Notes under the pieces: generated by a model
The model's database searches: none
Seen by the model: the letters and a program-made list of their open reading frames with translations, nothing else
What the model was told of the DNA's origin: nothing
Program-made: the position numbers and the translations under genes
Shown here: piece by piece, positions 1 to 64,000 of the stretch
Position numbering within the stretch: position 1 is the stretch's first letter
Layout of the letters: every line of letters begins with the position of its first letter
Origin: an uncultured Eubacteriales bacterium
GTDB lineage: Bacteria > Pseudomonadota > Alphaproteobacteria > RF32 > CAG-239
Assembly: GCA_963632615.1 (NCBI GenBank)
Contig: CAVGVF010000001.1
Coordinates: 7,993-71,992 of the forward strand
DNA: 64,000 bases
Direction: 5' to 3'

Positions 1-2
1 CT

Positions 3-1109
3 TTGCGCGTTCAGCTTTCAAAACTGCCGCAAATGGTTGCTTTGCTTAACGGGGTCGGCGGCTTGGCTTCGGCTTTTATTATCTGCTGCCCGTTTAAATA
101 CAGCAAAGAAAATATTTTGGAAGTGCTGTGCGTTATTATCGGCTTAATGACTTTCAGCGGTTCAATGATTGCTTTTGCCAAACTGCACGGCTGGCTGCAC
201 AAAAATTTTGACTGGTTCAAATGGCTCAGCGTGGGGCTCGAAATTCTGCTGCTGGCAAATGCCGTATATTTTGTACAGACCGACAGCGGTTTCGGAGGAG
301 TAATGGTTTTGGCGCTTTTAGTCGGTATCTGCGGCACTATGCCGATTGGCGGCGCCGATATGCCGGTAGTTATTTCTTTGTTGAACTCGCTTTCCGGCTG
401 GGCTGTGGTTTTAGTCGGCTTGCTGGCCGGCGATTTGCTGCTGATTATTACCGGTACTTTGGTTGGCGCCAGCGGCACGATTTTATCTTATGTGATGAGT
501 AAAGCGATGAACCGTTCGCTCTTGAAAATTATTTGGCCGGCACGTCAAAAAAACGAAAAAGAAAATGTTTCGGCCGGTATTGTAAAAAAAGGTTCGGCCG
601 AAGAAGCCGCTTTCATTATGGAAAATGCCCGCAATATCATTATTGTACCCGGATTCGGCATGGCGGCTGCACATGCGCAAATAGCCTTAAAAAGCATGAG
701 CGATATTTTGACAGACAAATACGGCGTCAATGTGCGCTATGCAATTCATCCGGTGGCCGGACGCATGCCAGGACACATGAATGTTTTGCTGGCAGAAGCG
801 CAGGTGCCGTATGACAGTATTTTTGCAATGGAAGACATAAATCCGGATTTTGCATCTGCTGATGTGGTGTATGTTATCGGAGCCAATGATGTAACGAACC
901 CGCTTGCTAAAACCGATGCTAATTCGCCGCTGTACGGAATGCCGATATTGGAAGTTTCAAAAGCCAAAACCGTATTCTTTGTCAAACGCTCCATGGCCGC
1001 CGGTTATTCCGGTGTGGATAATCCGCTGTTTTATGCTCCTAATACAATTATGCTGTTCGGCGATGCCAAGCAAGTAACGGAAAATATTTTGAAAGCCTTA
1101 GAAAAATAA
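3..1109 (+). CDS. pntB: NAD(P) transhydrogenase subunit beta, 5'-truncated by the window edge
   Basis: The ORF is open from the window edge. Several TM helices are followed by a C-terminal NADP(H)-binding domain with recognisable strings (GFGMAAAHAQ, HPVAGRMPGHMNVLLAEA, VIGANDV). Confidence 0.85.
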   Translation: MRVQLSKLPQMVALLNGVGGLASAFIICCPFKYSKENILEVLCVIIGLMTFSGSMIAFAKLHGWLHKNFDWFKWLSVGLEILLLANAVYFVQTDSGFGGVMVLALLVGICGTMPIGGADMPVVISLLNSLSGWAVVLVGLLAGDLLLIITGTLVGASGTILSYVMSKAMNRSLLKIIWPARQKNEKENVSAGIVKKGSAEEAAFIMENARNIIIVPGFGMAAAHAQIALKSMSDILTDKYGVNVRYAIHPVAGRMPGHMNVLLAEAQVPYDSIFAMEDINPDFASADVVYVIGANDVTNPLAKTDANSPLYGMPILEVSKAKTVFFVKRSMAAGYSGVDNPLFYAPNTIMLFGDAKQVTENILKALEK

Positions 1110-1117
1110 ACAGAAAC

Positions 1118-1160
1118 AAAAAATACCTGCTTTTCATAACGAAAAACAGGTATTTTTTTT
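1118..1160. terminator. bidirectional rho-independent terminator between convergent pntB and the 1159..1821 gene
   Basis: Stem ATACCTG (1123-1129) pairs with CAGGTAT (1147-1153). It is flanked by an A-run upstream and a T-run (1154-1160) downstream. Confidence 0.7.
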
Positions 1161-1821
1161 ACTCCTCGATAATTTTGATATTACCGTAAGAGTACGCTTT
1201 TGTCTTTGGCTCCGTCTTAGGCTCAATAAAAGCATCGACTTTAGCCTCAACTTTTTCTTTAGCAGAGCTGAAAGCTGACTTGAGATCAGCCGTAACTTTT
1301 GCTAAAGGATTCTGTTTGCTTGCAGCAACAGTTTGTTGCAGCCCATGATTTTCTACAAAATCAACAGGTGCTTTTTCCAACGCCTCATATCGCTCAAAAT
1401 TTCGGAGCGAACTCTTGATAACGGTATGAACAACGTTTTGCCCCTTCAAAACATCTGCCCAAAGAAGCGACTTGGCAACATAGGTTTTACCATTGGTAAA
1501 AAACACTTTGATACCGTCTGCCGCAACAGAAGTTGAATCTACCTGAAGCAACTCGCGGATATACTCTTTGTTAGAAACAACACCTTTAAACGATGCCGCT
1601 TCATCCTTACCCTGGTAAGAAACAATTTTGTAATCGCCAACACCGTTGTCTTTGAGAGCCAGATACTGCGCAGCGGTAATGTCGGCAGAAGAACCGTCAA
1701 CACCATAAGCCATCAAAGCACGACCTTTTACATAGCTTTTTACCGGCACAAAAGTCTGAGCGCTTACTGCAACACAAACAAAAACAAACACTGCAAAAAA
1801 CAAAAACTTCTTCATAATCAA
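1159..1821 (-). CDS. secreted hypothetical protein (signal peptide)
   Basis: 220-aa ORF with a hydrophobic N-terminus (KKFLFFAVFVFVCVAVSAQ). No motif recognised. Confidence 0.6.
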   Translation of the reverse strand: MIMKKFLFFAVFVFVCVAVSAQTFVPVKSYVKGRALMAYGVDGSSADITAAQYLALKDNGVGDYKIVSYQGKDEAASFKGVVSNKEYIRELLQVDSTSVAADGIKVFFTNGKTYVAKSLLWADVLKGQNVVHTVIKSSLRNFERYEALEKAPVDFVENHGLQQTVAASKQNPLAKVTADLKSAFSSAKEKVEAKVDAFIEPKTEPKTKAYSYGNIKIIEE

Positions 1822-2037
1822 GAAAATTTAAATTAAATGAGTACTTGGAAAGCTCTTGTATTCGCGATAATAATAACGATAAGAGGTTTCCATAATAATA
1901 TTTTAGACAAATTTAGAGTAGCATAGATTTTGGCAAAATTCAAGATATTTTTAATAAAATAAGCCGCTGAAAAAGCCGGCGGATAAATAAATTAAACCCC
2001 GCTGAAGCTTAAATCCGGCGGGGCTTTGAATTTTTTA

Positions 2038-3414
2038 TTATAACTTTTTCCACGTTGTACCGGTTGGTCCGTCTTCCAATACGATTCCGCGTTCTTTCAG
2101 CTCGTTGCGGATAGCATCGGCAGCCGCCCAATCCTTATTCTTTTTAGCTTCGGCGCGTTTGGCGATTAAAGCTTCTATTTCGGCATCATCCTCAGCAGCC
2201 GCACCTTTAAACCAGCTTTCAGCGTCATTATACAAAAGTCCCAGCATATAAGCATTTGCCATAAGCTCAGATTTGTATTTTATACGCTCTTCTCTGGTTT
2301 CAGCTTTGTTCAAATTGCCTAAAGTTTCATGCAGATAAGACAGAGCCAGCGGAGTATTCAAGTCATCCGACAGCGCCGCTATCAGTTTTTCGCTCGGTTC
2401 GACTTTTTCTGCCGGAATATCAGCGTTTTTCAGCAGCGCGTTATAGAATTTATCCAAAATCGCCTTAGCTTGCTCCAAACCCTCAAACGTAAAGTTAAAC
2501 GGCTGATGATAGTGAGTGGTTAAAAATAGCAGGCGCAAAGCTTCGGCCGGATATTTTGCCAATATTTCATCAACAGTATAGAAATTGCCCAAAGATTTAG
2601 ACATTTTAACGCCGTTAATCATCAGCATGCCGGTATGCACCCAATAATGGGCAAAGTGTGTTCCCGGATAGGCGCAGCAAGACTGCGCGCATTCATTTTC
2701 ATGGTGCGGAAAGATTAAATCTGAACCGCCGCCGTGAATATCAAAGTCATTGCCCAGCAGTTTAGAACTCATAGCCGAGCATTCCAAGTGCCACCCCGGA
2801 CGGCCGTAGCCCCAAGGGCTGTCCCACCCCGGCTGATCGGCGTCTGACGGCTTCCACAAAATAAAGTCGGCCGGATTCTTTTTATAATCGGCAACTTCAA
2901 CCCGCGCTCCGGCAACCATTTCTTTCATCGAGCGTCCGGATAAAAAGCCGTAATTCGGCATAGAATCCACATCAAACAAAACTTGCTTATCGGCTATATA
3001 AGCATGGCCGTTTTTCAGCAGCAATTCCACCAATTTAATCATCTCCGGAATATATTCTGTAGCGCGCGGACGGTAATTCGGCGACAGAACATTCAGTTTT
3101 TTCATATCGTCAATATACCAGTTATACGTCTGCTCCGTAATTTCACGGATAGATTTTCCGGTTTCTTTATGTTTGTTTAAAATTTTATCATCCACATCGG
3201 TAATGTTAGAAACATAGGTAACATGATCTTTGCCGTAAACATAGCACAGCAAACGATACAAAACATCATACACCACCGGAGTTTTGGCATTGCCTAAATG
3301 CGCTTTGTCATAAACAGTCGGCCCGCAGACATACATACGCACATTGTTTGCGTCAATCGGAACAAATTTATCCTTACGCTGTTTTAAGGTATTATGCAAA
3401 TATATTTCCGGCAT
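2038..3414 (-). CDS. cysS: cysteine--tRNA ligase
   Basis: 458 aa. Class I aaRS HIGH-type motif (AHLGNA) and KMSKS are present, with typical CysRS strings (CGPTVYD, WHLECS). Confidence 0.93.
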   Translation of the reverse strand: MPEIYLHNTLKQRKDKFVPIDANNVRMYVCGPTVYDKAHLGNAKTPVVYDVLYRLLCYVYGKDHVTYVSNITDVDDKILNKHKETGKSIREITEQTYNWYIDDMKKLNVLSPNYRPRATEYIPEMIKLVELLLKNGHAYIADKQVLFDVDSMPNYGFLSGRSMKEMVAGARVEVADYKKNPADFILWKPSDADQPGWDSPWGYGRPGWHLECSAMSSKLLGNDFDIHGGGSDLIFPHHENECAQSCCAYPGTHFAHYWVHTGMLMINGVKMSKSLGNFYTVDEILAKYPAEALRLLFLTTHYHQPFNFTFEGLEQAKAILDKFYNALLKNADIPAEKVEPSEKLIAALSDDLNTPLALSYLHETLGNLNKAETREERIKYKSELMANAYMLGLLYNDAESWFKGAAAEDDAEIEALIAKRAEAKKNKDWAAADAIRNELKERGIVLEDGPTGTTWKKL

Positions 3415-3438
3415 TTTATCCTCCTGTTATTTCTAAAT

Positions 3439-4761
3439 TTAAGCTTTTTGCCCCAGCAAACGCTTTTTAGCTTTTTCATAGCCGATTAGCGGCAGCAGAG
3501 TTTTGAGTTCCGGTCCGTCATCCAGAGCTGTCAAGGCTTTGCGCAGCGGATGAAACAGCTCACGTCCTTTTTTGCCGCTCTGAGCTTTTAGAGCAGACAG
3601 CCATTCATTAAACGTGTTTTCATTCCAAGGCTCTGCCGGCAGCAATTCCGCCGCCAAATCGGTTAAGGCCTTATCTTCAATAATCGGCGAAACTTCTTTA
3701 TAGCAGATATCTTCCCAAACCTTAACATCTTCCACCACGTTCAAATTAGCACGCACATCATTCCAAAATGTTTCATCGGCAGCAATGCGGTCTTTTACCA
3801 AACTATATGGCATAGAGCGCACAACTTTGGTATTGAAATGCTTTAACTCTTCTTCATCAAACTTAGGCTGAGAACGTCCCAATTTGCTAAAATCCAAAGA
3901 TTCTGCCAGTTCATCCAAAGAATAATACGGCTCTATAGCATCAGAAGTGCCGAGTTTTGCTAAAAATGAACAAATCGCCATCGCTTCTACGCCCTCTGCT
4001 TTTAGCTCGCGCACGCCCAAGCTGCCCAAACGTTTAGAAAGCTTGCCCTCAGTACCGGTCAGCAGCGGCAAGTGGGCAAAAGTCGGAACTTTGCCGCCGA
4101 TAGCTTCAAACATCTGAATCTGCGAGGCAGTGTTGGTGGTATGGTCTTCGCCGCGCACAATGTGCGTAATGCCGAAATCGCTGTCATCAATGCAGGACGG
4201 CAGATGATACAGATAGCTGCCGTCTTCGCGGATAATAATCGGGTCGCTGAGCTTTTCAGCCTCATAGCGGCAATGTCCGCGTACAATATCATCCCACTCA
4301 ATCACGCCGTCCAGCAGCTTAAAACGATAGTGCGGCTTGCGCCCCTCGGCTTTGAATTTTGCCAAATCTTCGGCAGTATAATGTAGCGCCTGACGGTCGT
4401 ATACAGGAGCCAAACCCTTTGCCATAGCGCGTTTACGCTTAATTTCCAGCTCTTCCGGAGTTTCATAGCAAGCATAAATTCTGCCCTCTGCCATAAGCTT
4501 TTCTTTAACTTCATTATAGCGGTCAAAACGAGCCGACTGACGGGCTTCTTCGCTCCAGTTAAAGCCCAGCCATACCAAGCTTTCACGCATGGCATCCTCA
4601 TATTCTTTTTTGGAGCGGAGGCGGTCGGTATCATCAATTCTCAGCATAAATTTACCGCCGAGTTTTTTAGCCAGCAGCCAGTTAAACAAAGCTGTTCTGG
4701 TGTTGCCTATGTGCATAAAGCCGGTTGGGCTTGGTGCGAATCTTACTTTTATTTCAGACAT
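3439..4761 (-). CDS. gltX: glutamate--tRNA ligase (short form)
   Basis: 440 aa. The N-terminus RFAPSPTGFMHIGNTRTALFNW carries the HIGH-type motif, and a KLSKR motif is present. Confidence 0.9.
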   Translation of the reverse strand: MSEIKVRFAPSPTGFMHIGNTRTALFNWLLAKKLGGKFMLRIDDTDRLRSKKEYEDAMRESLVWLGFNWSEEARQSARFDRYNEVKEKLMAEGRIYACYETPEELEIKRKRAMAKGLAPVYDRQALHYTAEDLAKFKAEGRKPHYRFKLLDGVIEWDDIVRGHCRYEAEKLSDPIIIREDGSYLYHLPSCIDDSDFGITHIVRGEDHTTNTASQIQMFEAIGGKVPTFAHLPLLTGTEGKLSKRLGSLGVRELKAEGVEAMAICSFLAKLGTSDAIEPYYSLDELAESLDFSKLGRSQPKFDEEELKHFNTKVVRSMPYSLVKDRIAADETFWNDVRANLNVVEDVKVWEDICYKEVSPIIEDKALTDLAAELLPAEPWNENTFNEWLSALKAQSGKKGRELFHPLRKALTALDDGPELKTLLPLIGYEKAKKRLLGQKA

Positions 4762-4837
4762 TTATTTTCCTATATTTTTGCGCAAATTAATTTAAAATCT
4801 TTGCGTATCATATAAAGGTTGTTGTCTGATTTCAACC

Positions 4838-5506
4838 CTAAAATGCTGAGCCTTTTAACTTTTCTGCATTTTTTTGCTGATTATCGGCGGTAACTGTCTG
4901 CAAATCTTCCAAAAACCATTCCATATCTTCATCGTTGTCGTTATATATCATTTTATAAAAGCGATCTCGGAAAGCCAAAAGCAAGCTGCTTTCGCCTATT
5001 TTCAAGTCCTGCACCTGAATATTTACGCCGTTTTTGACAAGCACAAACAAAACATTGAAGCCGGCCTGCACGCTTTGTTCCGTTTCAACCGGTTCTTTCA
5101 GTTTTATATTGCACCAAACGTCTGCGCCTTTTTTGGACGGCAGAACTTTAGATACGGAAAATGATATATCGCCCTCGCCCAAATTAAGCGGATAGCCTTT
5201 GTACAAACTGTTTACATATTGCTTAAACAGCGGCACATATTGCTCCTGCTGCTCTGCAGTCATTTTCTTCCAATATTTGCCAACGGCAAATTTAGCGGCG
5301 TGATCTAAATCTATATCTTTATAAAAAATCTCATCCAGCGCTTTATATTTGCGTTCCAAATTTGTATCCGCCAAAATCTGCAAAATTCGGTTTCCTTTGG
5401 AATTTGCCCAGTTTTCAGCCTCTTTTACACCGATTTGCGCCGCCCAACTATTTGTTTCGGCAAATAAAACGGCAAAAAATATCATAAGTCTTAACAAAAC
5501 TTTCAT
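4838..5506 (-). CDS. MlaC/Ttg2D-like periplasmic phospholipid-binding protein
   Basis: 222 aa with a signal peptide. The FAVGKYWKKMTAEQQEQYVPLFKQY region is typical of toluene-tolerance Ttg2D/MlaC family proteins. Confidence 0.6.
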   Translation of the reverse strand: MKVLLRLMIFFAVLFAETNSWAAQIGVKEAENWANSKGNRILQILADTNLERKYKALDEIFYKDIDLDHAAKFAVGKYWKKMTAEQQEQYVPLFKQYVNSLYKGYPLNLGEGDISFSVSKVLPSKKGADVWCNIKLKEPVETEQSVQAGFNVLFVLVKNGVNIQVQDLKIGESSLLLAFRDRFYKMIYNDNDEDMEWFLEDLQTVTADNQQKNAEKLKGSAF

Positions 5507-5570
5507 CTTTATTTTGTATCCTGCCTGTTACATATTACAGATACAGATTAACACAAAAATGGTTAATAAG

Positions 5571-6656
5571 ATGAAAAAATTTTTAAAATTAGGTATGTTA
5601 TCGCTTTTTTTGCCGGCATTGGCACAAGCTCAGCAGGTTCCGCAGTTTCAAGAGCCGGTTTATTATGAAGAACCGGTTTACTATCATCCTCTGGCACCGC
5701 AGGTTCAGCAACAGCGCAGCCCGATAGAACAAATTGTCTGGAACAACAAAGTCCGCTGCGGCAGCGATATGAGCGTCAAAACCTATGCTCATAAAGAAGA
5801 CGGCGTATGGAGCGGCATTGATGCTGATTTATGCCGCATAATCGCCCAGGCTCTGTTAGGCGACAACCGAAAAATCCAGATGGTAAACGTATCGCAGAAA
5901 AATATGTCGCGCGCTTTGGATGAAGACCGAATTGATGTTATGCTGAGCGGCGGTTCGTATTCCGCCAAAACCGAAACTTCGCGCCAAGCCTTGAGCGCCG
6001 GCTTTCTCTATTATGACCACCAGATGCTGATGGTGCATAAAGATGATCCGGAAGATTTGAAAGAATATAAAGGCAAAAAAATCTGCATTTCTACCGATTC
6101 TGACTATTATAAAAATTTTGATGATTTTAACTGGAACAATGACTTAGGCATGCGCTATTTGACTTTTAACACTCTAAAAGAAGCTAAAGAAGCCTTTTTG
6201 CTGAACCGCTGCCAAATGATGACTGCCAGCGGATTGATGCTGCACGGCATTTTACAAGATTTGCCCGGCTCTAATGCCAAAGTTTTGCCGCAGCAAATTG
6301 CTCTGCATCCGGTATATGCCTATGTTCAACGCGATAACGCCGAATTGCGTCTGGCGTTAAAATGGATATTCAATGCACTGTTTTTGGCTGAAAAATATGA
6401 TATAAATGCTCAAAATTTAAGCTTTTTCACTTCCAATGATAATCCGGAAATCCGCAATCTGATGGGCGATAACGAGCAGCTGTGGACCGACCTGAAAGTA
6501 AAACCGGGCTGGCTGAAAGAAGTTGTTTCTTTATTCGGTAATTACCGCGATATTTTTGATAAAGATTTAGGAGAAGATTCGGAATATCATCTGCAGCGGG
6601 ATGAAGGCAAGCTGGTCAAAGACGGCGGCACCATCTACCCCCTGCCGTTTATGTAA
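5571..6656 (+). CDS. amino-acid ABC transporter substrate-binding protein (family 3, AapJ-like)
   Basis: The ORF-track start (5349) overlaps the opposite-strand gene. ATG 5571 gives the signal peptide MKKFLKLGMLSLFLPALAQA. The body resembles general L-amino-acid binding proteins. Confidence 0.6.
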   Translation: MKKFLKLGMLSLFLPALAQAQQVPQFQEPVYYEEPVYYHPLAPQVQQQRSPIEQIVWNNKVRCGSDMSVKTYAHKEDGVWSGIDADLCRIIAQALLGDNRKIQMVNVSQKNMSRALDEDRIDVMLSGGSYSAKTETSRQALSAGFLYYDHQMLMVHKDDPEDLKEYKGKKICISTDSDYYKNFDDFNWNNDLGMRYLTFNTLKEAKEAFLLNRCQMMTASGLMLHGILQDLPGSNAKVLPQQIALHPVYAYVQRDNAELRLALKWIFNALFLAEKYDINAQNLSFFTSNDNPEIRNLMGDNEQLWTDLKVKPGWLKEVVSLFGNYRDIFDKDLGEDSEYHLQRDEGKLVKDGGTIYPLPFM

Positions 6657-6698
6657 TTGGGTGTGCATTTAAATCAAGCAAACTTCAGAGGCGTCAAA

Positions 6699-7637
6699 CT
6701 ATGACGCCTCATTTATAAAATCTTGAACCTCTTTTTTAGATTCGGCAACTTTATAAACGTATGTTGTTGTTCGCCCCACACGATTTGAAGCTGTATAATC
6801 CTTTTCCAACGCAGCATTCTGCAACTCTTTTATTAAAGACTTACTATTGCAGGTAATTTCTTTGCTTTCGCTGGAAAACTTCAGGCAAAGTTTAACATCT
6901 GATGTAACTTTGTCGGAAAAATGTATTTCTATCTGTTTATACTTTTCACCATTTCCGCAATTTTCCCAATCAAAATAGCAAGCATAAAAAGCTCCTTTCG
7001 GATTATGCACCCATACAATATTAAAATCGTGCCCGTCCAGTGCGGAACTCAAATAACTAAACCATTTTTCGGCACACCAAGTTTTTATTTCATTATCCTC
7101 ACAATTTTTTATCTGCCCTTCTATTTTATTAAGCCTGTTATAATAACTTTCAAAAATTAAATCACATTTACTGTTATCTTTCAGCAATTCTAACATATTT
7201 TTACGCCGCAAAGAACAGCAATCATTTTGCGGTAACATATTCTCATCCGGTGTTTTATAATCACGCACATAATCCATTGTTTTTAAATAACACACTTTAA
7301 TCTTTCTTCCTGAATACAATTTGTCATTTTTTAGAGCACTAACATATCTTGCAATCTGATTGCCATGCTCATTTGTATATGTTTTATCTTCAATAATTAA
7401 AAGATGAGAGACTGTAACAACTAACACATCAATATTTTTATATTGTTTCTTTACTTCACAAATTTCTTCATCTTTAGCAATTCCGCATTTTTCCAAGAAA
7501 GAATGAGCAATATCAAATTGTTGCGAATATTTATCTTTATATAAATTTCTTCCGAAAGTCAGCATATAACAAAGAAAAGCGTCTTGCGACAATTCACTTG
7601 TGGCATAATCAAAAATATTAGGCTGTTCAATCTCCAT
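6699..7637 (-). CDS. PD-(D/E)XK nuclease family protein
   Basis: D...(E/D)xK core (IDVLVV...LLIIEDKTYTNEHGNQ). A GGAG RBS lies 9 nt before ATG 7637. The gene is AT-rich relative to its flanks. Confidence 0.55.
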   Translation of the reverse strand: MEIEQPNIFDYATSELSQDAFLCYMLTFGRNLYKDKYSQQFDIAHSFLEKCGIAKDEEICEVKKQYKNIDVLVVTVSHLLIIEDKTYTNEHGNQIARYVSALKNDKLYSGRKIKVCYLKTMDYVRDYKTPDENMLPQNDCCSLRRKNMLELLKDNSKCDLIFESYYNRLNKIEGQIKNCEDNEIKTWCAEKWFSYLSSALDGHDFNIVWVHNPKGAFYACYFDWENCGNGEKYKQIEIHFSDKVTSDVKLCLKFSSESKEITCNSKSLIKELQNAALEKDYTASNRVGRTTTYVYKVAESKKEVQDFINEAS

Positions 7638-8142
7638 AGCTGTAATCTCCAATAAAAAAGTTTGTTTATAACTTTCAGAGCACAATCTCTGTCATATTTG
7701 AAAGAATAATAATGTAAATGCTAACTAAAGGCAATTCATTATTAAAACTATTCAGAATTTACTTAGCATAAAGTATCACTATCCCCAACTTTCAAACAGT
7801 TAAGCGAATAAGTGTGGACATTTAACAAAAAGAGGGCAAAAATATTGGTGTGGGGCGAAAAAAACAAAACCTAATGAGGCTTTTGAGGCTAATGAGGTTT
7901 AACTTAACCCGCATATAAAAAACATTGTAAATAGGTATTATCCAAAGGTTTAGGGATAAAAAAGGGAAAAAATTTATAAACAGGGAATTTAAATTTTTGA
8001 AAAATTTTTATAAAAATACAATCCTTAAAAAAATAAAGAAATTAAAAGACAAATTAAACACCGCAAACACGCTGTGTGCAACGATTTGAAAAAAACACTT
8101 GATTTCTGTATTTTTATATTATATAAGACTTAAAGATTTTAT

Positions 8143-8218
8143 AGGGGTATAGCTCAGTTGGTAGAGCATCGGTCTCCAAAACCGAGTGTCGTGAGTTCGA
8201 ATCTTACTGCCCCTGCCA
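8143..8218 (+). tRNA. trnW: tRNA-Trp (anticodon CCA)
   Basis: A 76-nt cloverleaf folds by hand: acceptor AGGGGTA/TGCCCCT, anticodon loop CTCCAAA, T-loop TTCGAAT, encoded CCA. Confidence 0.93.
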
Positions 8219-8607
8219 AAACAAAGCCGCCATTAGGGCGGTTTTTTTGTGGCATTCGGGGCTGTTGATGAGAACTCACGAAAGAGTGGTTCGACCACAA
8301 GCGAAAGGCGGACTTTTGGACACCGGTGAGCTTTGCGAATGAGCGCCGTGGCGGCGTAGCCAATCTTACTGCCCCTGCCAAAACAAAGCCGCCATTAGGG
8401 CGGTTTTTTTGTGGCATTCGGGGCTGTTGATGAGAACTCACGAAAGAGTGGTTCGACCACAAGCGAAAGGCGGACTTTTGGACACCGGTGAGCTTTGCGA
8501 ATGAGCGCCGTGGCGGCGTAGCCAATCTTACTGCCCCTGCCAAAACAAAACCGCCTTTAGGTCGGTTTTTTTTATGGCATTCGGGGCTGTTGATGAGAAC
8601 TCGGTTC
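8200..8607 (+). repeat. 2.5 tandem copies of a 162-bp unit, each led by the last 19 nt of tRNA-Trp
   Basis: Units start at 8200, 8362 and 8524 with AATCTTACTGCCCCTGCCA (T-loop A58 to CCA). Each continues with a terminator hairpin and a core of about 110 nt. Copies 1 and 2 read identical. Copy 3 is diverged in the terminator stem, has a 10-nt deletion and is truncated. Confidence 0.9.
8226..8248 (+). terminator. rho-independent terminator after tRNA-Trp
   Basis: CCGCC/GGCGG stem with loop ATTAG, followed by T7. Confidence 0.75.
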
Positions 8608-8616
8608 TTAAAATTC

Positions 8617-8757
8617 CTACTTTTTCAAGCTATCCATGACCGACTTAAAGGAAGTTAGAGCGGTTTGTAAATTATCTGCAATTTCAGCGGCTAAAATTTG
8701 CGGTTCAGGTAAATTTTCTAAACTTTCCAGACTTTCATCTTTTATCCAGCTACGGAA
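8617..8757 (-). pseudogene. remnant resembling the C-terminal tail of a type I R-M subunit (HsdM-like)
   Basis: The minus-strand translation FRSWIKDESLESLENLPEPQILAAEIADNLQTALTSFKSVMDSLKK* matches, from memory, the acidic C-terminal tail seen in type I methylase subunits. There is no start and no upstream body. Confidence 0.3.
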
Positions 8758-8834
8758 AATTATTTGGCATTGGCTTTTCCTGATTTTGCCTTAAGATAAT
8801 TCACAAAAGCGGAACATACAACGAGCATATATTT

Positions 8835-9095
8835 TTACATAACCATATCTTTCTGAAAATCGTTCAAATCGCATTTTTTAGTCCTTTTTACAGTTTTTTT
8901 AGCTTCTATAACTCCGCAGGCTTTGCCATCTACAAACAGCAAATAATCAGCTTCCGTGCCGTCGGCCATCAAAAATTCTCGGACAGCTACACCTAAACCG
9001 GCGGTTCGGTCAAAACTGTCTCGGTCTTGGATAATCCAGCCGGCTTGTAATAACAAATTATCAATTTTTTGTCTTGCGTTTTCTTCAGGTGTCAT
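8835..9095 (-). pseudogene. HsdR_N-type (type I restriction enzyme N-terminal nuclease domain) fragment
   Basis: The 86-aa ORF reads MTPEENARQKIDNLLLQAGW...ADYLLFVDGKACGVIEAKKT, with the D...EAK core. It ends right after the nuclease motif and has no helicase domain. Confidence 0.6.
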
Positions 9096-9257
9096 TTTTC
9101 GGTTCTGCCTTGTTCTTTTTTCTAAATTTTATTATTTTTCCAGAACATCAGCAAGCAAAAAAATGAATCCACCTTAATTATTTGTAAAAAAGTGAATAAA
9201 TTAAAAGGGATATTTCATAATGAATCCGTTTTCATGCTATTAAAATTTTGAAAAACA

Positions 9258-9461
9258 TCACCTTTCAATAGGGGCGTTAATCTGCTCGTCCATCATTAAA
9301 CCGTCTTTTACTTTTTCTGCCATCAAGAACAGGCCTTTACCGGCAGACTTGCTTTCCCATAACTTTCCAATAGCCAACTTCTTTTTCGTATCAGCGTAAT
9401 CAATCAGATGCTTGCTTTTGTATTCAACAACCAAAATCCGCCCATCACTCAGCATTGCCAC
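9258..9461 (-). pseudogene. C-terminal fragment of a restriction-endonuclease-like (ExK) domain protein
   Basis: 67-aa ORF with DGRILVVEYKSKHL...GKLW. It looks like the distal half of a PD-(D/E)XK domain without the rest of the protein. Confidence 0.4.
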
Positions 9462-9468
9462 GAAATTT

Positions 9469-19450: not shown

Positions 19451-19472
19451 GCATGGAAAAGGGCGAACTTTT

Positions 19473-21065
19473 ATGGCTAAACCGCAGTTATTCCGCTCCT
19501 TTTCTCTGAATATAGAAGTGTACAGCATCCTTTATATGCTGTACACTTTGCTTGCTTTTAACTGCGTGTTTTTTTCTAAAATTCAGGATATCAGCCAAAG
19601 CACGCTCTTTACAACCGGCACATTTTTTGTGCTGTGGGCGCTCTTAACCATCTGCGGCTTAATACTTTTCTGGAAGCATACGGTTAAGCCGTTATCTATT
19701 TTATTTTTACTGATAAACAGCGGCGTCTTTTACTTTGTAAAAAACTATCATGTCGCCATAGATGAAGAAATGCTGCGCAATGTTTTGCAGACCAACCCGC
19801 ACGAAACCGCGGAACTGTTGAACTTTACGCTGCTGGCTTATATTTTGGTTTTAGGCGGAATACCGTCATTTATTATCAGCCGGCTCAATTTTACGGAAAC
19901 CAGCCTATTAAAACAGCGAGGCGGACTGCTGGCTTTATGCCTGCTGCTGTTTGCCGCAATTATTGTACCAAACAGTAAAGACGTGGCACAATTTACCCGC
20001 AACAATAAACCGGTAAAATATTCGCTGATTCCGGTAAACTACATCGGCGCCATAAGCTCCACAGTCAAGCACAATATGCGGGCTAATCATGAATTTACGC
20101 CAGTCGGCTTGGATTCGCACTTTACTAAGTATTGGAACAATGACAAGCCGTTATTGATTGTTTTTGTGGTCGGCGAAACCGCCCGCGCCGCTAATTTTTC
20201 TTTGGACGGCTACAGCCGCGCTACCAACGCACCGCTGGCACCATATTCCGGCAGCATTATAAACTTTACTAATGCCGTATCCTGCGGCACTTCCACCGCT
20301 GTTTCCGTACCGTGCATGTTTGCCAAAGACAACCGCACGGAATTTGACAACGGCAGCTTGGACTATACCGAAAATGTGCTGGATATATTTAAGAAAAACG
20401 GCTGGCGCACGGTTTGGCTGGAAAATAACAGCGACTGCAAAGGCGTCTGCACGCGTATTGAAAACTACAGTCCGTGCGCAAACGGCGCCGGAACCTGCTT
20501 TGACGGCATTTTAACCCAAGAAATGCAAAAACAGCTGGCTAAACCGGCACAGAATACTGTTTTGGTTATGCACCAGGCCGGCAGCCACGGCCCGACTTAT
20601 TATAAGCGCTATCCGCAAGAGTTCGGCCGATTCGCACCGGTTTGCAATACTGAAAAGCTGAATCAATGCTCAGGCGAAGAAATTATAAATACCTACGACA
20701 ACACTATTCTTTACACCTCGCAGAATTTGGCTGATATCATCGTGCTGCTGCAAAATGACTATCCGCAGTATAACAGCCTGCTGATTTATGTTTCCGACCA
20801 CGGCGAGTCCCTGGGAGAATATAATATATATCTGCATTCTGCACCGTACAGCATTGCCCCGAAAGAGCAAAAACATATTCCTTTTTTCATCTGGGCGGCA
20901 GATTCGTCTTTAAACGCGCTGAAAATAGACAAACAGTGTCTTGAATCGCAGCAAAACGAAGCTGTTTCGCATGACAACATTTTTCACACTTTGCTGGGCC
21001 TGGGCGGAATAACAGCCGCAGAATACAAACAACCTCTTGATTTATCATCCAAATGTAAAAAATAG
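19473..21065 (+). CDS. phosphoethanolamine--lipid A transferase family protein (EptA-like)
   Basis: Five N-terminal TM helices are followed by a sulfatase-type domain (VVGETARA, YVSDHGESLGE). ATG 19473 is preferred over 19443, which overlaps the alaS stop. Confidence 0.8.
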   Translation: MAKPQLFRSFSLNIEVYSILYMLYTLLAFNCVFFSKIQDISQSTLFTTGTFFVLWALLTICGLILFWKHTVKPLSILFLLINSGVFYFVKNYHVAIDEEMLRNVLQTNPHETAELLNFTLLAYILVLGGIPSFIISRLNFTETSLLKQRGGLLALCLLLFAAIIVPNSKDVAQFTRNNKPVKYSLIPVNYIGAISSTVKHNMRANHEFTPVGLDSHFTKYWNNDKPLLIVFVVGETARAANFSLDGYSRATNAPLAPYSGSIINFTNAVSCGTSTAVSVPCMFAKDNRTEFDNGSLDYTENVLDIFKKNGWRTVWLENNSDCKGVCTRIENYSPCANGAGTCFDGILTQEMQKQLAKPAQNTVLVMHQAGSHGPTYYKRYPQEFGRFAPVCNTEKLNQCSGEEIINTYDNTILYTSQNLADIIVLLQNDYPQYNSLLIYVSDHGESLGEYNIYLHSAPYSIAPKEQKHIPFFIWAADSSLNALKIDKQCLESQQNEAVSHDNIFHTLLGLGGITAAEYKQPLDLSSKCKK

Positions 21066-21159
21066 TCAAATTTTGACAAATTAGGCTTGCTTTTGCCAAA
21101 AAGCTATGCTATATAATAGGGTATTGAATTTATTATTAACCCTTTAAATATTATTTACT

Positions 21160-21618
21160 ATGAGTATTATTGCTTTAGAGAAGTTGAACGGTATGTTGGT
21201 AAACGTTAAGGCTGATACAGCTTTTGCAGAGTTTCAAGAGAAGAACCCTATGTGTATTGACCTTGCTACCTGCGATGCACAGCCTCACTTAGTCCAGCTT
21301 GTGCTGCGCGTTCCGATGTTCAAGAAGAACTCTGCTGTTCCGTTCTACGCCTTTATCAAACATTCCAACACTCTTGCTGCAGTCGTTGACGTCCAGACCG
21401 GTTCGGCTAAGATTATAGATCCGTCCGTCATTGCGTCCGAAACAGAAGTTCAGGGAAACTTCCGCATCAAAGGTGTTACCTACGGCCTCAAAGACACTAT
21501 CAACGGCTTCAAGCGCTATCGCCCGCTGTCTGTAGAACCTCGCCGCCCGCGCAAACATTTGACACCGCTCAGTCTGGATGTTGTCAATAGCAAGGAAGAA
21601 GCTGAAATCGCAGAATAA
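21160..21618 (+). CDS. hypothetical protein
   Basis: 152-aa ORF with normal GC, followed by a strong terminator. No motif recognised. Confidence 0.55.
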   Translation: MSIIALEKLNGMLVNVKADTAFAEFQEKNPMCIDLATCDAQPHLVQLVLRVPMFKKNSAVPFYAFIKHSNTLAAVVDVQTGSAKIIDPSVIASETEVQGNFRIKGVTYGLKDTINGFKRYRPLSVEPRRPRKHLTPLSLDVVNSKEEAEIAE

Positions 21619-21636
21619 CTTCTCGGCAGATTATTT

Positions 21637-21668
21637 AAGCACTCGTTTTTACGAGTGCTTTTTTTGTT
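21637..21668 (+). terminator. rho-independent terminator
   Basis: AAGCACTCG / CGAGTGCTT stem followed by T-runs. Confidence 0.8.
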
Positions 21669-21753
21669 TTAAGACGCTGAATTTTATTTATTTATAAATA
21701 TTTTTGTTTTATGATACAGCCATTGTTTAAAGTTTTTTTTAATGAGGCTCATC

Positions 21754-22758
21754 ATGAATAAAATTGCCATTGTTGGTGTAAATAACAGTTTAGGTCGTGA
21801 AATATTAAATATTTTGGAAGAAAACGGCACTCCTGCCGACAGCATTTTTGCCGTAGACACAAACAGCCCGCTCGGCACGCAGGTTTCTTACGGCGAAGAC
21901 GTGGATATGGATGTCTGGAATTTGGATGATTTTGACTTTTCATCCGTTAAAATTGCCGTGTTTGCCACATCGGAAGAAATCGCTAAACGCTATATTCCGC
22001 ACGCCTCCGCCAAAAAAGTAATGGTGATAGATTGTTCTACCGCCCACACCGCAGATTCAGACGTTCCGCTGATTATTGCCGGACTGAATGATGAAAAAAT
22101 AGCCGATGCCAAAAAAGGCATTATCGCTGTTCCGTCGCCGCAGGTAACACAAATTATGATTCCGCTGCAGAAAGTAACTGAAAATCATAAAATTAAGCGC
22201 TTCGTAATCAACACCTACATGGCCGCCTCCATTTACGGCCGTGAAGCCATGGACGAGCTTTTTGCCCAAACCCGCAAAATTTTTATGAACGAACCTATCG
22301 TTGACGATGAAAAAATTTTTCATAAGCAAATTGCTTTTAACGTTTTGCCGCAGGTCGGCGAATTTATCGGCGATGAAACAAAATATGAATGGGCTGCCAA
22401 TGTGGAAATAAAAAAGATTTTGGGCGGCGACATAAAAGTTCATGCTAACTGCGCCGTTATTCCGGCTTTTATCGGCATCGGAGAATTTGTGAACGTTGAA
22501 TGCGAAGATGACGTTGATATTGATCAGATCCGCAATCAAATGCGCAGCACCAAAGGTGTGGTGGTTTTTGACAAGCACGTTGACTGCGGCTACGTTTCCA
22601 TCAACGATGTTCAGGGCGAAAATGACATTTATGTCAGCCGCCTGCGTCAGGATGTTTCTGTTGAAAACGGTTTCAGTTTTTGGTGCGTTGCCGATGATTT
22701 GCGTGCCGGAACCGCTCAAAACGCTTACAATATTTTGAAAATTCTGCTCAAAAAATAG
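21754..22758 (+). CDS. aspartate-semialdehyde dehydrogenase family protein with degenerate active site (Asd-derived, probably non-catalytic)
   Basis: It aligns along its full length with alpha-type Asd (AMDELFAQTR, IAFNVLP, YVSRLRQD, FWCVADDLRAG). The NADP loop reads GVNNSLG, the NPNCST Cys segment reads VPSPQVT, and CVRVPVxxGHSE reads CAVIPAFIGIGE. Confidence 0.7.
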   Translation: MNKIAIVGVNNSLGREILNILEENGTPADSIFAVDTNSPLGTQVSYGEDVDMDVWNLDDFDFSSVKIAVFATSEEIAKRYIPHASAKKVMVIDCSTAHTADSDVPLIIAGLNDEKIADAKKGIIAVPSPQVTQIMIPLQKVTENHKIKRFVINTYMAASIYGREAMDELFAQTRKIFMNEPIVDDEKIFHKQIAFNVLPQVGEFIGDETKYEWAANVEIKKILGGDIKVHANCAVIPAFIGIGEFVNVECEDDVDIDQIRNQMRSTKGVVVFDKHVDCGYVSINDVQGENDIYVSRLRQDVSVENGFSFWCVADDLRAGTAQNAYNILKILLKK

Positions 22759-22767
22759 GAGAAATCC

Positions 22768-25194
22768 ATGGTTAAATTTTTAAAAACCGCCTTTATCGCC
22801 TTTTTTACCGCCGCCCTGCTCGTTGCCAATGTCCGGGCTGCCGATGAAACCGCTTCAAAGAATACTATTGATTTCAACCGCATAAATAAAAAGCTGGAGC
22901 AAATTGACAATGCTCTGAAAGGCGAAAATTTAACTGAAGAAAATATCAACAGCTATGTCAGCTATTTGGGCGAGCAAGAAGCACAAATCAGTGCTACCCG
23001 CAAGGATTTGGACAAGGATATAAAATACATCCAAAAGCAGCTTGACGCCTTGGGCGAGCCTAAAGAGGGCGCTGCCGAAGACAAGGTTATAACCAAACAG
23101 CGCGACAGCTTGACTAAGGAGCTGACGGCCGAAGACCGCGTGCTGAAAGAAGCCGATTTGCTGATTGTCCGAATTGAAGACTTAACCACGCAGGTTCTAA
23201 ATGCCCGCAGCAAACGCGTTTACGGCGACTTAATCACTAAGCAGTCAGCGCTTATTAACCCGATGGTTTTCTTTAACAGCCTGAAGCTTTATGCCATTTT
23301 CTTCTGGGATATCACAAAATCGCCGATTGACTGGTATCAAAGCATTCCGGCCGAAGACCGCAGCTACACCATTCTCAGCATTGTTTCCATGGCACTGATT
23401 TTGATTGCCGCTCTGGCCGTTGCCATTATTCTGCGTAAATATATTCTGGCGCATTGGGGCTATAAAGACGATATTGAGCTGCCGCACTTCAGCCGCAAAG
23501 TGGTTGCCGCCATTGCCGTGGCTATCGCCCGCGGTTTGATTCCGGACGCCTTTGTCGGCGCCTGCATGATTTGGATGGTCAGCACCAAAATTTTCGGCGA
23601 CAGCCTGTTAGGCCACGTTTTGATGATTACCGGCTTTGCATCGTTCTTAGCCATCATTGAAGCGACAATCTCCCGCGTGACATTTGCTCCGAACTATCCG
23701 CAATGGCGCTTGTTTAATGTTCCAAACGATAAGGCACTGCGCTTTACCCGTGTGATTTTTATGTTCATTATCTGTAATGCCATCGCTCTGATTCAAGTGG
23801 TAGTCGCTCAAAAAGCCGGCTACTCTATTGACACCGTTCACTTTTTAACCATGATTTCCTGCGCTGTTAAGGCATTTTTCCTGATTTGGATTATAAAAAT
23901 CGCTATTGACACCTACCGCGAAATGAAAGGTATAACCGCCGAAAATATTGAAGAAAATGAGGAAGAAACCGATTCGCTGGACAGCGGATTTAAGATTATG
24001 GTTGCCAGCAACCTGCTCTTAGCCACCGCATTCGGTCTATCCTTAATCGGCTATCCGGAACTCTCCTCCTTTATTTTGCGCAACCTTATTCTATCTATGG
24101 TTATTTTCGGTATTTTCGAATTATTCCGCCATGCCTTTATTGATATTTTGAAGCGCATAATCTTGGCTAGCCCGTGGATGAAATCCATTAAAGTAACCAA
24201 GCGCAACGTCAGCAAAATAGAGTTTTGGCTGACTTCGCTGATTAACCCGATTTTAGTTTTAGCTCTTATTTTTACCTTGCTGAATCTCTGGGGCTTGCCG
24301 GGCGACTTTATGCTGCAGATGGGCAAGAAGCTGCTGTTCGGTTTCAAAATCGGCGGCGTGCAGATTTCCTTAATCGCCATCGCTTTTGGTATTTTAATAT
24401 TCTTTGTTTCCTTAACCGTGGTCAAAATCCTTAAAAAGCACTTGGCTGCCAATGTTTTCAACAACATGGATATTGATGACGGCATTAAACACTCGCTCAT
24501 TTCCGGCATCAGCTTTGTCGGGTTTATAATCTCGTGCTTGCTGGCAATTATCGCCGTTGGTGTTGACTTAACCAACCTCGCATTCATCGCCGGTGCTTTA
24601 TCAGTCGGTATCGGTTTCGGTTTGCAGGATGTAATTAAAAACCTTGTATCCGGTATCATCATTTTGTTTGAACGTCCGTTTAAGGTCGGCGACTGGGTAA
24701 TTATGAACGGCACAGAAGGCAAAATTAAGCAAATTAACATCCGCTCTACTGAAATGGAAAGCTTCAACCGCACCAGCGTGATTGTACCGAACGCTACCTT
24801 GCTTTCCAGCTCCATTGTCAACCTGACTCACGGCGACAACATTTCTCGCCAAAGCATCGTGGTCGGCGTGGCCTATGGTTCAGACGTGGATAAAGTCCGT
24901 AAAATTTTGCTGGAATGCGCTTTGGCTCATAAATATGTCATGAAAAATCCGGCGCCATACGTGTTGTTCAAAGATTTTGCCGACAGCAGCCTTACCTTTG
25001 AACTGCGCTGCTATACTAATGATATTTGGAAAGGCTGGGTTGTGCCGAGCGATTTGCGCTTTGCCATCAACAAACGCTTTATTGAAGAAGGCATAGAAAT
25101 TCCGTTCCCGCAGATTGTTGTCCACTCCGGCGAAAAAGTGGCGCAGGAAAATCAATTCTACGCCCTCAAAAAAGGCGAAACAGAACAAAGTTAA
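22768..25194 (+). CDS. mechanosensitive ion channel family protein (MscK/KefA-like large form)
   Basis: 808 aa. A signal peptide and coiled-coil periplasmic region are followed by about 10 TM helices and a C-terminal MscS core (GFGLQDVIKNLVSGIIILFERPFKVGDWV). Confidence 0.85.
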   Translation: MVKFLKTAFIAFFTAALLVANVRAADETASKNTIDFNRINKKLEQIDNALKGENLTEENINSYVSYLGEQEAQISATRKDLDKDIKYIQKQLDALGEPKEGAAEDKVITKQRDSLTKELTAEDRVLKEADLLIVRIEDLTTQVLNARSKRVYGDLITKQSALINPMVFFNSLKLYAIFFWDITKSPIDWYQSIPAEDRSYTILSIVSMALILIAALAVAIILRKYILAHWGYKDDIELPHFSRKVVAAIAVAIARGLIPDAFVGACMIWMVSTKIFGDSLLGHVLMITGFASFLAIIEATISRVTFAPNYPQWRLFNVPNDKALRFTRVIFMFIICNAIALIQVVVAQKAGYSIDTVHFLTMISCAVKAFFLIWIIKIAIDTYREMKGITAENIEENEEETDSLDSGFKIMVASNLLLATAFGLSLIGYPELSSFILRNLILSMVIFGIFELFRHAFIDILKRIILASPWMKSIKVTKRNVSKIEFWLTSLINPILVLALIFTLLNLWGLPGDFMLQMGKKLLFGFKIGGVQISLIAIAFGILIFFVSLTVVKILKKHLAANVFNNMDIDDGIKHSLISGISFVGFIISCLLAIIAVGVDLTNLAFIAGALSVGIGFGLQDVIKNLVSGIIILFERPFKVGDWVIMNGTEGKIKQINIRSTEMESFNRTSVIVPNATLLSSSIVNLTHGDNISRQSIVVGVAYGSDVDKVRKILLECALAHKYVMKNPAPYVLFKDFADSSLTFELRCYTNDIWKGWVVPSDLRFAINKRFIEEGIEIPFPQIVVHSGEKVAQENQFYALKKGETEQS

Positions 25195-25237
25195 TGCTTG
25201 CAAAATTTGCAAAACTGCTTTATGTATTATTGTGTTT

Positions 25238-25313
<76 letters not shown>

Positions 25314-25321
25314 TTGTTTTC

Positions 25322-25356
25322 AAGGGGTTATGACAATTCATAGCCCTTTATTTTTA
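25322..25356 (+). terminator. probable terminator after tRNA-Thr
   Basis: AAGGGGTTATG / CATAGCCCTT imperfect stem followed by TATTTTTAT. Confidence 0.5.
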
Positions 25357-25381
25357 TAAAACAAAACCCGCTGCAAATAGC

Positions 25382-25535
25382 GGGCGGATGTTCAGAAACC
25401 GTAAAAACCTTAACGGCTCGGCTTATTCAGCTCATAGCCTTATTTAGCCGACATCCGCTCTAAGCAGAAATCGGCATATAACAATTTTAAGTCGCTTATG
25501 CGTAGCGACTAGGTTTTTAAGGGTTTCTGACGCCC
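25382..25535. ncRNA. candidate structured small RNA (154 nt, class and strand unresolved)
   Basis: The two ends pair over about 21 bp in three blocks: GGGCG/CGCCC, TCAGAAACC/GGTTTCTGA and AAAAACC/GGTTTTT. Internal hairpins are TCGGCT/AGCCGA and GTCGCT/AGCGAC. No ORF is present. Confidence 0.4.
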
Positions 25536-25658
25536 TAAACCGACCATAATCGGTTCAAAATAAGTTTAACGAACTGTATCAATTTTAGCAAGAAAAATGT
25601 TACAATAAAAAAGGAGCAGAAAATTCATCCTACCCCTTTTTAAATAACAGCTTAAATT

Positions 25659-26846
25659 TTACTTATGCAAAGCCAAGCGCATCGTATCTTGAGCGATAAC
25701 CAATTCTTCATCAGTCGGAATAACAAAAACTTTGACTTTTGAATCCGGAGTGGAAATCATAATTTCAGTAGCGTGCTTTTTGTTATTTTCATAGTCCGGC
25801 TTAATGCCTAAGTAAGACAGATGTTCCATAACCAGCTGACGGATAATAACGCCGTGTTCGCCAACGCCTGCGGTGAATACAATGGCATCAACTCCGCCCA
25901 AAACAGCAATGTAAGCGCCGATATATTTCAGCAATGCGTGCACGTATGTTTTGGTGGCCAAAATACATTTTTCGTTGCCGCTTAAATAGCCGGCTTCAAT
26001 GTCGCGGTTGTCGGAGTATCCGCATAAAGCCAGCATACCGCTTTGCTTGTTCATCATTTCATTTACTTCATGAGCGCTTAAGCCGTCTTTCTTTTCTATA
26101 TAAAGCGGAATATACGGGTCAATGTCACCGCAGCGGGTACCCATAATCGTGCCGGCCAGCGGAGTAAAACCCATAGAGGTATCAACGCACACGCCGTTGT
26201 CAATAGCCGAAATAGACGCGCCGTTGCCCATGTGGCAGGTAATTATTTTACCCTTTTTGCCAATCAATTCGGCACAGCGTTCCGAAACATATTTATGTGA
26301 AGTGCCGTGAAAACCGTAGCGGCGGATTTTATTGCGCACATACTGATCTTCCGGCAGAGCATAGCGGTAAGCTTCCGGCGGCATAGTCTGATGGAAAGAG
26401 GTGTCAAACACTGCAACCTGCGGAATATCCGGCAAAGCCGCCTTAACCGCCTTAATGCCCAGCACATGAGCCGGATTATGCAGCGGAGCCAAATCCGATA
26501 AATCTGCAATCTGTTCAATTACTTTATCCGTAATCAAAACCGAGCCTTTAAAAATATCGCCACCCTGCACAATACGGTGGCCGACAGCGCTGAGCTCTTC
26601 CAAATTTTTCAAAGCGCCGTTCAGCAGGCATTTCAAAACATCTTTAATAGCTTCGGCGTGGGTTGGCATACTCATCAGCTCTTCTTTTTTATCAGAGCCG
26701 GTATGCTGATATTTCAAAATAGAATTGGCCTGCCCGATGCGTTCCGCAATACCTTTGGAAACAACATTGTAATTACCGCCGTCAACATTATAGAGCTGAA
26801 ATTTAAGAGAAGATGAACCGCAGTTTATAACTAAAATTTTTTCCAT
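25659..26846 (-). CDS. ackA: acetate kinase
   Basis: 395 aa. N-terminus ILVINCGSSSLKFQL, with HRIVQGG, GFHGTSH and TAGVGE motifs. Confidence 0.94.
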   Translation of the reverse strand: MEKILVINCGSSSLKFQLYNVDGGNYNVVSKGIAERIGQANSILKYQHTGSDKKEELMSMPTHAEAIKDVLKCLLNGALKNLEELSAVGHRIVQGGDIFKGSVLITDKVIEQIADLSDLAPLHNPAHVLGIKAVKAALPDIPQVAVFDTSFHQTMPPEAYRYALPEDQYVRNKIRRYGFHGTSHKYVSERCAELIGKKGKIITCHMGNGASISAIDNGVCVDTSMGFTPLAGTIMGTRCGDIDPYIPLYIEKKDGLSAHEVNEMMNKQSGMLALCGYSDNRDIEAGYLSGNEKCILATKTYVHALLKYIGAYIAVLGGVDAIVFTAGVGEHGVIIRQLVMEHLSYLGIKPDYENNKKHATEIMISTPDSKVKVFVIPTDEELVIAQDTMRLALHK

Positions 26847-26857
26847 AGCTTAATCCT

Positions 26858-27862
26858 TTATTTTTGAGCTTGAATACATGTAATGGCGATAGCGCCGACA
26901 ATATCTTCGGCAAAGCAGCCGCGCGACAAATCATTAACCGGAGCATTTAAGCCCTGTAAAATCGGGCCGTAAGCTTCGCAGCCGCCTAAACGCTGCAATA
27001 ATTTATAACCGATATTTCCGGCTTCCAAATTCGGGAAAATCAAAACGCGGGCATGTCCGGCAACATGGCTGCCAGGCGCTTTTTTGGCGGCAACAACGGA
27101 ATCCAATGCCGCATCGGCCTGCAGTTCGCCATCTACTTCAATACCTAAATTCTTATATTCTTCCGTTTGCAAAGCCTCCTGCACCATTTTGGTAGCACGT
27201 ACGACTTTATCTACGTTGTCGCCTTTGCCGGAACCTTTGGTGGAATATGAAAGCATGGCGATAGACGGTTCAATACCGAAATGAATGGCGGTTTCGGCCG
27301 CATTCAAAGCGATATCGGCCAATTCTTTGTCAGTCGGCTCAATGATAATGCCGCAGTCCGACAAAACATAAGGTTTGTCATTGGATAAAATAATGAAAAA
27401 CGAGGAAACGCTGCTGCCTTTTTTAGCTGATTTAATAATCTGCAGCGCCGGACGTACGGTGTCGGCGGTAGAGTGATTGGCGCCGGAAACCATACCGTCA
27501 GCATGGCCGGATTTTATCATCAAAGTTCCGAAATAGTTGTAGTTCAAAGCCAATTTTGCCGCATCTTCATGGCTCAGGCCTTTTTCTTTACGCAAATTAT
27601 AAAGCAATTCGGTATATTCCGGCAAACGGGTATCTTCTTCCGGTTTTACCAATTCAATATCGGCCAAATCCCAGCCTTTTTCAGCATAAAAAGCTTTTAT
27701 TTTAGCAACATCGCCCAAAATAATCACTTTTGCCGCTTTTTCGGCCGTAATCAAATGGGCGGCGGTTAAAACACGCTCATCTTCGCCTTCCGGAAGAACA
27801 ATAGTTTTCAAGTCTTTTTTTGCCCGTTCCAGCAGGCTTTTGATGTATGTGCTTTTTATCAT
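26858..27862 (-). CDS. pta: phosphate acetyltransferase (short form)
   Basis: 334 aa. Strings include IVLPEGEDERVL, DGMVSGA, SDCGI and PILQGL. It lies immediately upstream of ackA on the same strand. Confidence 0.92.
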   Translation of the reverse strand: MIKSTYIKSLLERAKKDLKTIVLPEGEDERVLTAAHLITAEKAAKVIILGDVAKIKAFYAEKGWDLADIELVKPEEDTRLPEYTELLYNLRKEKGLSHEDAAKLALNYNYFGTLMIKSGHADGMVSGANHSTADTVRPALQIIKSAKKGSSVSSFFIILSNDKPYVLSDCGIIIEPTDKELADIALNAAETAIHFGIEPSIAMLSYSTKGSGKGDNVDKVVRATKMVQEALQTEEYKNLGIEVDGELQADAALDSVVAAKKAPGSHVAGHARVLIFPNLEAGNIGYKLLQRLGGCEAYGPILQGLNAPVNDLSRGCFAEDIVGAIAITCIQAQK

Positions 27863-28006
27863 AGCAAACGTCCTTATATATGTTAAAAATAAATTATTCT
27901 TACTTAACCGCGCATTTTTTAAAATTAAATTAAAATGTTTGATAAAAGTTTTGCTTTTTTAATTAAGCTATACTATTTTAAGAGAAAAGACTCAAGGAGA
28001 ATTTTT

Positions 28007-29044
28007 ATGAAAAAGACAGTTGTTTGGGTTCTAGCAATGCTGATGGCTTTTCCGGCCTTGGCAAAAGTAAGTTTTGAAGCACAAATTCCGGTTGAAGTGG
28101 AAGCTGAAAATTCGGTAAAAGCCAAAGACAAAGCCATGCAGGAAGCACAGCGTCAGGGCTTTTTGGAAGTGGCAGGCCGTTTGCTGACCGTTCCGGAAAA
28201 CATCGAAAACTTAAAAAGCTTGAGCGATGATGAAATACTGCACTTTATACAGGCTGTCAGCGTGGCCGATGAAAAAGCCGGCGGCACAAAGTATAAGGCC
28301 GTTTTAACCGTGCAGATAAATGAACCGCTTCTGAAAGATTATTTAGCCGAAAACAATATGATAGATGCAGAAACAACCAGCCTTCTGGTTATTCCGGTAT
28401 ATAAAGAAATGCCGCGCACCGCGCCGCAGCTTTGGGAAAATACAAACGCCTGGCGTACATCCTGGCGCAGCAAAGGCCTCATTAAATTCGGCACTATGGA
28501 AGTGCAGACTGCCGATGCCAGATTTCAAGATATAGAAAATTTATCGGCCGAAAATGCCCTTTATATGGATTCTACGTTATATAACACTATTTCCGAGCGT
28601 TTCGGTTCGGACAGAGTTTATGTCATTTATGCCGAAACTCAAGAAAACGGCGATTTAAAGGTAACTGTTAAAAATGAGAAAAATAAAAGCGAAAACAGTT
28701 TTTCGGTCTACAATGACAACGAAGGCAATTTATTTGACAAAGCCGTTGAAAAAAGCGTGATGTTTATTTCTAATATGGAGCGAGAAGCCGAAAACAGCAG
28801 CGGAACTGTTGCTAACGGGACTCTGAACGCTGTTTATGAATACGGCAATATAAAAGACTGGCTGGCTAAAAGCACAGCAATTACCGCTTTGCCGCAAGTT
28901 GACAATATAGACACCAAAAGTTTAGGCGGCGGGAAAGTAAGCTTTACCATCAATTATAACGGTTCTTTGGACGATTTGCTTAATGCCTTTCAAGAACTGG
29001 GCTTGAGCTATGAAAATAATGATAATTACTACATTTTAAGGTAA
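28007..29044 (+). CDS. secreted hypothetical protein (possibly DUF2066-like)
   Basis: An AAGGAGA RBS lies 6 nt before ATG 28007. The signal peptide is MKKTVVWVLAMLMAFPALA. Its position upstream of an AI-2E transporter recalls DUF2066 genes, which is a weak, from-memory association. Confidence 0.5.
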   Translation: MKKTVVWVLAMLMAFPALAKVSFEAQIPVEVEAENSVKAKDKAMQEAQRQGFLEVAGRLLTVPENIENLKSLSDDEILHFIQAVSVADEKAGGTKYKAVLTVQINEPLLKDYLAENNMIDAETTSLLVIPVYKEMPRTAPQLWENTNAWRTSWRSKGLIKFGTMEVQTADARFQDIENLSAENALYMDSTLYNTISERFGSDRVYVIYAETQENGDLKVTVKNEKNKSENSFSVYNDNEGNLFDKAVEKSVMFISNMEREAENSSGTVANGTLNAVYEYGNIKDWLAKSTAITALPQVDNIDTKSLGGGKVSFTINYNGSLDDLLNAFQELGLSYENNDNYYILR

Positions 29045-29050
29045 AAACTA

Positions 29051-30118
29051 ATGACTAAAAAAAATGTTGATAATCAGCGCTATCTGCTGTTTTTGTGCGT
29101 ATTTTTGATTTGCGGCGGATTTTTGTATGTTCTGCGTTCGGTATTGCTGCCGTTTGTAGTCGGTATTGTTTTAGCCTACTTTTTAGACCCGCTGGTCAGT
29201 AAAGTTTCTAAAAACGGCAGCACCTCGCGCACGGTTGCCACTACTATCGTTATGGGCATATCCTTGCTGATTTTACTGCCGCTGCTGGTTTTGCTCTGCA
29301 GCGCCGTATTTTCGCAAGCCGCAGAATATGCTGCCAAACTGCCTGAATATGCCCGTTTGTTTGCTCAGCGGCTGCTGCCGGTTTTGGGAGAAATAAAGGA
29401 ACGTTTCGGCTTCAATTACGGCAATGTAGAAAATGTATTGCAAGAAAATATGGCAAACTACCTGAAAATTTTCGGAAAAATACTGCAAAGCCTTATTTCC
29501 AACGGATTCGCATTTATCAATATAATGTCTTTGCTGCTGATTTCTCCGGTAGTGGCGTTTTATATGCTGCGCGATTGGCATAAATTCACCGCCAAAATTC
29601 AAGGCTTGATTCCGCAAAAACACAAACAAACCGTGCTTGACGGCATGCAGCAGGTCAACCGTATTATTTCCGGTTATTTGAGAGGGCAAGCTTTGGTTTG
29701 CCTGTGCCTGGGCAGCTACTATTCTTTCGGATTGTGGCTGGTCGGCTTGGAAATGGGCGTGGTCGTTGGTTTTCTGGCCGGTATTATCTCATTTATTCCG
29801 TATGTCGGCAGTATTTCCGGATTTTTGATGGCTATGGCGCTGGTAATTACCCAATACGGCACATTGCCTAAAATTATTGCCGTCTTAGTGGTATTTGGTA
29901 TCGGACAATTTGTAGAAGGCAATTTCTTAACGCCTAAACTGGTCGGCGAAAATATCGGCCTGCATCCGGTGTGGGTTATGTTCGCTTTGCTGGCCGGCGG
30001 CGTGCTGCTGGGATTGCTGGGAATGATAATAGCCGTGCCTTGTGCCGCAATTATCGGCGTATTGCTGAAATACCTTATTAAAAACTACAAGCAAAGCCCT
30101 ATGTATTTGGATAATTAA
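29051..30118 (+). CDS. AI-2E family transporter (PerM-like permease)
   Basis: 355 aa with about 8 TM helices. The FIPYVGS and GQFVEGNFLTPKLVG strings are typical of the family. Confidence 0.85.
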   Translation: MTKKNVDNQRYLLFLCVFLICGGFLYVLRSVLLPFVVGIVLAYFLDPLVSKVSKNGSTSRTVATTIVMGISLLILLPLLVLLCSAVFSQAAEYAAKLPEYARLFAQRLLPVLGEIKERFGFNYGNVENVLQENMANYLKIFGKILQSLISNGFAFINIMSLLLISPVVAFYMLRDWHKFTAKIQGLIPQKHKQTVLDGMQQVNRIISGYLRGQALVCLCLGSYYSFGLWLVGLEMGVVVGFLAGIISFIPYVGSISGFLMAMALVITQYGTLPKIIAVLVVFGIGQFVEGNFLTPKLVGENIGLHPVWVMFALLAGGVLLGLLGMIIAVPCAAIIGVLLKYLIKNYKQSPMYLDN

Positions 30119-30984
30119 AGGCCGCGGCCTTTTTCACGGACATGCAGATGCTTGAAGATGTTGTTGGCAACATCTTCCTGATGCGCTTGCTCGCGGGCGT
30201 AAAAATCGGCGGCTTCAAAGTTGTTTCCGACAGCCGAAAGATATTCCAGCTCATTATAGATATCGGCTCTTTCGCGGCAGGTTCTTAATCTGCCGAAGCC
30301 GCAGCGTTTTATGCTTTCAAGCCGCTGCTGCAATAATTCGGCACGATCTTCCGGCGCCAGACTTTCTTTTAATTTTTCATCAATGACAGCCATTTTCTGA
30401 CGGGCAGCGGCAATGCGCTGCTGCTTTTTTTCTTCAGCAGATTGCTTTTTCAGTTCCTCGCCTTCTTGCCTGTCCGGATAGTCATTATCCGAAAGCTTGT
30501 GCCTTACTGCCGATAAAAGCTTATGTTTCAGACTGTACAGTACGCCGAAAGAATGCTGTTTAATCAGCATAGCTGCGTGCTTCAAATCAGAAATATGATT
30601 TTTGTTCAGCAAAGAGATTTTTTTATCCATAACATTTAGATAAAGCGTATTGCCCTCAATATATTTTTCATGTCCGGTCAAAACCAAATCATACATTTTT
30701 ATACGGACGGCGCGCGGCAGATTTTTATTATCTGCCAGCTTTTCATAATCATCTATCTGTTTTTTATCGCTTTCCGTACCGTCTCTCTCTTCATCTTCTG
30801 ATATCAATTCAATAATACCATTAGTCGCGGTATCCAAGTGCTGATACATCTTGTATTCTTCTTCCGCTAAATTATTTTTAAGTTTCCGCAATGCAATGGC
30901 CGACAAATCATGCCCCTTATCATCGTATCTTTCAAAAAAGCGATGTTTTAAATAATCGGCAATCAAAGTCTTTTTTGCAGCCAT
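30115..30984 (-). CDS. hypothetical protein (charged, helical)
   Basis: 289-aa ORF that is E/K/R-rich. No motif recognised. It is translationally adjacent to the GNAT gene upstream. Confidence 0.5.
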   Translation of the reverse strand: MAAKKTLIADYLKHRFFERYDDKGHDLSAIALRKLKNNLAEEEYKMYQHLDTATNGIIELISEDEERDGTESDKKQIDDYEKLADNKNLPRAVRIKMYDLVLTGHEKYIEGNTLYLNVMDKKISLLNKNHISDLKHAAMLIKQHSFGVLYSLKHKLLSAVRHKLSDNDYPDRQEGEELKKQSAEEKKQQRIAAARQKMAVIDEKLKESLAPEDRAELLQQRLESIKRCGFGRLRTCRERADIYNELEYLSAVGNNFEAADFYAREQAHQEDVANNIFKHLHVREKGRGL

Positions 30985-30985
30985 C

Positions 30986-31423
30986 TCATAAATCCTTAAC
31001 CATTTTCAAAAACGTTATGCCTTGCTCATCAAAAACATCGCCCTCGGCATGATAGCCCAATTTTTCATAAAAACCGACAACCGAAAGCATGGCATGCATG
31101 ATAATTTGACTGTATCCGGCTTCTTTGGCTCGTTTTTCGGCATATTTAACCAATTCACGGCCGATGCCCTCTCCGCGGTAAACAGTATCAACGGCAACTT
31201 GCATCAATCTGATTTTTTCATTATCCAGCGGAGCCAAAATCAATCCGCCGACCAGCTTGTCATCAAGCTGCTCCACACACCCGATATGCAGATAATTAGC
31301 TTCTTTATTGCGGAAAGAGTCTAAAAATTTCAGCCCCAGCGGCTCCAGCAAAATTTTATAGCGAAGCTCAACCAGTTCATTATAGCGGGAAGAACCGAAA
31401 TCAATATCAATCATTTTACGCAT
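30986..31423 (-). CDS. GNAT family N-acetyltransferase
   Basis: 145 aa with an acetyl-CoA binding loop (VDTVYRGEGIGRELVKYAEKRAKEAG). Confidence 0.85.
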   Translation of the reverse strand: MRKMIDIDFGSSRYNELVELRYKILLEPLGLKFLDSFRNKEANYLHIGCVEQLDDKLVGGLILAPLDNEKIRLMQVAVDTVYRGEGIGRELVKYAEKRAKEAGYSQIIMHAMLSVVGFYEKLGYHAEGDVFDEQGITFLKMVKDL

Positions 31424-31506
31424 CAGATAAACTCCTTAATATTTACTTAATTAAAGCATATTTTTAAACGCTTGACAATATCTATATTGCAAAAACCTTT
31501 AATTGT

Positions 31507-32496
31507 TTATTGCTCCGGCGCTTCTGCTTTGGTCTTTTCCAAAAAATCACCGGCTTTTATATCATATAAAGCCTGCCCCTGCTCCGGTTCCAAATTAAAC
31601 ACTCTGTCCGCAAAATATTTTTGATTTTCGGCTACAAACGGAATAACCTCCTTTCTGGCTATTCTATCGTTTTTCAGCTGCACGGAAAGCCAATAGTCAT
31701 CTTCTCCGATATTATAAACTTTCAGCTCATATATCAAACCTATATTAGTCGCAACTTCGATTGTTTTGGCTTCAGCATTTGGAAAATCCTCAGCAAAATC
31801 TTTAGCAAAGGCTATTCCCTCATAACCCAAATAGGCCAGCGATACCAATACTTTTTGCAGTTCTTTTGACTTTGGCAGATATTTTTCCAAAACAGGCAAA
31901 GTCAAGACCGTATCATCCAGCTTTATTTTTTCTATGGCATTAACCGGAATTTCCAGCAGCGGATACGGCATCCAAGCTCCGGCTTCACCGGAAAAAGCCC
32001 CTATAGAGCTGACCGTATAAATAAACGGATACCCGCTGCGTTTGGCAAAATAGCTCTCTCCGTCCGGCAGTTTATTTCCAAGCACCACACTGTCAAGTAA
32101 TTTGCCTTCGCTGTCAAAAATTTCAACCAGTACTCCGCGGCCGCCGTCCAAACCGGCTGCAGCGGTTTCGGCACCAGATGCTTCGGTTGCAGATGTAATT
32201 ACCGAATTATTTACCATTTTAAAAAAGGCGGCCAGCTGTTCGGTATTTACAAAATAATTTGCCGCTTCTTTAAAATACCAGCCGCCGTCTTTTTCATAAA
32301 TATTTATTTCGCCGTCAAGCGGAGATTTTATTTTTATACTTTGCAGACGCGCCACATTTTTCTTTGTCTGCACAAAAGTATCCTGTCCGCGGACATTCAA
32401 TCCGGCGCGTCTGACTGCATACCAGCCGGAAAAAGCAGCAACCGCAGCCAAAAATATTGCCAACCCCAAACCTAATATTAAATATTTTTTAGACAC
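31507..32496 (-). CDS. DUF4340-like protein, accessory to the GldG-type ABC system
   Basis: 329 aa with a single N-terminal TM helix. It overlaps the stop of the upstream GldG-like gene by 8 nt, the usual arrangement for DUF4340. Confidence 0.55.
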   Translation of the reverse strand: MSKKYLILGLGLAIFLAAVAAFSGWYAVRRAGLNVRGQDTFVQTKKNVARLQSIKIKSPLDGEINIYEKDGGWYFKEAANYFVNTEQLAAFFKMVNNSVITSATEASGAETAAAGLDGGRGVLVEIFDSEGKLLDSVVLGNKLPDGESYFAKRSGYPFIYTVSSIGAFSGEAGAWMPYPLLEIPVNAIEKIKLDDTVLTLPVLEKYLPKSKELQKVLVSLAYLGYEGIAFAKDFAEDFPNAEAKTIEVATNIGLIYELKVYNIGEDDYWLSVQLKNDRIARKEVIPFVAENQKYFADRVFNLEPEQGQALYDIKAGDFLEKTKAEAPEQ

Positions 32497-34807
32497 GGTT
32501 TTTCTCCTTTAAACGTTTTATCAAAAAGTTTCTGAGCCGGCCGGATAAAATCCACAGCAAAACAACCAGCATAAACGGAATAAACACAACCTGCACGGCA
32601 ATCATTTCTGCGATTGCCATACCGTATTTCCGCTTAATCGTGTATTCTATATTTTGCAGTTTTTGCTCATTTTCCGCAAGTTCGCGGCCGGCAGTGCCGA
32701 TTTGCCGCAAACGCTCGTAAGCCTCTAAATCCTCGCCGCTGTTTTCAAACAGCAGCAGTTTTTGCTCGGCAATTTTGTTTTGCAGCACTCTGTATTCAAC
32801 CTCTTGGCGGCTGAACAGATTTTTATGCAAACGCTGGCTGATATTATCAAGATTTTGTAAAATATCATTTACCGGCATTTTTTCATATATCTCATTTCCG
32901 GCAAGATAATCTATCAAAGCCTTAAACGCCCTGCCGTTGCCTGATTTTTCTATAACGCTGTAAGGATTTCTGTCCGGCGAATTTTCAGCCGCCCAGTATT
33001 CGGCTTCCAAAAAGTCGACATCGCCGACCACAGCCACTTTTCCGGCGGCTGCCGATTGCTTTAAAAACGGCTTCATCGATTTAATCAATTCAGTCTGTTC
33101 AAACGGATTATTGCTGTAAAGAGAAGTAAATGCACCTTCCATAACAGCTCCGACCAGACCGTTATCCCCATAAATAAAAGGTTTTACCTCTACAGCCGGA
33201 TTGTCTATTTTGAACTGTGCTGCCTTATTAAGCCGCAATCCCAGCGGATTATAGCCAAACATAGCGTCTGCTTTTCCTTCGTCCGTAAATTGTGGCTGCA
33301 GCTCCACTCTCCAGTTTTCCAAAAAATCTACAGCCTGAATATCTTCACCGTTGGTTATATCTGATTGGCTTGCTGTATAAAAATCAAAAAACAGCGCCAA
33401 TTTTCCGCCGCGAAGCACAAATTGATCCAAGCCATAGCGCAAAGCCGGAGAAATACTTTTAGGGTTAATCAAAACCAAAGTATCTACTTTTGCTGAAAAA
33501 TCATACATCGACGGCGATATATTAAAAACACTATAATCATTTTCAATTCCGAGCAAAACTTCCTGCAGGCCGTCTAAATTCTGCATACCGTCAATATAAA
33601 CGCCTACGGTTTTTCTTCTTTCCGGCTGCAGCAGCTTGATAATGGCGTTGTCAACATCTCTTTCCAACAACGGCTGACGCTGCAATAAAAATTGTTTTAT
33701 CACGGTTTCGCGTCCATCGGCAGTACTGAGCACCGCCCCCAGATAATCACGGCTGCCGGCGGCATTGGTTTCAAAATACAAATCCTTGGCCAAAACATTT
33801 TCTTCCAATTCCGAAAACGGCTCAACGTATGTTACATGCACATGCACCATACCTTTGGAAATTTTTTGGTAGCGCCGCAAAAAACGCTGCACTTGCTGCA
33901 AATAATGAAAATAGTCGGCATTATGATTGATATAATCTTTTGCCGCATAAACATCTATCACAACTTTTTGAGAAACATCGTTCAGCAGCTGTTCCGTTTC
34001 CGGCTTCGGCGTATAAATTTTGTTCAAAGTCAAATCGGCTTTCGTATCAAAAAGATTATAAGCTGCCAAATTCAGAAAAACGCCGCAAATCATCATCAGT
34101 ATGGCAAAAGCACTGATTTTCAGCCACTTGTATTTTTGCACGCTGTTTTGAAAACGCAGCACAGCCGCATTTAAAAACAAAAATATTCCGGCAAACGAAA
34201 CAAAATATAAAATATCCGGCAACCCGATTTCGGCAAACAAAAAGTTATTGTATACCATATACAAATAAAAGCACGGCAGTGCCGTCCAGACCGCCAAAAA
34301 GAAAAAGCTCATCAGATAAGCCAGAATCAAATTTTTCGATATCAGAGAAATCAAGCATCCCGAAGCGCAATAAAACAACAGCAGCAACCATAATCCGGCA
34401 TAGCTGGAAAAAATATTCCACCAATCCAGCTGCAGCCAGCCGGCCGAAAAAATAATAAACGGCAGAAACAGCAAACTTGCCGCAAAATAAAACAGCCAAA
34501 CCGCGCAGAATTTAGCAAGAACCGAGGTTGAAGCCGAAACCGGCTGCGTCAGTAAAAATTCGATAGTTCCGGTGCGGTACTCTTCTGCCCAGCTCCGCAT
34601 TGTCAAAACCGGCGCCAGAACAGTCAAAATAACCGGCTGGGCATAAAAAAGCGCATACAGCGCCGTATCGTGCATAGCCAGATATTCGCCGAAATAAAAA
34701 GCCGAACCGATTGAAGCAAACAAATACACAAAAAGAACAAAATATGCTGACATATTCTGAAAATAACTGCGAAATTCCTTAATCCACAATGTCATAAACT
34801 GCTGCAT
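32489..34807 (-). CDS. fused ABC-2 permease / GldG-like auxiliary protein
   Basis: 772 aa. Six N-terminal TM helices (ABC-2 type) are followed by a large extracytoplasmic domain and a C-terminal TM anchor. It is adjacent to the ABC ATPase. Confidence 0.65.
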   Translation of the reverse strand: MQQFMTLWIKEFRSYFQNMSAYFVLFVYLFASIGSAFYFGEYLAMHDTALYALFYAQPVILTVLAPVLTMRSWAEEYRTGTIEFLLTQPVSASTSVLAKFCAVWLFYFAASLLFLPFIIFSAGWLQLDWWNIFSSYAGLWLLLLFYCASGCLISLISKNLILAYLMSFFFLAVWTALPCFYLYMVYNNFLFAEIGLPDILYFVSFAGIFLFLNAAVLRFQNSVQKYKWLKISAFAILMMICGVFLNLAAYNLFDTKADLTLNKIYTPKPETEQLLNDVSQKVVIDVYAAKDYINHNADYFHYLQQVQRFLRRYQKISKGMVHVHVTYVEPFSELEENVLAKDLYFETNAAGSRDYLGAVLSTADGRETVIKQFLLQRQPLLERDVDNAIIKLLQPERRKTVGVYIDGMQNLDGLQEVLLGIENDYSVFNISPSMYDFSAKVDTLVLINPKSISPALRYGLDQFVLRGGKLALFFDFYTASQSDITNGEDIQAVDFLENWRVELQPQFTDEGKADAMFGYNPLGLRLNKAAQFKIDNPAVEVKPFIYGDNGLVGAVMEGAFTSLYSNNPFEQTELIKSMKPFLKQSAAAGKVAVVGDVDFLEAEYWAAENSPDRNPYSVIEKSGNGRAFKALIDYLAGNEIYEKMPVNDILQNLDNISQRLHKNLFSRQEVEYRVLQNKIAEQKLLLFENSGEDLEAYERLRQIGTAGRELAENEQKLQNIEYTIKRKYGMAIAEMIAVQVVFIPFMLVVLLWILSGRLRNFLIKRLKEKNRV

Positions 34808-34808
34808 T

Positions 34809-35519
34809 TTATTCTCCCGTTATTTTTTTGAATGAAGCCAGCAAACCATCTGCCGCCGTTTTTCTAAACTTTTCCAATGACGCATCGGCCAGCAGCCTGC
34901 CTTTGTGCAAAAGCAAAACCCGCGCCGCCAAAACCTCCACATCTTCAAGAGCGTGCGTTGATATAAGCACCATATTTTTTTTGGCATAATCTTTTATAAT
35001 CTTGCGGATACTGTCTTTTTGAATCGGATCAAGTCCTTCCGTCGGCTCATCCAGCAACAATATTTTCGGCTGAACCAGCAAAGCCGCCGCTAATTCCACT
35101 CTTTTTTTGAAACCTTTGGAAAGCGTGCCCAACCGCTGCAAAATCACTTTTTCCAATTCCAACAAACTTACGGCTCTCTGCAGATTCTCCGCAATTTCAT
35201 TCTGCGGCATTTTTTTCAATTTTGCCGTAAAATTCAAAAACTCTATGGCTGTCATATCACTGTATAAGGCAGAAATTTCCGGCACATAGCCCAAATTCTG
35301 CAAATATTCAGTTCTATGTTCCGGCAGCAAACCGTAATCGGTCAAAATTTCTCCGCTGTCCGGCTCCAGATAACCGGTAATCAGTTTAAGCAATGTAGAC
35401 TTTCCGGCTCCGTTTTCGCCCAGCAGCGTCACAATTTCATTCTTAGAAAATTTTATGCTGACATCGTCTACAGCCTTAATTTTTCCGAAACTTTTACAAA
35501 TATTTTTTATCTCCAGCAT
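34809..35519 (-). CDS. ABC transporter ATP-binding protein
   Basis: 236 aa with Walker A (GENGAGKST), the signature motif (LSKGFKKR) and Walker B (LLLDEP). Confidence 0.92.
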   Translation of the reverse strand: MLEIKNICKSFGKIKAVDDVSIKFSKNEIVTLLGENGAGKSTLLKLITGYLEPDSGEILTDYGLLPEHRTEYLQNLGYVPEISALYSDMTAIEFLNFTAKLKKMPQNEIAENLQRAVSLLELEKVILQRLGTLSKGFKKRVELAAALLVQPKILLLDEPTEGLDPIQKDSIRKIIKDYAKKNMVLISTHALEDVEVLAARVLLLHKGRLLADASLEKFRKTAADGLLASFKKITGE

Positions 35520-35674
35520 AGAGAAACCCCATAAATTATAAAAAAGATAAGTTATTTTAACAGTAATTTTTTAAACTTTAATAAATATTTTCGACTTTTA
35601 TATAAAAACTTTAATGACAAATAATTTTTATTGGAGTAATAATATTTCAAAAACAGCTGAAACGGAGAAAGGTT

Positions 35675-36199
35675 TTGGATACTTTCAACAAAGAAGAACT
35701 TAAAAATTTTATAATCGGCTTATGCATTATCTGCATATTCGCTTTGGCTACCGTCTTGTTCAAATTGCAGCGCAATGTTTGGAAAGGAGCAGAAGACACC
35801 GATTATCAGATTTTTGCCACTTTTAACCGTACGGACGGACTGGTTGTCGGCAACAAAGTCCGGATGTCCGGCATTGATATCGGCCGTGTGGTGGATTCGG
35901 TTTTGGATAATGATTTCAGAGCCACCTTGACTTTGCAGATAAAAGCTCAGGTACAAATTCCCGATGACAGCAGCGCCGCTATTGTCAGCTCCGGCATCAT
36001 GGGCAATAAATACATTGAAATCGAACCGGGTGGTTCCGAAGACTATATTGAGCCGAACGGCGAATTTTCATACACGCAGGATGCCATGATTTTGGATGAA
36101 CTGATTGACAGAGTCATCTCCTTGGGCAAAGCCAAGCGCAAAAAAACTTGCCCGGAACCAAAAGAAACAACTGCGCAAATAACCAAAGATATGGAGTAA
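35675..36199 (+). CDS. MlaD/MCE-domain protein
   Basis: TTG start with a GGAG RBS 7 nt upstream. It has an N-terminal TM helix and an MCE core (GLVVGNKVRMSGIDIGRV, GIMGNKYIEIEPG). Confidence 0.8.
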   Translation: MDTFNKEELKNFIIGLCIICIFALATVLFKLQRNVWKGAEDTDYQIFATFNRTDGLVVGNKVRMSGIDIGRVVDSVLDNDFRATLTLQIKAQVQIPDDSSAAIVSSGIMGNKYIEIEPGGSEDYIEPNGEFSYTQDAMILDELIDRVISLGKAKRKKTCPEPKETTAQITKDME

Positions 36200-36203
36200 G
36201 ATA

Positions 36204-36671
36204 ATGAGAAAAAAACCTGTTGAAACAATTATGGGATTGGTTGTATTGGTCGTTGCCGTCCTGTTTTTGGCATTTGCTTACCGCGTTTCCGATTTGCAGG
36301 TTGTAAAAGGATATCCGCTGAAGGCCGAATTTATGAAAGTCGGCGGTTTAAGCATCGGTTCCGATGTTCGCATCAACGGTATCAAAGTCGGCACGGTTAC
36401 TTCGCAGAAGCTGAATAATGAAGATTATATGGCTTACGTGACTTTCAGTATTTCTTCTGATATAAAACTGCCAAAAGACAGCACCGTTTCAATCGTCAGC
36501 GATGGCTTAGTCGGCGATAAATTTGTCAAAATCGAACCGGGAAAATCTTCGGAATATCTGAAAGCCGGCGATTCTTTTGCCAACACCAAAGATTTTAAAA
36601 CCATTGAAGATATGGTTGGAGAAATCATCTTTATGGTAACAGATGACGGAAGCAAAAATGAAGCTGAATAA
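36204..36671 (+). CDS. MlaD/MCE-domain protein (second paralog)
   Basis: 155 aa with an N-terminal TM helix and an MCE core (GLSIGSDVRINGIKVGTV, GLVGDKFVKIEPG). Confidence 0.85.
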   Translation: MRKKPVETIMGLVVLVVAVLFLAFAYRVSDLQVVKGYPLKAEFMKVGGLSIGSDVRINGIKVGTVTSQKLNNEDYMAYVTFSISSDIKLPKDSTVSIVSDGLVGDKFVKIEPGKSSEYLKAGDSFANTKDFKTIEDMVGEIIFMVTDDGSKNEAE

Positions 36672-37374
36672 ATTTATTTTAAGCACAGCGGCTGTGCTGG
36701 GCGGTTTTGCCGCCAACGCTGCAGAAATAGACATGAATACGGCCAGAATGCAGGCTATGGATAAAATCACCGGCCATGTAAACGTTATCAATGTTCCGGT
36801 CAACGGCGCTGTCAGCTTCGGTTCGCTGTCGATTGTGGTACGAAGCTGCAAGACCCGTCCGGCCGAAGAAGCTCCGGAAAACTTTGCCTTTGTGGATATT
36901 GCCGATAAAAATCAAAACAATGAACTAACCAATATTTTTAAAGGCTGGATGCTTTCATCTTCTCCGGCCACAAATGCGCTGGAACACCCGATTTATGATG
37001 TTTGGCTGCTGCAATGCCTGAATACCAAACTTGACGATTCCGCTCTTTTATCCGAGCAGCAATTAGCCGACCGCGATAATCTGCCGATGTCTCCGCGGCA
37101 AACTACATCTGCCGCAGCCGCTTCTGCTGAACTGAAAACAGAAGAAAAACCGGCTGAAAAAACTCAAGATTCCGCTAAAAAGCCGATGACGGAAATGGAA
37201 TATCTGCCGGATGAAACCGAGGATGGTTCGCCGGAAACCCTTGTAGAACCTGCAGAAAGCGGAAATACCGAATTTTCGTATGATGAAGAAGACGATTCGG
37301 CTGAAATTCAAAATGAATTGAACAAAATCAAAACTGATTGGGAAAACAAAGAAATTAAAGCTGAAGAGCAATAA
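36658..37374 (+). CDS. DUF2155-like secreted protein with acidic C-terminal tail
   Basis: Signal peptide MKLNKFILSTAAVLGGFAANA. The strings MDKITG..., VVRSCKTRPAEE and FKGWM are typical of DUF2155, which is commonly linked to MlaD genes in alphaproteobacteria. Confidence 0.65.
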   Translation: MKLNKFILSTAAVLGGFAANAAEIDMNTARMQAMDKITGHVNVINVPVNGAVSFGSLSIVVRSCKTRPAEEAPENFAFVDIADKNQNNELTNIFKGWMLSSSPATNALEHPIYDVWLLQCLNTKLDDSALLSEQQLADRDNLPMSPRQTTSAAAASAELKTEEKPAEKTQDSAKKPMTEMEYLPDETEDGSPETLVEPAESGNTEFSYDEEDDSAEIQNELNKIKTDWENKEIKAEEQ

Positions 37375-37894
37375 TCAGCAAAACAGCTAAGCCCAAATAC
37401 AGCAGCACGCCGCTTATATAGCAAAAACCCTGTTTAAAATCGGCGCGCGACGGCATAGCGTTTTCGATTATTACCGTCAGCAAAAACACATAAATAATAT
37501 ATGTAACAATGTTTAGTTTAACCAGCTCAAAAAAATGCTTGTCCAGCAGATAGGCTAAGCCCAAAAGCAACAGCGGCGCCATAGCGGTCGGCAAAGAATT
37601 ATAAAACCGTAAATTAGAAAAACTTACGTGTCCGGTCACATAATAGCCTTTTTTCTTTTGCGGAAACAAAGAAAATTCAACCGGCTTAGCATTAAGCAGC
37701 AGTCCAATAATAAAATGCGCACATTCATGCAAAACCGTTCCGGTCAGATTTATAAATGTAGTCATCCAAATATTGCTGTAAACCGAATGTTTAAGCGAAG
37801 TCAGGACAATAACAAATAAAATCAGGAAAAAACGGTTAGAAACAAATTGCGTCAGCACTTCCGGAGAGTTGAGATATGCCAGTAATTTTTCCAT
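37355..37894 (-). CDS. small polytopic membrane protein with HExxH motif (putative zincin, DUF3267-like)
   Basis: 179 aa with 4-5 TM helices. LHECAHFIIG lies at a TM boundary. The gene is downstream of the TetR gene on the same strand. Confidence 0.55.
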   Translation of the reverse strand: MEKLLAYLNSPEVLTQFVSNRFFLILFVIVLTSLKHSVYSNIWMTTFINLTGTVLHECAHFIIGLLLNAKPVEFSLFPQKKKGYYVTGHVSFSNLRFYNSLPTAMAPLLLLGLAYLLDKHFFELVKLNIVTYIIYVFLLTVIIENAMPSRADFKQGFCYISGVLLYLGLAVLLIIALQL

Positions 37895-37901
37895 TTTCAG
37901 C

Positions 37902-38495
37902 TTATTTCTTTTCTAAAACCGTCAAGCCGGCCACATACGTATTGAACATCAGCTGACAGATTGTTTCTTTGTTTACTTTGGTAAAGGAATCTAAAATATC
38001 TTTAGTCAAAAAAGAACTCAAGGCAAACAAAGTCAGCCACAAAACCTGCGAAGACAAAATTCTTTCCGGCCGCTCCATATTCGGCACCAGCTGAATCAGT
38101 AATTTGTTGATAAGTCCGGTAATTTTAACCACCTTACGCAAATAAAAATATGAAAATGTGCGGTTATTATTGCGTAAATGAAAACTATGCAGCATAAACC
38201 ACAGATTTTTGTTTTCCATCACAAAATCCACAAATTCATGCAAAAAGGCATTCATATCGGCAAAAGCATCACCGGTTTTTGCCACTTTTGCCAAACGCTC
38301 AGCCAAAGCATCCAGCGTCATATAATTTTGAATGACAATAAAATTATCCATATTGGAAAACTGATTATAAATAGCCCCCACCGAGCAGCCCGAGGCCTCC
38401 GACAGTTTGCGTACGGTTAAGGCATCCGTGCCTTTTTCCTGCACAATTTTCCGGCCGGTTTCCAATAACAAATTTTGTATATTGTCTTTTTCCAT
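37902..38495 (-). CDS. TetR/AcrR family transcriptional regulator
   Basis: 197 aa with an N-terminal HTH (TVRKLSEASGCSVGAIYNQFSN). Confidence 0.88.
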   Translation of the reverse strand: MEKDNIQNLLLETGRKIVQEKGTDALTVRKLSEASGCSVGAIYNQFSNMDNFIVIQNYMTLDALAERLAKVAKTGDAFADMNAFLHEFVDFVMENKNLWFMLHSFHLRNNNRTFSYFYLRKVVKITGLINKLLIQLVPNMERPERILSSQVLWLTLFALSSFLTKDILDSFTKVNKETICQLMFNTYVAGLTVLEKK

Positions 38496-38606
38496 TTCAG
38501 TAATAAATTTTATCCATGTTTAACAAATTATTTGCATTTATGACGTTAGAATAACGCAAACCTGAATGGTATTCAATTTTTTTTTACGGTTATCAAAGGG
38601 ATAATT

Positions 38607-39668
38607 ATGAAAAACATTCTGATATACAGTCTTTTGGCCTATTTTGCTGTTAATGCTCCGGCGAACAGCCAAATGATAGATTTGTTCAATGACGATTCGC
38701 CTCAAGAAAATACTGCTTCCGCAGCAGAAACTGAAAAGGCAGAGCCGGATCCGGCCGAAAAAGCCGATGCAGCGCAACCGGAAACACCGCAGCAAAAAGA
38801 AAACGCTGCCGAAAAAGCCACCGACTACCTTGATGCTTATATTGACGATGTTGAAACCGAAAAAAAAGCCCAGAACACCGCTCGGGCATTGCTTAATCAA
38901 AAACCGACTATTTTGACTTTGCGTCAGAATGAAATAAAATCGCTGAAAAAATTAAAAGAAAAAACCGATAAACTCCAGTCCAAACAAACCCCCAAAGCCG
39001 CAGCCGAAAAAGAAAATAAAACAAAAGCGGAAGCAGAGGAAAATCCCGAGATAATTGCACAAAAAATAAAAGCCAAGCTCCAACCGGCGCCGTTCGGCCT
39101 CTATTGGGCGGCAACTGCTGATGAAACTAAAAAACTGGGCTTTGAACTGAATCCGGCCGAACGCAAAGACTATAAAAATGTATTCATTGTGAAAAACTCG
39201 CAGCAAAAAAATAACACTTTTCAACAAATCACAGCCATTTTCGGCGAACAAAACAAGCTTTGGTGCATTTATGCCCGGGGCAACCTGCTGGAAGATGATG
39301 CGCAGGCAAGCAAAGTGCTGGCTCTGTACCACCGCTATTATCAGGCTCTGTCGGCAAAATACGGCAATGCGCAGGAGCATTTTGAACCGTATACCTATGA
39401 AGAAGAATTGATTGAAGGCGAAGGAAATCAAAAAAAGATTTCGAAAATCACCAAACAAAATCCAATCGGCGGCGATAATTTTCTGCAAGAGCTGCAAGAA
39501 GGTAAAGCCGTTTTATACGCCACCTTCCAAAATGATGAAATAGGTGTAACTTTGGGAATTTCCGTTGACGGAAACGGAAAGAGCTATATCTCGATAGATT
39601 ATAAAGATTTTGCTTTAAGGGAAAGCGAACAGCAGGCCGTTTTAAGCAAAACCATAGAAGATTTATAA
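38607..39668 (+). CDS. secreted hypothetical protein with low-complexity E/K/A/P-rich N-terminal half
   Basis: 353 aa with signal peptide MKNILIYSLLAYFAVNAPANS. No motif recognised. Confidence 0.55.
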   Translation: MKNILIYSLLAYFAVNAPANSQMIDLFNDDSPQENTASAAETEKAEPDPAEKADAAQPETPQQKENAAEKATDYLDAYIDDVETEKKAQNTARALLNQKPTILTLRQNEIKSLKKLKEKTDKLQSKQTPKAAAEKENKTKAEAEENPEIIAQKIKAKLQPAPFGLYWAATADETKKLGFELNPAERKDYKNVFIVKNSQQKNNTFQQITAIFGEQNKLWCIYARGNLLEDDAQASKVLALYHRYYQALSAKYGNAQEHFEPYTYEEELIEGEGNQKKISKITKQNPIGGDNFLQELQEGKAVLYATFQNDEIGVTLGISVDGNGKSYISIDYKDFALRESEQQAVLSKTIEDL

Positions 39669-39687
39669 ATTATAAGGACGATTCAAA

Positions 39688-41049
39688 ATGAAAAAAGTAA
39701 GTTTTTGCGGAATTTCCGGCAGCGGCATGAGCCCATTGGCTCAAATTCTAAAACTTTCAGGCTATACGGTACAGGGGTCAGACCGCAATTTTGACTTAAA
39801 CCGCGATATTGAAAGCAAAAAAGCCCTAGAAGCATTGGGTATAAAAATATATCCGCAAGACGGCTCCGGCATTACCGAAGATTTGGATTTTGTCTGTGCC
39901 TCCACCGCCGTTGAAGACACTATTCCCGATATTAAAGCCGCCAAAGAAAAAAACATTGCCCTAAAAACCCGCCCGCAGCTGCTGAGTGAAATTTTTCACA
40001 GCTATAAATACGGTATTGCCGTTGGCGGAACGTCCGGCAAAACCACAACTGCCGCCATGGTCGGCTATATTTTGGATAAAGCCGGCAAAAAGCCCTGCCT
40101 TATTGACGGCGGCTTGCTGCACAATTATGAAAACCGCCCGGGAATTCCGAATATAATTTATAACCAAGGCGATATCTGCGTGGTTGAAGCCGATGAAAGC
40201 AACGGCAGCATTGATTTATACAATCCGTACATTTCGGTAATTAACAATATTTCGCATGACCATAAAAGCATTGCCGAATTGCAGCAGCTGTTTCAAAATT
40301 TGAGCAGCCGCACCAAACATGCCGTCGTGGTTAATGATGACTATGAAACCTGCCGCACAATCACTCATCCGCATAAAATAACTTTTTCTCTGCAAAATCC
40401 GCAGGCTGATTTTTATGCCGAAAATATCAAAGCCTTGCCGCACGGCACCGCTTACGATTTGGGCGGAAAAACTTTTACTTTGAAGCTCATCGGGCATTTT
40501 AATGTCGCCAATGCGCTGGCAGCCATTGCTGCCTGCAATGCTATGGGTGTAGATAAATATGCAGCCGCCGGAATTTTAGAGAACTTCAGCGGAACCAAGC
40601 GCCGTTTGGATGTCATCGGACAGAAAAACGGTATCACGGTTATTGATGATTTTGCCCACAATCCGGATAAAATAACGGCTTCGGTCAGTGCCTTGCGCCA
40701 ATATTCCGGACGTTTGCTGATTATGTTTCAGCCGCATGGCTTTTCGCCGATGCGTTCTATGGGCAAAGAAATCATTGAAAGCTTTATTAAAAATATGCTG
40801 CCAGAAGATGTTTTGATTATGCCGGAAATTTTCTTTGTCGGCGGCACTGTAACCAAAGATATTTCTTCGGCTGATTTAATTGACTATGCGCATAAGCTGG
40901 GTAAACAGAATGCTTATTTTGCCGCCGATAAAAAAACAGCTGCCGAGCTGTTGCTGAAAGAAGCAAAATCCGGCGACAGAATTGTGATTATGGGCGCCCG
41001 CGATAACTCTTTAACTGATTTATGCAAACAGATTTTAGAAAGATTATAG
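39688..41049 (+). CDS. Mur ligase family protein (MurC/Mpl-like)
   Basis: 453 aa. It has a GISGSGMS N-terminal Rossmann loop, a P-loop (GGTSGKTTT) and the DDFAHNP string. The adjacent LD-carboxypeptidase suggests a recycling (Mpl-like) role. Confidence 0.75.
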   Translation: MKKVSFCGISGSGMSPLAQILKLSGYTVQGSDRNFDLNRDIESKKALEALGIKIYPQDGSGITEDLDFVCASTAVEDTIPDIKAAKEKNIALKTRPQLLSEIFHSYKYGIAVGGTSGKTTTAAMVGYILDKAGKKPCLIDGGLLHNYENRPGIPNIIYNQGDICVVEADESNGSIDLYNPYISVINNISHDHKSIAELQQLFQNLSSRTKHAVVVNDDYETCRTITHPHKITFSLQNPQADFYAENIKALPHGTAYDLGGKTFTLKLIGHFNVANALAAIAACNAMGVDKYAAAGILENFSGTKRRLDVIGQKNGITVIDDFAHNPDKITASVSALRQYSGRLLIMFQPHGFSPMRSMGKEIIESFIKNMLPEDVLIMPEIFFVGGTVTKDISSADLIDYAHKLGKQNAYFAADKKTAAELLLKEAKSGDRIVIMGARDNSLTDLCKQILERL

Positions 41050-41052
41050 GCT

Positions 41053-41943
41053 ATGGAAAAACTTTGCAAAGGCGATAAAATTGCTTTAATTGCCCCATCG
41101 GCGCAAATCGGCGGTATTTCAAAAATTCAAAAAGGCTTGGATTTTTTGCAATCGCTGGGGTTTGAACCGGTTTTTGCCCCACATCTTTATAATGTGCGCC
41201 GCTATATGGCCGGCACAGACCGAGAACGGGCTGCAGATGTTAATTGGGCTTTTGCACAGCCGGAAATCAAAGCTGTCTTTTGTGTGAGAGCAGCAGCCGG
41301 AGCGGCGCGGATTTTGCCTTATATTGACTATGAGCTGATTAAGCAAAATCCTAAGCCGTTAATCGGTTTTTGCGACAATGCCGCGTTAATGCTGGCGCTT
41401 AATAAAAAATCCGGCACTGTCAGCTGGAACGGCTTTCTGCCGACATACGATTTTAGAGATGATACTCTGAACCCGCTGGTTGAAAGCAGCCTTAAGCAGC
41501 TGATTTCCGGCGAGCCGCAGAAGATTGTTTCCGGCAGCACGCTGCGGGTCGGCAAAGCGGAAGGCACTTTTTTATGCAGCAATCTGAGCGTGCTGATGAA
41601 ACTTGCCGGTACACCGTATTTTCCGGATTTACGCGGCAAGATTTTGCTGATTGAAGATGTGCACGAACGCCTGCATAAAATAGATTTAATGCTGCAGCAA
41701 CTGAAACAGCAGCCGTATTTTGCGGAGCTGAAAGGGCTTATTTTCGGACACTTTACGGATTGCAGCGGAGATGAAGAAGACGGAACTTTGGATGATTGTC
41801 TTGCCGACTTTTTATATGAAACAGACTTTCCGTGCGTCAAAGATTTTGAGTTTGGACACACTCCGGCGCGTTATGTTTTGCCGCTGGGAGCCAAAACAAA
41901 GTTTGATGCGGATAAGGCTTGTTTAGAAATTGTCAGTTATTAA
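41053..41943 (+). CDS. LD-carboxypeptidase (S66 family, LdcA-like)
   Basis: 296 aa with typical S66 strings: IALIAPS, GTDRERAADVNWAF, GFCDNAAL and FGHT. Confidence 0.8.
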   Translation: MEKLCKGDKIALIAPSAQIGGISKIQKGLDFLQSLGFEPVFAPHLYNVRRYMAGTDRERAADVNWAFAQPEIKAVFCVRAAAGAARILPYIDYELIKQNPKPLIGFCDNAALMLALNKKSGTVSWNGFLPTYDFRDDTLNPLVESSLKQLISGEPQKIVSGSTLRVGKAEGTFLCSNLSVLMKLAGTPYFPDLRGKILLIEDVHERLHKIDLMLQQLKQQPYFAELKGLIFGHFTDCSGDEEDGTLDDCLADFLYETDFPCVKDFEFGHTPARYVLPLGAKTKFDADKACLEIVSY

Positions 41944-42606
41944 GCTGTAAATTTTTTCGGCATATTCAAAATTCAATTTATTTACCAGCTGCCAAAAGAT
42001 ATAAACTCCGGCCCAAGATTTGCTGGCAAAAGCTAACACCATGCCGTTGCTGAATAAGTTGGCTCCGATAATTACCATACCGGAAAAAACAAATCCTTCT
42101 TTGCTCAAATCGGTCTGCTGCGGATGAACCTGCGTCAAAACCACCAGCCAGTGATACGCCAAAAAATAGCCGAGTATGGCATAAATCAGCCAATTATCGT
42201 CCGTAACCGCTTGCAAATACGGCATAATAAGCATATACACAAAGGCAAAAAGCGGAAAAAAGTACGGCGACAGTGAAATCAGCCAATTGCCGCGCCCGTT
42301 CAGCTGCATGGAACCGCCGCTCTCATCCGGATTTAAGCGGATTCGTCCGGCATAGTGCAAAGTCAAATAAGCAAAAAACGTATGTGTCAGCTCGTGTGAA
42401 ATAACCTGCATGGCATTGCGGGTGCTGTAGCTTGATAAAAAAATTGTAATCCAAAAGAAAATAAAACCGGCGCCGACTACCAAAAATTTGAACGTATAAA
42501 AATCAAAATAATGATAAACATTCAGCAAAGCTGGTACTGAAAGCAGCAAATAAAATGCCGCCGGCCACCGCAGAATATTTATAATAAAATCCGTTATTTT
42601 ATGCAT
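41923..42606 (-). CDS. polytopic membrane protein with HExxH motif (putative zincin, DUF3267-like)
   Basis: 227 aa with about 6 TM helices. It carries SHELTHTFFAY. Confidence 0.55.
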   Translation of the reverse strand: MHKITDFIINILRWPAAFYLLLSVPALLNVYHYFDFYTFKFLVVGAGFIFFWITIFLSSYSTRNAMQVISHELTHTFFAYLTLHYAGRIRLNPDESGGSMQLNGRGNWLISLSPYFFPLFAFVYMLIMPYLQAVTDDNWLIYAILGYFLAYHWLVVLTQVHPQQTDLSKEGFVFSGMVIIGANLFSNGMVLAFASKSWAGVYIFWQLVNKLNFEYAEKIYSLITDNF

Positions 42607-42682
42607 TTTTTCCTCAAATTTTAGATAAATTTTAACTTCAATATCCTAAAATAGGCTTAACAATAATAGAAAGGACATAAAA

Positions 42683-42976
42683 ATGCCTGATTTTAATACT
42701 TTTGACTTTATGGTTACCGATGAAAATGATGTTATGCTGCTGCTTTATGCACGTGAAACCGCGCCGGAAAACCCGACAGTCCGGCTCAATAATGATGAAC
42801 ACAGCATCATCTTGACCCGCAACCAAGAAGACGTTTTAACTCTGGAAAATGTTGAAGACGAAATTTTTGACAATCTGCAGGATGACACAACATTGCTGGT
42901 TTGTGAAATTGAACCTTCCGATAATGAAGAAGATGCTGAAATCGTCTATACTTACGAAGCTGAAATTGTCGAATAG
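42683..42976 (+). CDS. small acidic hypothetical protein
   Basis: 97 aa and strongly D/E-rich. A plausible RBS region (AAAGGA) lies upstream. Confidence 0.5.
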   Translation: MPDFNTFDFMVTDENDVMLLLYARETAPENPTVRLNNDEHSIILTRNQEDVLTLENVEDEIFDNLQDDTTLLVCEIEPSDNEEDAEIVYTYEAEIVE

Positions 42977-43062
42977 TTAAATATACATACCTGAAAGTAT
43001 ATTTATTTTCTTGAATTATCGCCTGAAACAGACTATTATTTATGTTTGTGGAGGAATAAAAA

Positions 43063-43446
43063 ATGCGTAAAGCTTTATTTTTAACTTTATTGGCAATACT
43101 CTGCGCGCATACTGCTGCCGCAGACACAATTATAATAATGGATGACAATAATAACATTAAGCAGCAAATATATACCCTGCCTAATACCGCCGTGCAAACA
43201 GCACCTGCTGTTCAAACTGTAGTGCAGCCGCAGCCGGTTTATGTTACGGGAGCTCCTTTGCCGCCGCAGCAGGTGATTGTTACCCGTCCGGTTCCGCCGG
43301 TTGTGGTAGTCAGAGAAACACCTGCTCCGCGCAATTATTACTATGATTCAGCTGCAACTGCAGCCGTAGCCGGTTTTACCGGAGCGCTGGTCGGCAGCGT
43401 TATCTTCGGCGGCGGCCCTCATCACCACCATCATCATCGAAGATAA
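43063..43446 (+). CDS. small secreted/anchored P,V,Q-rich protein ending in a natural His6 tract
   Basis: A signal peptide is followed by a PVQ-rich segment, a Gly-rich hydrophobic segment (AAVAGFTGALVGSVIFGGG) and a C-terminal PHHHHHHRR. A terminator follows. Confidence 0.6.
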   Translation: MRKALFLTLLAILCAHTAAADTIIIMDDNNNIKQQIYTLPNTAVQTAPAVQTVVQPQPVYVTGAPLPPQQVIVTRPVPPVVVVRETPAPRNYYYDSAATAAVAGFTGALVGSVIFGGGPHHHHHHRR

Positions 43447-43472
43447 CTTTAAAGAGGCTCTGCGGCCTCTTT

Positions 43473-44585
43473 TTATAATTTAAAATACAGAACAAGCTGA
43501 CAAGCTCTGTCCGAATTACATTTTTTGCAAAAATCATGAATTTCATTTGGCTTGGCTGAACCGATTTTTATTGTTTTAGCGTTATAACCGCCGAAACTGT
43601 CATCGCTGCCGCGGCTTTGCACTTGTCTGATATATGGCGAAACTGCCTGCGCTTGTTCTAAAAATGTCACACAATATTGCTGCTTTAGACGGCTTGATTT
43701 TTCTGCTGAAAAAATATCAAAAATCAAAAGATATTCCAAGGCTGAATATTTTATTCCGGCTTCATCGCTCCACTTGCTTTCGGTAAAATAAACATAGATA
43801 AGATTATCGGCAAAATCTTTAACATGATATAAACCGGCTTTTTTCATGCCGTCAGGGATTACTCCCATAGCGTCCATAATATCCGCTGTCGGCACAGCTT
43901 TCTTTGTCGTATTATATTCACGCAGAAAATCATCTTTTAAATTAACGCACTGTAAAAAAAATTCAGCTAATTGCTCTTTTTGCCGGCTGATTTTCCACAT
44001 TTCCATGGCCTTAGAATAACCGGCAATTCCGCCAACAGAAAGCACGGCGATAATGGCCAGCACGCCCAGCATTTCAATCATTGACCGGCCAGATTGCAAC
44101 ATACTCTTATAGTCATCCTTGGCTTTGAGCGTCAGCTCATTCGCCGAGCATCCAGGATGGTATATCCGCTTAAAAAACTGGTAACAAACACTAAGCCTTT
44201 GTCTTTTACCGTCATTGCCGGACGTGACGCACAGTCCGTTCCGGCAATCTTGGCTCAACATACTCCTTTTGAATAATAAGGCTAATTTATTGACTAGGTT
44301 AGTCACTTGTTGCACCAAGATCCTAGGCACAAGGCCTAGGATGACTGGTGTAAAAAAACGATAAGCTATACTGTTTCCTACTTTTAATAATATTGCCATA
44401 AAAGTCCTGGATTCTCCGGACAGTTCACTTCGTTCACGCCGAAGAATGACGTTGTGAGCAGAGGAGAATAAACGCAAGTATATACCGACTGTTTGTTCTC
44501 TAGTACCCCTCACCCGGAGCGGGGCTCCGACCTCTCCCGCACAGGGCGAGGTTTTAATTTTATTTTTCAAATTTTTTAATATCAT
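43473..44585 (-). CDS. prepilin-type N-terminal cleavage/methylation domain protein (pilin-like A); start uncertain
   Basis: The class III signal (QSG|RSMIEMLGVLAIIAVLSVGG, Glu at +5) begins at codon 162 (ATG 44102). The long ORF runs from ATG 44585, which has AGGAAG 6 nt upstream, and stays in frame. Cys pairs lie in the C-terminal half. Confidence 0.75.
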   Translation of the reverse strand: MILKNLKNKIKTSPCAGEVGAPLRVRGTREQTVGIYLRLFSSAHNVILRRERSELSGESRTFMAILLKVGNSIAYRFFTPVILGLVPRILVQQVTNLVNKLALLFKRSMLSQDCRNGLCVTSGNDGKRQRLSVCYQFFKRIYHPGCSANELTLKAKDDYKSMLQSGRSMIEMLGVLAIIAVLSVGGIAGYSKAMEMWKISRQKEQLAEFFLQCVNLKDDFLREYNTTKKAVPTADIMDAMGVIPDGMKKAGLYHVKDFADNLIYVYFTESKWSDEAGIKYSALEYLLIFDIFSAEKSSRLKQQYCVTFLEQAQAVSPYIRQVQSRGSDDSFGGYNAKTIKIGSAKPNEIHDFCKKCNSDRACQLVLYFKL

Positions 44586-44827
44586 TACAACTTCCTATCA
44601 TTTTGAAATCACAACAAAAAAGCCGCTTAAAAAAAGCAGCTGGAAGTTGGTAACCACAACTAGATGGTGCAGTATATTGCATAATATATTTTACTGCCTT
44701 CCAGCCAAAACCAGAAAGCATGCAAAATTATCGTCTTTACACAAGACGCTAGTTGAGGGGTTACCACACCCCGAACAGGCTATTGCCTGTCTGTTTTCAA
44801 ACTAAACGGATATACTGAAAATGTAAA
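44103..44827 (-). promoter_or_regulatory. conserved structured leader, copy A (homologous to 55737..56458)
   Basis: It has -35/-10-like boxes (TTTACA/TAGTTT, 17-nt spacer), hairpins that covary with copy B, a terminator and an anti-SD/SD arrangement. A 47-nt block (44405-44451) is identical to 56116-56162. Confidence 0.6.
44615..44640 (-). terminator. intrinsic terminator/attenuator inside leader A
   Basis: On the minus strand, GCTGCTT/AAGCGGC stem followed by TTTTTTGTTGT. It is positionally equivalent to 55928-55954, with a different stem sequence. Confidence 0.6.
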
Positions 44828-44830
44828 GCA

Positions 44831-44866
44831 CAAAAATGAAAAGCGGAGTTAAATTAACTCCGCTTC
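44831..44866 (-). terminator. rho-independent terminator of the PPIase gene
   Basis: On the minus strand, AAGCGGAGTTAA/TTAACTCCGCTT stem followed by TTCATTTTT. Confidence 0.75.
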
Positions 44867-44889
44867 ATAGTGCAAATTATCAAAAAAGA

Positions 44890-45729
44890 CTATTTCTTTT
44901 CTTCATCAACAATCTTTTTGCCTTTTAAGTCAAATTTTTCAATTTGCGCATTTTGATGCAATTCAGCAACAATTTGACCTACAGCCTGCTGAGACAGATT
45001 GCCTTTAATTTGTTCGGCCACAGCTTCAAAAGCCAGCGGCTTAGAATCTCTGATATCTTCAACCAAAATTACATGGTATCCAAATTCGGTTTTTACAGGT
45101 TTCTGCGAGAAAGTACCTTTTTTCATGGCAAAGGCAGCTTCCGAAAATTCCGGAACCATAGCTTCAGCCGTAAAATAGCCCAAATCAGCCTGATCTTTAG
45201 AATACTGTTTAGCCAAATCATCAAACTTTGCAGATTTTTTATTCAATTTTTCAATAATTTCTTTAGCCAAATCTTCGGTATCAACTAAAATATGCTTAGC
45301 TTTTACTTCTTTTTCGCTCTTGAAATTGGCAACATATTCGTCATAAACTTTTTTAACTTCTTCATCGGTTACTTTCTTAGTTAATTGCTGGTCAATATAA
45401 ACTTTGCGGGCTAAATCATCCTGCATGGCGGCCAATTCTTTCTGATATTCGGCCGATGCCTGAACATTAGCGGCTGTAGCGGCCTGCAAAGCCAATTTGC
45501 TGTTAATCATAACTTCCAAAGCACGGTTATAAAATTCTTCAAAAGAAACCTGCGTTTTGATTTGCGGTGTTTCATCATAAGCTTCTTTGATTTCGGCAAC
45601 GGTAATTTGTTCGCCGTTTACAACAGCGGCAACACCGTTATTTCTTTCGGCATATACTTTATAAGTAAAAGCGCCTGCCAACAAAACCACAACTGCTGCG
45701 GTTGCGGCAAAAACATATTTTTTTTGCAT
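44890..45729 (-). CDS. parvulin-type peptidyl-prolyl cis-trans isomerase (SurA/PpiD-like, membrane anchored)
   Basis: 279 aa with an N-terminal anchor. The PpiC domain strings are KAKHILV, LGYF and GYHVILVED. The gene is divergent from secA. Confidence 0.8.
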   Translation of the reverse strand: MQKKYVFAATAAVVVLLAGAFTYKVYAERNNGVAAVVNGEQITVAEIKEAYDETPQIKTQVSFEEFYNRALEVMINSKLALQAATAANVQASAEYQKELAAMQDDLARKVYIDQQLTKKVTDEEVKKVYDEYVANFKSEKEVKAKHILVDTEDLAKEIIEKLNKKSAKFDDLAKQYSKDQADLGYFTAEAMVPEFSEAAFAMKKGTFSQKPVKTEFGYHVILVEDIRDSKPLAFEAVAEQIKGNLSQQAVGQIVAELHQNAQIEKFDLKGKKIVDEEKK

Positions 45730-45890
45730 AAATTCCTCCTAAAATAAACAAATCGTTAATATCATATATACAATATAAATAAAATTCAAAGGATTTTTTC
45801 GCAATGGTTTATAACTTTTGCTCTGGCTCTTGACTTTATAATATAATCAAACTAAATGTATTTTGAAACAATATATTATAAGGAACTTCT

Positions 45891-48560
45891 ATGTTAGGAA
45901 AAATTGCCCGTAAAGTTTTTGGCAGCGCCAATGACCGCTTTGTAAAAAAATTATATAAAACTGTAAATAAAATCAATGCGCTGGAGCCTGATTTTATCAA
46001 ATTATCCGATGAAGAGCTGAAAGCTAAAACCGATGAATACCGCACCCGCCTGAAAAACGGCGAAACTTTGGACGATATTCTGCCGGAAGCTTTTGCCACG
46101 GTGCGCGAAGCCTCTAAACGTGTTATGGGACAGCGTCACTATGATGTGCAGCTGATCGGCGGTATTGTTTTGCACAAAGGCATGATTGCCGAAATGAAAA
46201 CCGGCGAAGGCAAAACTTTGGTGGCAACCTTGGCGGCCTATTTGAATGCCTTGGAAGGCAAAGGCGTGCATGTTGTTACCGTAAACGACTACCTGGCAAA
46301 ACGCGATGCTGAATGGATGGGCAAAATTTACCGTTTCTTAGGCTTGACCGTAGACTATATTATTCACGGCAAAAATGACAACGAGCGCCGGATAGCCTAT
46401 AATTCCGATATTGTTTATGCTACCAATAACGAACTGGGGTTTGATTATCTGCGCGACAATATGAAGTTCAGCTTATATGAAAGAGTACAGCGAGATTTCA
46501 ACTTTGCGATTGTCGATGAAGTTGATTCTATTTTGATTGATGAGGCCAGAACCCCGTTGATTATTTCCGGCGAAGCCGAAGATTCATCGGCTACTTACAT
46601 AAGTGTTTCCAATTTAATGCCGCAGCTGCTGCCGGAAGATTATGAAAAAGATGAAAAGCAAAAGAATGTTACCCTGACCGAAGCCGGTATGGAGCATGTT
46701 GAAAAACTGCTGCGCGAAGCCGGACTTATTAAAGAAGGCTCTTTGTATGATATCGGCAATGTCGGCTTGGTTCAACACGTAAACAACGCTCTGCGCGCGC
46801 ATAAAATGTTCCAAAAAGATGTTGATTATATTGTCAAAGACGGCAAAGTCGTAATTGTGGATGAATTTACCGGCCGTATTATGGAAGGACGCCGTTTCAG
46901 CGATGGCCTGCATCAAGCCCTGGAAGCTAAAGAAGGCGTAAAAATTCAGTCAGAAAATCAAACCTTGGCTTCTATCACATTCCAAAACTACTTCCGTTTA
47001 TATCCGAAACTTTCCGGTATGACCGGTACGGCTATGACCGAAGAAACCGAATTCTGCGATATTTATAATTTGGTTTGCGTGGAAATTCCGACAAACAAAC
47101 CGGTGCAGCGCGAAGATCTGCATGATGAAATTTATCGTACGGAAGGCGAAAAATACCGTGCGATTATTAACACTATTTTAGACTGCCACCGCCGCGGACA
47201 GCCGGTTTTGGTTGGTACAACTTCTGTGGAAAAATCAGAAATTGTGGCAAATTTATTGCACAAAGCCGCTCCGGATTTGCATTTTGAAGTCTTAAATGCC
47301 CGCTATCATGAACGCGAAGCCGCTATCGTGGCTCAAGCCGGTGTTTCCGGCGCCGTAACCATTGCCACCAATATGGCAGGCCGCGGTACGGATATTCAGC
47401 TGGGCGGCAATCCGGAAATGAAATTGCAGGAAACTCTGAAAGGCGATGAAACTCCGGAACAAATTGCCGAAATTAAAAAGAAAATCGAAGCTGAAGTTGC
47501 TGCCGACAAGGAAAAAGTTTTGGCTGCCGGCGGTTTATACATTCTCGGCACCGAACGCCATGAAAGCCGCCGTATTGATAATCAGCTGCGCGGACGTGCC
47601 GGACGTCAAGGCGACCCGGGAACTTCCAAATTTTTCCTGTCTATGCAGGATGATTTGATGCGTATTTTTGGTTCCGAAAAAATGTCTAATGTTCTGCAGC
47701 GTCTGGGCTTACCTGAAGGAGAAGCTTTGGTTCACCCTTGGATTAGCAAAGCTTTGGAAAAAGCTCAGCAAAAGGTGGAAGAACGCAACTTTGACATCCG
47801 TAAAAATTTGCTTAAATATGACAATGTTATGAATGAACAGCGCAAAATCATTTATGAACAGCGCCGCGAAATTATGGAAAGCGATGACTTATCAGATACC
47901 ATAAAAGATATGCGCGATGAATATTTGAGCGGAATAATTGATGCCCATGTTCCATACGGCACAGGTGCTTCCGAATGGGATAAAGAGAGTTTGAAACAAG
48001 ATTTGTCAGCTGCTACCGGCTTTGTATTGCCGATTACCAACTGGTGCAACGAGCCTGAACTTGACAGCGAAGGTTTAAAAGAGCGCATTTTACAGGAAGT
48101 TGATAACCGTATGGCCGAACGAGAAGCTTCATTACCGGCCGATGCCGTAAAAATGGTGCAGAAAAGCATCTTCCTGCAAGTTCTCGACCAACTGTGGAAA
48201 GACCATATTGCAACTTTGGATTTGATGCGCCACACTATTGTTCTGCGTGCTTACGGACAAAAAGACCCGCTGAATGAATACAAAAAAGAAGCCTTTAATA
48301 TGTTCTCACGCATGCTGGATATTTTAAAGCAGAGAGTAACCGTAGTTATCTGCCACACCGTTATTCAAACGGATTCGCAGGAACAGATGCAAAAGGCTAT
48401 GGATAAGGAACAAAACCGTCCGATGTCGGCTGTTCATGAAGGCGATGAACCGCTTAAAAAGCTTGATCCATCAATGTTTGAAGGCGTTTCAAGAAACGAT
48501 CCTTGCCCTTGCGGCAGCGGTAAAAAGTTTAAACATTGCCACGGCAGAATTGCGGAATAA
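45891..48560 (+). CDS. secA: preprotein translocase ATPase SecA
   Basis: 889 aa. It has MKTGEGKT (Walker A), [28 protein letters not shown] and a C-terminal zinc motif ([14 protein letters not shown]). Confidence 0.97.
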
Positions 48561-48563
48561 TCG

Positions 48564-49397
48564 ATGAGTGAAAAAAAAGATTTGAATGCTAATGAGCTGT
48601 TAATCGCCAAAAAAGAAAAACAGCGTAAAAAAGAACAGCTTCTGCAAAAAGTCAAAGAAATGATGATTCTGCTTTTTGTAATAGCAGTTTTTGCCGGAGG
48701 CGGCGGATATTTTGCAGCTCAGTTTATGCAAAAGCGCTATGACTACCTGCAATATATAAAAAACTTGAATCAGACAACTCTGGAAATATCCCAGCTGGTT
48801 GATAATATCCGCAACACTTATCTTATTGAACAAGATGCTTCGGCCAAAGATTTGCAGCAGCTGATAAAAATCGGCGCCATTCCGCAAAAGCTTGTCAGAA
48901 CTTTTAACGGACAAAAATATTTAAGAAACCCGTTCGGCGGCAAGATTATTATTGAAACGTCCGATACTATCTGGAATAAAGAAGGCACTCTCAGCTCGCC
49001 GACATTCAAAATGTCTTACCAAGGGCTGCCGCGCCGGGCTTGCATTGATTTAGCCACTATGGACTGGGGCGATAATATTAAAGGCCTGCTGGCTGTAGCC
49101 ATCGGCAGCGTAGATGCTCAAACCGGCGAAGACAATGCTTTGCATGATATTGATATGACGCCGGAAAAAGAAGAAAAAGAGAAAAAAGCCGCCGCCCCTG
49201 CCGAAAATGACGAATTTGCTCTTGATATGCTGCGGCCTCGTATGCGCTACAGAATGAATGTGGCTAAACCGAACGACCAGTTTATCCCGACGCCTTTTTC
49301 TCAAGGCAATGCCGAAATGGGCTGTTTTTGCGGGCAAAATGACTGCTCTTTTGCTCTCCATTATGCTGTTTTCAGCATCGAAACAGATAAAAAATAA
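48564..49397 (+). CDS. membrane-anchored Cys-rich hypothetical protein (paralog of 58776..59432)
   Basis: 277 aa with one TM helix after a K/E-rich N-terminus. Blocks shared with the paralog are NPFGGKIII, LPRRACIDLATMDWG and GCFCGQNDCSFAL. Confidence 0.6.
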   Translation: MSEKKDLNANELLIAKKEKQRKKEQLLQKVKEMMILLFVIAVFAGGGGYFAAQFMQKRYDYLQYIKNLNQTTLEISQLVDNIRNTYLIEQDASAKDLQQLIKIGAIPQKLVRTFNGQKYLRNPFGGKIIIETSDTIWNKEGTLSSPTFKMSYQGLPRRACIDLATMDWGDNIKGLLAVAIGSVDAQTGEDNALHDIDMTPEKEEKEKKAAAPAENDEFALDMLRPRMRYRMNVAKPNDQFIPTPFSQGNAEMGCFCGQNDCSFALHYAVFSIETDKK

Positions 49398-49521
49398 AAA
49401 CTCTGCCGTCTTTAAGCCTTTTTTGTGCGATAAATAGTCAATAATCAAAAAATTTGTATTGTATTATCAGAGAAATAAAATATACTTACATAGGTTTAAT
49501 TTTTAATTTAGGACGTAACAG

Positions 49522-50805
49522 ATGTTAGATATAAAATTTATTGCCGATAATACGGATTGGGTAAAGAAAAGCTTGGGACGCAAAGGCTTTCCGGCTGAAA
49601 AAGTGGATGAACTGTTAGAAACATATTACAACTTAAACAAACTGAAAACTTCATCACAAGCTTTGGCTGAAGAAAAAAATAAACTGAGCAACTCCATAAA
49701 ATCTGCATCAAATGAAGAACGTCCGGCAATTATTGCCAAAAGTAAAGCTATTGGCGAAGAATTTAAGTCAGAACAAGAAAAATTGGCAGTTTTGCAGGCG
49801 CAGTTTGACGATATGATTCTGCGTATGCCGAACTATCCGAGCGAAGACAGTCCGGACGGACCTGATGACAGCTATAATGTGGTGCGCCGCCGTGTCGGAG
49901 AGATTCCGCATTTTGACTTTACTCCGCGCGACCATGTTGAATTGATGGAAATCAACGATTGGGGAGAAATGGAACGCATTGCCAAAGTTTCCGGCTCTCG
50001 TACCTATGCCATTAAAAATGATTTGGCTCAGCTGGAATTGGCTATTCACATGCTGGTAATGGATAAACTGCGCGCCGCCGGATTTACGCTGCTGACCGTG
50101 CCGGCAATTTCTAAGGAAAAACCGCTGTATAACCAAGGCTATCTGCCTTTTGCCCGCGATGAAGTATATTATATGCCGGCAGATGATTTGTACTTATCCG
50201 GCACTGCAGAATTGATTTTGAACTCTCTGCGCGCTGATGAACTGCTGACCGAAGCTGATTTGCCGGTTTTGTACGCCGGATTCTCGCCATGCTTCCGCCG
50301 CGAAGCCGGAGCCGCCGGAAAGGACACCCGCGGTTTGGTTCGCGTACACCAATTTTTCAAAACCGAACAATTTGTTATTTGTAAAAACGATTTGGCAGAA
50401 AGTGAAAAATGGCATCAAATTCTGCTTAAAAATTCTGAAGAAATCTTGCAGGATTTGGAATTGCCGTATCAGGTTTTGGAAGTCTGCACCGGAGATATGG
50501 GCGCGCCTAAATACCGTCAATACGATTTGGAAGCCTGGGTTCCGTCACAGAATTGCTATCGTGAAACCCACTCTTGCTCAAATATTACCGATTGGCAGGC
50601 TCGCCGCACAAATCTGCGCTACCGCGACAATGCCGATGGCAAAGTAAAATATTGCCATACCTTGAACAACACCGGTATCGCCACCCCTCGTGCTTTGGTA
50701 CCGTTTATTGAAAACCACCAGCAAGCTGACGGGACAGTCCGTATTCCGGAAAAATTGCAGCCGTATATGGGCGGTAAAAAATTCATTGGCAAAAACGCAA
50801 AATAA
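49522..50805 (+). CDS. serS: serine--tRNA ligase
   Basis: 427 aa with an N-terminal coiled-coil arm and class II motifs (FRREAG, RVHQF, GLATPR-like GIATPR). Confidence 0.94.
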   Translation: MLDIKFIADNTDWVKKSLGRKGFPAEKVDELLETYYNLNKLKTSSQALAEEKNKLSNSIKSASNEERPAIIAKSKAIGEEFKSEQEKLAVLQAQFDDMILRMPNYPSEDSPDGPDDSYNVVRRRVGEIPHFDFTPRDHVELMEINDWGEMERIAKVSGSRTYAIKNDLAQLELAIHMLVMDKLRAAGFTLLTVPAISKEKPLYNQGYLPFARDEVYYMPADDLYLSGTAELILNSLRADELLTEADLPVLYAGFSPCFRREAGAAGKDTRGLVRVHQFFKTEQFVICKNDLAESEKWHQILLKNSEEILQDLELPYQVLEVCTGDMGAPKYRQYDLEAWVPSQNCYRETHSCSNITDWQARRTNLRYRDNADGKVKYCHTLNNTGIATPRALVPFIENHQQADGTVRIPEKLQPYMGGKKFIGKNAK

Positions 50806-51437
50806 TGTCGGATACTGCAGCTGAAATACTTGAATTTATGCGCGCCATGGAACGGGTTTGCCTGGTCAAACGCGACACCTTGCTTTCTGACGGAACTCCG
50901 GAAAATGATGCTGCGCATATTTTCAAGCTGGCTATGCTGATTATGCTGGTATACCCTTTTTTGCAAAAAAAATACAACTATACACGGCTGCTGGAATTGG
51001 CCTTGATTCATGATATTGCCGAAGGCATAACCGGAGATTGCCCGCGCTCGGCGCAGGTGGCTCATCCGGAACGCCGGCAGGAAAAAGAGCTGCAAGAGCA
51101 AAAAGCCATGCAGCAATATCAAAAAATGCTGCCGCCGCCGTTGAATGAACGGATTTCGGAATTATTTAACGAATATGAAGCCCGTAGAACTCCTGAAGCC
51201 AAACTGGTTTCCGCGTTAGATAAAATGGAAGCAAATTTTCAGGCTAATTTATTCGGCAACGGGGATATTCGTTATTGGAAAGATTGTGAAAACGGCGAAG
51301 AATATTACCGCATTGCTACCGAGCATAAGCCTTTGGTAGCAGAGCTCAATGAAGATATTTTAACCGAACTGGAAAAAAACATTATAAATTTGACCTTGGA
51401 GAATATGGCGCAGTGCAAAATAAAAGCTTGTCTATAG
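50805..51437 (+). CDS. HD-domain phosphohydrolase (YfbR-like 5'-nucleotidase family)
   Basis: 210 aa with ENDAAH...LIHDIAEGITGD. Its ATG overlaps the serS stop (TAATG). Confidence 0.7.
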   Translation: MSDTAAEILEFMRAMERVCLVKRDTLLSDGTPENDAAHIFKLAMLIMLVYPFLQKKYNYTRLLELALIHDIAEGITGDCPRSAQVAHPERRQEKELQEQKAMQQYQKMLPPPLNERISELFNEYEARRTPEAKLVSALDKMEANFQANLFGNGDIRYWKDCENGEEYYRIATEHKPLVAELNEDILTELEKNIINLTLENMAQCKIKACL

Positions 51438-52087
51438 CCAAGCTGCAAACAGCAGCCTTTGATTGGGATAACACGCTGGCCTACAGCCGCGAAGCTCTTG
51501 TTTTTGCCATTAACAAAATTCTGCCGCAATATAATCTGCCGCAATGGGACGAAGTAAAGCAAAAAAGAAACAGACGCCTATCGTTCCGCGATAATTTTCC
51601 GCTGATTTTCGGTGGCGATGCCGAAGAAGCTTATGAAAAATACCGCCTTATTTATAAAGAAAACGTCGAACGTCTGATTTCTGCTCCGCCTAAAGCCATG
51701 GAAGTTTTAGAATTTTTGAAAAATAACGGTATAAAAATTGTTATTGTTTCAAACAAAGACCGTCAGCTTTTTGATTTTGAACAGCATTTTTTATACAACG
51801 CCGATTTGTTTGACAATGTTGTCTGCGGACATGAAGCGGCGCAGGATAAGCCAAGCGCCGAACAGCTCAGGTATGCGGTCAAAGACTATGTTTCAAAAAT
51901 ATCCGAAAACAATGTCTGGATGATTGGCGACAGCCCGATGGACAGCGAATGCGCTTTAGCAGCCGGCGCCAAAGCCATACGCATCGGCGAACCGATATGG
52001 GGTACGGCAGACACCGAAGAAAACGCAAACATCCTCTTTTTCAAAAATTTTGAAATGTTTTACAACGTTCTGACGGAGCAAAATTGA
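51413..52087 (+). CDS. HAD-superfamily hydrolase (phosphatase)
   Basis: It has motif I (FDWDNTL), motif II (VSNK) and motif IV (GDSPMD). The start is uncertain. Confidence 0.75.
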   Translation: MQNKSLSIAKLQTAAFDWDNTLAYSREALVFAINKILPQYNLPQWDEVKQKRNRRLSFRDNFPLIFGGDAEEAYEKYRLIYKENVERLISAPPKAMEVLEFLKNNGIKIVIVSNKDRQLFDFEQHFLYNADLFDNVVCGHEAAQDKPSAEQLRYAVKDYVSKISENNVWMIGDSPMDSECALAAGAKAIRIGEPIWGTADTEENANILFFKNFEMFYNVLTEQN

Positions 52088-53382
52088 TGCATCACAGAAC
52101 TAAATTATTATTAAAGATATGGATAAAACGCCTGCTTTATTTAGTTATATTAGGTTTAATAGTTTGGGCAAACATAAACCGCCTGCAGGACAACAGCTAT
52201 TCAAACTACGAAAAAGTTATTGATTTCGGCAGAATCAAAGATGAAGATAAATTGGTCAAGCCGGTAATCGCGGCCATTTTCTATAACGGTAAGAACACCA
52301 GAAAAAACACTATTTCAACATATTTAGCGCATACTGATAATTATAAAAAACAAAATATTCAGATGATTATCGTGCCTAAAAAAATATCGTCTTACAGCGC
52401 CGAAGTGGTGGAAAAACTTTATGAAGCCATCAAACAAAACAACTCTTTTCAAAAAATCTTGCTTGTTTATGATAAAGATGCAAAAAATGACATAAAACAG
52501 CACAAAAAAATGCTGCAGCAAATTATAAATGTAACTAACATTACCGAAAATCCAATATCCCAGCAAACTTTAAATTCTGAAAATAAAATTGAAGAATATC
52601 TAAACACTCCGCAGACTTTAGTAATTTTTTTAGCCGATTTGGATAAAGGATTAAATGAAGAAAACAGTGAATTTCTGACGGCGGAAGCGGCGTTTTTTGC
52701 TCAAAAGCATAAATATCAAATAAACGTTTTTGATATTATAGACACCCAGCTTGCTCAGGCTTTAGACAAGGATTACAGCGCGCTTTATCCGCTGGAAACC
52801 ATAAAAGAAGAGCCGGCTTTAGCCAAACAAAAGCGCAATCTGGAACGCTATAAAAAACACTATTGGCACTTGCTGCAAAACTACTTTGAACTGAATTTAT
52901 TAAAAACCGCCCAAGGCCTTGACGACACCGTTATGCCGGTTCGCTCCGAAGAAAATTACCGTTTATATGACCGCGGACGCTTGATTTTGAAAGCTTATGA
53001 CGAAAACTATCTTGAAATTTTTGAACAAGCCGAAATGCAAGAAAATAAAGGTATTGCCGCGCTGGTTTCAGACGCTGTCAAAAAACTTGCCGCCGCCGGA
53101 AAAATTGCTAAGGCAAAATACTTCAAGCTCTATCTTTTGACAGACTTTGAAACCATAAAGCAGCAGCCGGACACCATGTTAATGAGCCATTTGGATGAAG
53201 ATGACGGACTTTACGGAGAATATAAAGGAAAATCAGCCGTCCTCGTTGCCGATGACCGTCCGGATAATCCCGAAGATTTAGCCCCGACGCTGCGGCAAAA
53301 AGCTCAAATACCCGATATTGTACCGGAAAAAGATATAAAATTTTATCGTTTTAAAACTGTGGAGATGAAATATGGAGATTAA
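52084..53382 (+). CDS. hypothetical membrane-anchored protein
   Basis: 432 aa with an N-terminal TM helix. Start and stop overlap the neighbouring genes (ATGA overlap). No motif recognised. Confidence 0.5.
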   Translation: MMHHRTKLLLKIWIKRLLYLVILGLIVWANINRLQDNSYSNYEKVIDFGRIKDEDKLVKPVIAAIFYNGKNTRKNTISTYLAHTDNYKKQNIQMIIVPKKISSYSAEVVEKLYEAIKQNNSFQKILLVYDKDAKNDIKQHKKMLQQIINVTNITENPISQQTLNSENKIEEYLNTPQTLVIFLADLDKGLNEENSEFLTAEAAFFAQKHKYQINVFDIIDTQLAQALDKDYSALYPLETIKEEPALAKQKRNLERYKKHYWHLLQNYFELNLLKTAQGLDDTVMPVRSEENYRLYDRGRLILKAYDENYLEIFEQAEMQENKGIAALVSDAVKKLAAAGKIAKAKYFKLYLLTDFETIKQQPDTMLMSHLDEDDGLYGEYKGKSAVLVADDRPDNPEDLAPTLRQKAQIPDIVPEKDIKFYRFKTVEMKYGD

Positions 53383-55087
53383 CGGTTATAAAATCAAATA
53401 TTCTGCCGAAGAACTTGCAGATAAAATTAACACTCAAACCCGCAAAATTGAACTGATAGATAAAACCAACCCCGCCTATTCCGCACTGCCGGACGGCGAT
53501 AAAAAAGCTCTTGACTACTTAGCCAACGCCGCAAGAATTATGAATGACGTGGCTTTGGAAATGGATCATCCGCTTAATTTAATCCAAAAACAAGCGCTTG
53601 AAAATTATGCTCCGCAAAACCGGCAGGCCGCTTTAGCCCTAAAACTGTTTAATTCCTTAAACGGCGTGGCCGGCTATAACGGCATAGATAAAGAACCGGT
53701 AGAAATTTTTGAGGGCATCAAAATGCAGCCGGGATGCAATTTTTATCCGTCAAACCTCTCGGCCGAAGAACTTGCGGCCATAATCGAAGCTATGCTGGAT
53801 GCCGGACACATTGAAGAAGTTAAAAAGATTTTAAGCGCCCGCACTATGGTTCGCCGCAACGGAGATTTTTTGAAAGCTATTGATTACACCGAATATTTTG
53901 CCGATGAATTTTCGGAAATTGCCAATGAAATAGAATGCGCAGCCCATTTTGCGACAGATGATTTGTTCAAAGACTTTTTAGGCTGGCAGGCTCAGGCTTT
54001 GCTGCAAAACAATGAAGAAATGGACATTTTGGCTGATAAACACTGGGCGCGGATGCAGGAATCTCCGCTGGAATTTACTATCAGCCGCGAAAATTATGAA
54101 GACAAACTGACCCCGACGCTTTTTGATAATAAAAAGCTGAGTCAGCGTTTTGCGGAGCTGAACATTGCACCGGTTCCAAAGGATATGCTCGGTGTCAGAG
54201 TCGGTATTGTTAATCAGCAGGGAACATCTCTTTTGCTGAAATTCAAAGATGAAATGCTTAAACTCGCAAACCTAATGCCTAAAGCTGACTGCTATACCCA
54301 AAATGTCGGCGGAAATTCCGGATTGAAGCAAACTATGGTTGATGTTGATTTGACCATGCTGAGCGGCGATTATGCTATGTGCCGCGGCGGAATTACTCTG
54401 GCTCAAAACCTGCCGAACAACGATAAACCATCGCTCAAGCACGGCGGCGGCAGACGCAATGTTTATCATCGCCAAATCCGCCAAAGCGGCGACAAAGAAA
54501 AAACGGCGCTGATTTTGAATGGACTTGTTGCGCCTGAACTGCATAAATATTATGAAGAAGAAGCCGATCATTTATTTACCATCGGCCACGAAAACGGGCA
54601 TTCTTTGGGCCCTGACAGCTCATATCAAACAGCTTTAGGGCTATATCAGCACATTATTGAAGAGCACAAAGCCAATCTGATTTCAGCTTCTATGATGCCG
54701 GAATATGTCAAAGCCGGTATCATCAGCGCCGAACAGCTGAAAAAAATATACACCACCTGGGTGGTTAAGCGCCATCTGATGACGGCTTATCCGGCCAGCG
54801 GCGAAGCTCACCGCGTGGCAGATTTAATTGAATATAACTACCTGACTGCCCATAAAGCTATTTATTTTGATGAAAATAAGCTTCTGCATATAGATTTTGA
54901 ACAAATGCCGGTTGTCTGCCGCCAAATGCTGGAAGACATTATAGATGTACAATTATCAAAATCTCCGGACTACGCCAAAAATTATGTGGAAAAATGGAAT
55001 AATTGGAGTGAATTATCACAATATATCGCCGATTTTAAACTAAAATTAGGAGTTAAACCTTATATTGAATTAGTAACGCACTTTTAA
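53372..55087 (+). CDS. putative zinc metallohydrolase (HExxH; DPP III/M49-like)
   Basis: 571 aa. It has HENGHSLGP followed by an EEHKAN second motif, with spacing reminiscent of M49-type enzymes. Confidence 0.5.
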   Translation: MEINGYKIKYSAEELADKINTQTRKIELIDKTNPAYSALPDGDKKALDYLANAARIMNDVALEMDHPLNLIQKQALENYAPQNRQAALALKLFNSLNGVAGYNGIDKEPVEIFEGIKMQPGCNFYPSNLSAEELAAIIEAMLDAGHIEEVKKILSARTMVRRNGDFLKAIDYTEYFADEFSEIANEIECAAHFATDDLFKDFLGWQAQALLQNNEEMDILADKHWARMQESPLEFTISRENYEDKLTPTLFDNKKLSQRFAELNIAPVPKDMLGVRVGIVNQQGTSLLLKFKDEMLKLANLMPKADCYTQNVGGNSGLKQTMVDVDLTMLSGDYAMCRGGITLAQNLPNNDKPSLKHGGGRRNVYHRQIRQSGDKEKTALILNGLVAPELHKYYEEEADHLFTIGHENGHSLGPDSSYQTALGLYQHIIEEHKANLISASMMPEYVKAGIISAEQLKKIYTTWVVKRHLMTAYPASGEAHRVADLIEYNYLTAHKAIYFDENKLLHIDFEQMPVVCRQMLEDIIDVQLSKSPDYAKNYVEKWNNWSELSQYIADFKLKLGVKPYIELVTHF

Positions 55088-55097
55088 GGAATAAAAT

Positions 55098-55493
55098 ATG
55101 TGGACTATGCTGAAAAAACTGGGAGCCGGAGAATATTCGCTTAAAATAACTTTTTGGCTGTTCGGCTTAATGGGAATGCTGTTTTTTACAATCGCAACTC
55201 ACATCACGCACAGCGGGGCTTTGCGTATAATTTGCCGCGGCAGAGTCTGCCCCCGCAGCATTTTGTTATATATTCTGAGCAATATTCCGAATTTGATGAC
55301 AGGAAGTTCCGGACGCTTATCGGCTTTTGCTCCGCACTTGTTAGTTTGCTCGCTGTTTATCTGCTATTTTATTATATTGATACGCGGCTTATGGAAATGC
55401 GGCGATGCCTATGAAGGTGCAAAATTCTGGACTGTCTGCGCTAAAGCCATTATTGTATGCTTAGGCTTTTTAAGCTTAAAATCCATTATTTAG
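55098..55493 (+). CDS. hypothetical membrane protein
   Basis: 131 aa with 3-4 hydrophobic helices. Confidence 0.5.
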   Translation: MWTMLKKLGAGEYSLKITFWLFGLMGMLFFTIATHITHSGALRIICRGRVCPRSILLYILSNIPNLMTGSSGRLSAFAPHLLVCSLFICYFIILIRGLWKCGDAYEGAKFWTVCAKAIIVCLGFLSLKSII

Positions 55494-55501
55494 GAGCTGT
55501 C

Positions 55502-55669
55502 ATGAAAAAAATTATCTGTTATCTGCTACTCTTTTCTTTAGCTTCATGCAGCGGCTTTGTTGCCGGCAATATCAGCAAAGAACGCCAGCATTTGTATGAA
55601 TATAACAACAATCAGGAATATTGCGATAAAAATCCCAACCGCTGTGTTAATAATATCCCTTGGAGCTAA
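55502..55669 (+). CDS. small lipoprotein
   Basis: ATG 55502 gives MKKIICYLLLFSLASC, with lipobox LASC. 55 aa, followed by a terminator. Confidence 0.6.
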   Translation: MKKIICYLLLFSLASCSGFVAGNISKERQHLYEYNNNQEYCDKNPNRCVNNIPWS

Positions 55670-55685
55670 TAAAATAAATTACTTC

Positions 55686-55722
55686 AAAAATCCTTAGACT
55701 TTTACTAAACTAAGGATTTTTT
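55686..55722 (+). terminator. rho-independent terminator of the lipoprotein gene
   Basis: AAAAATCCTTAG / CTAAGGATTTTT stem plus T-run. Confidence 0.75.
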
Positions 55723-55736
55723 CATATATAAAGTTC

Positions 55737-56458
55737 TTTACTTTTAATGTCTGTTCCTTTAATCTGAAATTGGATAAGCGATAGTTTATCTGAGGTGTGA
55801 GAACCTCTTATTCATGCGTCTAGCAGACGTTAAATACCTTCTGGTCAAATGACTGGAAGGTAGCAAAATATGCTATTGCTAGCTAATATGCTACACTATA
55901 ATCATGAATAATAGTTCTCAACTTCCAGTCGTCCTTCTTAAAGACGGCTTTTTTGTTGTAATTTCAAAATGAAAGGAAGTTGTAATGATAAAAAATTTGA
56001 GAAATAAAATTAAAACCTCACCCCGTGCGGGAGAGGTCGGAGCTCCGCTCCGAGTGAGGGGTACTAGAGAACAAACAGTCGATATATACTTGCATTTGTT
56101 CGCCACCACTCTCAGCGTCATTCTTCGGCGTGAACGAAGTGAACTGTCCGGAGAATCCAGGAATATAATGGCAATATTTTTAAATGCAGCAAACAGTATT
56201 GTCTCTAGCTTTTTTACCGTCATTACCGGATTTATTCCGGTAATCTTAGTACAGCGGGTGACTAACCAAGTCAATAAATTTGCCTTATTATTGCATAAGT
56301 ACCGGTTCAGCCAAGATTGCCGGAACGCGTCCGGCAATGACGGGTGCTGTGGACGCTTGTTTATGTTTTTCCCATTCCTTAAATTACTGAATCGGATGTA
56401 CCATCCTGGATCCTCGGCGAATGAGCTGGCGCTCAAAGCCAAGGATGACAATAAGAGT
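55737..56458 (+). promoter_or_regulatory. conserved structured leader, copy B (homologous to 44827..44103 minus)
   Basis: TTTACT (55737-55742) and TAATCT (55760-55765) are 17 nt apart. The leader also has covarying hairpins, a terminator at 55928-55954 and an anti-SD CAACTTCC (55919-55926) facing the SD GGAAGTTG (55975-55982). In-ORF hairpins lie at 56222-56244 and 56316-56338. Confidence 0.6.
55928..55954 (+). terminator. intrinsic terminator/attenuator inside leader B
   Basis: GTCGTC/GACGGC stem followed by TTTTTTGTTGT. Confidence 0.6.
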
Positions 56459-57079
56459 GTGTTGCAATATGGCCGGTCAATGATAGAAATGCTCGGCGTT
56501 TTAGCGATAATCGGAGTATTGTCTGTTGCAGGCATCGCCGGTTACTCTAAGGCTATGCAAATGTATGCCATTAACAAACAACGTAATGCTTTAATAGAAT
56601 TTTTATCTAATTTTTTACATATAAAAGATGAACTGCCCTACAAAGAAGACGGAACAGCGATAAATTATCCGGAACTAATGGAAGCAATGGATATGCTACC
56701 TAAAGAATTTACAGTTGTACATGGAATACAATGGGTAAATATGCGAGATAAATACGGTCATAATATAAGATTCTATTATTCTAATAACGGCTTTGGCATT
56801 CTCTACAGTTTTCATAATAATAAAAACAGCTCTCTTGTTTGCCAGGCTTTGGCTGAAACTGCTTTAAGTTTTAAAAATGATATATATATGATGTATCGTC
56901 AACCTATGGCCGGCAGCGGTATTCCCTATTACAGAATTTACGGCAACCATTATTGCATAAAAAACGCTAAATGCCTAAATAACTTAACCGTTAATGATAT
57001 AAATGAACTTTGCTATTTTTATAATGATAAAGATGAAAACAAATATCACTATGTAATCCAAATTGGCTTCAAAAAATAG
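55985..57079 (+). CDS. prepilin-type N-terminal cleavage/methylation domain protein (pilin-like B); start uncertain
   Basis: The class III signal (QYG|RSMIEMLGVLAIIGVLSVAG) begins at codon 159. The only internal starts are GTG 56459 and TTG 56462. The long ORF from ATG 55985 has AGGAAG 6 nt upstream. Confidence 0.75.
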   Translation: MIKNLRNKIKTSPRAGEVGAPLRVRGTREQTVDIYLHLFATTLSVILRRERSELSGESRNIMAIFLNAANSIVSSFFTVITGFIPVILVQRVTNQVNKFALLLHKYRFSQDCRNASGNDGCCGRLFMFFPFLKLLNRMYHPGSSANELALKAKDDNKSVLQYGRSMIEMLGVLAIIGVLSVAGIAGYSKAMQMYAINKQRNALIEFLSNFLHIKDELPYKEDGTAINYPELMEAMDMLPKEFTVVHGIQWVNMRDKYGHNIRFYYSNNGFGILYSFHNNKNSSLVCQALAETALSFKNDIYMMYRQPMAGSGIPYYRIYGNHYCIKNAKCLNNLTVNDINELCYFYNDKDENKYHYVIQIGFKK

Positions 57080-57162
57080 CGTTAATATTTAAGTTTTTCC
57101 GGTTTTATTCAGCTAAATAGTATGCTATAGTCTGGCATATTTTAACAAATCGGAGGACTGTA

Positions 57163-58296
57163 ATGAAAAAATTTAGCTGCATTTTATGTTCAATCGCTGT
57201 TTTGCCTTGCGCTGTGCAGGCTGAAGGTTTTGATTTCAGTCAATCCGGTTTGGCCGGCGTATATTACGGGGTTATGCAAACCCGCCGCCAAAACAACTAT
57301 GACAATATGCCGAACCGCTTAGTTTACCGCCAAGACGGACGTTTTGAGGGTGCCTATAGCTTTGCCGACAAAACCCGCTTGGGCGCTCATGCCGACTATA
57401 CTTTGGCTTTCCGCCAGCACGATAAAGATTATAATGACGGCGACTGGCGCTTTTATCCGTATGCGTTGGCCGAAAATCCGGCTTACGGTAAATTTACGGT
57501 CGGTTATTCCTACAACGCGGCACAGCAGCTGCATCAAGGCGCACAGGATATCAGCTGGATTGGCATTCAAGACAGCAATCTGCCGAACTTTTTAACCAGC
57601 GCCAACTGGGTAAACGGCTTGAAAAAGACTAAATTTGCCACCCCAAAGTCTACCACCATTCTTGATGACGGCCGCGCTCTGAAATTTGTTTATTTTACCC
57701 CGATGATTGGCAACACTAAGTTCGGCTTTAGTTATACGCCGGAAAATGCCAGCCGCCGCGGTATGGTCAGCCGCTATACGGACTATGAAAAAAATGAAGA
57801 CGGCTACACCGCCGCCATGCAAAATAAATGGGCTGTCGGTTTGGGCGATATCTATACTTCCGCCGCTTACGGCGAATTTAACGGCACTGATAAAGAATGG
57901 GCTTTCGGCGTGCGCTGGATTGTTGATAACTTTAATGTTTCCACTTCCTACAAAAAAGCCTACATCGATGGCAATAAAAACCCGATTACCACGGTGTCGG
58001 ACAATCCGTATCTGCCGGCGCTGTTTGACAATTACCGCGAAGGTCAGTCTTGGGATTTCAGTATCGGCTACAAATTCTTTGACCGCTTGAAAGTCAATTT
58101 TGCTTATTTGCATACTGAAGCCAAAAACACCCGTAACCGCGATGATTTATATGTGCAGGCGAACAGCTTTGAAGTTAATAAATATCTGGAATTGTTCCTG
58201 ATTAACGGCTATATTAACTCCAAAGGCACCGAACGCCACTCTTCAAACAACAACCGCGGCTATGCGGTAATCAGCGGTATTGCCTTAAAGTATTAA
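57163..58296 (+). CDS. outer-membrane porin (beta-barrel)
   Basis: 377 aa with signal peptide ...CAVQA. It shows alternating beta-strand patterning, is rich in aromatic, Gly and Asn residues, and ends in IALKY. Confidence 0.65.
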   Translation: MKKFSCILCSIAVLPCAVQAEGFDFSQSGLAGVYYGVMQTRRQNNYDNMPNRLVYRQDGRFEGAYSFADKTRLGAHADYTLAFRQHDKDYNDGDWRFYPYALAENPAYGKFTVGYSYNAAQQLHQGAQDISWIGIQDSNLPNFLTSANWVNGLKKTKFATPKSTTILDDGRALKFVYFTPMIGNTKFGFSYTPENASRRGMVSRYTDYEKNEDGYTAAMQNKWAVGLGDIYTSAAYGEFNGTDKEWAFGVRWIVDNFNVSTSYKKAYIDGNKNPITTVSDNPYLPALFDNYREGQSWDFSIGYKFFDRLKVNFAYLHTEAKNTRNRDDLYVQANSFEVNKYLELFLINGYINSKGTERHSSNNNRGYAVISGIALKY

Positions 58297-58297
58297 A

Positions 58298-58783
58298 ATG
58301 TCTGAAAAACTGCACTGTTTTGCGCCGCTGGTCGATAAAAATACCAAATTTTTGGTAATCGGCACCATGCCCGGCGAGGCTTCGCTGTCTGCGGCAGAAT
58401 ATTATGCTTTTAAACATAATGCTTTTTGGACAATTATCTTTAAGCTGGCTAAAGCCGAAACATCAAATTACGCCGAAAAAATCAAACTGCTGCAAAAACT
58501 GCGTATCGGTTTATGGGATAACCTAAAAGCCTGCGAACGCCTTGGCAGTTTGGACAGCGATATAAAAAACGCCGAACCGAATGACTTTGAAAGCCTGCTG
58601 GCCGAATTTCCAAACATTGAAAAGCTGCTGTTTAACGGGCAAAAATCCTTTGCTTTTTTCAAAAAATATCATCGGCCGCTGCTGGAAAAATACAAATATG
58701 CGGTTTTGCCCTCAACCAGTCCGGCCAATGCCCGGCTTTCATCAGAGCAAAAATTTGCGCTTTGGCAAAAAGAGCTTATTTAA
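58298..58783 (+). CDS. DNA-deoxyinosine (hypoxanthine) glycosylase, UDG family 6-like
   Basis: 161 aa. LVIGTMPGEASL...YYAFKHNAFW matches the family signature as I remember it. Confidence 0.6.
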   Translation: MSEKLHCFAPLVDKNTKFLVIGTMPGEASLSAAEYYAFKHNAFWTIIFKLAKAETSNYAEKIKLLQKLRIGLWDNLKACERLGSLDSDIKNAEPNDFESLLAEFPNIEKLLFNGQKSFAFFKKYHRPLLEKYKYAVLPSTSPANARLSSEQKFALWQKELI

Positions 58784-59432
58784 ATTTCAGCGCCACGGTG
58801 CATGTATTCAGCAAACAGCCACATGCTTCTTTCGTTTCTCGGCGATTCAAATGCCGGCGGGTTATCAATCCTTCATCACGGCTTTTATACTGCTCATTAA
58901 GGTTATCAAACAGCAGATAATTACGTAGATTATAAACCCCGTTAAAAGTCTTTTGCGCCGACAAATAAGAAGCTTCAAGCCCTAAAAAATTCGGAAAGCT
59001 GCGCCGCCAATCCGTCTGCGCCAGTTTTTTGCATTCTTTTTTGGTTAAACGTGTAAACAATATAATATATGCGCCTAAATTATCCGGATTATCTACCCGT
59101 TCGGACAAAGTGTTATAAGCGTTATAAAAGAAAATTTTTCCGCCGAAACGGTTTGAAACATCATAGCTGTTTACTGTTTTTCTAATCGGAAAATCGTACG
59201 GAAGAATATTTTGCACCACCAAAATATTTGCATCCAACGACGGATATCTGCCTTTAAATGTTTCGGACATATTGCTGACAATCTGCGCTATATCGTTTTT
59301 TGTTTTTAAAATGTTGTTATTGAAAAAAATATGAAAATAAGCAAAATATAAGCCGAAAATCAAACAAAACAGCGGCAGACAAAAATACAGCAATTTCAAA
59401 ACAGGCTCAAAACACGATTTTTTGTCAGACAT
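58776..59432 (-). CDS. membrane-anchored Cys-rich hypothetical protein (paralog of 48564..49397)
   Basis: 218 aa with an N-terminal TM helix. Blocks shared with the paralog are NRFGGKIFF, LTKKECKKLAQTDWR and ACGCLLNTCTVAL. Confidence 0.6.
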   Translation of the reverse strand: MSDKKSCFEPVLKLLYFCLPLFCLIFGLYFAYFHIFFNNNILKTKNDIAQIVSNMSETFKGRYPSLDANILVVQNILPYDFPIRKTVNSYDVSNRFGGKIFFYNAYNTLSERVDNPDNLGAYIILFTRLTKKECKKLAQTDWRRSFPNFLGLEASYLSAQKTFNGVYNLRNYLLFDNLNEQYKSRDEGLITRRHLNRRETKEACGCLLNTCTVALKFK

Positions 59433-59452
59433 AATAATTTCCTTTCTCTATT

Positions 59453-60106
59453 TTAATATTTTCGGATAATTCCCGACAGCACGCCCTGAATTTTTACCCG
59501 ATCGGAAGTATAAGTTTGCGGCATATATTCCTTATTGCATGGCAGAAGATGAATGATATTGCCCTCTTTTTTCAATACCTTAAGCGTTGCTTCGCTGTTA
59601 TCTATGAGCGCCACGACAATTTTGCCGTTATCCGCCTGCTCCTGCCTGCGGATTATGGCTGTGTCGCCGTCCATAATTCCGGCTTCTACCATCGAATTTC
59701 CTTCAATCGTCAGTGCATAATACTTGCCGAGCGACACCATATCAAACGGCACTGCCACCGTTTCAGATTCATCCGCCAGCGCTTCAATCGGCATACCGGC
59801 GGCAATTTTGCCATACAGCGGAATTTGCACCGAACTGTTATGCAAAGCCTGCTCGCGCTTCTTTTCTTCATCAATAATGGCCTGCGGCTTAAAGCGCGGC
59901 AGGCGGATAACCTCCAGCGCGCGGGCTTTATGCGGCAGCTTGCGGATGAAATTACGCTCTTCCAGCGAATTGATAAGCGCATGAATACCGGATTTTGATT
60001 TTAGCCCGATAGCGTCCTTCATTTCATCAAAAGACGGACATTGACCGGTTTCGCGGTTGACTTTATTTATATACATTAAAAGATTATACTGCTTTTCAGT
60101 AAGCAT
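59453..60106 (-). CDS. lexA: LexA repressor
   Basis: The N-terminus MLTEKQ...PSFDEM...KSKSGIH...LEERNFI is typical of LexA. The Ala-Gly cleavage site region and the S24 peptidase Ser/Lys are present. ATG 60106 is preferred on AGGAGA spacing; the ORF track starts at 60112. Confidence 0.92.
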   Translation of the reverse strand: MLTEKQYNLLMYINKVNRETGQCPSFDEMKDAIGLKSKSGIHALINSLEERNFIRKLPHKARALEVIRLPRFKPQAIIDEEKKREQALHNSSVQIPLYGKIAAGMPIEALADESETVAVPFDMVSLGKYYALTIEGNSMVEAGIMDGDTAIIRRQEQADNGKIVVALIDNSEATLKVLKKEGNIIHLLPCNKEYMPQTYTSDRVKIQGVLSGIIRKY

Positions 60107-60126
60107 AAGCATTTCTCCTAAAATTT

Positions 60127-60141
60127 GTTCTATTTTAGTTC
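60127..60141. promoter_or_regulatory. alpha-type SOS (LexA) box GTTC-N7-GTTC upstream of lexA
   Basis: GTTCTATTTTAGTTC lies 21 nt upstream of the lexA start. It matches the direct-repeat LexA operator described for alphaproteobacteria. Confidence 0.75.
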
Positions 60142-60170
60142 TGTATATTTATAAAAGTCAAGCGCTTTTT

Positions 60171-61154
60171 TTAGGCTGATTTCTGTTGATTTACAAACTG
60201 TTCGCCGATTTTCAAAAACTTTTCGGTACGCAGCTGTTTCAGCTTTGCATAATCCTGCGCACAAAGCTCTTTCAAGTCTTTTTCCAGCACAACCCGCAGA
60301 TTTTCAAAAGTTTTTGCCGCATCGCGGTGCGCGCCGCCCAAAGGTTCGGCAACTATTTCATCAATAATGCCCAGCTGCTTCAAATCCTGCGCCGTCAAAT
60401 GCAAAGCTTCGGTAGCCTCTTTGGTTTTATCAGCCGAACGCCACAAAATAGAAGCGCAGCCTTCCGGAGAAATTACCGAATAAATAGAATGTTCAAGCAT
60501 AATGACTTTATCGGCAACCGCGATAGCGATAGCCCCGCCGGAGCCGCCTTCGCCGATAACTGTGGCGATAATCGGCGTTTTTATGCGCAGGCACTTTTCA
60601 ATAGACGCAGCAATAGCCTGAGCCTGCCCTCTGGCTTCGGCATCCACTCCCGGATAGGCGCCGGCAGTATCCACAAAAGCCAAAACCGGCAGCTTGAATT
60701 TTTCGGCCATATCCATCAGACGCTGTGCTTTGCGATAGCCTTCCGGCTTGGCCATACCAAAGTTATATTTGATACGTGAATCCAAATCGTTGCCTTTTTC
60801 CTGCCCGATTACCACAACCGGAATATCGCCGAATTTACCGATACCGCCGACCATTGCCGGATCATCGCCGAAACAGCGGTCGCCGCACAGCAGCGTAAAA
60901 TCGCTGATTAAGGCTTTGATATAGTCCAAGCAATGCGGACGATTCGGATGGCGGGCAATCTGAGCTTTCTGCCACGGCGATAAATGTTTATAAACATTTG
61001 CCATGTGGGTCTGCAAGTGCTTTTCCAAGCGCTTGATTTCTTTGGTAATGTCTAAATCCTCATCTTTGGCAATCGTTTTCAAGTGCTGAATTTTTTCTTC
61101 AATATCAACGATTGTTTTTTCAAAATCCAAAATGACTGTTTCATTATCGCTCAT
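60171..61154 (-). CDS. accA: acetyl-CoA carboxylase carboxyltransferase subunit alpha
   Basis: 327 aa with ARHPNRP, DTAGAYPG and GEGGSGGALA-like GEGGSGGAIA motifs. Confidence 0.94.
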   Translation of the reverse strand: MSDNETVILDFEKTIVDIEEKIQHLKTIAKDEDLDITKEIKRLEKHLQTHMANVYKHLSPWQKAQIARHPNRPHCLDYIKALISDFTLLCGDRCFGDDPAMVGGIGKFGDIPVVVIGQEKGNDLDSRIKYNFGMAKPEGYRKAQRLMDMAEKFKLPVLAFVDTAGAYPGVDAEARGQAQAIAASIEKCLRIKTPIIATVIGEGGSGGAIAIAVADKVIMLEHSIYSVISPEGCASILWRSADKTKEATEALHLTAQDLKQLGIIDEIVAEPLGGAHRDAAKTFENLRVVLEKDLKELCAQDYAKLKQLRTEKFLKIGEQFVNQQKSA

Positions 61155-61326
61155 GCTTTTTATTCCTTAACGATTAAAATAACTGCAGGGAGTTTAGCAC
61201 ATTTTTTGAAAATGTTTAGTCTTTTTTTTATGTTGTTAATGACTGTTGACTTTTTCACAAAAAAGTTTGCTATTAAGATATATGCCGTTATAATTGGAAA
61301 TATCTTGTTTTTAGAGGGTATTAACG

Positions 61327-62673
61327 ATGTTGTTGTTTTGTTTTTTTCTAACCGTTTTTGCATCGGCCAGCTGGCTGATATATGCTTTTATGTTTGTTAG
61401 TTCAAAATTGGCGGATTCACGTTTGTGGGAACAAAGTCCGGAACAAATGCTCTTAATGCTCTCGGTTGTTTTTTTGCCGGTGCTGATTATTTGGATGATA
61501 TTCGGTTTCATCAACCAATTTATTACCAACCGCGGAATGAATGTAAAACAAAGCGAACTCTTAAACCAGCTGCAAAAAAATCAGGATTACACCGACCTTG
61601 TAGTGCGGGTTATGCTGGATGCCGAGCATGAAATTAAAGACGGATTCGTAATAAATAAGTTTGACCTGTTTGTTTCGGACATGAATGAAGCTTTGAGCGA
61701 AATTATCCAACGCTGCAATATTGCTTCATCCGCTCAGCTGGAACAACTGTGGCAGCGCGTAAAACGCGGCGAGCGCTGGGTTTTGGGCAAGGCCATTTTA
61801 GACGCCAGCAAAAGCCAAAGCACATTTAACGCCTGGGTGGCCGAAAAGGTAAACCGCGACAAAGTTTTTCGCGGAACCATGCTGGAATTTTGCTCTCGTT
61901 ACCAAAACCTGCTGCAGCTGCTGGAAAAACATGACCGCGATAAAATCTTTTTACGGATTATAGAAACCGGCGTGTTCGGAAAAGTATATTCTATTATTGC
62001 GCCTCTGAGCGAAGGAATCAGCAATTTGGCGGCCAATCCGGCAGACAGAGCACCGCAATCAGTTTCTGACCGCGATTATTCTTCGGTTTTGAAAATTGCC
62101 ACCATGGAAGAGCCTAAAGCCTCTGAAACCATCATAAATGTTGATAAAAATGACGAAGAAGATACGGCTATTCCGGCTCCGAAACGCTCTCTGTTTTCCC
62201 GCTTAAACCCATTCAGCCGCAAAGAAAAAGAATTTGATGAAGAAGAGCACGAGCAAGATCCGTTCTTTAAGGCTCTGCACAACAGTTTTCAAGATGAAAA
62301 CGCTTTGAAAGCCGAAAATGCAGCTCCGGTTTTTCAAGACAGCACGCCTTCGCTGAGCGCAGCTGACAGCCTGCCTAAAGAACCAAGCCTGTCTGCACCG
62401 GAAACGGCGCCTTCTTTCAATATAGAAAAAAATGATGCTGCCGACCGCACTGCTCCAACTTTCGGCAGCGCCCGCAACACTCTTGACAGCCTGCGCAGCA
62501 GCAACAGTTCTTTTTCAGCGTTTTCTTCCGGTTTAACTGCTGATAAAAATGAAAATCAGCAGTCAGATTTAACTGCCGACAAACCGTTAGCTGCAGCTCC
62601 GCAAAAAGCTGAAAAAGAGGAAAACCTGGCATATCCGTTTGGCGGCTGGACAGATGAAGACAATTATCGCTAG
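61327..62673 (+). CDS. hypothetical membrane protein with long disordered S/A/P/E-rich C-terminal half
   Basis: 448 aa. Two N-terminal TM helices are followed by a helical domain and then low-complexity sequence. Confidence 0.5.
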   Translation: MLLFCFFLTVFASASWLIYAFMFVSSKLADSRLWEQSPEQMLLMLSVVFLPVLIIWMIFGFINQFITNRGMNVKQSELLNQLQKNQDYTDLVVRVMLDAEHEIKDGFVINKFDLFVSDMNEALSEIIQRCNIASSAQLEQLWQRVKRGERWVLGKAILDASKSQSTFNAWVAEKVNRDKVFRGTMLEFCSRYQNLLQLLEKHDRDKIFLRIIETGVFGKVYSIIAPLSEGISNLAANPADRAPQSVSDRDYSSVLKIATMEEPKASETIINVDKNDEEDTAIPAPKRSLFSRLNPFSRKEKEFDEEEHEQDPFFKALHNSFQDENALKAENAAPVFQDSTPSLSAADSLPKEPSLSAPETAPSFNIEKNDAADRTAPTFGSARNTLDSLRSSNSSFSAFSSGLTADKNENQQSDLTADKPLAAAPQKAEKEENLAYPFGGWTDEDNYR

Positions 62674-64000
62674 TTTAGCCTCAATTTTGGGCTTATTTAT
62701 ACAGCTCAGCGCTGCAAACGCTGTTGTTTCTGACCGGATAGCTTTATACGGAGAATCAAAATATAAAAGCGGCTTCAAACATTTTGACTATGTAAACGCG
62801 GCGGCTCCGCAAGGCGGCAAACTCGTTCTGCCGGCCTATGGAACTTTTGATAACTTCAATCCTTATATATTTAAAGGCGTTGCCGCAACTTTTGTTAATG
62901 CTCTTTCTTTTGAAACTCTCGGCTTTTCGCCGACTGATGACCCGTTTACGGTTTATCCGCTGCTGGCAGAAAAATTTGATTTGCCGGAAGATAAATCATA
63001 CGTAGGCTTTATTTTAAATCCTAAAGCCAAATTTGCTGACGGCTCGCCGGTTACCGCAGATGATGTAGTATTCAGCTTTAACGCCATAACCGAACAAGGC
63101 GCACCGATTTATAAAATGTATTACGCCGATGTTGACAGAGTGAAAAAAATAAGCAAGCAGGAAGTCCGTTTTTATGTAAAGCCTGAAGCGGAAAATAAAG
63201 AATTGCCGCTGATTCTCTCGCAATTCAGCATTTTTTCAGCCAAAGACTGGCAAGGCAAAGATTTTGCTAAACCAAGCTTAGAAGTTCCGTTGGGCAGCGG
63301 CCCTTACAAAGTTGCTGACTTTCAGGTAAACAAATTTGTAGAGCTGAAAAAAAATCCGAACTATTGGGGCAAAAATTTAGCTGTACGGCAAGGCTATTTC
63401 AACTTTGACACCATCCGTTACGACTATTACCAAGACACCACCGTAACTCTGCAGGCTCTGTTTTCCGGCGATATTGACGCCCGCAGCGAATACATTGCCA
63501 AAATTTGGATGACCGGTTATGATAATGATTTGATAAAATCCGGAAAAATAAAAAAAGAACTGCTTGAACACCATAATCCGGCCACTTTGCAAAACTTTGC
63601 CTTTAATCTGCGGCGCAGTAAGTTCGCCGACCGTCGAGTCCGCCAAGCTATTGATTTAGCTTTTAATTTTGAATGGGCAAATGCTAAATTGTTTTACGGG
63701 CAATACCGCCGACTGTTCAGCTATTTTACCAACACCGGCATGGAAGCCTCCGGATTGCCAGAAGGCAAAGAAAAAGACATTCTGCTGCGTTACAAAGACC
63801 AGCTTCAACCGGAAATATTTACTCAATCTTATCAGCCGACAATTTACAGCGATATCAATAATCCGCGTGAAAATCTTAAAAAAGCCGCGGCCTTATTGAA
63901 AGAAGCCGGTTATGATTTTGTTGACGGTAAAATGACAAATCTCAGCACCGGAGAACCGCTGGAGTTTGAAGTATTAAGCAATACCGCCAACGGCTCCACC
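62654..64000 (+). CDS. ABC transporter substrate-binding protein, family 5 (YejA/OppA-like), 3'-truncated by the window edge
   Basis: Not in the ORF track because it has no stop in the window. ATG 62654 gives signal peptide MKTIIASLASILGLFIQLSAANA. I read 449 codons through to position 64000 without a stop. Typical SBP_bac_5 strings are present (FADGSPVTADDVVFS, GSGPYKV, NPNYWG). Confidence 0.75.
   Translation, partial: MKTIIASLASILGLFIQLSAANAVVSDRIALYGESKYKSGFKHFDYVNAAAPQGGKLVLPAYGTFDNFNPYIFKGVAATFVNALSFETLGFSPTDDPFTVYPLLAEKFDLPEDKSYVGFILNPKAKFADGSPVTADDVVFSFNAITEQGAPIYKMYYADVDRVKKISKQEVRFYVKPEAENKELPLILSQFSIFSAKDWQGKDFAKPSLEVPLGSGPYKVADFQVNKFVELKKNPNYWGKNLAVRQGYFNFDTIRYDYYQDTTVTLQALFSGDIDARSEYIAKIWMTGYDNDLIKSGKIKKELLEHHNPATLQNFAFNLRRSKFADRRVRQAIDLAFNFEWANAKLFYGQYRRLFSYFTNTGMEASGLPEGKEKDILLRYKDQLQPEIFTQSYQPTIYSDINNPRENLKKAAALLKEAGYDFVDGKMTNLSTGEPLEFEVLSNTANGST

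What the first reader, a model, noticed from the sequence alone, without database searches (positions are those of the whole stretch)
8200..8607. Gene-less 162-bp units, each starting with the tRNA-Trp 3' end, are stacked in tandem behind tRNA-Trp
AATCTTACTGCCCCTGCCA (tRNA position 58 in the T-loop through the encoded CCA) occurs at 8200 (genuine), 8362 and 8524. Each copy is followed by the same terminator hairpin and a core of about 110 nt. Units 1 and 2 read as identical. Unit 3 has a mutated terminator stem, a 10-nt deletion, and ends near 8607.

A duplicated tRNA 3' end is the classic scar of tyrosine-integrase recombination at a tRNA attB. Here the cargo between att copies is only 143 bp and contains no gene, and it has been accreted at least twice. 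That resembles the cis-mobilizable (CIME-like) att-flanked elements described in streptococci, but miniature.

The 129-aa ORF on the minus strand is an artefact of the repeat.
Basis: partly seen in the sequence, partly recalled or inferred. Interest (0 to 1): 0.6.

Follow-up and report, generated by a model that had tools for sequence, protein, structure and literature searches.

The report
RtT-like repeat units trailing tRNA-Trp
The repeats behind tRNA-Trp are real, but they are probably not the scar of an integrated element: they are two and a half copies of a small folded non-coding module that sits behind about a third of this gut bacterium's tRNA genes and has the same layout as the old, still unexplained RtT repeats behind E. 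coli tRNA-Tyr.

Summary
AATCTTACTGCCCCTGCCA (tRNA-Trp positions 58-76) occurs at 8200, 8362 and 8524. Units 1 and 2 are 100% identical, and unit 3 is truncated at 8607.

The locus is not unique. Twelve of the genome's 41 tRNA genes carry the same kind of unit. Each unit runs: terminator, diverged antisense copy of that tRNA's 3' half, short sense T-arm piece ending TTCGA, GC-rich core with covarying hairpins, then a copy of the tRNA's own last ~19 nt.

The Trp-type core occurs in 39 of 41 sampled genomes of the family. In species-representative genomes it lies 65-80 nt behind tRNA genes of 18 species. The copy starts at position 58 in 39 of 46 cases.

The E. coli tyrT 178-bp RtT repeats have the same anatomy, although Rfam RF00391 does not score these units.

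The genome has no reverse transcriptase and only two island-type integrases, so the integrase-scar (CIME) reading is poorly supported.

Best reading: an RtT-like tRNA-trailer RNA module, with the array built by unequal recombination. Its function, and whether it is mobile, remain open. No read data could be consulted.

The parts
8086..8114 (+). promoter-like site in front of tRNA-Trp (TTGAAA-17-TATTTT); the only one in 7900-8800
   Evidence: a consensus match only
8143..8218 (+). tRNA-Trp(CCA) gene with encoded CCA; its last 19 nt (8200-8218, positions 58-76) are the sequence that is repeated
   Evidence: (68.3 bits)
8219..8249 (+). unit 1: intrinsic-terminator hairpin (A-tract, GCCGCC-ATTA-GGGCGG, T7)
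8250..8279 (+). unit 1: antisense, diverged copy of tRNA-Trp positions ~47-76 (TGGCA-ttc-GGGGC-t-GT-tg-GAT-ga-GAACTCAC); TC is changed to GA opposite positions 57-58
   Evidence: read; coordinates; the same TC-to-GA change is seen in E. coli RtT
8286..8294 (+). unit 1: sense T-arm piece S (GTGGTTCGA), ending at the equivalent of A58; forms a hairpin with the 3' part of the antisense piece across the GAAAGA turn (8280-8285)
   Evidence: (helix 2, 88% paired)
8295..8361 (+). unit 1: GC-rich core (type A), with hairpin 1 (here degenerate: GGCGGAC-TTTT-GGACACC), hairpin 2 (GAGC-TTT-GCGAA) and the tail ..GGCGGCGTAGCC
8362..8380 (+). first copy of tRNA-Trp positions 58-76; closes unit 1
8381..8542 (+). 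unit 2: terminator 8381-8411, antisense piece 8412-8441, S 8448-8456, core 8457-8523, copy 8524-8542; the 162-bp period is 100% identical to the preceding period
8543..8607 (+). truncated unit 3: mutated terminator 8543-8574; antisense piece plus GGTTC 8575-8607 (10-nt deletion); then unrelated flank
8154..8543 (-). 129-aa ORF created by the repeat; not a gene
12451..12527 (-). tRNA-Pro(TGG), a second host of the same element family inside the window
12149..12450 (-). tRNA-Pro array: terminator 12408-12450, antisense piece + S 12362-12407, type-A core 12270-12361 (74% identical to the Trp core), copy of the tRNA-Pro 3' end 12257-12269, second degenerate unit 12161-12256, and a second copy 12149-12160

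Best explanation
The stretch 8219-8607 is an array of two identical units plus one truncated unit of an RtT-like tRNA-trailer module. This is a roughly 160-nt non-coding element encoded on the tRNA-sense strand directly behind a tRNA gene.

A unit consists of five parts:
- an intrinsic terminator;
- an antisense, deliberately imperfect copy of the host tRNA's 3' half;
- a short sense copy of the T-stem 5' strand and T-loop up to A58;
- a GC-rich core with two conserved hairpins rich in G-A mismatches and GNRA loops;
- a copy of the tRNA's positions 58-76 including CCA, again followed by a terminator.

Proposed working (inferred):
- The unit is transcribed by read-through from the tRNA promoter.
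- It folds into a closed multi-branch structure. The antisense piece pairs with the sense piece and, more loosely, with the terminal copy.
- Because it ends like the tRNA (acceptor 3' strand plus CCA plus the same terminator), it is trimmed by the tRNA 3'-end machinery to a stable small RNA, as is annotated for E. coli rttR.
- That RNA would act as a mimic or decoy of the cognate tRNA's 3' end. The actual function is unknown, as it is for RtT.

The array itself grew and is kept uniform by unequal homologous recombination or gene conversion between the repeated 19-nt-plus-terminator-plus-antisense segments. The sense piece and terminal copy are kept matched to the neighbouring tRNA by gene conversion.

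Shown: the anatomy, family membership, covariation, strand, position-58 junction and phylogenetic spread. Inferred: transcription, processing and function.
For: (1) Genome-wide family. Twelve of 41 tRNA genes have a copy of their own 3' end 140-185 nt downstream, with the same internal order of parts. A profile of the core hits only these places plus one tRNA-Gly fragment.

(2) Conservation. Covariance model R1 finds the core in 39 of 41 sampled genomes of the family (22 of 23 genera, 1-19 copies each). It also finds it in two other alphaproteobacterial families, again behind tRNA-Ser and tRNA-Glu. Between this genome and its relative G012, only the tRNA plus units align (91%); the flanks do not.

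(3) Stereotyped geometry. In species-representative genomes, 76 of 94 pattern hits have a same-strand tRNA within 800 nt upstream, and 64 lie 65-80 nt behind it, across 18 tRNA species. The terminal copy starts at position 58 in 39 of 46 units and is the full 19 nt in 29.

(4) Structure.
- Hairpin 1 shows compensatory changes (GC:10/AU:9 and AU:12/GC:4).
- On the 20-sequence alignment, 90.7% of cells are paired against 29-44% when partners are slid, with covariation 0.279 against 0.150 (0 of 500 shuffles).
- G-U pairs and GNRA loops lie on the tRNA-sense strand.
- Minimum-free-energy folds pair the sense piece with the antisense piece in 40 of 46 units.

(5) Same plan as E. coli RtT. This comprises the 19-nt tRNA-Tyr copy from position 58, the antisense piece GGGGAAGGATGAGAAGCTTCGA with the same TC-to-GA change, the sense piece AAGGTTCGA|C, and a GC-rich core and tail. 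The annotated rttR RNA ends exactly at the CCA of the copy. The Rfam consensus structure pairs the antisense piece with the copy. In the 2-kb E. coli locus, four of the five best R1 matches fall, in register, on RtT-type cores: the three units and a fourth in the tyrT-tyrV spacer (E 0.007-0.3).

(6) Units 1 and 2 are identical, and relatives have 0-2.5 units at tRNA-Trp. This fits recombinational expansion and contraction.

(7) No promoter-like site lies inside the units.
Against: - No expression data.
- Rfam RF00391 does not score any unit, and a sequence profile of the core does not find E. coli RtT. Common descent with RtT is therefore not demonstrated; only the same plan and faint similarity are.
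- Hairpin 1 of the Trp units in this very genome is degenerate (4 of 7 pairs), so this particular array may be decaying.
- Occupied tRNAs differ between species of one genus, and orphans and truncated copies exist. This looks more like a dispensable or selfish element than a needed RNA.
- The sharp position-58 junction could reflect a site-specific DNA event rather than an RNA constraint.
- Compensatory changes would also be expected for an element recognised as folded single-stranded DNA.
Confidence: 0.55

Rival explanations
1. The units are a selfish, non-autonomous mobile element that homes to tRNA genes. It inserts at T-loop position 58, or at the 3' end, using an enzyme supplied in trans or by the host. 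One route would be as folded single-stranded DNA, in which the antisense piece pairs with the sense piece and terminal copy to rebuild a duplex mimic of the tRNA gene's T-arm and acceptor region, by analogy with CTX-phage attP or integron attC. Another route would be homology-facilitated illegitimate recombination, using the conserved tRNA gene as an anchor after DNA uptake. Arrays would then arise by repeated insertion.
For: - At least 21 different tRNA species are hosts, and occupancy is patchy among congeners.
- The G018 tRNA-Trp array holds two different core subtypes.
- The Pro-CGG and Ser-GGA cores of this genome are nearly identical over about 40 nt although the tRNAs are unrelated.
- Orphans sit next to tRNA fragments.
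- There is a filled/empty pair: G019 has a 165-bp unit between the tRNA-Trp CCA and the flank CTCAAGATAAAG, and G023 has none.
- The junction at position 58 is sharp.
- Distal array ends are variable and often truncated near the hairpin, as one-sided illegitimate joins would give.
- An island carries a whole unit inside its end repeats.
Against: - No candidate enzyme was found. There is no reverse transcriptase. There are only Xer-size recombinases and two island integrases. There is one IS200-type TnpA, whose flanking hairpins do not resemble the unit.
- The arms match the local tRNA, which a cut-and-paste element coming from another tRNA would not give.
- The antisense piece sometimes keeps an older identity: the Ser-GGA unit has a Ser-CGA-like antisense piece. 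This fits slow vertical evolution with gene conversion.
- The core is conserved across a whole family and is present in a 0.9-Mb reduced genome.
- The 'empty' site can equally be a precise deletion between the 19-nt repeats.
Confidence: 0.25
2. Each unit is a miniature att-flanked remnant (CIME-like), left by a tyrosine-integrase element that targets the tRNA 3' end, accreted twice and mobilisable in trans.
For: - A direct repeat of a tRNA 3' end starting in the T-loop is the classical signature of such integration (established knowledge; repeats).
- The genome does hold a tRNA-Gly island with an integrase, and its end repeats include a unit.
- tRNA-Trp is an island hot spot in relatives, with 41-nt 5' fragments in G023 and G017.
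Against: - Twelve tRNA hosts face only two island integrases, neither near tRNA-Trp.
- The one clear island uses the anticodon loop, not position 58.
- The core is found nowhere next to integrase genes or inside larger elements.
- The antisense tRNA piece, the covarying hairpins, the G-U pairs and the strand bias are unexplained by integrase arm sites.
- The E. coli counterpart is annotated as a small RNA (rttR) of a tRNA locus (cites the experimental paper).
Confidence: 0.08
3. Nothing but local replication slippage or unequal crossing-over duplicated the tRNA 3' end together with its trailer. The trailer has no identity of its own.
For: Units 1 and 2 are 100% identical and head to tail. Copy number varies between relatives.
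Against: - The trailer's core and architecture recur behind 11 other tRNA genes here and in most genomes of the family, with conserved structure.
- Slippage explains the copy number, not the unit.
Confidence: 0.05

Closest known systems
RtT RNA / the 178-bp repeats (3.14 copies) behind E. coli tyrT-tyrV (gene rttR, Rfam RF00391; Egan & Landy 1978 and Bosl & Kersten 1991 from my own knowledge, the latter cited in PMC3318445)
   Same: - Lies directly behind a tRNA gene on the same strand, tandemly repeated.
- Each unit ends in the last 19 nt (positions 58-76) of that tRNA.
- Contains an antisense T-arm/acceptor piece with the same TC-to-GA change opposite positions 57-58.
- Contains a sense piece ending ..GGTTCGA|C, then a GC-rich core with a short hairpin and a GCGAAGCG..AG tail.
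- The Rfam consensus structure pairs the antisense piece with the terminal copy.

   Different: - No score on RF00391, and no profile hit the other way.
- The host is tRNA-Trp, plus 11 other tRNAs in one genome, rather than tRNA-Tyr only.
- Every unit carries its own intrinsic terminator, where E. coli has a 58-nt spacer.
- The antisense piece here extends to pair with the CCA.
- An extra conserved hairpin 1 is present.
- The lineage is gut/rumen Alphaproteobacteria.
att scars and cis-mobilisable elements (CIMEs) of tyrosine-integrase islands at tRNA genes (streptococcal CIMEs; T-loop or anticodon-loop sublocations, Williams 2002; own knowledge)
   Same: Gene-less DNA bounded by direct repeats of a tRNA 3' end that start in the T-loop. 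Tandem accretion is possible.
   Different: - No cognate integrase is present.
- The unit is about 160 bp and holds an antisense tRNA copy and covarying hairpins.
- It is present behind a third of all tRNA genes.
- It is conserved over a bacterial family.
sRNAs cut from tRNA 3' external transcribed spacers (e.g. 3'ETS-leuZ of E. coli; own knowledge)
   Same: A functional RNA derived from the trailer of a tRNA transcript by the tRNA-processing machinery. This is the proposed route here.
   Different: Those RNAs are not repeated. They carry no sense or antisense copies of the tRNA, and they act as sponges by short seed pairing.
Small hairpin repeats recognised as folded single strands (REP/REPIN with RAYT, IS200/IS605-derived PATEs, integron attC, CTX-phage attP; own knowledge)
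   Same: Short, non-coding and hairpin-rich, with compensatory changes. Present in multiple copies per genome.
   Different: - These units are strictly tied to the 3' end of tRNA genes in one orientation.
- Their arms are copied from the host tRNA.
- They do not resemble the hairpins flanking the single IS200 TnpA gene.

Membership tests
RtT RNA (Rfam RF00391) / tyrT-type trailer repeats | Lies directly downstream of a tRNA gene on the same strand, as tandem units | tested here: met
RtT RNA (Rfam RF00391) / tyrT-type trailer repeats | Each unit ends in a copy of the last 19 nt (58-76, with CCA) of the upstream tRNA | tested here: met
   Window. E. coli. Family-wide, the copy starts at position 58 in 39 of 46 units.
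RtT RNA (Rfam RF00391) / tyrT-type trailer repeats | An upstream segment complementary to the tRNA T-arm/acceptor 3' strand pairs with the terminal copy (outer helix of the Rfam consensus) | tested here: met
   In the window unit's minimum-free-energy fold the outer helix is TGGCA/TGCCA, GGGGC/GCCCC and GAT/ATC. The inner three pairs are 98% kept. In the wider family the outer helix appears in only 21 of 46 folds.
RtT RNA (Rfam RF00391) / tyrT-type trailer repeats | Scores at or above the family's gathering threshold (45 bits) | tested here: not met
   No RF00391 match up to E=10 on 7900-8900, or up to E=1 on ten other loci. E. coli units score 134-137 bits.
RtT RNA (Rfam RF00391) / tyrT-type trailer repeats | Released from the tRNA transcript as a stable RNA ending at the CCA of the copy | not testable with these tools
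rttR is annotated that way in E. coli.
tyrosine-integrase att scar / CIME | Direct repeats of the attachment core (tRNA 3' end) flank the element | tested here: met
tyrosine-integrase att scar / CIME | A cognate integrase, or a related full-size element with the same ends, exists in the genome or lineage | tested here: not met
   There are four PF00589 hits: two of Xer size, one at tRNA-Gln and one at tRNA-Gly. The core is never inside a larger element.
tyrosine-integrase att scar / CIME | Excised circles or empty sites exist in populations | tested here: inconclusive
   No reads were available, and two metagenome scans gave 0 hits. One filled/empty pair between species exists (G019 vs G023), but it can be a deletion between the repeats.
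IS200/IS605-derived miniature element (PATE) or REPIN | Hairpins like those flanking a Y1 transposase gene of the genome; insertion next to a fixed short target | tested here: not met
   The genome has a single IS200-type TnpA. Its flanks show no similarity to the unit's hairpins. A fixed junction after TTCGA does exist, but it lies inside tRNA-derived arms.
tRNA-primed retroelement | A reverse transcriptase is encoded | tested here: not met
   PF00078 gives 0 hits in a genome estimated to be 100% complete.
hammerhead or other Rfam ribozyme/sRNA families | Match to a curated covariance model | tested here: not met
   Only tRNA passes. All other matches are far below gathering scores.

The most novel reading that the evidence does not exclude
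RtT would not be an enterobacterial oddity. It would be one member of a widespread, unnamed class of modules that attach behind tRNA genes of nearly every specificity. Such modules are built by splitting a copy of the tRNA's 3' half at T-loop position 58 around a small structured core and clamping it with an antisense copy.

In the gut/rumen alphaproteobacterial family studied here they occupy up to a third of the tRNA genes. They would be either self-propagating elements that home to position 58 by a mechanism not yet known, or a family of tRNA-end-mimic RNAs with one paralogue per tRNA.
Probability: 0.4. Interest if true: 0.8.

Novelty: new variant of a known kind. Interest (0 to 1): 0.62.

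Why it matters
The 178-bp repeats behind E. coli tyrT have been known since 1978, and their RNA (RtT) since 1991, without an accepted function or origin. They have been treated as a one-locus curiosity.

In this bacterial family the same design is used behind at least 21 different tRNA species. There are hundreds of natural sequence variants, a fixed junction at T-loop position 58, and conserved hairpins. That turns an anecdote into a comparative data set. It defines which parts are constrained: the antisense:sense hairpin, hairpins 1 and 2, and the 19-nt end. It gives clear predictions for processing and for mobility. It also warns annotators that duplicated tRNA 3' ends are not always integrase scars.

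If the units prove to be mobile, they would be a new kind of tRNA-targeting element without a known enzyme. If they are RNAs, they would be a new class of tRNA-end mimics.

Tried and rejected
- Hammerhead-like reading of GATGAG..CGAAAG: rejected. The core positions do not fit and Rfam gives no hit.
- All-Rfam scans of the Trp locus and ten other loci: only tRNA passes.
- Single-sequence folding of the 143-nt spacer: not distinguishable from shuffles (z -0.65 on the + strand, -0.81 on the - strand). Structure only became clear from the alignment.
- Sequence profile of the core against the E. coli tyrT locus: no hit. The covariance model with filters off gave only weak, though in-register, hits.
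- Reverse-transcriptase model (tRNA-primed copying that stops at position 58): no RT gene.
- Y1/HUH model: one IS200 TnpA with unrelated flanks.
- RNAalifold on the MAFFT alignment proposed that the sense piece pairs with the terminal copy to form a T-stem around the core. Single-sequence folds prefer the antisense:sense hairpin in 40 of 46 units and never the T-stem. I keep it only as a possible alternative fold.
- Hairpin 2 could not be counted by column because MAFFT misaligns its variable loop. Its covariation (AGCC/GGCT, GGCC/GGCC, TGCC/GGCA, AATC/GATT, CAGC/GCTG, CGCC/GGCG) is read by eye.
Two exact-pattern scans of metagenome contigs (flank, and unit-specific hairpin) found nothing.
- Literature searches for a description of the wider class found none. 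Bosl & Kersten 1991 is not held.

Full report
**Observation**

tRNA-Trp(CCA) lies at 8143-8218 on the + strand. Tandem Repeats Finder reports 8200-8602 with period 162, 2.5 copies and 97% matches. The 19-mer AATCTTACTGCCCCTGCCA (tRNA positions 58-76) is at 8200, 8362 and 8524. The two full periods are identical.

The third unit keeps a mutated terminator and the antisense piece, lacks 10 nt, and stops at GGTTC, 8607. The 129-aa minus-strand ORF has no credible family match.

**Anatomy of a unit** (read; coordinates)

After the tRNA's CCA the parts come in this order:
- T: an intrinsic-terminator hairpin with a T run (8219-8249).
- A: an antisense, imperfect copy of the tRNA's own positions ~47-76. 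It begins TGG, the complement of CCA (8250-8279).
- A purine-rich turn (8280-8285).
- S: a sense copy of the T-stem 5' strand and the T-loop through A58, ...GGTTCGA (8286-8294).
- A 67-nt GC-rich core (8295-8361).
- The copy of positions 58-76 (8362-8380).

The core therefore looks inserted after A58 of a partial tRNA copy, and A is the complement of both halves.

**The locus is one of many**

A scan of all 41 tRNA genes of the 1.66-Mb genome shows that 12 have a copy of their own 3' end 140-185 nt downstream, always with the order T-A-S-core-copy. The hosts are:
- Trp
- Pro-TGG (inside this window, 12149-12527, minus strand)
- Pro-CGG
- Ser-GGA (three units)
- Ser-CGA
- Arg-ACG
- Gly-GCC
- Gly-CCC
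- Glu-TTC
- Glu-CTC
- Thr-GGT
- Leu-CAA (three units)

Eight of these loci share the Trp-type core (type A). Leu-CAA and Glu-CTC share a second core, and Gly-CCC and Thr-GGT differ again. A profile of the type-A core hits nothing else in the genome except a copy next to a tRNA-Gly 3' fragment at the far end of an integrase-bearing island.

Three more tRNA genes (Met twice, Ser-GCT) carry T-A(-S) remnants. Two contigs end 36 nt after a tRNA, so 12 is a lower bound.

**Spread**

Within the genus, tRNA-Trp has 0 to 2.5 units:
- Two in G012 (93% identical to this locus), G001 and G002; at least two in G013, where the contig ends in the second unit.
- One plus a truncated second in G015.
- One in G019, G003, G007 and G009.
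- Remnants in G004 and G008.
- None where tRNA-Trp sits before secE-nusG.

The G018 array holds two different core subtypes. G019 and G023 form a filled/empty pair with the same flank.

Covariance model R1 of the core finds it in 39 of 41 sampled genomes of the family, with 1-19 copies. In a 301-genome sample of the class it finds the core only in the family and in two other families. There it again lies behind tRNA-Ser-GGA, tRNA-Ser-CGA and tRNA-Glu-CTC.

A pattern scan of one genome per species returned at least 119 stretches. Nearly all are from uncultured gut or rumen Alphaproteobacteria. Of 94 hits, 76 have a same-strand tRNA within 800 nt upstream, and 64 lie 65-80 nt behind it, across 18 tRNA species. 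The terminal copy begins at position 58 in 39 of 46 units and is the full 19 nt in 29.

Occupied tRNAs differ among congeners, and orphans occur beside tRNA fragments.

**Structure**

- Hairpin 1 (GGCrGAC-GNRA-GTAyGCC, with a conserved G-A mismatch) shows compensatory changes.
- Hairpin 2 has at least six different complementary stems, read.
- On a 20-unit alignment, the A:S hairpin, hairpin 1 and the inner outer-helix pairs are 90.7% paired, against 29-44% with slid partners. Covariation exceeds all 500 shuffles.
- G-U pairs, G-A mismatches and GNRA loops are on the tRNA-sense strand. The relevant molecule is therefore the + strand, most simply RNA.
- Minimum-free-energy folds pair S with A in 40 of 46 units. 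The window's own unit folds into a closed multi-branch structure of -44.9 kcal/mol whose outer helix joins A to the terminal copy.
- Hairpin 1 of the Trp units in this genome is itself degenerate.

**Comparison with what is known**

I fetched the E. coli K-12 tyrT-tyrV locus. Its 178-bp units have the same parts:
- AATCCTTCCCCCACCACCA, positions 58-76 of tRNA-Tyr.
- An antisense piece GGGGAAGGATGAGAAGCTTCGA with the same TC-to-GA change opposite positions 57-58.
- The sense piece AAGGTTCGA|C.
- A GC-rich core with the hairpin GTTGCCGCAGGCAAC and a GCGAAGCG..GAGT tail.

The annotated rttR RNA ends exactly at the CCA of the copy. Rfam RF00391 matches the three E. coli units (134-137 bits), and its consensus structure pairs the antisense piece with the copy.

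RF00391 does not match the units of this genome, and a sequence profile of the type-A core does not find RtT. With filters off, four of the five best R1 matches in the 2-kb E. coli locus fall in register on RtT-type cores: the three RtT units and a fourth diverged one in the tyrT-tyrV spacer (E 0.007-0.3). So this has the same plan with faint similarity, but it is not a member of the curated family. Full-text searches found no description of the wider class.

**Tests of mechanism**

- Tyrosine recombinases: four in total. Two are of Xer size, and two belong to islands at tRNA-Gln and tRNA-Gly.
- Reverse transcriptase: none.
- Y1 transposase: one IS200-type gene, whose flanks do not resemble the units.
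- Promoter-like sites inside the units: none.
- Between this genome and G012, only the tRNA and the units align (91%), whereas both flanks differ.
- S and the copy match the local tRNA, but A can lag. The Ser-GGA unit has a Ser-CGA-like A. This points to gene conversion from the adjacent tRNA rather than arms made at insertion.

**Verdict**

The repeat is a short array of RtT-like tRNA-trailer modules. The array's copy number is best explained by unequal recombination between the repeated segments.

I favour (0.55) a structured RNA read through from the tRNA promoter and trimmed at its tRNA-like end. Its function is unknown; it may be a mimic of the tRNA's 3' end. A selfish element homing to position 58 (0.25) is not excluded and need not be exclusive of the RNA reading. 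The integrase-scar (CIME) reading (0.08) and pure slippage (0.05) explain too little.

Earlier AI notes of this scan reach the same RtT-like reading for other genomes. I read them after deriving it, and I count them as leads only.

Noticed in passing
window 12149-12527 (-): tRNA-Pro(TGG) has its own array: one type-A unit, and a second unit with a short, different core. Partial copies of the tRNA-Pro 3' end lie at 12257-12269 and 12149-12160. A 14-nt x2 tandem repeat follows at 12122-12149.
   Followed up: partly
window 8608-12148: The stretch between the two convergent tRNA arrays looks like variable cargo. It holds a type I restriction HSDR_N fragment (8835-9095, -), two ORFs without family, and an ankyrin-repeat protein (10719-11960, -). 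The close relative G012 has a different flank after its tRNA-Trp array.
   Followed up: partly
window 6699-7685 (-): A PD-(D/E)XK (PDDEXK_4) nuclease-like ORF and AT-rich DNA lie between the solute-binding-protein gene (5349-6656) and tRNA-Trp. In G012 the end of that gene is only about 100 nt from tRNA-Trp, so this looks like an insertion upstream of the tRNA.
   Followed up: no
own genome C46:2060-3263 and C28:4002-4220 (outside the window): An island with a tyrosine integrase sits at tRNA-Gly(GCC). Its two end repeats each comprise a tRNA-Gly 3' part (from the anticodon loop on C28) plus a complete unit, about 215 bp in all. Islands can therefore carry these units along.
   Followed up: partly
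own genome C28:~11170-11317, C29:~3400-3512, C100:~2461-2540: tRNA-Met (twice) and tRNA-Ser(GCT) are followed by a terminator plus the antisense piece (plus the sense piece behind the two tRNA-Met genes), but no core and no copy. Many arrays, including 8543-8607, end in the same kind of truncated unit.
   Followed up: partly
L045 (E. coli NC_000913.3) 1381-1460 (-): The spacer between tyrT and tyrV contains a fourth, diverged RtT-like core. It is the best match of model R1 in that locus (14.1 bits) and was not reported by the Rfam scan of that stretch.
   Followed up: no
own genome C23 and C41 contig ends: Contigs stop 36 nt after tRNA-Lys(CTT) and tRNA-Ser(TGA). In congeners these tRNAs carry units, so the assembly probably breaks inside repeat arrays and the count of 12 occupied tRNAs is a minimum.
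   Followed up: no
L145, L173, L159: Pattern hits occur in contigs labelled Ruminococcus gnavus, Clostridia and Bryobacterales. The first lies behind a tRNA-Lys(CTT) like the alphaproteobacterial copies, so it is probably mis-binned. The Bryobacterales hit has no tRNA nearby.
   Followed up: no

What the first reader, a model, noticed from the sequence alone, without database searches (positions are those of the whole stretch)
55737..55984. Riboswitch-like 5' module in front of pilin-like locus B, duplicated at locus A: promoter, covarying hairpins, terminator and a three-way anti-SD switch
The ~220 nt between the lipoprotein terminator and ATG 55985 is homologous to 44827->44586 (minus strand), upstream of the other pilin-like gene. 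Both copies have -35/-10-like boxes with a 17-nt spacer: TTTACT/TAATCT in B and TTTACA/TAGTTT in A.

Four successive hairpins sit at equivalent positions with different but still complementary stems:
- GATAA/TTATC (B) versus ACAGGC/GCCTGT (A);
- GAGGT/ACCTC (55792-55807) versus GGGGT/ACCCC;
- CGTCT/AGACG versus CGTCTT/AAGACG;
- GTAGC/GCTAC versus GCAGTA/TACTGC, which carries two double compensatory changes.

The last hairpin is nested in CTGGAAG...CTTCCAG. A GC hairpin plus U6 follows, with a different stem in each copy (55928-55954). CAACTTCC (55919-55926) can pair with CTGGAAG (55853-55859). It can also pair, perfectly over 8 nt, with GGAAGTTG (55975-55982), which contains the Shine-Dalgarno for the ATG.

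This is the architecture of a ligand- or factor-sensing leader that controls both termination and translation. I see none of the conserved cores of the c-di-GMP-I/II classes that often precede pilin genes.
Basis: partly seen in the sequence, partly recalled or inferred. Interest (0 to 1): 0.85.

Follow-up and report, generated by a model that had tools for sequence, protein, structure and literature searches.

The report
New structured leader RNA switch family
The stretch in front of the pilin-like gene is one copy of a previously undescribed, highly structured RNA leader found many times per genome in uncultured gut Alphaproteobacteria, built like a genetic switch that can stop transcription and hide the ribosome-binding site of genes for pilins and other surface proteins.

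Summary
Window 55737-55984 is a promoter plus a ~185-nt structured leader, an intrinsic terminator and a Shine-Dalgarno (SD) site.

It is not a two-copy duplication. The window holds a third, divergent copy at 25356-25551 (-). One pattern scan plus a covariance model recovered 110 copies in at least 65 species-level gut and rumen Alphaproteobacteria MAGs, up to 10 or more per genome. No Rfam 15 family matches, and no paper was found.

Covariation is very strong: 96.6% of cells paired against 85.7% in shuffles, and 517 against 133 double changes (0 of 500 shuffles). G-U outnumbers A-C 557 to 30, so the structure lies in the sense-strand RNA.

Two sets of helices are each supported by compensatory changes but exclude each other: P4, P7 and the terminator against P-outer and P6. 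P-outer takes the three basal terminator pairs. AACUUCC pairs either in P-outer or with the SD; GGAAG occurs at 60% of leader-gene ribosome-binding sites against 2.4% of controls.

Best reading: a cis-acting attenuator and translational switch (riboswitch-like, effector unknown). It controls pilin-like proteins, lipoproteins, outer-membrane proteins, glycosyltransferases and restriction-modification genes. A few stand-alone and tandem copies leave a trans-acting role open.

The parts
55737..55742 (+). -35 box TTTACT of the leader's own promoter
   Evidence: Family-wide TTTAC[TA]/TTGAC[AT], 17 nt, then TAnnnT in 83 of 107 copies, at a fixed distance from the structure. Conservation of the family starts here.
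55760..55765 (+). -10 box TAATCT; predicted transcription start about 55772
   Evidence: Not called by the simple consensus scan. Inferred, not mapped.
55772..55791 (+). P1, 5'-terminal hairpin (GGAUAAGC-GAUA-GUUUAUCU)
   Evidence: a hairpin of -3 kcal/mol or better at this place in 100 of 108 copies, with different stems in different copies.
55792..55807 (+).
   Evidence: 94.7% of cells can pair, but covariation is not significant. It could close an H-type pseudoknot with P2 (inference).
55798..55804 (+). P2 5' strand UGAGAAC
   Evidence: Pairs with 55914-55920 (I11). 99.5% of cells paired, up to four pair types per column. Also 98.3% on the structure-blind MAFFT alignment, 0 of 500 shuffles.
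55808..55816 (+). P7 5' strand UUAUUCAUG (hypervariable linker)
   Evidence: Pairs with 55903-55911 (I1). Family test: matched duplex -8.5 against mismatched -2.3 kcal/mol, P = 2e-56.
55817..55829 (+). P3 hairpin CGUCU-AGC-AGACG
   Evidence: 96.7% of cells paired, and all 5 pairs show double changes.
55837..55860 (+). P4 local hairpin CCUUCUGGUC-AAAU-GACUGGAAGG; proposed anti-antiterminator
   Evidence: I3. helix 3: the top pairs covary (UA 52, CG 31, UG 25). Retained with a different sequence in the type-2 copies. Mean -12.7 kcal/mol.
55851..55859 (+). P-outer 5' strand GACUGGAAG (shared with the P4 3' strand)
   Evidence: Perfect 9-nt complement of 55922-55930 (I6). 98.4% of cells paired; columns 138/242 AU 51, GC 37, GU 19. 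Fully compensated in type-2 copies.
55860..55894 (+). P5: stem P5a (GUAGCA/UGCUAC), a conserved A-rich internal loop (AAAAUA / AAUAU), and hairpin P5b
   Evidence: helices 4 and 5: 98.3% and 93.2% of cells paired, many double changes. The loop bases are nearly invariant.
55895..55915 (+). P6 hairpin ACUAU...AUAGU; its loop is the 3' strand of P7 (55903-55911), so P6 and P7 exclude each other
   Evidence: helix 6: 98% of cells paired (UA 93, CG 13). for P7. Exclusion follows from geometry, with 0 nt between the P7 3' strand and the P6 3' strand (inference).
55914..55920 (+). P2 3' strand GUUCUCA
55919..55930 (+). CAACUUCCAGUC: anti-SD (55919-26), P-outer 3' strand (55922-30), and base of the terminator (55928-30)
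   Evidence: I6 and I10.
55928..55954 (+). Intrinsic terminator GUCGUC-loop-GACGGC plus U6
   Evidence: helix 7: 98.9% of cells paired, strong covariation. Family mean -7.8 kcal/mol, falling to -1.2 without the three basal pairs taken by P-outer; U-run 6.3. The equivalents in A and in the third copy are called by the scanner.
55975..55987 (+). SD GGAAGUUG and start codon ATG 55985
   Evidence: Perfect 8-nt complement of 55919-26. GGAAG at 60% of leader-gene ribosome-binding sites against 2.4% of 421 control genes.
44586..44827 (-). Copy A of the same leader, in front of the pilin-like ORF 43473-44585 (-)
   Evidence: Covariance-model hit 44611-44787, 165.6 bits. Terminator 44641-44621.
25356..25551 (-). 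Third, divergent (type 2) copy, stand-alone. It has its own promoter-like boxes and terminator (25385-25366), no gene behind it, and converges on tRNA 25238-25310.
   Evidence: Covariance-model hit, 75.4 bits, E = 2e-18. Sequence. P2 is UCAGAAA/UUUCUGA and P-outer is GCGGAUG/CAUCCGC, both compensated. Terminator.
55985..56470 (+). Context, not part of the RNA switch: the 162-codon in-frame extension of the prepilin leader peptide, made of palindromic modules and followed by the signal G|RSMIEMLGVLAIIGVLS

Best explanation
This is a cis-acting leader RNA that works as a conformational switch. It acts on transcription elongation and on translation initiation of the gene behind it.

**The transcript.** A sigma-70-type promoter (55737-55765) starts a transcript at about 55772. 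The first ~185 nt fold into a conserved multi-helix RNA: P1, S1/P2, P3, P4, P5, P6/P7 and P-outer.

**Two conformers compete.**
- *OFF.* The local hairpin P4 (CCUUCUGGUC/GACUGGAAGG) and the long helix P2+P7 form. CUUCCAGUC is then free, so the terminator (55928-55954) forms and transcription stops about 30 nt before the start codon. In any read-through RNA, the free AACUUCC pairs with the SD GGAAGUU.
- *ON.* GACUGGAAG leaves P4 and pairs with CUUCCAGUC (P-outer). This closes a three-way junction with P5 and P6, and P2 probably docks as a pseudoknot from the S1 loop. P-outer consumes the three basal pairs of the terminator and the CUUCC of the anti-SD. Transcription then reads through and the SD is open.

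**Effector.** An unknown effector that binds the conserved junction and loops shifts the balance. It could be a small ligand, a protein or an RNA. OFF is the thermodynamic default in copy B.

**Regulon.** The same leader sits in front of many genes per genome, mostly genes for envelope and surface variation. It therefore defines a regulon.

**Shown here:** the family, the helices, their mutual exclusivity, the terminator, the SD complementarity and the gene association.

**Inferred:** the transcription start, which conformer is ON, the pseudoknot, and the existence and nature of the effector.
For: - The two non-alphaproteobacterial pattern hits are rejected by the model.
- **Covariation.** 96.6% of cells paired against 85.7% in shuffles; 517 against 133 double-change cells; 0 of 500 shuffles; slid controls 33-51%. 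P2 is confirmed on a structure-blind alignment.
- **Helices not in the model.** P-outer and P7 were not part of the model used to align, yet both covary.
- **Mutually exclusive helices, both selected.** Column 138 covaries with column 123 (P4) and with column 242 (P-outer). P6 and P7 cannot coexist.
- **Type-2 copies** rewrote P4, P-outer and P2 with compensation.
- **Strand asymmetry.** G-U 557 against A-C 30, which points to sense-strand RNA.
- **Terminator.** -7.8 kcal/mol with U6.3, falling to -1.2 kcal/mol when P-outer takes its base.
- **SD complementarity.** GGAAGUU at 43% (25% of non-pilin genes) of leader-gene ribosome-binding sites against 0.5% of 421 control genes. Duplex energy -8.3 against -4.6 kcal/mol, P = 6e-25.
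- **Position.** 95 of 110 copies are followed, co-oriented, by an ORF start; where listed, the start lies 9-99 nt, mostly 9-31 nt, past the model end. That leaves no room for a second promoter.
- **Constraint.** The leader is 99.2% identical between two genomes whose flanking genes are 85-93% identical.
- **Stability.** B leader MFE z = -6.5, and the MFE is the OFF conformer.
Against: - No effector is known and none can be inferred from the sequence.
- Roughly 8-15 of 110 copies have no gene directly behind them. These include the window's third copy, L040/L061/L104, and the first units of two tandem pairs that each carry their own promoter. That fits a free-standing RNA better than a leader.
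- S1 and the pseudoknot are not proven by covariation.
- The central pairs of P4 are broken in about 20 copies.
- Copies are related by descent, and anchor sequences were fixed by the search pattern. Counts are therefore not independent events, and the conservation of CUGGAAGG, AACUUCCAG and GGC-U5 is partly ascertainment.
- The SD motif could be inherited with the unit rather than selected for pairing.
- No transcript ends were mapped.
Confidence: 0.65

Rival explanations
1. A family of stand-alone small RNAs that act in trans. Each unit is an independent gene (promoter, ~185-nt RNA, terminator). The released RNA acts elsewhere, for example through its CUUCC or CUGGAAGG segments on ribosome-binding sites or on sister leaders. 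Its position in front of genes would be secondary.
For: Own promoter and terminator in nearly every copy. Orphan copies include the window's third copy, which converges on a tRNA. Tandem units each carry a promoter. An exposed CUUCC anti-SD-like segment.
Against: About 86% of copies are co-oriented with, and lie just upstream of, a start codon (mostly 9-31 nt past the model end where listed), with no room for another promoter. The ribosome-binding site of precisely the adjacent gene is complementary to the leader. The terminator base overlaps a covarying alternative helix. The two roles are not exclusive: terminated leaders could also act in trans.
Confidence: 0.15
2. A constitutive structured 5' UTR with no sensing. 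It would act as a stabilising or insulating leader: a 5' hairpin against RNases and a leaky terminator that sets a fixed expression level. The alternative pairings would be only folding intermediates.
For: P1 sits at the very 5' end. The terminator is only moderately strong, at -7.8 kcal/mol. No effector has been identified.
Against: Two incompatible sets of helices are each maintained by compensatory changes, including a complete rewrite in type-2 copies. Nearly invariant unpaired bases in junctions and in the P5 internal loop are not needed for a passive stabiliser.
Confidence: 0.12
3. A mobile, promoter-carrying repeat (MITE or Correia-like element) that has spread in front of genes. The hairpins would be relics of the element, not a selected RNA structure.
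For: Many copies per genome, in front of unrelated genes, with the promoter included. The gene set resembles that near Correia elements in Neisseria (own knowledge).
Against: No terminal inverted repeats: matched ends score 10.4 of 16, against 10.3 for mismatched and 10.2 for shuffled ends. Strong orientation bias. G-U to A-C ratio of 19:1. Multi-helix compensatory evolution among copies of one genome. The leader is more conserved than the neighbouring genes.
Confidence: 0.04
4. A self-cleaving or otherwise catalytic RNA. The nested or pseudoknotted fold with invariant unpaired bases would be a ribozyme core placed in 5' UTRs.
For: Crossing helices (P2 and P7 against P-outer), invariant junction bases and high copy number.
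Against: No match to any ribozyme model in Rfam 15. The terminator and SD logic explain the crossing helices as alternatives. There is no evidence of a cleavage site.
Confidence: 0.03

Closest known systems
c-di-GMP-I / c-di-GMP-II riboswitches (Rfam RF01051, RF01786), as in Clostridioides difficile
   Same: Many copies per genome. Leaders in front of a type IV pilin operon, adhesins and surface proteins. An orphan copy and RNA-gene targets also occur (table in PMC11477304). Control by a terminator with a competing helix.
   Different: No sequence or structure match to either covariance model, even at E <= 10. Different helices and conserved bases. Host clade is Alphaproteobacteria. Ligand unknown. 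The regulon also holds restriction-modification and glycosyltransferase genes.
Classical four-segment transcription attenuators (the trp type; own knowledge)
   Same: A chain of strands that pair 1:2, 2:3 or 3:4. Here these are P4-5' : GACUGGAAGG : CUUCCAGUC : terminator-3'/SD. The 2:3 pairing acts as antiterminator.
   Different: No conserved leader peptide, so no ribosome-position sensing. A large conserved structured domain (P1, P2, P3, P5, P6, P7) surrounds the switch, as in riboswitch aptamers.
Correia (CREE) elements of Neisseria and other promoter-bearing MITEs (own knowledge)
   Same: Short multi-copy units near pilin, opacity-protein, LOS-glycosyltransferase and restriction-modification genes. 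They carry promoters and fold into hairpins when transcribed.
   Different: No terminal inverted repeats. Fixed orientation and distance to the start codon. RNA-level compensatory evolution.
Riboswitch-derived or riboswitch-controlled small RNAs (e.g. the SAM-I riboswitch acting as an sRNA, bioRxiv 10.1101/803072; only its title and abstract were seen)
   Same: A terminated leader can be a free RNA with a second, trans-acting role. This would account for the orphan and tandem copies.
   Different: No target or trans-acting role has been shown here.

Membership tests
Any Rfam 15 family, including c-di-GMP-I (RF01051) and c-di-GMP-II (RF01786) | Score at or above the family's gathering threshold with its covariance model | tested here: not met
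   The whole window at gathering threshold gives only 3 tRNAs. 55700-56500 at E <= 10 gives only chance-level snoRNA/IRES hits far below threshold. 18 further loci holding leader copies give only tRNAs and an rpsB sRNA elsewhere.
Riboswitch (generic) | A conserved structured sensor domain supported by covariation | tested here: met
Riboswitch (generic) | An expression platform with mutually exclusive helices that include a terminator and/or the SD | tested here: met
   P4 against P-outer against the terminator base. Anti-SD with SD.
Riboswitch (generic) | Direct, protein-free binding of a small ligand that changes the fold | not testable with these tools
   Needs in-line probing, ITC, or transcription assays.
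Intrinsic (Rho-independent) terminator | G+C-rich hairpin directly followed by a U-run | tested here: met
   Called by the scanner in A and in the third copy. The B loop of 9 nt exceeds the scanner's limit. Family mean -7.8 kcal/mol, U-run mean 6.3, minimum 4. The stem covaries.
MITE / Correia-like mobile repeat | Terminal inverted repeats at the ends of the unit | tested here: not met
   Ends are no more complementary within a copy than between copies or after shuffling. The B-specific matches I2 and I5 are at A+T-rich chance level.
MITE / Correia-like mobile repeat | Target-site duplications and empty sites | not tested
   Would need complete genomes of close strains.
Trans-acting sRNA gene family | An independent transcription unit, not tied to one neighbouring gene | tested here: inconclusive
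   Promoter and terminator are present, and a few orphan and tandem copies exist. But 95 of 110 copies are co-oriented with, and just upstream of, a start codon.
Type IV pilin / pseudopilin (the downstream gene) | Prepilin-type N-terminal cleavage/methylation signal (G|xxxxE plus a hydrophobic helix) | tested here: inconclusive
   The motif G|RSMIEMLGVLAIIGVLSV is visible and invariant among homologs. Profiles only reach sub-threshold scores: TIGR02532 15.4 against a cut-off of 16.3, PRK10506 at E about 1e-3. No Pfam hit. 'Pilin-like' is the right wording.
RPE-like in-frame palindromic insertions (the 55985-56470 extension) | Palindromic modules inserted in a coding region with the reading frame preserved | tested here: met
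   0 stops in frame against 9-15 in other frames; P < 2e-4. Indels of 3, 3, 12 and 9 nt. Modules are present, absent or duplicated among homologs. Hairpin arms are compensated.
RPE-like in-frame palindromic insertions (the 55985-56470 extension) | A dispersed repeat family found in many unrelated genes | tested here: not met
   Only 3-8 matches per module in 910 kb. Their locations were not examined beyond the long-leader pilin loci B, A and L001.

The most novel reading that the evidence does not exclude
This is a new riboswitch class. Its conserved pseudoknotted three-way junction would bind a global signal molecule, for example a cyclic-dinucleotide-type second messenger or a host or gut metabolite. 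It would switch on, in one step, a 'surface and contingency' regulon in a whole clade of uncultured gut Alphaproteobacteria: pilin-like proteins, Opa-like outer-membrane proteins, lipoproteins, a GT8 glycosyltransferase and DNA methylase/restriction genes. The stand-alone and tandem copies would be ligand-controlled small RNAs, or decoys, of the same circuit.
Probability: 0.3. Interest if true: 0.9.

Novelty: new variant of a known kind. Interest (0 to 1): 0.8.

Why it matters
If this is right, a clade of gut and rumen bacteria that nobody has cultured runs a large part of its surface repertoire through one RNA device. That repertoire includes pilin-like proteins, outer-membrane proteins and lipoproteins, plus glycosyltransferase and restriction-modification genes.

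The device is absent from Rfam 15. It has ten or more copies per genome and clear, testable alternative folds. That makes it a strong candidate for a new riboswitch or attenuator class.

It gives a direct experimental handle on what these organisms sense in the gut: synthesise the 185-nt RNA and screen for effectors. It also gives annotators a marker for the true 5' ends and start codons of a very large, poorly annotated pilin-like family.

Tried and rejected
- **Extension as non-coding RNA.** I first suspected that the 476 nt after ATG 55985 were a long non-coding leader, because they hold compensated hairpins and substitutions show little third-position bias (24/24/37). Rejected. The frame is stop-free in B, A and L001 while other frames have 9-15 stops (P < 2e-4). 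All indels are multiples of 3. Short-leader paralogs start at the same ATG.
- **Known RNA family.** Rejected.
- **Terminal inverted repeats.** The I2 and I5 matches in B suggested a MITE. Rejected by the family-wide test.
- **DNA-level inverted repeats for a recombinase (an inverton).** Considered because the gene set looks phase-variable. Rejected: G-U to A-C is 557:30, and the promoter lies outside the repeats.
- **Leader peptide.** The 12-codon ORF at 55814 in B is not conserved; most copies have AAGCG instead of ATGCG.
- **S1 as an independent covarying hairpin.** Not supported.
- **Look-ups that failed.** Four NCBI-only proteins (P0035, P0039, P0041, P0048) are not on record.
- **Literature.** Four searches and one supplement search found no description of this motif. 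The supplement of PMC8040213 was only partly held, so an unnamed candidate there cannot be excluded.
- **PDB sequence search of the pilin-like protein.** Gave nothing.
- **Not run.** The metagenome scan, structure prediction, and Pfam screening of the window for GGDEF/EAL genes. I judged them not decisive.
Full report
**1. What is at the coordinates.**

Window 55737-55984 lies between the terminator of a small lipoprotein gene (55457-55669) and ATG 55985 of a 364-codon ORF. That ORF ends in a pilin-like protein. The region aligns with 44827-44586 on the minus strand, in front of a paralogous 370-codon ORF.

Identity is 71% in the leader, with indels of 1, 10, 2, 6, 5 and 2 nt. Homology continues for a further ~580 nt into the ORF at 82% identity. 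There, all indels are multiples of three.

The repeat finder recovers the key complements in B:
- GACTGGAAG 55851-59 with CTTCCAGTC 55922-30 (9 of 9).
- CAACTTCC 55919-26 with GGAAGTTG 55975-82 (8 of 8).
- TACCTTCTGGTCA with TGACTGGAAGGTA.

The B leader folds to -69.6 kcal/mol, z = -6.5, with 0 of 200 shuffles as good.

**2. It is a large family, not a duplication.**

Homologs of the ORF were found in gut metagenome assemblies. One of them (P0040, locus L005) is a pilin-like gene with a normal short leader peptide, MKNNQFG|RSMIEML. It sits directly behind the same ~220-nt leader.

Three blocks were conserved among B, A and L005. I scanned one genome per species (185,579 species) for them, using the pattern CTGGAAGG N40-70 AACTTCCAG N8-30 GGCTTTTT.

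All but two hits come from gut or rumen MAGs. Nearly all are labelled Alphaproteobacteria, Rhodospirillales, 'Acetobacter' or 'Azospirillum'. A few are labelled Bacteroidaceae or Avigastranaerophilus, which is probably a binning or labelling problem.

A covariance model (R1, 189 positions, 39 pairs) finds 110 copies at E <= 1e-8 in these loci and the window. It rejects the two outliers (Clostridia and Planctomycetia contigs). It also adds copies that lack the anchors. One of these is a third copy in the window itself, 25356-25551 (-), 75 bits, E = 2e-18.

At least 65 assemblies carry the family. Single MAGs hold 10 or more (CAKQDU01), 9 or more (JBNMLT01) and 8 or more (CAVKTH01) copies.

Rfam 15 has no match at gathering thresholds in the window or in 18 other loci, nor at E <= 10 in the region. 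Full-text searches, including searches for the sequence itself, found no description.

**3. Anatomy.**

Family conservation begins at a -35 box and a -10 box, not before. In 83 of 107 copies, TTTAC[TA]/TTGAC[AT], 16-18 nt (17 in 69 copies) and TAnnnT lie 26-30 nt before the first conserved G of the structure. This puts the predicted start at the foot of P1.

The elements then follow, given here in B coordinates:
- P1: 55772-91.
- S1: 55792-807, with the P2 5' strand in its loop.
- P7 5' strand: 55808-16.
- P3: 55817-29.
- P4: 55837-60.
- P5: 55860-94, with a nearly invariant A-rich internal loop.
- P6: 55895-915, whose loop is the P7 3' strand.
- P2 3' strand: 55914-20.
- CUUCCAGUC: 55922-30.
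- Terminator: 55928-54.
- After about 20 nt, the SD and the ATG.

**4. Is the structure selected?**

Yes. On the 110-copy alignment, 96.6% of cells pair against 85.7% in column shuffles. There are 517 double-change cells against 133, and 32 of 39 pairs show double changes. None of 500 shuffles reaches any measure. Sliding the partner by 1-3 columns drops pairing to 33-51%.

P2 shows four pair types at one position (AU 48, UA 41, CG 10, GC 9) and is 99.5% paired. On the structure-blind MAFFT alignment it is 98.3% paired against 77.1%.

Two helices were not in the model, so they cannot be alignment artefacts:
- P-outer is 98.4% paired, with AU 51, GC 37, GU 19 and only 2 mismatches at the one position the search pattern left free.
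- P7 is hypervariable yet complementary within each copy: matched -8.5 against mismatched -2.3 kcal/mol, P = 2e-56.

G-U pairs outnumber A-C 557 to 30. The structure therefore belongs to the sense-strand RNA, not to double-stranded DNA repeats.

Its last pair belongs to P2.

Between the window genome and a syntenic relative, the leader is 99.2% identical. Flanking genes are 85-93% identical and the pilin body only 57-67%.

Caveats:
- The copies are related by descent.
- Three blocks were fixed by the pattern.
- The main alignment was fitted to the model structure.

**5. Evidence for a switch.**

The strand GACUGGAAGG covaries with two different partners:
- With the upstream strand of P4 (columns 123/138: UA 52, CG 31, UG 25, 1 mismatch).
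- With CUUCCAGUC downstream (columns 138/242).

P6 and P7 are each supported. They cannot coexist, because the P7 3' strand fills the P6 loop with no linker.

Three type-2 copies (the window's third copy, L072:1250 and L075:2470) have entirely different sequences for these strands. They keep P4, keep P-outer (GCGGAUG/CAUCCGC) and keep P2.

P-outer uses the three basal pairs of the terminator. The terminator averages -7.8 kcal/mol with a U-run of 6.3, but only -1.2 kcal/mol without those pairs. P4 averages -12.7 and the P-outer duplex -16.3 kcal/mol.

In B, the minimum-energy fold is P1, P2+P7, P3, P4 and the terminator. The nested P-outer fold is about 10 kcal/mol higher, pseudoknot not counted.

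The ribosome-binding sites of the adjacent genes carry GGAAG in 60% of cases (48% of non-pilin genes). Among 421 other genes of the same loci the figure is 2.4%. GGAAGUU is at 43% (non-pilin 25%) against 0.5%. Duplexes with CCAACUUCCAG are -8.3 against -4.6 kcal/mol (P = 6e-25; non-pilin P = 8e-9).

**6. What it controls.**

Of 110 copies, 51 precede pilin-like genes, 17 precede lipoproteins and 11 precede other signal-peptide proteins. Pfam assigns examples as follows:
- PEGA lipoprotein.
- OMP beta-barrel / Opacity family.
- GT8 glycosyltransferase.
- Hexapeptide transferase.
- N6 DNA methylase.
- HsdR_N.
- YrbL or kinase-like proteins.

This is the kind of gene set that host-adapted bacteria vary (own knowledge).

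About 8-15 copies have no gene directly behind them. These include the window's third copy, which lies downstream of an ackA-like ORF (my reading of the ORF, no domain search run) and converges on a tRNA. They also include the first units of two tandem pairs in which each unit has its own promoter.

Within the fetched loci, 50 of 66 pilin-like genes have a leader within 900 nt. This sample is biased, because the loci were chosen by the leader.

**7. Mechanism proposed.**

See Best explanation. In short, it is a four-strand attenuator embedded in a conserved junction and pseudoknot domain. P-outer acts as antiterminator and anti-anti-SD, and P4 as its competitor. An unknown effector sets the balance.

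Rivals:
- A trans-acting sRNA family. The orphan and tandem copies keep this alive, possibly as a second role.
- A passive structured UTR.
- A mobile repeat. No terminal inverted repeats were found.
- A ribozyme.

**8. Comparison with what is known.**

It works like a transcriptional riboswitch or attenuator with a coupled SD sequestration. By regulon, it most resembles the multi-copy c-di-GMP riboswitches of C. difficile, which also precede the type IV pilin operon and adhesins and include an orphan copy (PMC11477304).

It is not a member of those or of any Rfam family. Membership as a 'riboswitch' proper cannot be claimed without ligand binding.

**9. Side finding.**

ATG 55985 is the true start, but the pilin signal peptide begins 162 codons later. 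The intervening sequence is an in-frame chain of small palindromic modules. These are absent from short-leader paralogs, and present, absent or duplicated among homologs. This implies a prepilin leader peptide of about 163 residues, or an equivalent read-through requirement. I only partly followed this up.

**10. Verdict.**

The feature is a new RNA family of a known mechanistic kind, with unusual copy number, regulon and stand-alone copies.

- Interest: 0.8.
- Confidence that it is a selected structured RNA family: about 0.97.
- Confidence that it is a cis-acting switch as described: 0.65.

Noticed in passing
window 55985-56470 (+) and 44100-44585 (-); L001 3001-3483: The pilin-like ORFs carry about 160 extra codons between the start codon and the prepilin signal G|RSMIEML. 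These codons are an in-frame chain of short palindromic modules (hairpins of the GTCATT-xCCGG...CCGGx-AATC type, with compensated arms between copies). The frame is stop-free while other frames have 9-15 stops. Short-leader paralogs lack the modules. This looks like RPE-type in-frame insertions inside a cleaved leader peptide.
   Followed up: partly
window 55985-57079 versus L001 3001-4080: At the syntenic locus of a related genome, the RNA leader is 99.2% identical and the flanking genes 85-93%. The body of the pilin-like gene is only 57-67% identical. The N-terminal extension is a mosaic of A-like and B-like segments. This suggests cassette exchange or gene conversion behind a frozen 5' region.
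   Followed up: partly
window 25356-25551 (-): A third, divergent stand-alone copy of the leader RNA, with its own promoter-like boxes and terminator. It lies between an ackA-like gene (25659-26846, -) and a convergent tRNA (25238-25310, +). No gene lies behind it.
   Followed up: yes
L041 3466-3903 (-); L025 2403-2839 (+): Two genomes carry two complete leader units in tandem, each with its own -35 and -10 boxes and terminator. Only the second unit is followed by a lipoprotein gene.
   Followed up: partly
window 8143-8602 (+): The 3' end of tRNA 8143-8215 plus its terminator is repeated three times head to tail. The period is 162 nt and two copies are 100% identical. This could be an integration-site scar or an assembly artefact.
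   Followed up: no
window 10803-11487: Five diverged direct repeats of 58 nt (62-71% identical to the reference copy), spaced 99-273 nt start to start (D1). Whether they lie in a coding region, or encode a repeat protein, was not checked.
   Followed up: no
loci L008, L034, L047, L048, L049, L069, L072, L079, L083: Contigs carrying the alphaproteobacterial leader and pilin-like genes are deposited under 'Bacteroidaceae bacterium' and 'Candidatus Avigastranaerophilus' bins. These are probably mis-binned or mislabelled contigs.
   Followed up: no

What the first reader, a model, noticed from the sequence alone, without database searches (positions are those of the whole stretch)
55985..56458. 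A 474/483-nt stretch is both a hairpin-rich conserved nucleotide element and an intact in-frame extension of a prepilin
From ATG 55985 (B) and ATG 44585 (A) the reading frame stays open for 158/161 codons. It runs straight into the prepilin signal G|RSMIEMLGVLAII.

Evidence for translation:
- a conserved AGGAAG SD;
- all four indels between the copies are multiples of 3 (3, 3, 12 and 9 nt);
- copy B has no ATG at the pilin signal, only GTG or TTG;
- some substitutions are synonymous (gcc/gct, cgg/cga, tcg/tca).

Evidence for RNA-level selection:
- long blocks have zero substitutions (47 nt at 56116-56162), while the pilin helix just downstream is saturated with synonymous changes;
- a perfect 9-bp hairpin occupies the same position with an entirely different sequence: ATTACCGGA-TTTAT-TCCGGTAAT (56222-56244) versus ATCCTAGGC-CTTGT-GCCTAGGAT (44342-44320);
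- a second 9-bp hairpin, ATTGCCGGA/TCCGGCAAT (56316-56338), carries a 12-nt loop insertion in A;
- the helix CATCCTGG (56402-56409) / CCAAGGATG (56439-56447) buries the only AAGGA upstream of the pilin signal.

One reading is a prepilin with an unprecedented leader peptide of about 160 aa; type IV leaders are normally under about 30 aa. The other is a translated or structured regulatory leader. I do not know of either being described.
Basis: partly seen in the sequence, partly recalled or inferred. Interest (0 to 1): 0.8.

Follow-up and report, generated by a model that had tools for sequence, protein, structure and literature searches.

The report
Palindromic repeats translated inside pilin leader
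A 468-base block of small palindromic DNA repeats sits, in frame, inside the normally tiny removable leader of a pilus-subunit gene of an uncultured gut bacterium, apparently giving it a leader about 160 amino acids long; hundreds of sister genes do the same, so the cut-off leader seems to serve as a safe harbour for repeat DNA.

Summary
ORFs 55985-57079(+) and 44585-43473(-) each carry a 163/166-codon N-terminal extension running into a class III (prepilin) signal, G|RSMIEMLGVLAII. The stretch folds better than shuffles (z -3.9). All four indels between the copies are multiples of 3.

The stretch is neither one RNA element nor a folded domain. It is a mosaic of REP/RPE-like palindromic modules (W, Y, X, Z). 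A collinear ortholog lacks exactly 55997-56464 (468 nt) and has the short leader MKNNQLG|RSM.

More than 560 paralogous pilin genes in gut Alphaproteobacteria MAGs carry such modules between start codon and cleavage site, shuffled, duplicated and in either orientation. Frame is kept almost without exception:
- 3 stops in 3864 leader codons, against 305 and 243 in the other two frames;
- 33/33 and 17/17 X modules at distances divisible by 3.

The palindromes also covary (12 of 38 pairs). Amino-acid sequence is barely constrained, and AlphaFold gives the leader low confidence.

Best reading: the block is translated from the upstream ATG and removed with the leader. This is a new variant of a known kind (in-frame palindromic repeats), with leaders far beyond the 6-26 aa given in a review. 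Translation and cleavage are inferred, not shown.

The parts
55792..55954 (+). Context, not part of the repeat block: 'UP1', a structured 5' leader RNA. A long closing helix encloses three hairpins and is followed by a terminator-like hairpin (arms about 55928-55933 and 55943-55948) and a U-run (55949-55954).
   Evidence: Conserved upstream of 18 paralogs. RNAalifold gives 45 pairs, 28 with compensatory double changes, covariation term -8.4. No Rfam match even at E<=1.
55974..55987 (+). Shine-Dalgarno AGGAAG (55974-55979) and start codon ATG (55985-55987) of prepilin B.
   Evidence: The AAAGGAAGTT...ATG motif is invariant in 18 UP1-type paralogs. In short-leader paralogs it is followed 24 nt later by the Ser(+2) codon of the signal (RSMIEML).
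55985..56473 (+). Leader-peptide coding region of prepilin B: 163 codons ending in Gly(-1), GGC 56471-56473.
   Evidence: AlphaFold pLDDT is 35-56 over residues 1-162. No Pfam family matches the leader; the only Pfam match in the whole protein is a sub-threshold N_methyl hit at residues 165-182, in the pilin signal.
55997..56464 (+). The inserted mosaic itself: 468 nt (156 codons), present here and absent from a collinear orthologous locus.
   Evidence: L081 aligns to 55949-55996 (87.5%) and 56465-59079 (84.8% over 2617 nt) with nothing in between. Its leader is MKNNQLG|RSM.
56009..56062 (+). Module W (peptide IKTSPRAGEVGAPLRVRG), a GC-rich nested hairpin.
   Evidence: Folds at -23 kcal/mol, z -1.9. 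Found in both orientations in other leaders (3 plus, 12 minus) and in intergenic spacers.
56111..56164 (+). Module Y (peptide LSVILRRERSELSGESRN). By eye a stem ATTCTTCGG (56120-56128) / CCGGAGAAT (56148-56156). It contains the 47-nt block identical in A and B.
   Evidence: The stem is read from the sequence; the minimum-free-energy fold of the isolated module is not better than shuffles (z -0.2). Peptide variants VMLACEHSELPRASRN in homologs suggest compensatory stem changes; this is inferred and was not checked on DNA.
56213..56347 (+). Module X, a bipartite palindrome of about 131 nt: hairpin 1 at 56222-56244, hairpin 2 at 56316-56338, and outer arms that also pair with each other.
   Evidence: An nhmmer profile hits the same sites on both strands. 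z -5.9. 12 of 38 pairs show double compensatory changes against 4.7 +/- 1.5 in shuffles, 0 of 500 shuffles as high, and at most 3 in slid controls.
56387..56449 (+). Module Z (peptide LNRMYHPGSSANELALKAKDD), a hairpin whose 3' arm holds the AAGGA upstream of the signal.
   Evidence: Folds at -23.6 kcal/mol, z -2.9. Recurs in homologs next to other modules.
56474..57079 (+). Mature pilin B: a hydrophobic N-terminal helix with Glu(+5), then a globular domain, then the stop codon.
   Evidence: Hydropathy peak 2.31. pLDDT is 59-96 per 10-residue block over this part (59-73 for residues 161-190, mostly 85-96 from 191), with a helix at 160-216 followed by a beta-sheet. Best meaningful PDB fold match is 3fhu, Salmonella Typhi type IVb pilin: probability 0.96, TM 0.63 normalised to the target, but E-value 0.069.
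44088..44585 (-). Leader-coding region of the paralogous prepilin A: 166 codons, same W-Y-X-Z order. Its own UP1 copy lies about 44620-44800.
   Evidence: X in A (44206-44354) folds with z -6.0.

Best explanation
The stretch is a mosaic of small palindromic repeat modules of the REP/RPE/BIME kind. It lies inside the part of a type IVb-like prepilin gene that encodes the cleavable leader peptide.

Inferred mechanism:
1. Ribosomes start at the conserved SD/ATG at 55985.
2. They read through the 468-nt mosaic in the pilin frame and continue into the class III signal.
3. The prepilin peptidase then cuts after Gly(-1), discarding the repeat-encoded peptide together with the ancestral leader of about 7 residues. 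The mature pilin is unchanged.

Because the leader is thrown away, the only requirements on inserted DNA are a length divisible by three and no stop codon in the pilin frame. The palindromes are maintained at the nucleic-acid level by whatever propagates or homogenises the repeats. Candidates are repeat-specific mobilisation, internal duplication, and gene conversion between the many paralogs, which share conserved flanks.

Shown here: modular repeat nature, presence/absence polymorphism, frame and stop-codon constraint, palindrome covariation, weak amino-acid constraint.
Inferred: actual translation, peptidase cleavage of so long a leader, and how the modules spread.
For: Modularity. Homologous proteins carry W, Y, X, Z and other modules in different orders and copy numbers, with leaders of 4 to 223 residues.

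Insertion polymorphism. The collinear ortholog L081/L082 (93% aa identity in the pilin, same two downstream genes) lacks exactly 55997-56464 and encodes MKNNQLG|RSM.

Frame.
- Start codons located by their non-coding motif are in frame with the signal in 18 of 18 UP1-type and 7 of 7 UP3-type genes.
- 35 distinct leaders delimited by non-coding landmarks hold 3 stops in 3864 codons in the pilin frame, against 305 and 243 in the other two frames.
- All 33 X-type modules near a signal lie at distances divisible by 3, at 16 distinct distances and in both orientations.
- In an element-first scan of metagenomes, 17 of 17 X hairpins with a signal downstream are in frame and stop-free, at 12 distinct distances.

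Palindromes. X matches its own profile on both strands and covaries.

Repeat family.
- The identical 27-nt hairpin sits in non-pilin contexts in high-GC contigs, read as Alphaproteobacteria from memory (taxon not tested).
- Modules lie in intergenic spacers.
- The stems resemble Bradyrhizobium Br-REP1/2 (PMC5082802); this resemblance was judged by eye.

Weak protein-level constraint.
- A/B differences fall 24/26/38 over codon positions, with 47 non-synonymous and 17 synonymous codon changes. The pilin helix gives 4/4/16.
- The leader has pLDDT 35-56 and no Pfam family.

Decoupled evolution. Leaders are 59-83% identical between paralogs whose mature domains are 31-50% identical. The orthologous pair WIN_A/P0037 (88% identical when mature) differs by 27 gap columns in the leader.

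Precedent. Rickettsia palindromic elements insert in frame into genes (PMC10969869).
Against: - No expression or protein data exist for this organism, so translation and cleavage are inferred from conservation alone.
- Leader peptides of class III signals are described as hydrophilic and 6-26 aa long (PMC4471445). B's leader also contains a hydrophobic stretch, SIVSSFFTVITGFIPVILV, with Kyte-Doolittle mean 2.17, close to the pilin helix's 2.31. That stretch could disturb membrane topology.
- Copy A has an ATG five codons before the first mature residue, and B a GTG and a TTG there, so internal initiation cannot be excluded.
- Unlike Rickettsia palindromic elements, nearly all copies found lie in one gene family's leader: 2059 of 2186 blast hits are within 800 nt of a signal, and there are none elsewhere in the 64-kb window. 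That sampling was centred on pilin genes.
- No target-site duplication, terminal inverted repeat or associated transposase was identified.
- One leader (L056) has an in-frame TAG and two (L022, L049) are broken.
- No pilus-assembly genes were seen among the window ORFs inspected (ORF translations read by eye for 41-64 kb; Pfam on 10 of the 30 ORFs of 180 aa or more in 1-39.6 kb).
Confidence: 0.68

Rival explanations
1. DNA-level function. The palindromic mosaic is kept because it gives portable homology or breakage-prone hairpins that drive gene conversion and recombination among the many pilin paralogs, diversifying surface antigens. It is translated only as a side effect. This overlaps with the best explanation rather than excluding it.
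For: - Leaders are far more alike between paralogs than the mature domains are (59-83% against 31-50%), and they are mosaic between alleles.
- Single genomes hold at least 17 paralogs with an invariant 30-residue N-terminus and highly divergent globular domains.
- A and B form an inverted pair 11.4 kb apart.
- Sister genes carry a (TC)n tract that looks like a slipped-strand phase switch.
Against: Homogenised leaders are equally expected from passive gene conversion between conserved flanks. Short-leader paralogs are just as diversified in their mature domains.
Confidence: 0.14
2. Regulatory RNA leader. The hairpins act in the mRNA, for example by masking the AAGGA in module Z. The functional pilin is made from an internal start just before the signal (GTG 56459 or TTG 56462 in B, ATG 44102 in A). 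The upstream ORF is a translated regulatory leader.
For: - The region folds better than shuffles (z -3.9).
- Module X covaries.
- Z's 3' arm contains AAGGA, and A has an ATG five codons before the first mature residue.
Against: - Frame and stop-codon constraint links the far-upstream ATG to the signal in every module arrangement.
- The module next to the signal differs between paralogs, and no internal start or SD is conserved.
- AAGGA lies 13-16 nt from the candidate starts, too far for a typical SD.
- The architecture is not fixed, and the whole block is missing from an ortholog.
- No Rfam match.
Confidence: 0.08
3. Functional long pro-peptide. The repeat-encoded leader has a selected protein-level role, such as holding the prepilin in the cytoplasm, timing its processing, or binding a partner.
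For: The open frame is maintained in hundreds of genes. Within one population of 29 near-identical orthologs the leader is no more variable than the mature part (1.5% against 1.7% pairwise). The leaders are basic (23-27 Lys+Arg against 10-11 Asp+Glu).
Against: - Substitutions are spread nearly evenly over codon positions, and non-synonymous changes dominate.
- The same hairpin is used in either orientation, giving unrelated peptides.
- Modules come and go between orthologs.
- Low AlphaFold confidence and no domain match.
Confidence: 0.07
4. Decaying or silent gene copies. The long-leader genes are pseudogenes or unexpressed cassettes, and the open frame is a leftover.
For: A few leaders are broken: L022 has ATG changed to ATA, L049 is frameshifted, L056 has an in-frame TAG. 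All 22 UP2-type sister genes are out of frame at the start in the assemblies.
Against: With a stop density of 6-8% per codon in the other frames, unconstrained leaders of 100-220 codons would be riddled with stops; 3 were found in 3864 codons. The mature domains are intact and predicted with high confidence.
Confidence: 0.03

Closest known systems
Rickettsia palindromic elements (RPEs): short palindromic repeats (MITE-like) inserted in frame into protein-coding genes
   Same: Palindromic repeats of about 50-135 nt with stable hairpins, several families, each read as a recurring peptide. They are inserted in frame without stops, in an alphaproteobacterium with an AT-rich genome, and the host protein tolerates them (PMC10969869).
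   Different: RPEs are scattered over many unrelated genes and spacers. Here nearly all copies sit in one spot, the leader of one paralogous family, stacked as arrays of up to about 220 codons, and the encoded peptide is expected to be cut off. Sequence homology to the RPE families was not tested.
REP/BIME/RIME-type extragenic palindromes, including Bradyrhizobium Br-REP1/Br-REP2
   Same: Short GC-rich hairpin units occur in alternating orientation with conserved linkers, forming mosaics. The stems (GATT-CCGG...CCGG-AATGA) resemble the Br-REP consensus (PMC5082802). The identical 27-nt hairpin occurs in non-pilin contexts in high-GC contigs, read as Alphaproteobacteria from memory.
   Different: Those elements are by definition extragenic, typically in 3' UTRs. 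Here the mosaic is intragenic and under reading-frame constraint. The resemblance to BIME and RIME is from memory, and that to Br-REP is by eye; neither was tested by alignment.
Class III (type IV prepilin) signal peptides, especially type IVb prepilins with long leaders
   Same: Gly at -1, Glu at +5, a hydrophobic helix of about 21 residues, a basic N-terminus, and a globular domain whose best fold match is Salmonella Typhi PilS.
   Different: Reviewed leaders are 6-26 aa and hydrophilic (PMC4471445). These are 163 and 166 aa in the window and up to about 220 aa in homologs, and they contain hydrophobic stretches. The first mature residue is Arg, not Phe or Met.
Phase-variable leader-coding repeats, such as the CTCTT repeats in Neisseria opa genes (recalled from general knowledge)
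   Same: Sister pilin genes (the UP2 type, not the two in this window) have a (TC)n tract just after the ATG, and its length sets the frame.
   Different: The window's two genes lack the tract. The unit is a dinucleotide rather than a pentamer. Switching within a population was not observed.

Membership tests
Type IV prepilin (class III signal peptide) | Gly at -1 followed by about 21 mainly hydrophobic residues with Glu at +5 | tested here: met
   G|RSMIEMLGVLAIIGVLSVAGIAGY: Glu is the fifth residue after Gly, and the hydropathy peak is 2.31. The 30 N-terminal residues are almost invariant in 74 homologs.
Type IV prepilin (class III signal peptide) | Short hydrophilic leader peptide, 6-26 aa (PMC4471445) | tested here: not met
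   163 aa in B and 166 aa in A, with a hydrophobic stretch of mean hydropathy 2.17 in B. The ortholog P0001 has a normal 7-aa leader.
Type IV prepilin (class III signal peptide) | Match to the curated N-terminal methylation models (Pfam PF07963, TIGR02532) | tested here: inconclusive
   PF07963 scores 13.9 bits against a cut-off of 21.2. TIGR02532 scores 14.7 against 16.3 in A. 4 of 27 homologs match PF07963 at E<=0.01.
Type IV prepilin (class III signal peptide) | Pilin fold: a long N-terminal helix packed on a beta-sheet | tested here: inconclusive
   The AlphaFold model has a helix at 160-216 and a beta-sheet; pLDDT per 10-residue block is 59-73 for residues 161-190 and mostly 85-96 beyond. 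The Foldseek match to 3fhu (PilS, type IVb) has probability 0.96 and TM 0.63 normalised to the target, but E-value 0.069. No PDB match by sequence. Paralogs P0075 and P0077 carry Bundlin/PilS Pfam hits.
Type IV prepilin (class III signal peptide) | A prepilin peptidase and pilus-assembly genes in the genome | not tested
   None seen among the window ORFs inspected (ORF translations read by eye for 41-64 kb; Pfam on 10 of the 30 ORFs of 180 aa or more in 1-39.6 kb). The rest of the genome was not available.
RPE/MITE-like in-frame palindromic repeats | Short palindromic unit able to form a stable hairpin | tested here: met
   X matches its profile on both strands. z-scores are -5.9 and -6.0. Covariation in 12 of 38 pairs.
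RPE/MITE-like in-frame palindromic repeats | Many copies, inserted in frame in ORFs and read as a recurring peptide | tested here: met
RPE/MITE-like in-frame palindromic repeats | Dispersed over unrelated genes and spacers | tested here: not met
   94% of hits lie within 800 nt of a pilin signal. There are none elsewhere in the window. Only a handful of intergenic copies were found, plus two in unrelated high-GC contigs. The sampling was centred on pilin genes, so this is a provisional 'not met'.
RPE/MITE-like in-frame palindromic repeats | Terminal inverted repeats with target-site duplication, or an associated transposase | tested here: inconclusive
   Only a TTG is shared at the two junctions of the 468-nt block, which is too short to count. 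No transposase search was made.
Structured cis-regulatory RNA (riboswitch or attenuator), considered for 55985-56458 | Non-coding, with a fixed architecture and conserved covarying helices | tested here: not met
   The reading frame is conserved. The modules are shuffled, duplicated, or absent. No Rfam match. The neighbouring UP1 element (55792-55954) does meet these criteria.

The most novel reading that the evidence does not exclude
Prepilin peptidases of these gut Alphaproteobacteria really do process leaders of 160-220 residues. The leader region of this family of more than 500 pilin genes would then be a purpose-built contingency locus with three stacked layers: a new riboswitch-like attenuator (UP1), a (TC)n slipped-strand switch, and a translated palindromic mosaic. 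The mosaic would serve as portable homology or a recombination hotspot for swapping pilin cassettes, so the repeats would be domesticated rather than merely tolerated.
Probability: 0.2. Interest if true: 0.85.

Novelty: new variant of a known kind. Interest (0 to 1): 0.62.

Why it matters
If the long ORFs are translated and processed, these would be by far the longest class III signal-peptide leaders reported, roughly six to eight times the reviewed maximum of 26 aa. That would give a direct test of how much cargo a prepilin peptidase and the membrane-insertion machinery tolerate on the cytoplasmic side.

The case also shows cleanly how repeat DNA can persist inside genes. A discarded leader is a safe harbour in which only frame and stop codons are policed, which separates nucleic-acid-level from protein-level selection on one sequence.

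Practical consequences:
- The repeats break assemblies just upstream of these genes.
- They inflate predicted protein lengths in thousands of database entries.
- The family marks a large, apparently phase- and antigen-variable surface system in poorly known gut Alphaproteobacteria.

Tried and rejected
- Rfam, at gathering threshold on the whole window and at E<=1 on 55600-56520: nothing in or near the stretch.
- Folded protein domain in the leader: the only Pfam or NCBIfam matches are weak, sub-threshold ones to the pilin signal just past the cleavage site, none in the leader. AlphaFold gives pLDDT 35-56.
- Gene on the opposite strand. ORF 55918-56535(-), 205 aa, spans the stretch, but copy A has only a 60-aa counterpart. 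Reverse frames are stop-free in only 0-8 of 58 leaders. I read it as a by-product of palindromy.
- More copies in the window: sensitive blastn of 55700-56470 finds only copy A.
- A frameshifted homolog, P0038 (repeat-only ORF with module Z read in another frame): its contig could not be retrieved, so this possible counter-example stays unexamined.
- PDB by sequence for the mature pilin: no hit.
- Prior description: searches on long prepilin leaders, in-frame REPs in signal peptides, and RF32 (a name I recalled for gut alphaproteobacterial lineages; the window's lineage was not determined) plus pilin turned up nothing relevant. The library is incomplete.
- 'ON' alleles of the (TC)n sister genes: only three short-contig proteins found. 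This is suggestive, not proof of switching.
- My first stop-count test was circular for frame 0, because the segments had been defined as open. I replaced it with landmark-delimited leaders.
Full report
**1. What is there**

The window holds two paralogous genes in opposite orientation, 11.4 kb apart: B at 55985-57079(+), 364 aa, and A at 44585-43473(-), 370 aa. Each starts at an ATG preceded by AGGAAG. Each stays open for 163 (B) or 166 (A) codons and then reads G|RSMIEMLGVLAII..., with Gly at -1, Glu at +5 and a hydrophobic helix.

- indels of 3, 3, 12 and 9 nt;
- a 47-nt block without substitutions;
- a 9-bp hairpin of different sequence at the same place in the two copies;
- a second hairpin with a 12-nt loop insertion in A.

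The 486-nt leader RNA folds at -150.9 kcal/mol against -126.0 +/- 6.4 for shuffles (z -3.9). One addition: the similarity between A and B continues about 200 nt upstream of the ATG.

**2. It is a mosaic of modules, not one element**

A protein search with B returned more than 6000 relatives. Their N-terminal 30 mature residues are almost invariant. The leader in front of them varies from 4 to 223 residues.

The long leaders are built from recurring peptide blocks in different orders and copy numbers:
- W: IKTSPRAGEV...
- Y: VILRRERSELSGESRN
- X: VITGFIPVIL...SQDCRNASGND
- Z: YHPGSSANELTLKAKDD
- many further blocks seen in the six-frame translations.

At DNA level, X is a palindrome of about 131 nt. 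A profile built from it hits the same sites on both strands with nearly equal scores. It folds far better than shuffles, z -5.9 in B and -6.0 in A. Across 13 copies, 12 of 38 pairs show double compensatory changes, against 4.7 +/- 1.5 in shuffles and at most 3 in slid controls.

W occurs in both orientations. Half-X units occur inverted and are then read as ...KILGT...MTGG.

**3. It is an insertion**

The closest relative of pilin B (P0001, 93% aa identity) lies on contigs collinear with the window, with the same two downstream genes. L081 aligns to 55949-55996 and to 56465-59079 and has nothing in between. Its leader is MKNNQLG|RSM, directly behind the same terminator-like hairpin and SD. The block 55997-56464, 468 nt or 156 codons, is therefore a presence/absence polymorphism between orthologs.

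**4. The reading frame is under selection**

I collected 80 genomic loci using only the conserved mature N-terminus, so the sample is blind to the leader. All come from uncultured gut or rumen Alphaproteobacteria MAGs, a few of them mislabelled bins. More than 560 loci matched in total, and single genomes carry at least 17.

- Start codons were located through their non-coding motif. They are in frame with the signal in 18 of 18 'UP1' genes and 7 of 7 'UP3' genes, at leader lengths of 24-564 nt.
- In 35 distinct leaders delimited by such landmarks there are 3 stop codons in 3864 codons in the pilin frame, against 305 and 243 in the other two frames.
- All 33 X-type modules next to a signal lie at distances divisible by three: 16 distinct distances, both orientations.
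- An independent, element-first scan of metagenome contigs with the exact X hairpin gave 25 loci. Seventeen have a pilin signal 165-615 nt downstream; all 17 are in frame and stop-free, at 12 distinct distances. Six more end at a contig edge.

This rules out a purely non-coding element. Production of the pilin evidently depends on reading through the mosaic from the upstream ATG.

**5. The amino-acid sequence is hardly constrained**

Between A and B, leader differences fall 24/26/38 over the three codon positions, with 47 non-synonymous and 17 synonymous codon changes. The pilin helix shows 4/4/16, with 5 non-synonymous and 12 synonymous.

AlphaFold, run with a 27-sequence alignment, gives pLDDT 35-56 for residues 1-162; in the mature part the 10-residue block means are 59-73 for residues 161-190 and mostly 85-96 beyond. 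No Pfam or NCBIfam model matches the leader.

The mature part has a long helix and a beta-sheet. Its best meaningful PDB fold match is the type IVb pilin PilS of Salmonella Typhi (3fhu: probability 0.96, TM 0.63 normalised to the target, E-value 0.069).

**6. The modules belong to a wider class of palindromic repeats**

Two of the 25 metagenome hits (L102, L104) are high-GC contigs, which I take from memory to be alphaproteobacterial (their taxon was not tested). There the identical 27-nt hairpin, with a partner hairpin about 80 nt away, lies outside any pilin gene. In the gut MAG loci a few W-, X- and LLRFARND-type modules sit in intergenic spacers, for example after adk and between a pilin gene and rbfA. 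By eye, the stems resemble the Br-REP1/Br-REP2 repeats of Bradyrhizobium (PMC5082802).

Even so, 94% of module hits in my sample are within 800 nt of a pilin signal, and the rest of the window has none.

Leaders also evolve separately from the proteins they precede. They are 59-83% identical between paralogs whose mature domains are 31-50% identical. The ortholog pair WIN_A/P0037 (88% identical when mature) differs by a whole module. That pattern fits homogenisation and exchange between paralogs through their conserved flanks.

**7. Most likely mechanism**

- Shown: a REP/RPE/BIME-like mosaic occupies the leader-coding segment, and selection keeps it in frame and stop-free while the palindromes are kept at the nucleic-acid level.
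- Inferred: ribosomes start at 55985, and the prepilin inserts by its class III signal with the leader in the cytoplasm, which is the established topology (PMC4471445). The prepilin peptidase then cuts after Gly(-1) and removes the repeat-encoded peptide. The ancestral leader is only about 7 codons, so any repeat landing between the ATG and the signal must be in frame for the gene to survive. Once a repeat is there, arrays can grow by duplication and spread by gene conversion.

The nearest precedent is the in-frame insertion of Rickettsia palindromic elements (PMC10969869). Three things are new here: the confinement to a disposable leader, the stacking into arrays, and the resulting leader length of 163-166 aa (up to about 220 aa in relatives), against 6-26 aa in the reviewed literature.

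**8. Caveats**

- There are no expression data.
- B's leader has a hydrophobic stretch (mean hydropathy 2.17 against 2.31 for the pilin helix) that might interfere with topology.
- A has an ATG five codons before the first mature residue, and B a GTG and a TTG there. The SD context is poor, and other paralogs have different modules and no conserved start at that place.
- One leader has an in-frame TAG and two are broken.
- How the modules spread is unknown: no target-site duplication or transposase was identified.
- No pilus-assembly genes were seen among the window ORFs inspected (ORF translations read by eye for 41-64 kb; Pfam on 10 of the 30 ORFs of 180 aa or more in 1-39.6 kb).

**9. Things next to it**

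(a) UP1 (about 55792-55954, and upstream of A). This is a strongly covarying RNA, with 28 of 45 pairs showing double changes. It ends in a terminator-like hairpin just before the SD and has no Rfam match. It is a candidate new riboswitch or attenuator, and it is the actual 'regulatory leader' of these genes.

(b) Twenty-two sister genes use another 5' region in which the ATG is followed by a (TC)n tract.
- With n=7 (17 genes) or n=8 (5 genes) the ATG is out of frame with the pilin. None of the 22 is in frame.
- The sequence downstream is nevertheless kept open in the pilin frame.
- Three metagenome proteins carry the predicted in-frame n=6 form.

This looks like slipped-strand phase variation. 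It also supports, independently, the idea that the long leaders are translated when a gene is switched on.

**10. Verdict**

It is best filed as a new variant of in-frame palindromic-repeat insertion, producing prepilin leaders longer than any I found described. Interest is moderately high. Translation and cleavage remain to be shown.

Noticed in passing
window 55792-55954 (+); also about 44620-44800 (-); 16 further loci (for example L032:3770-3950): A conserved 5' leader RNA of about 165 nt ('UP1') lies upstream of the pilin start codon. A long closing helix encloses three hairpins, followed by a terminator-like hairpin with a U-run, then the SD. 28 of 45 predicted pairs show compensatory double changes. 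CTGGAAGG could alternatively pair with ACTTCCAG at the foot of the terminator. There is no Rfam match even at E<=1. Candidate new riboswitch or attenuator.
   Followed up: partly
L005, L009, L010, L014, L018, L024, L030, L039, L043, L050, L052, L057, L062, L064, L067, L069, L071, L075 (about 200-670 nt upstream of the pilin signal at 4007): Sister pilin genes have ATG AAA AAT AAG .. GG(TC)nTG. With n=7 (17 genes) or n=8 (5 genes) the ATG is out of frame with the pilin, so 0 of 22 are in frame, yet the downstream leader is kept open in the pilin frame. Three metagenome proteins (P0122-P0124) carry the predicted in-frame n=6 form. This looks like slipped-strand phase variation in the leader-coding region.
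   Followed up: partly
L102:about 700-860 (-) and L104:2340-2470 (+): The exact 27-nt X hairpin (GTCATTCTAGGCCTTGTGCCTAGAATC), with a partner hairpin about 80 nt downstream, occurs outside pilin genes in high-GC contigs (read as Alphaproteobacteria from memory). An AT-rich gut lineage and unrelated high-GC bacteria therefore share an identical repeat unit.
   Followed up: partly
L002, L004, L006, L015, L016, L021, L023, L026, L028, L034, L042, L047, L053, L055, L066, L072, L076, L080-L082: Many public contigs end 50-600 nt upstream of a pilin signal, inside or just before the leader repeats. The repeats evidently break short-read assemblies, so leader lengths and paralog counts in databases are underestimates.
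   Followed up: no
window 48564-49397 (+) and 58776-59432 (-): Two further ORFs (277 and 218 aa) match Pfam PilS_N (E 3e-9 and, for the second, a weak sub-threshold E 0.024), and the first also Bundlin, but lack the G|RSMIEML signal. Both end in a Cys-containing motif (...CFCGQNDCSFALHY / ...CGCLLNTCTVALKF). They may be divergent pilin-like proteins.
   Followed up: partly
window 8143-8572 (+): A tRNA gene (8143-8215) is followed by three copies, 162 nt apart, of a unit that repeats the tRNA's 3' end plus a terminator-like hairpin (AATCTTACTGCCCCTGCC...GGGCGGTTTTTTT). Two of the 162-nt units are 100% identical. This could be a remnant of integration at the tRNA, or a tandem duplication.
   Followed up: no
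window 43063-43446 (+): A small ORF (127 aa) next to pilin A has a signal-peptide-like N-terminus and Pro/Val/Gln-rich repeats, and ends in GGGPHHHHHHRR, a natural hexahistidine tail.
   Followed up: no
window 10803-11487: Five diverged copies (62-71% identity) of a 58-nt unit, spaced 99-273 nt apart, lie inside ORF 10719-11960(-). This probably reflects a repeat-containing protein.
   Followed up: no
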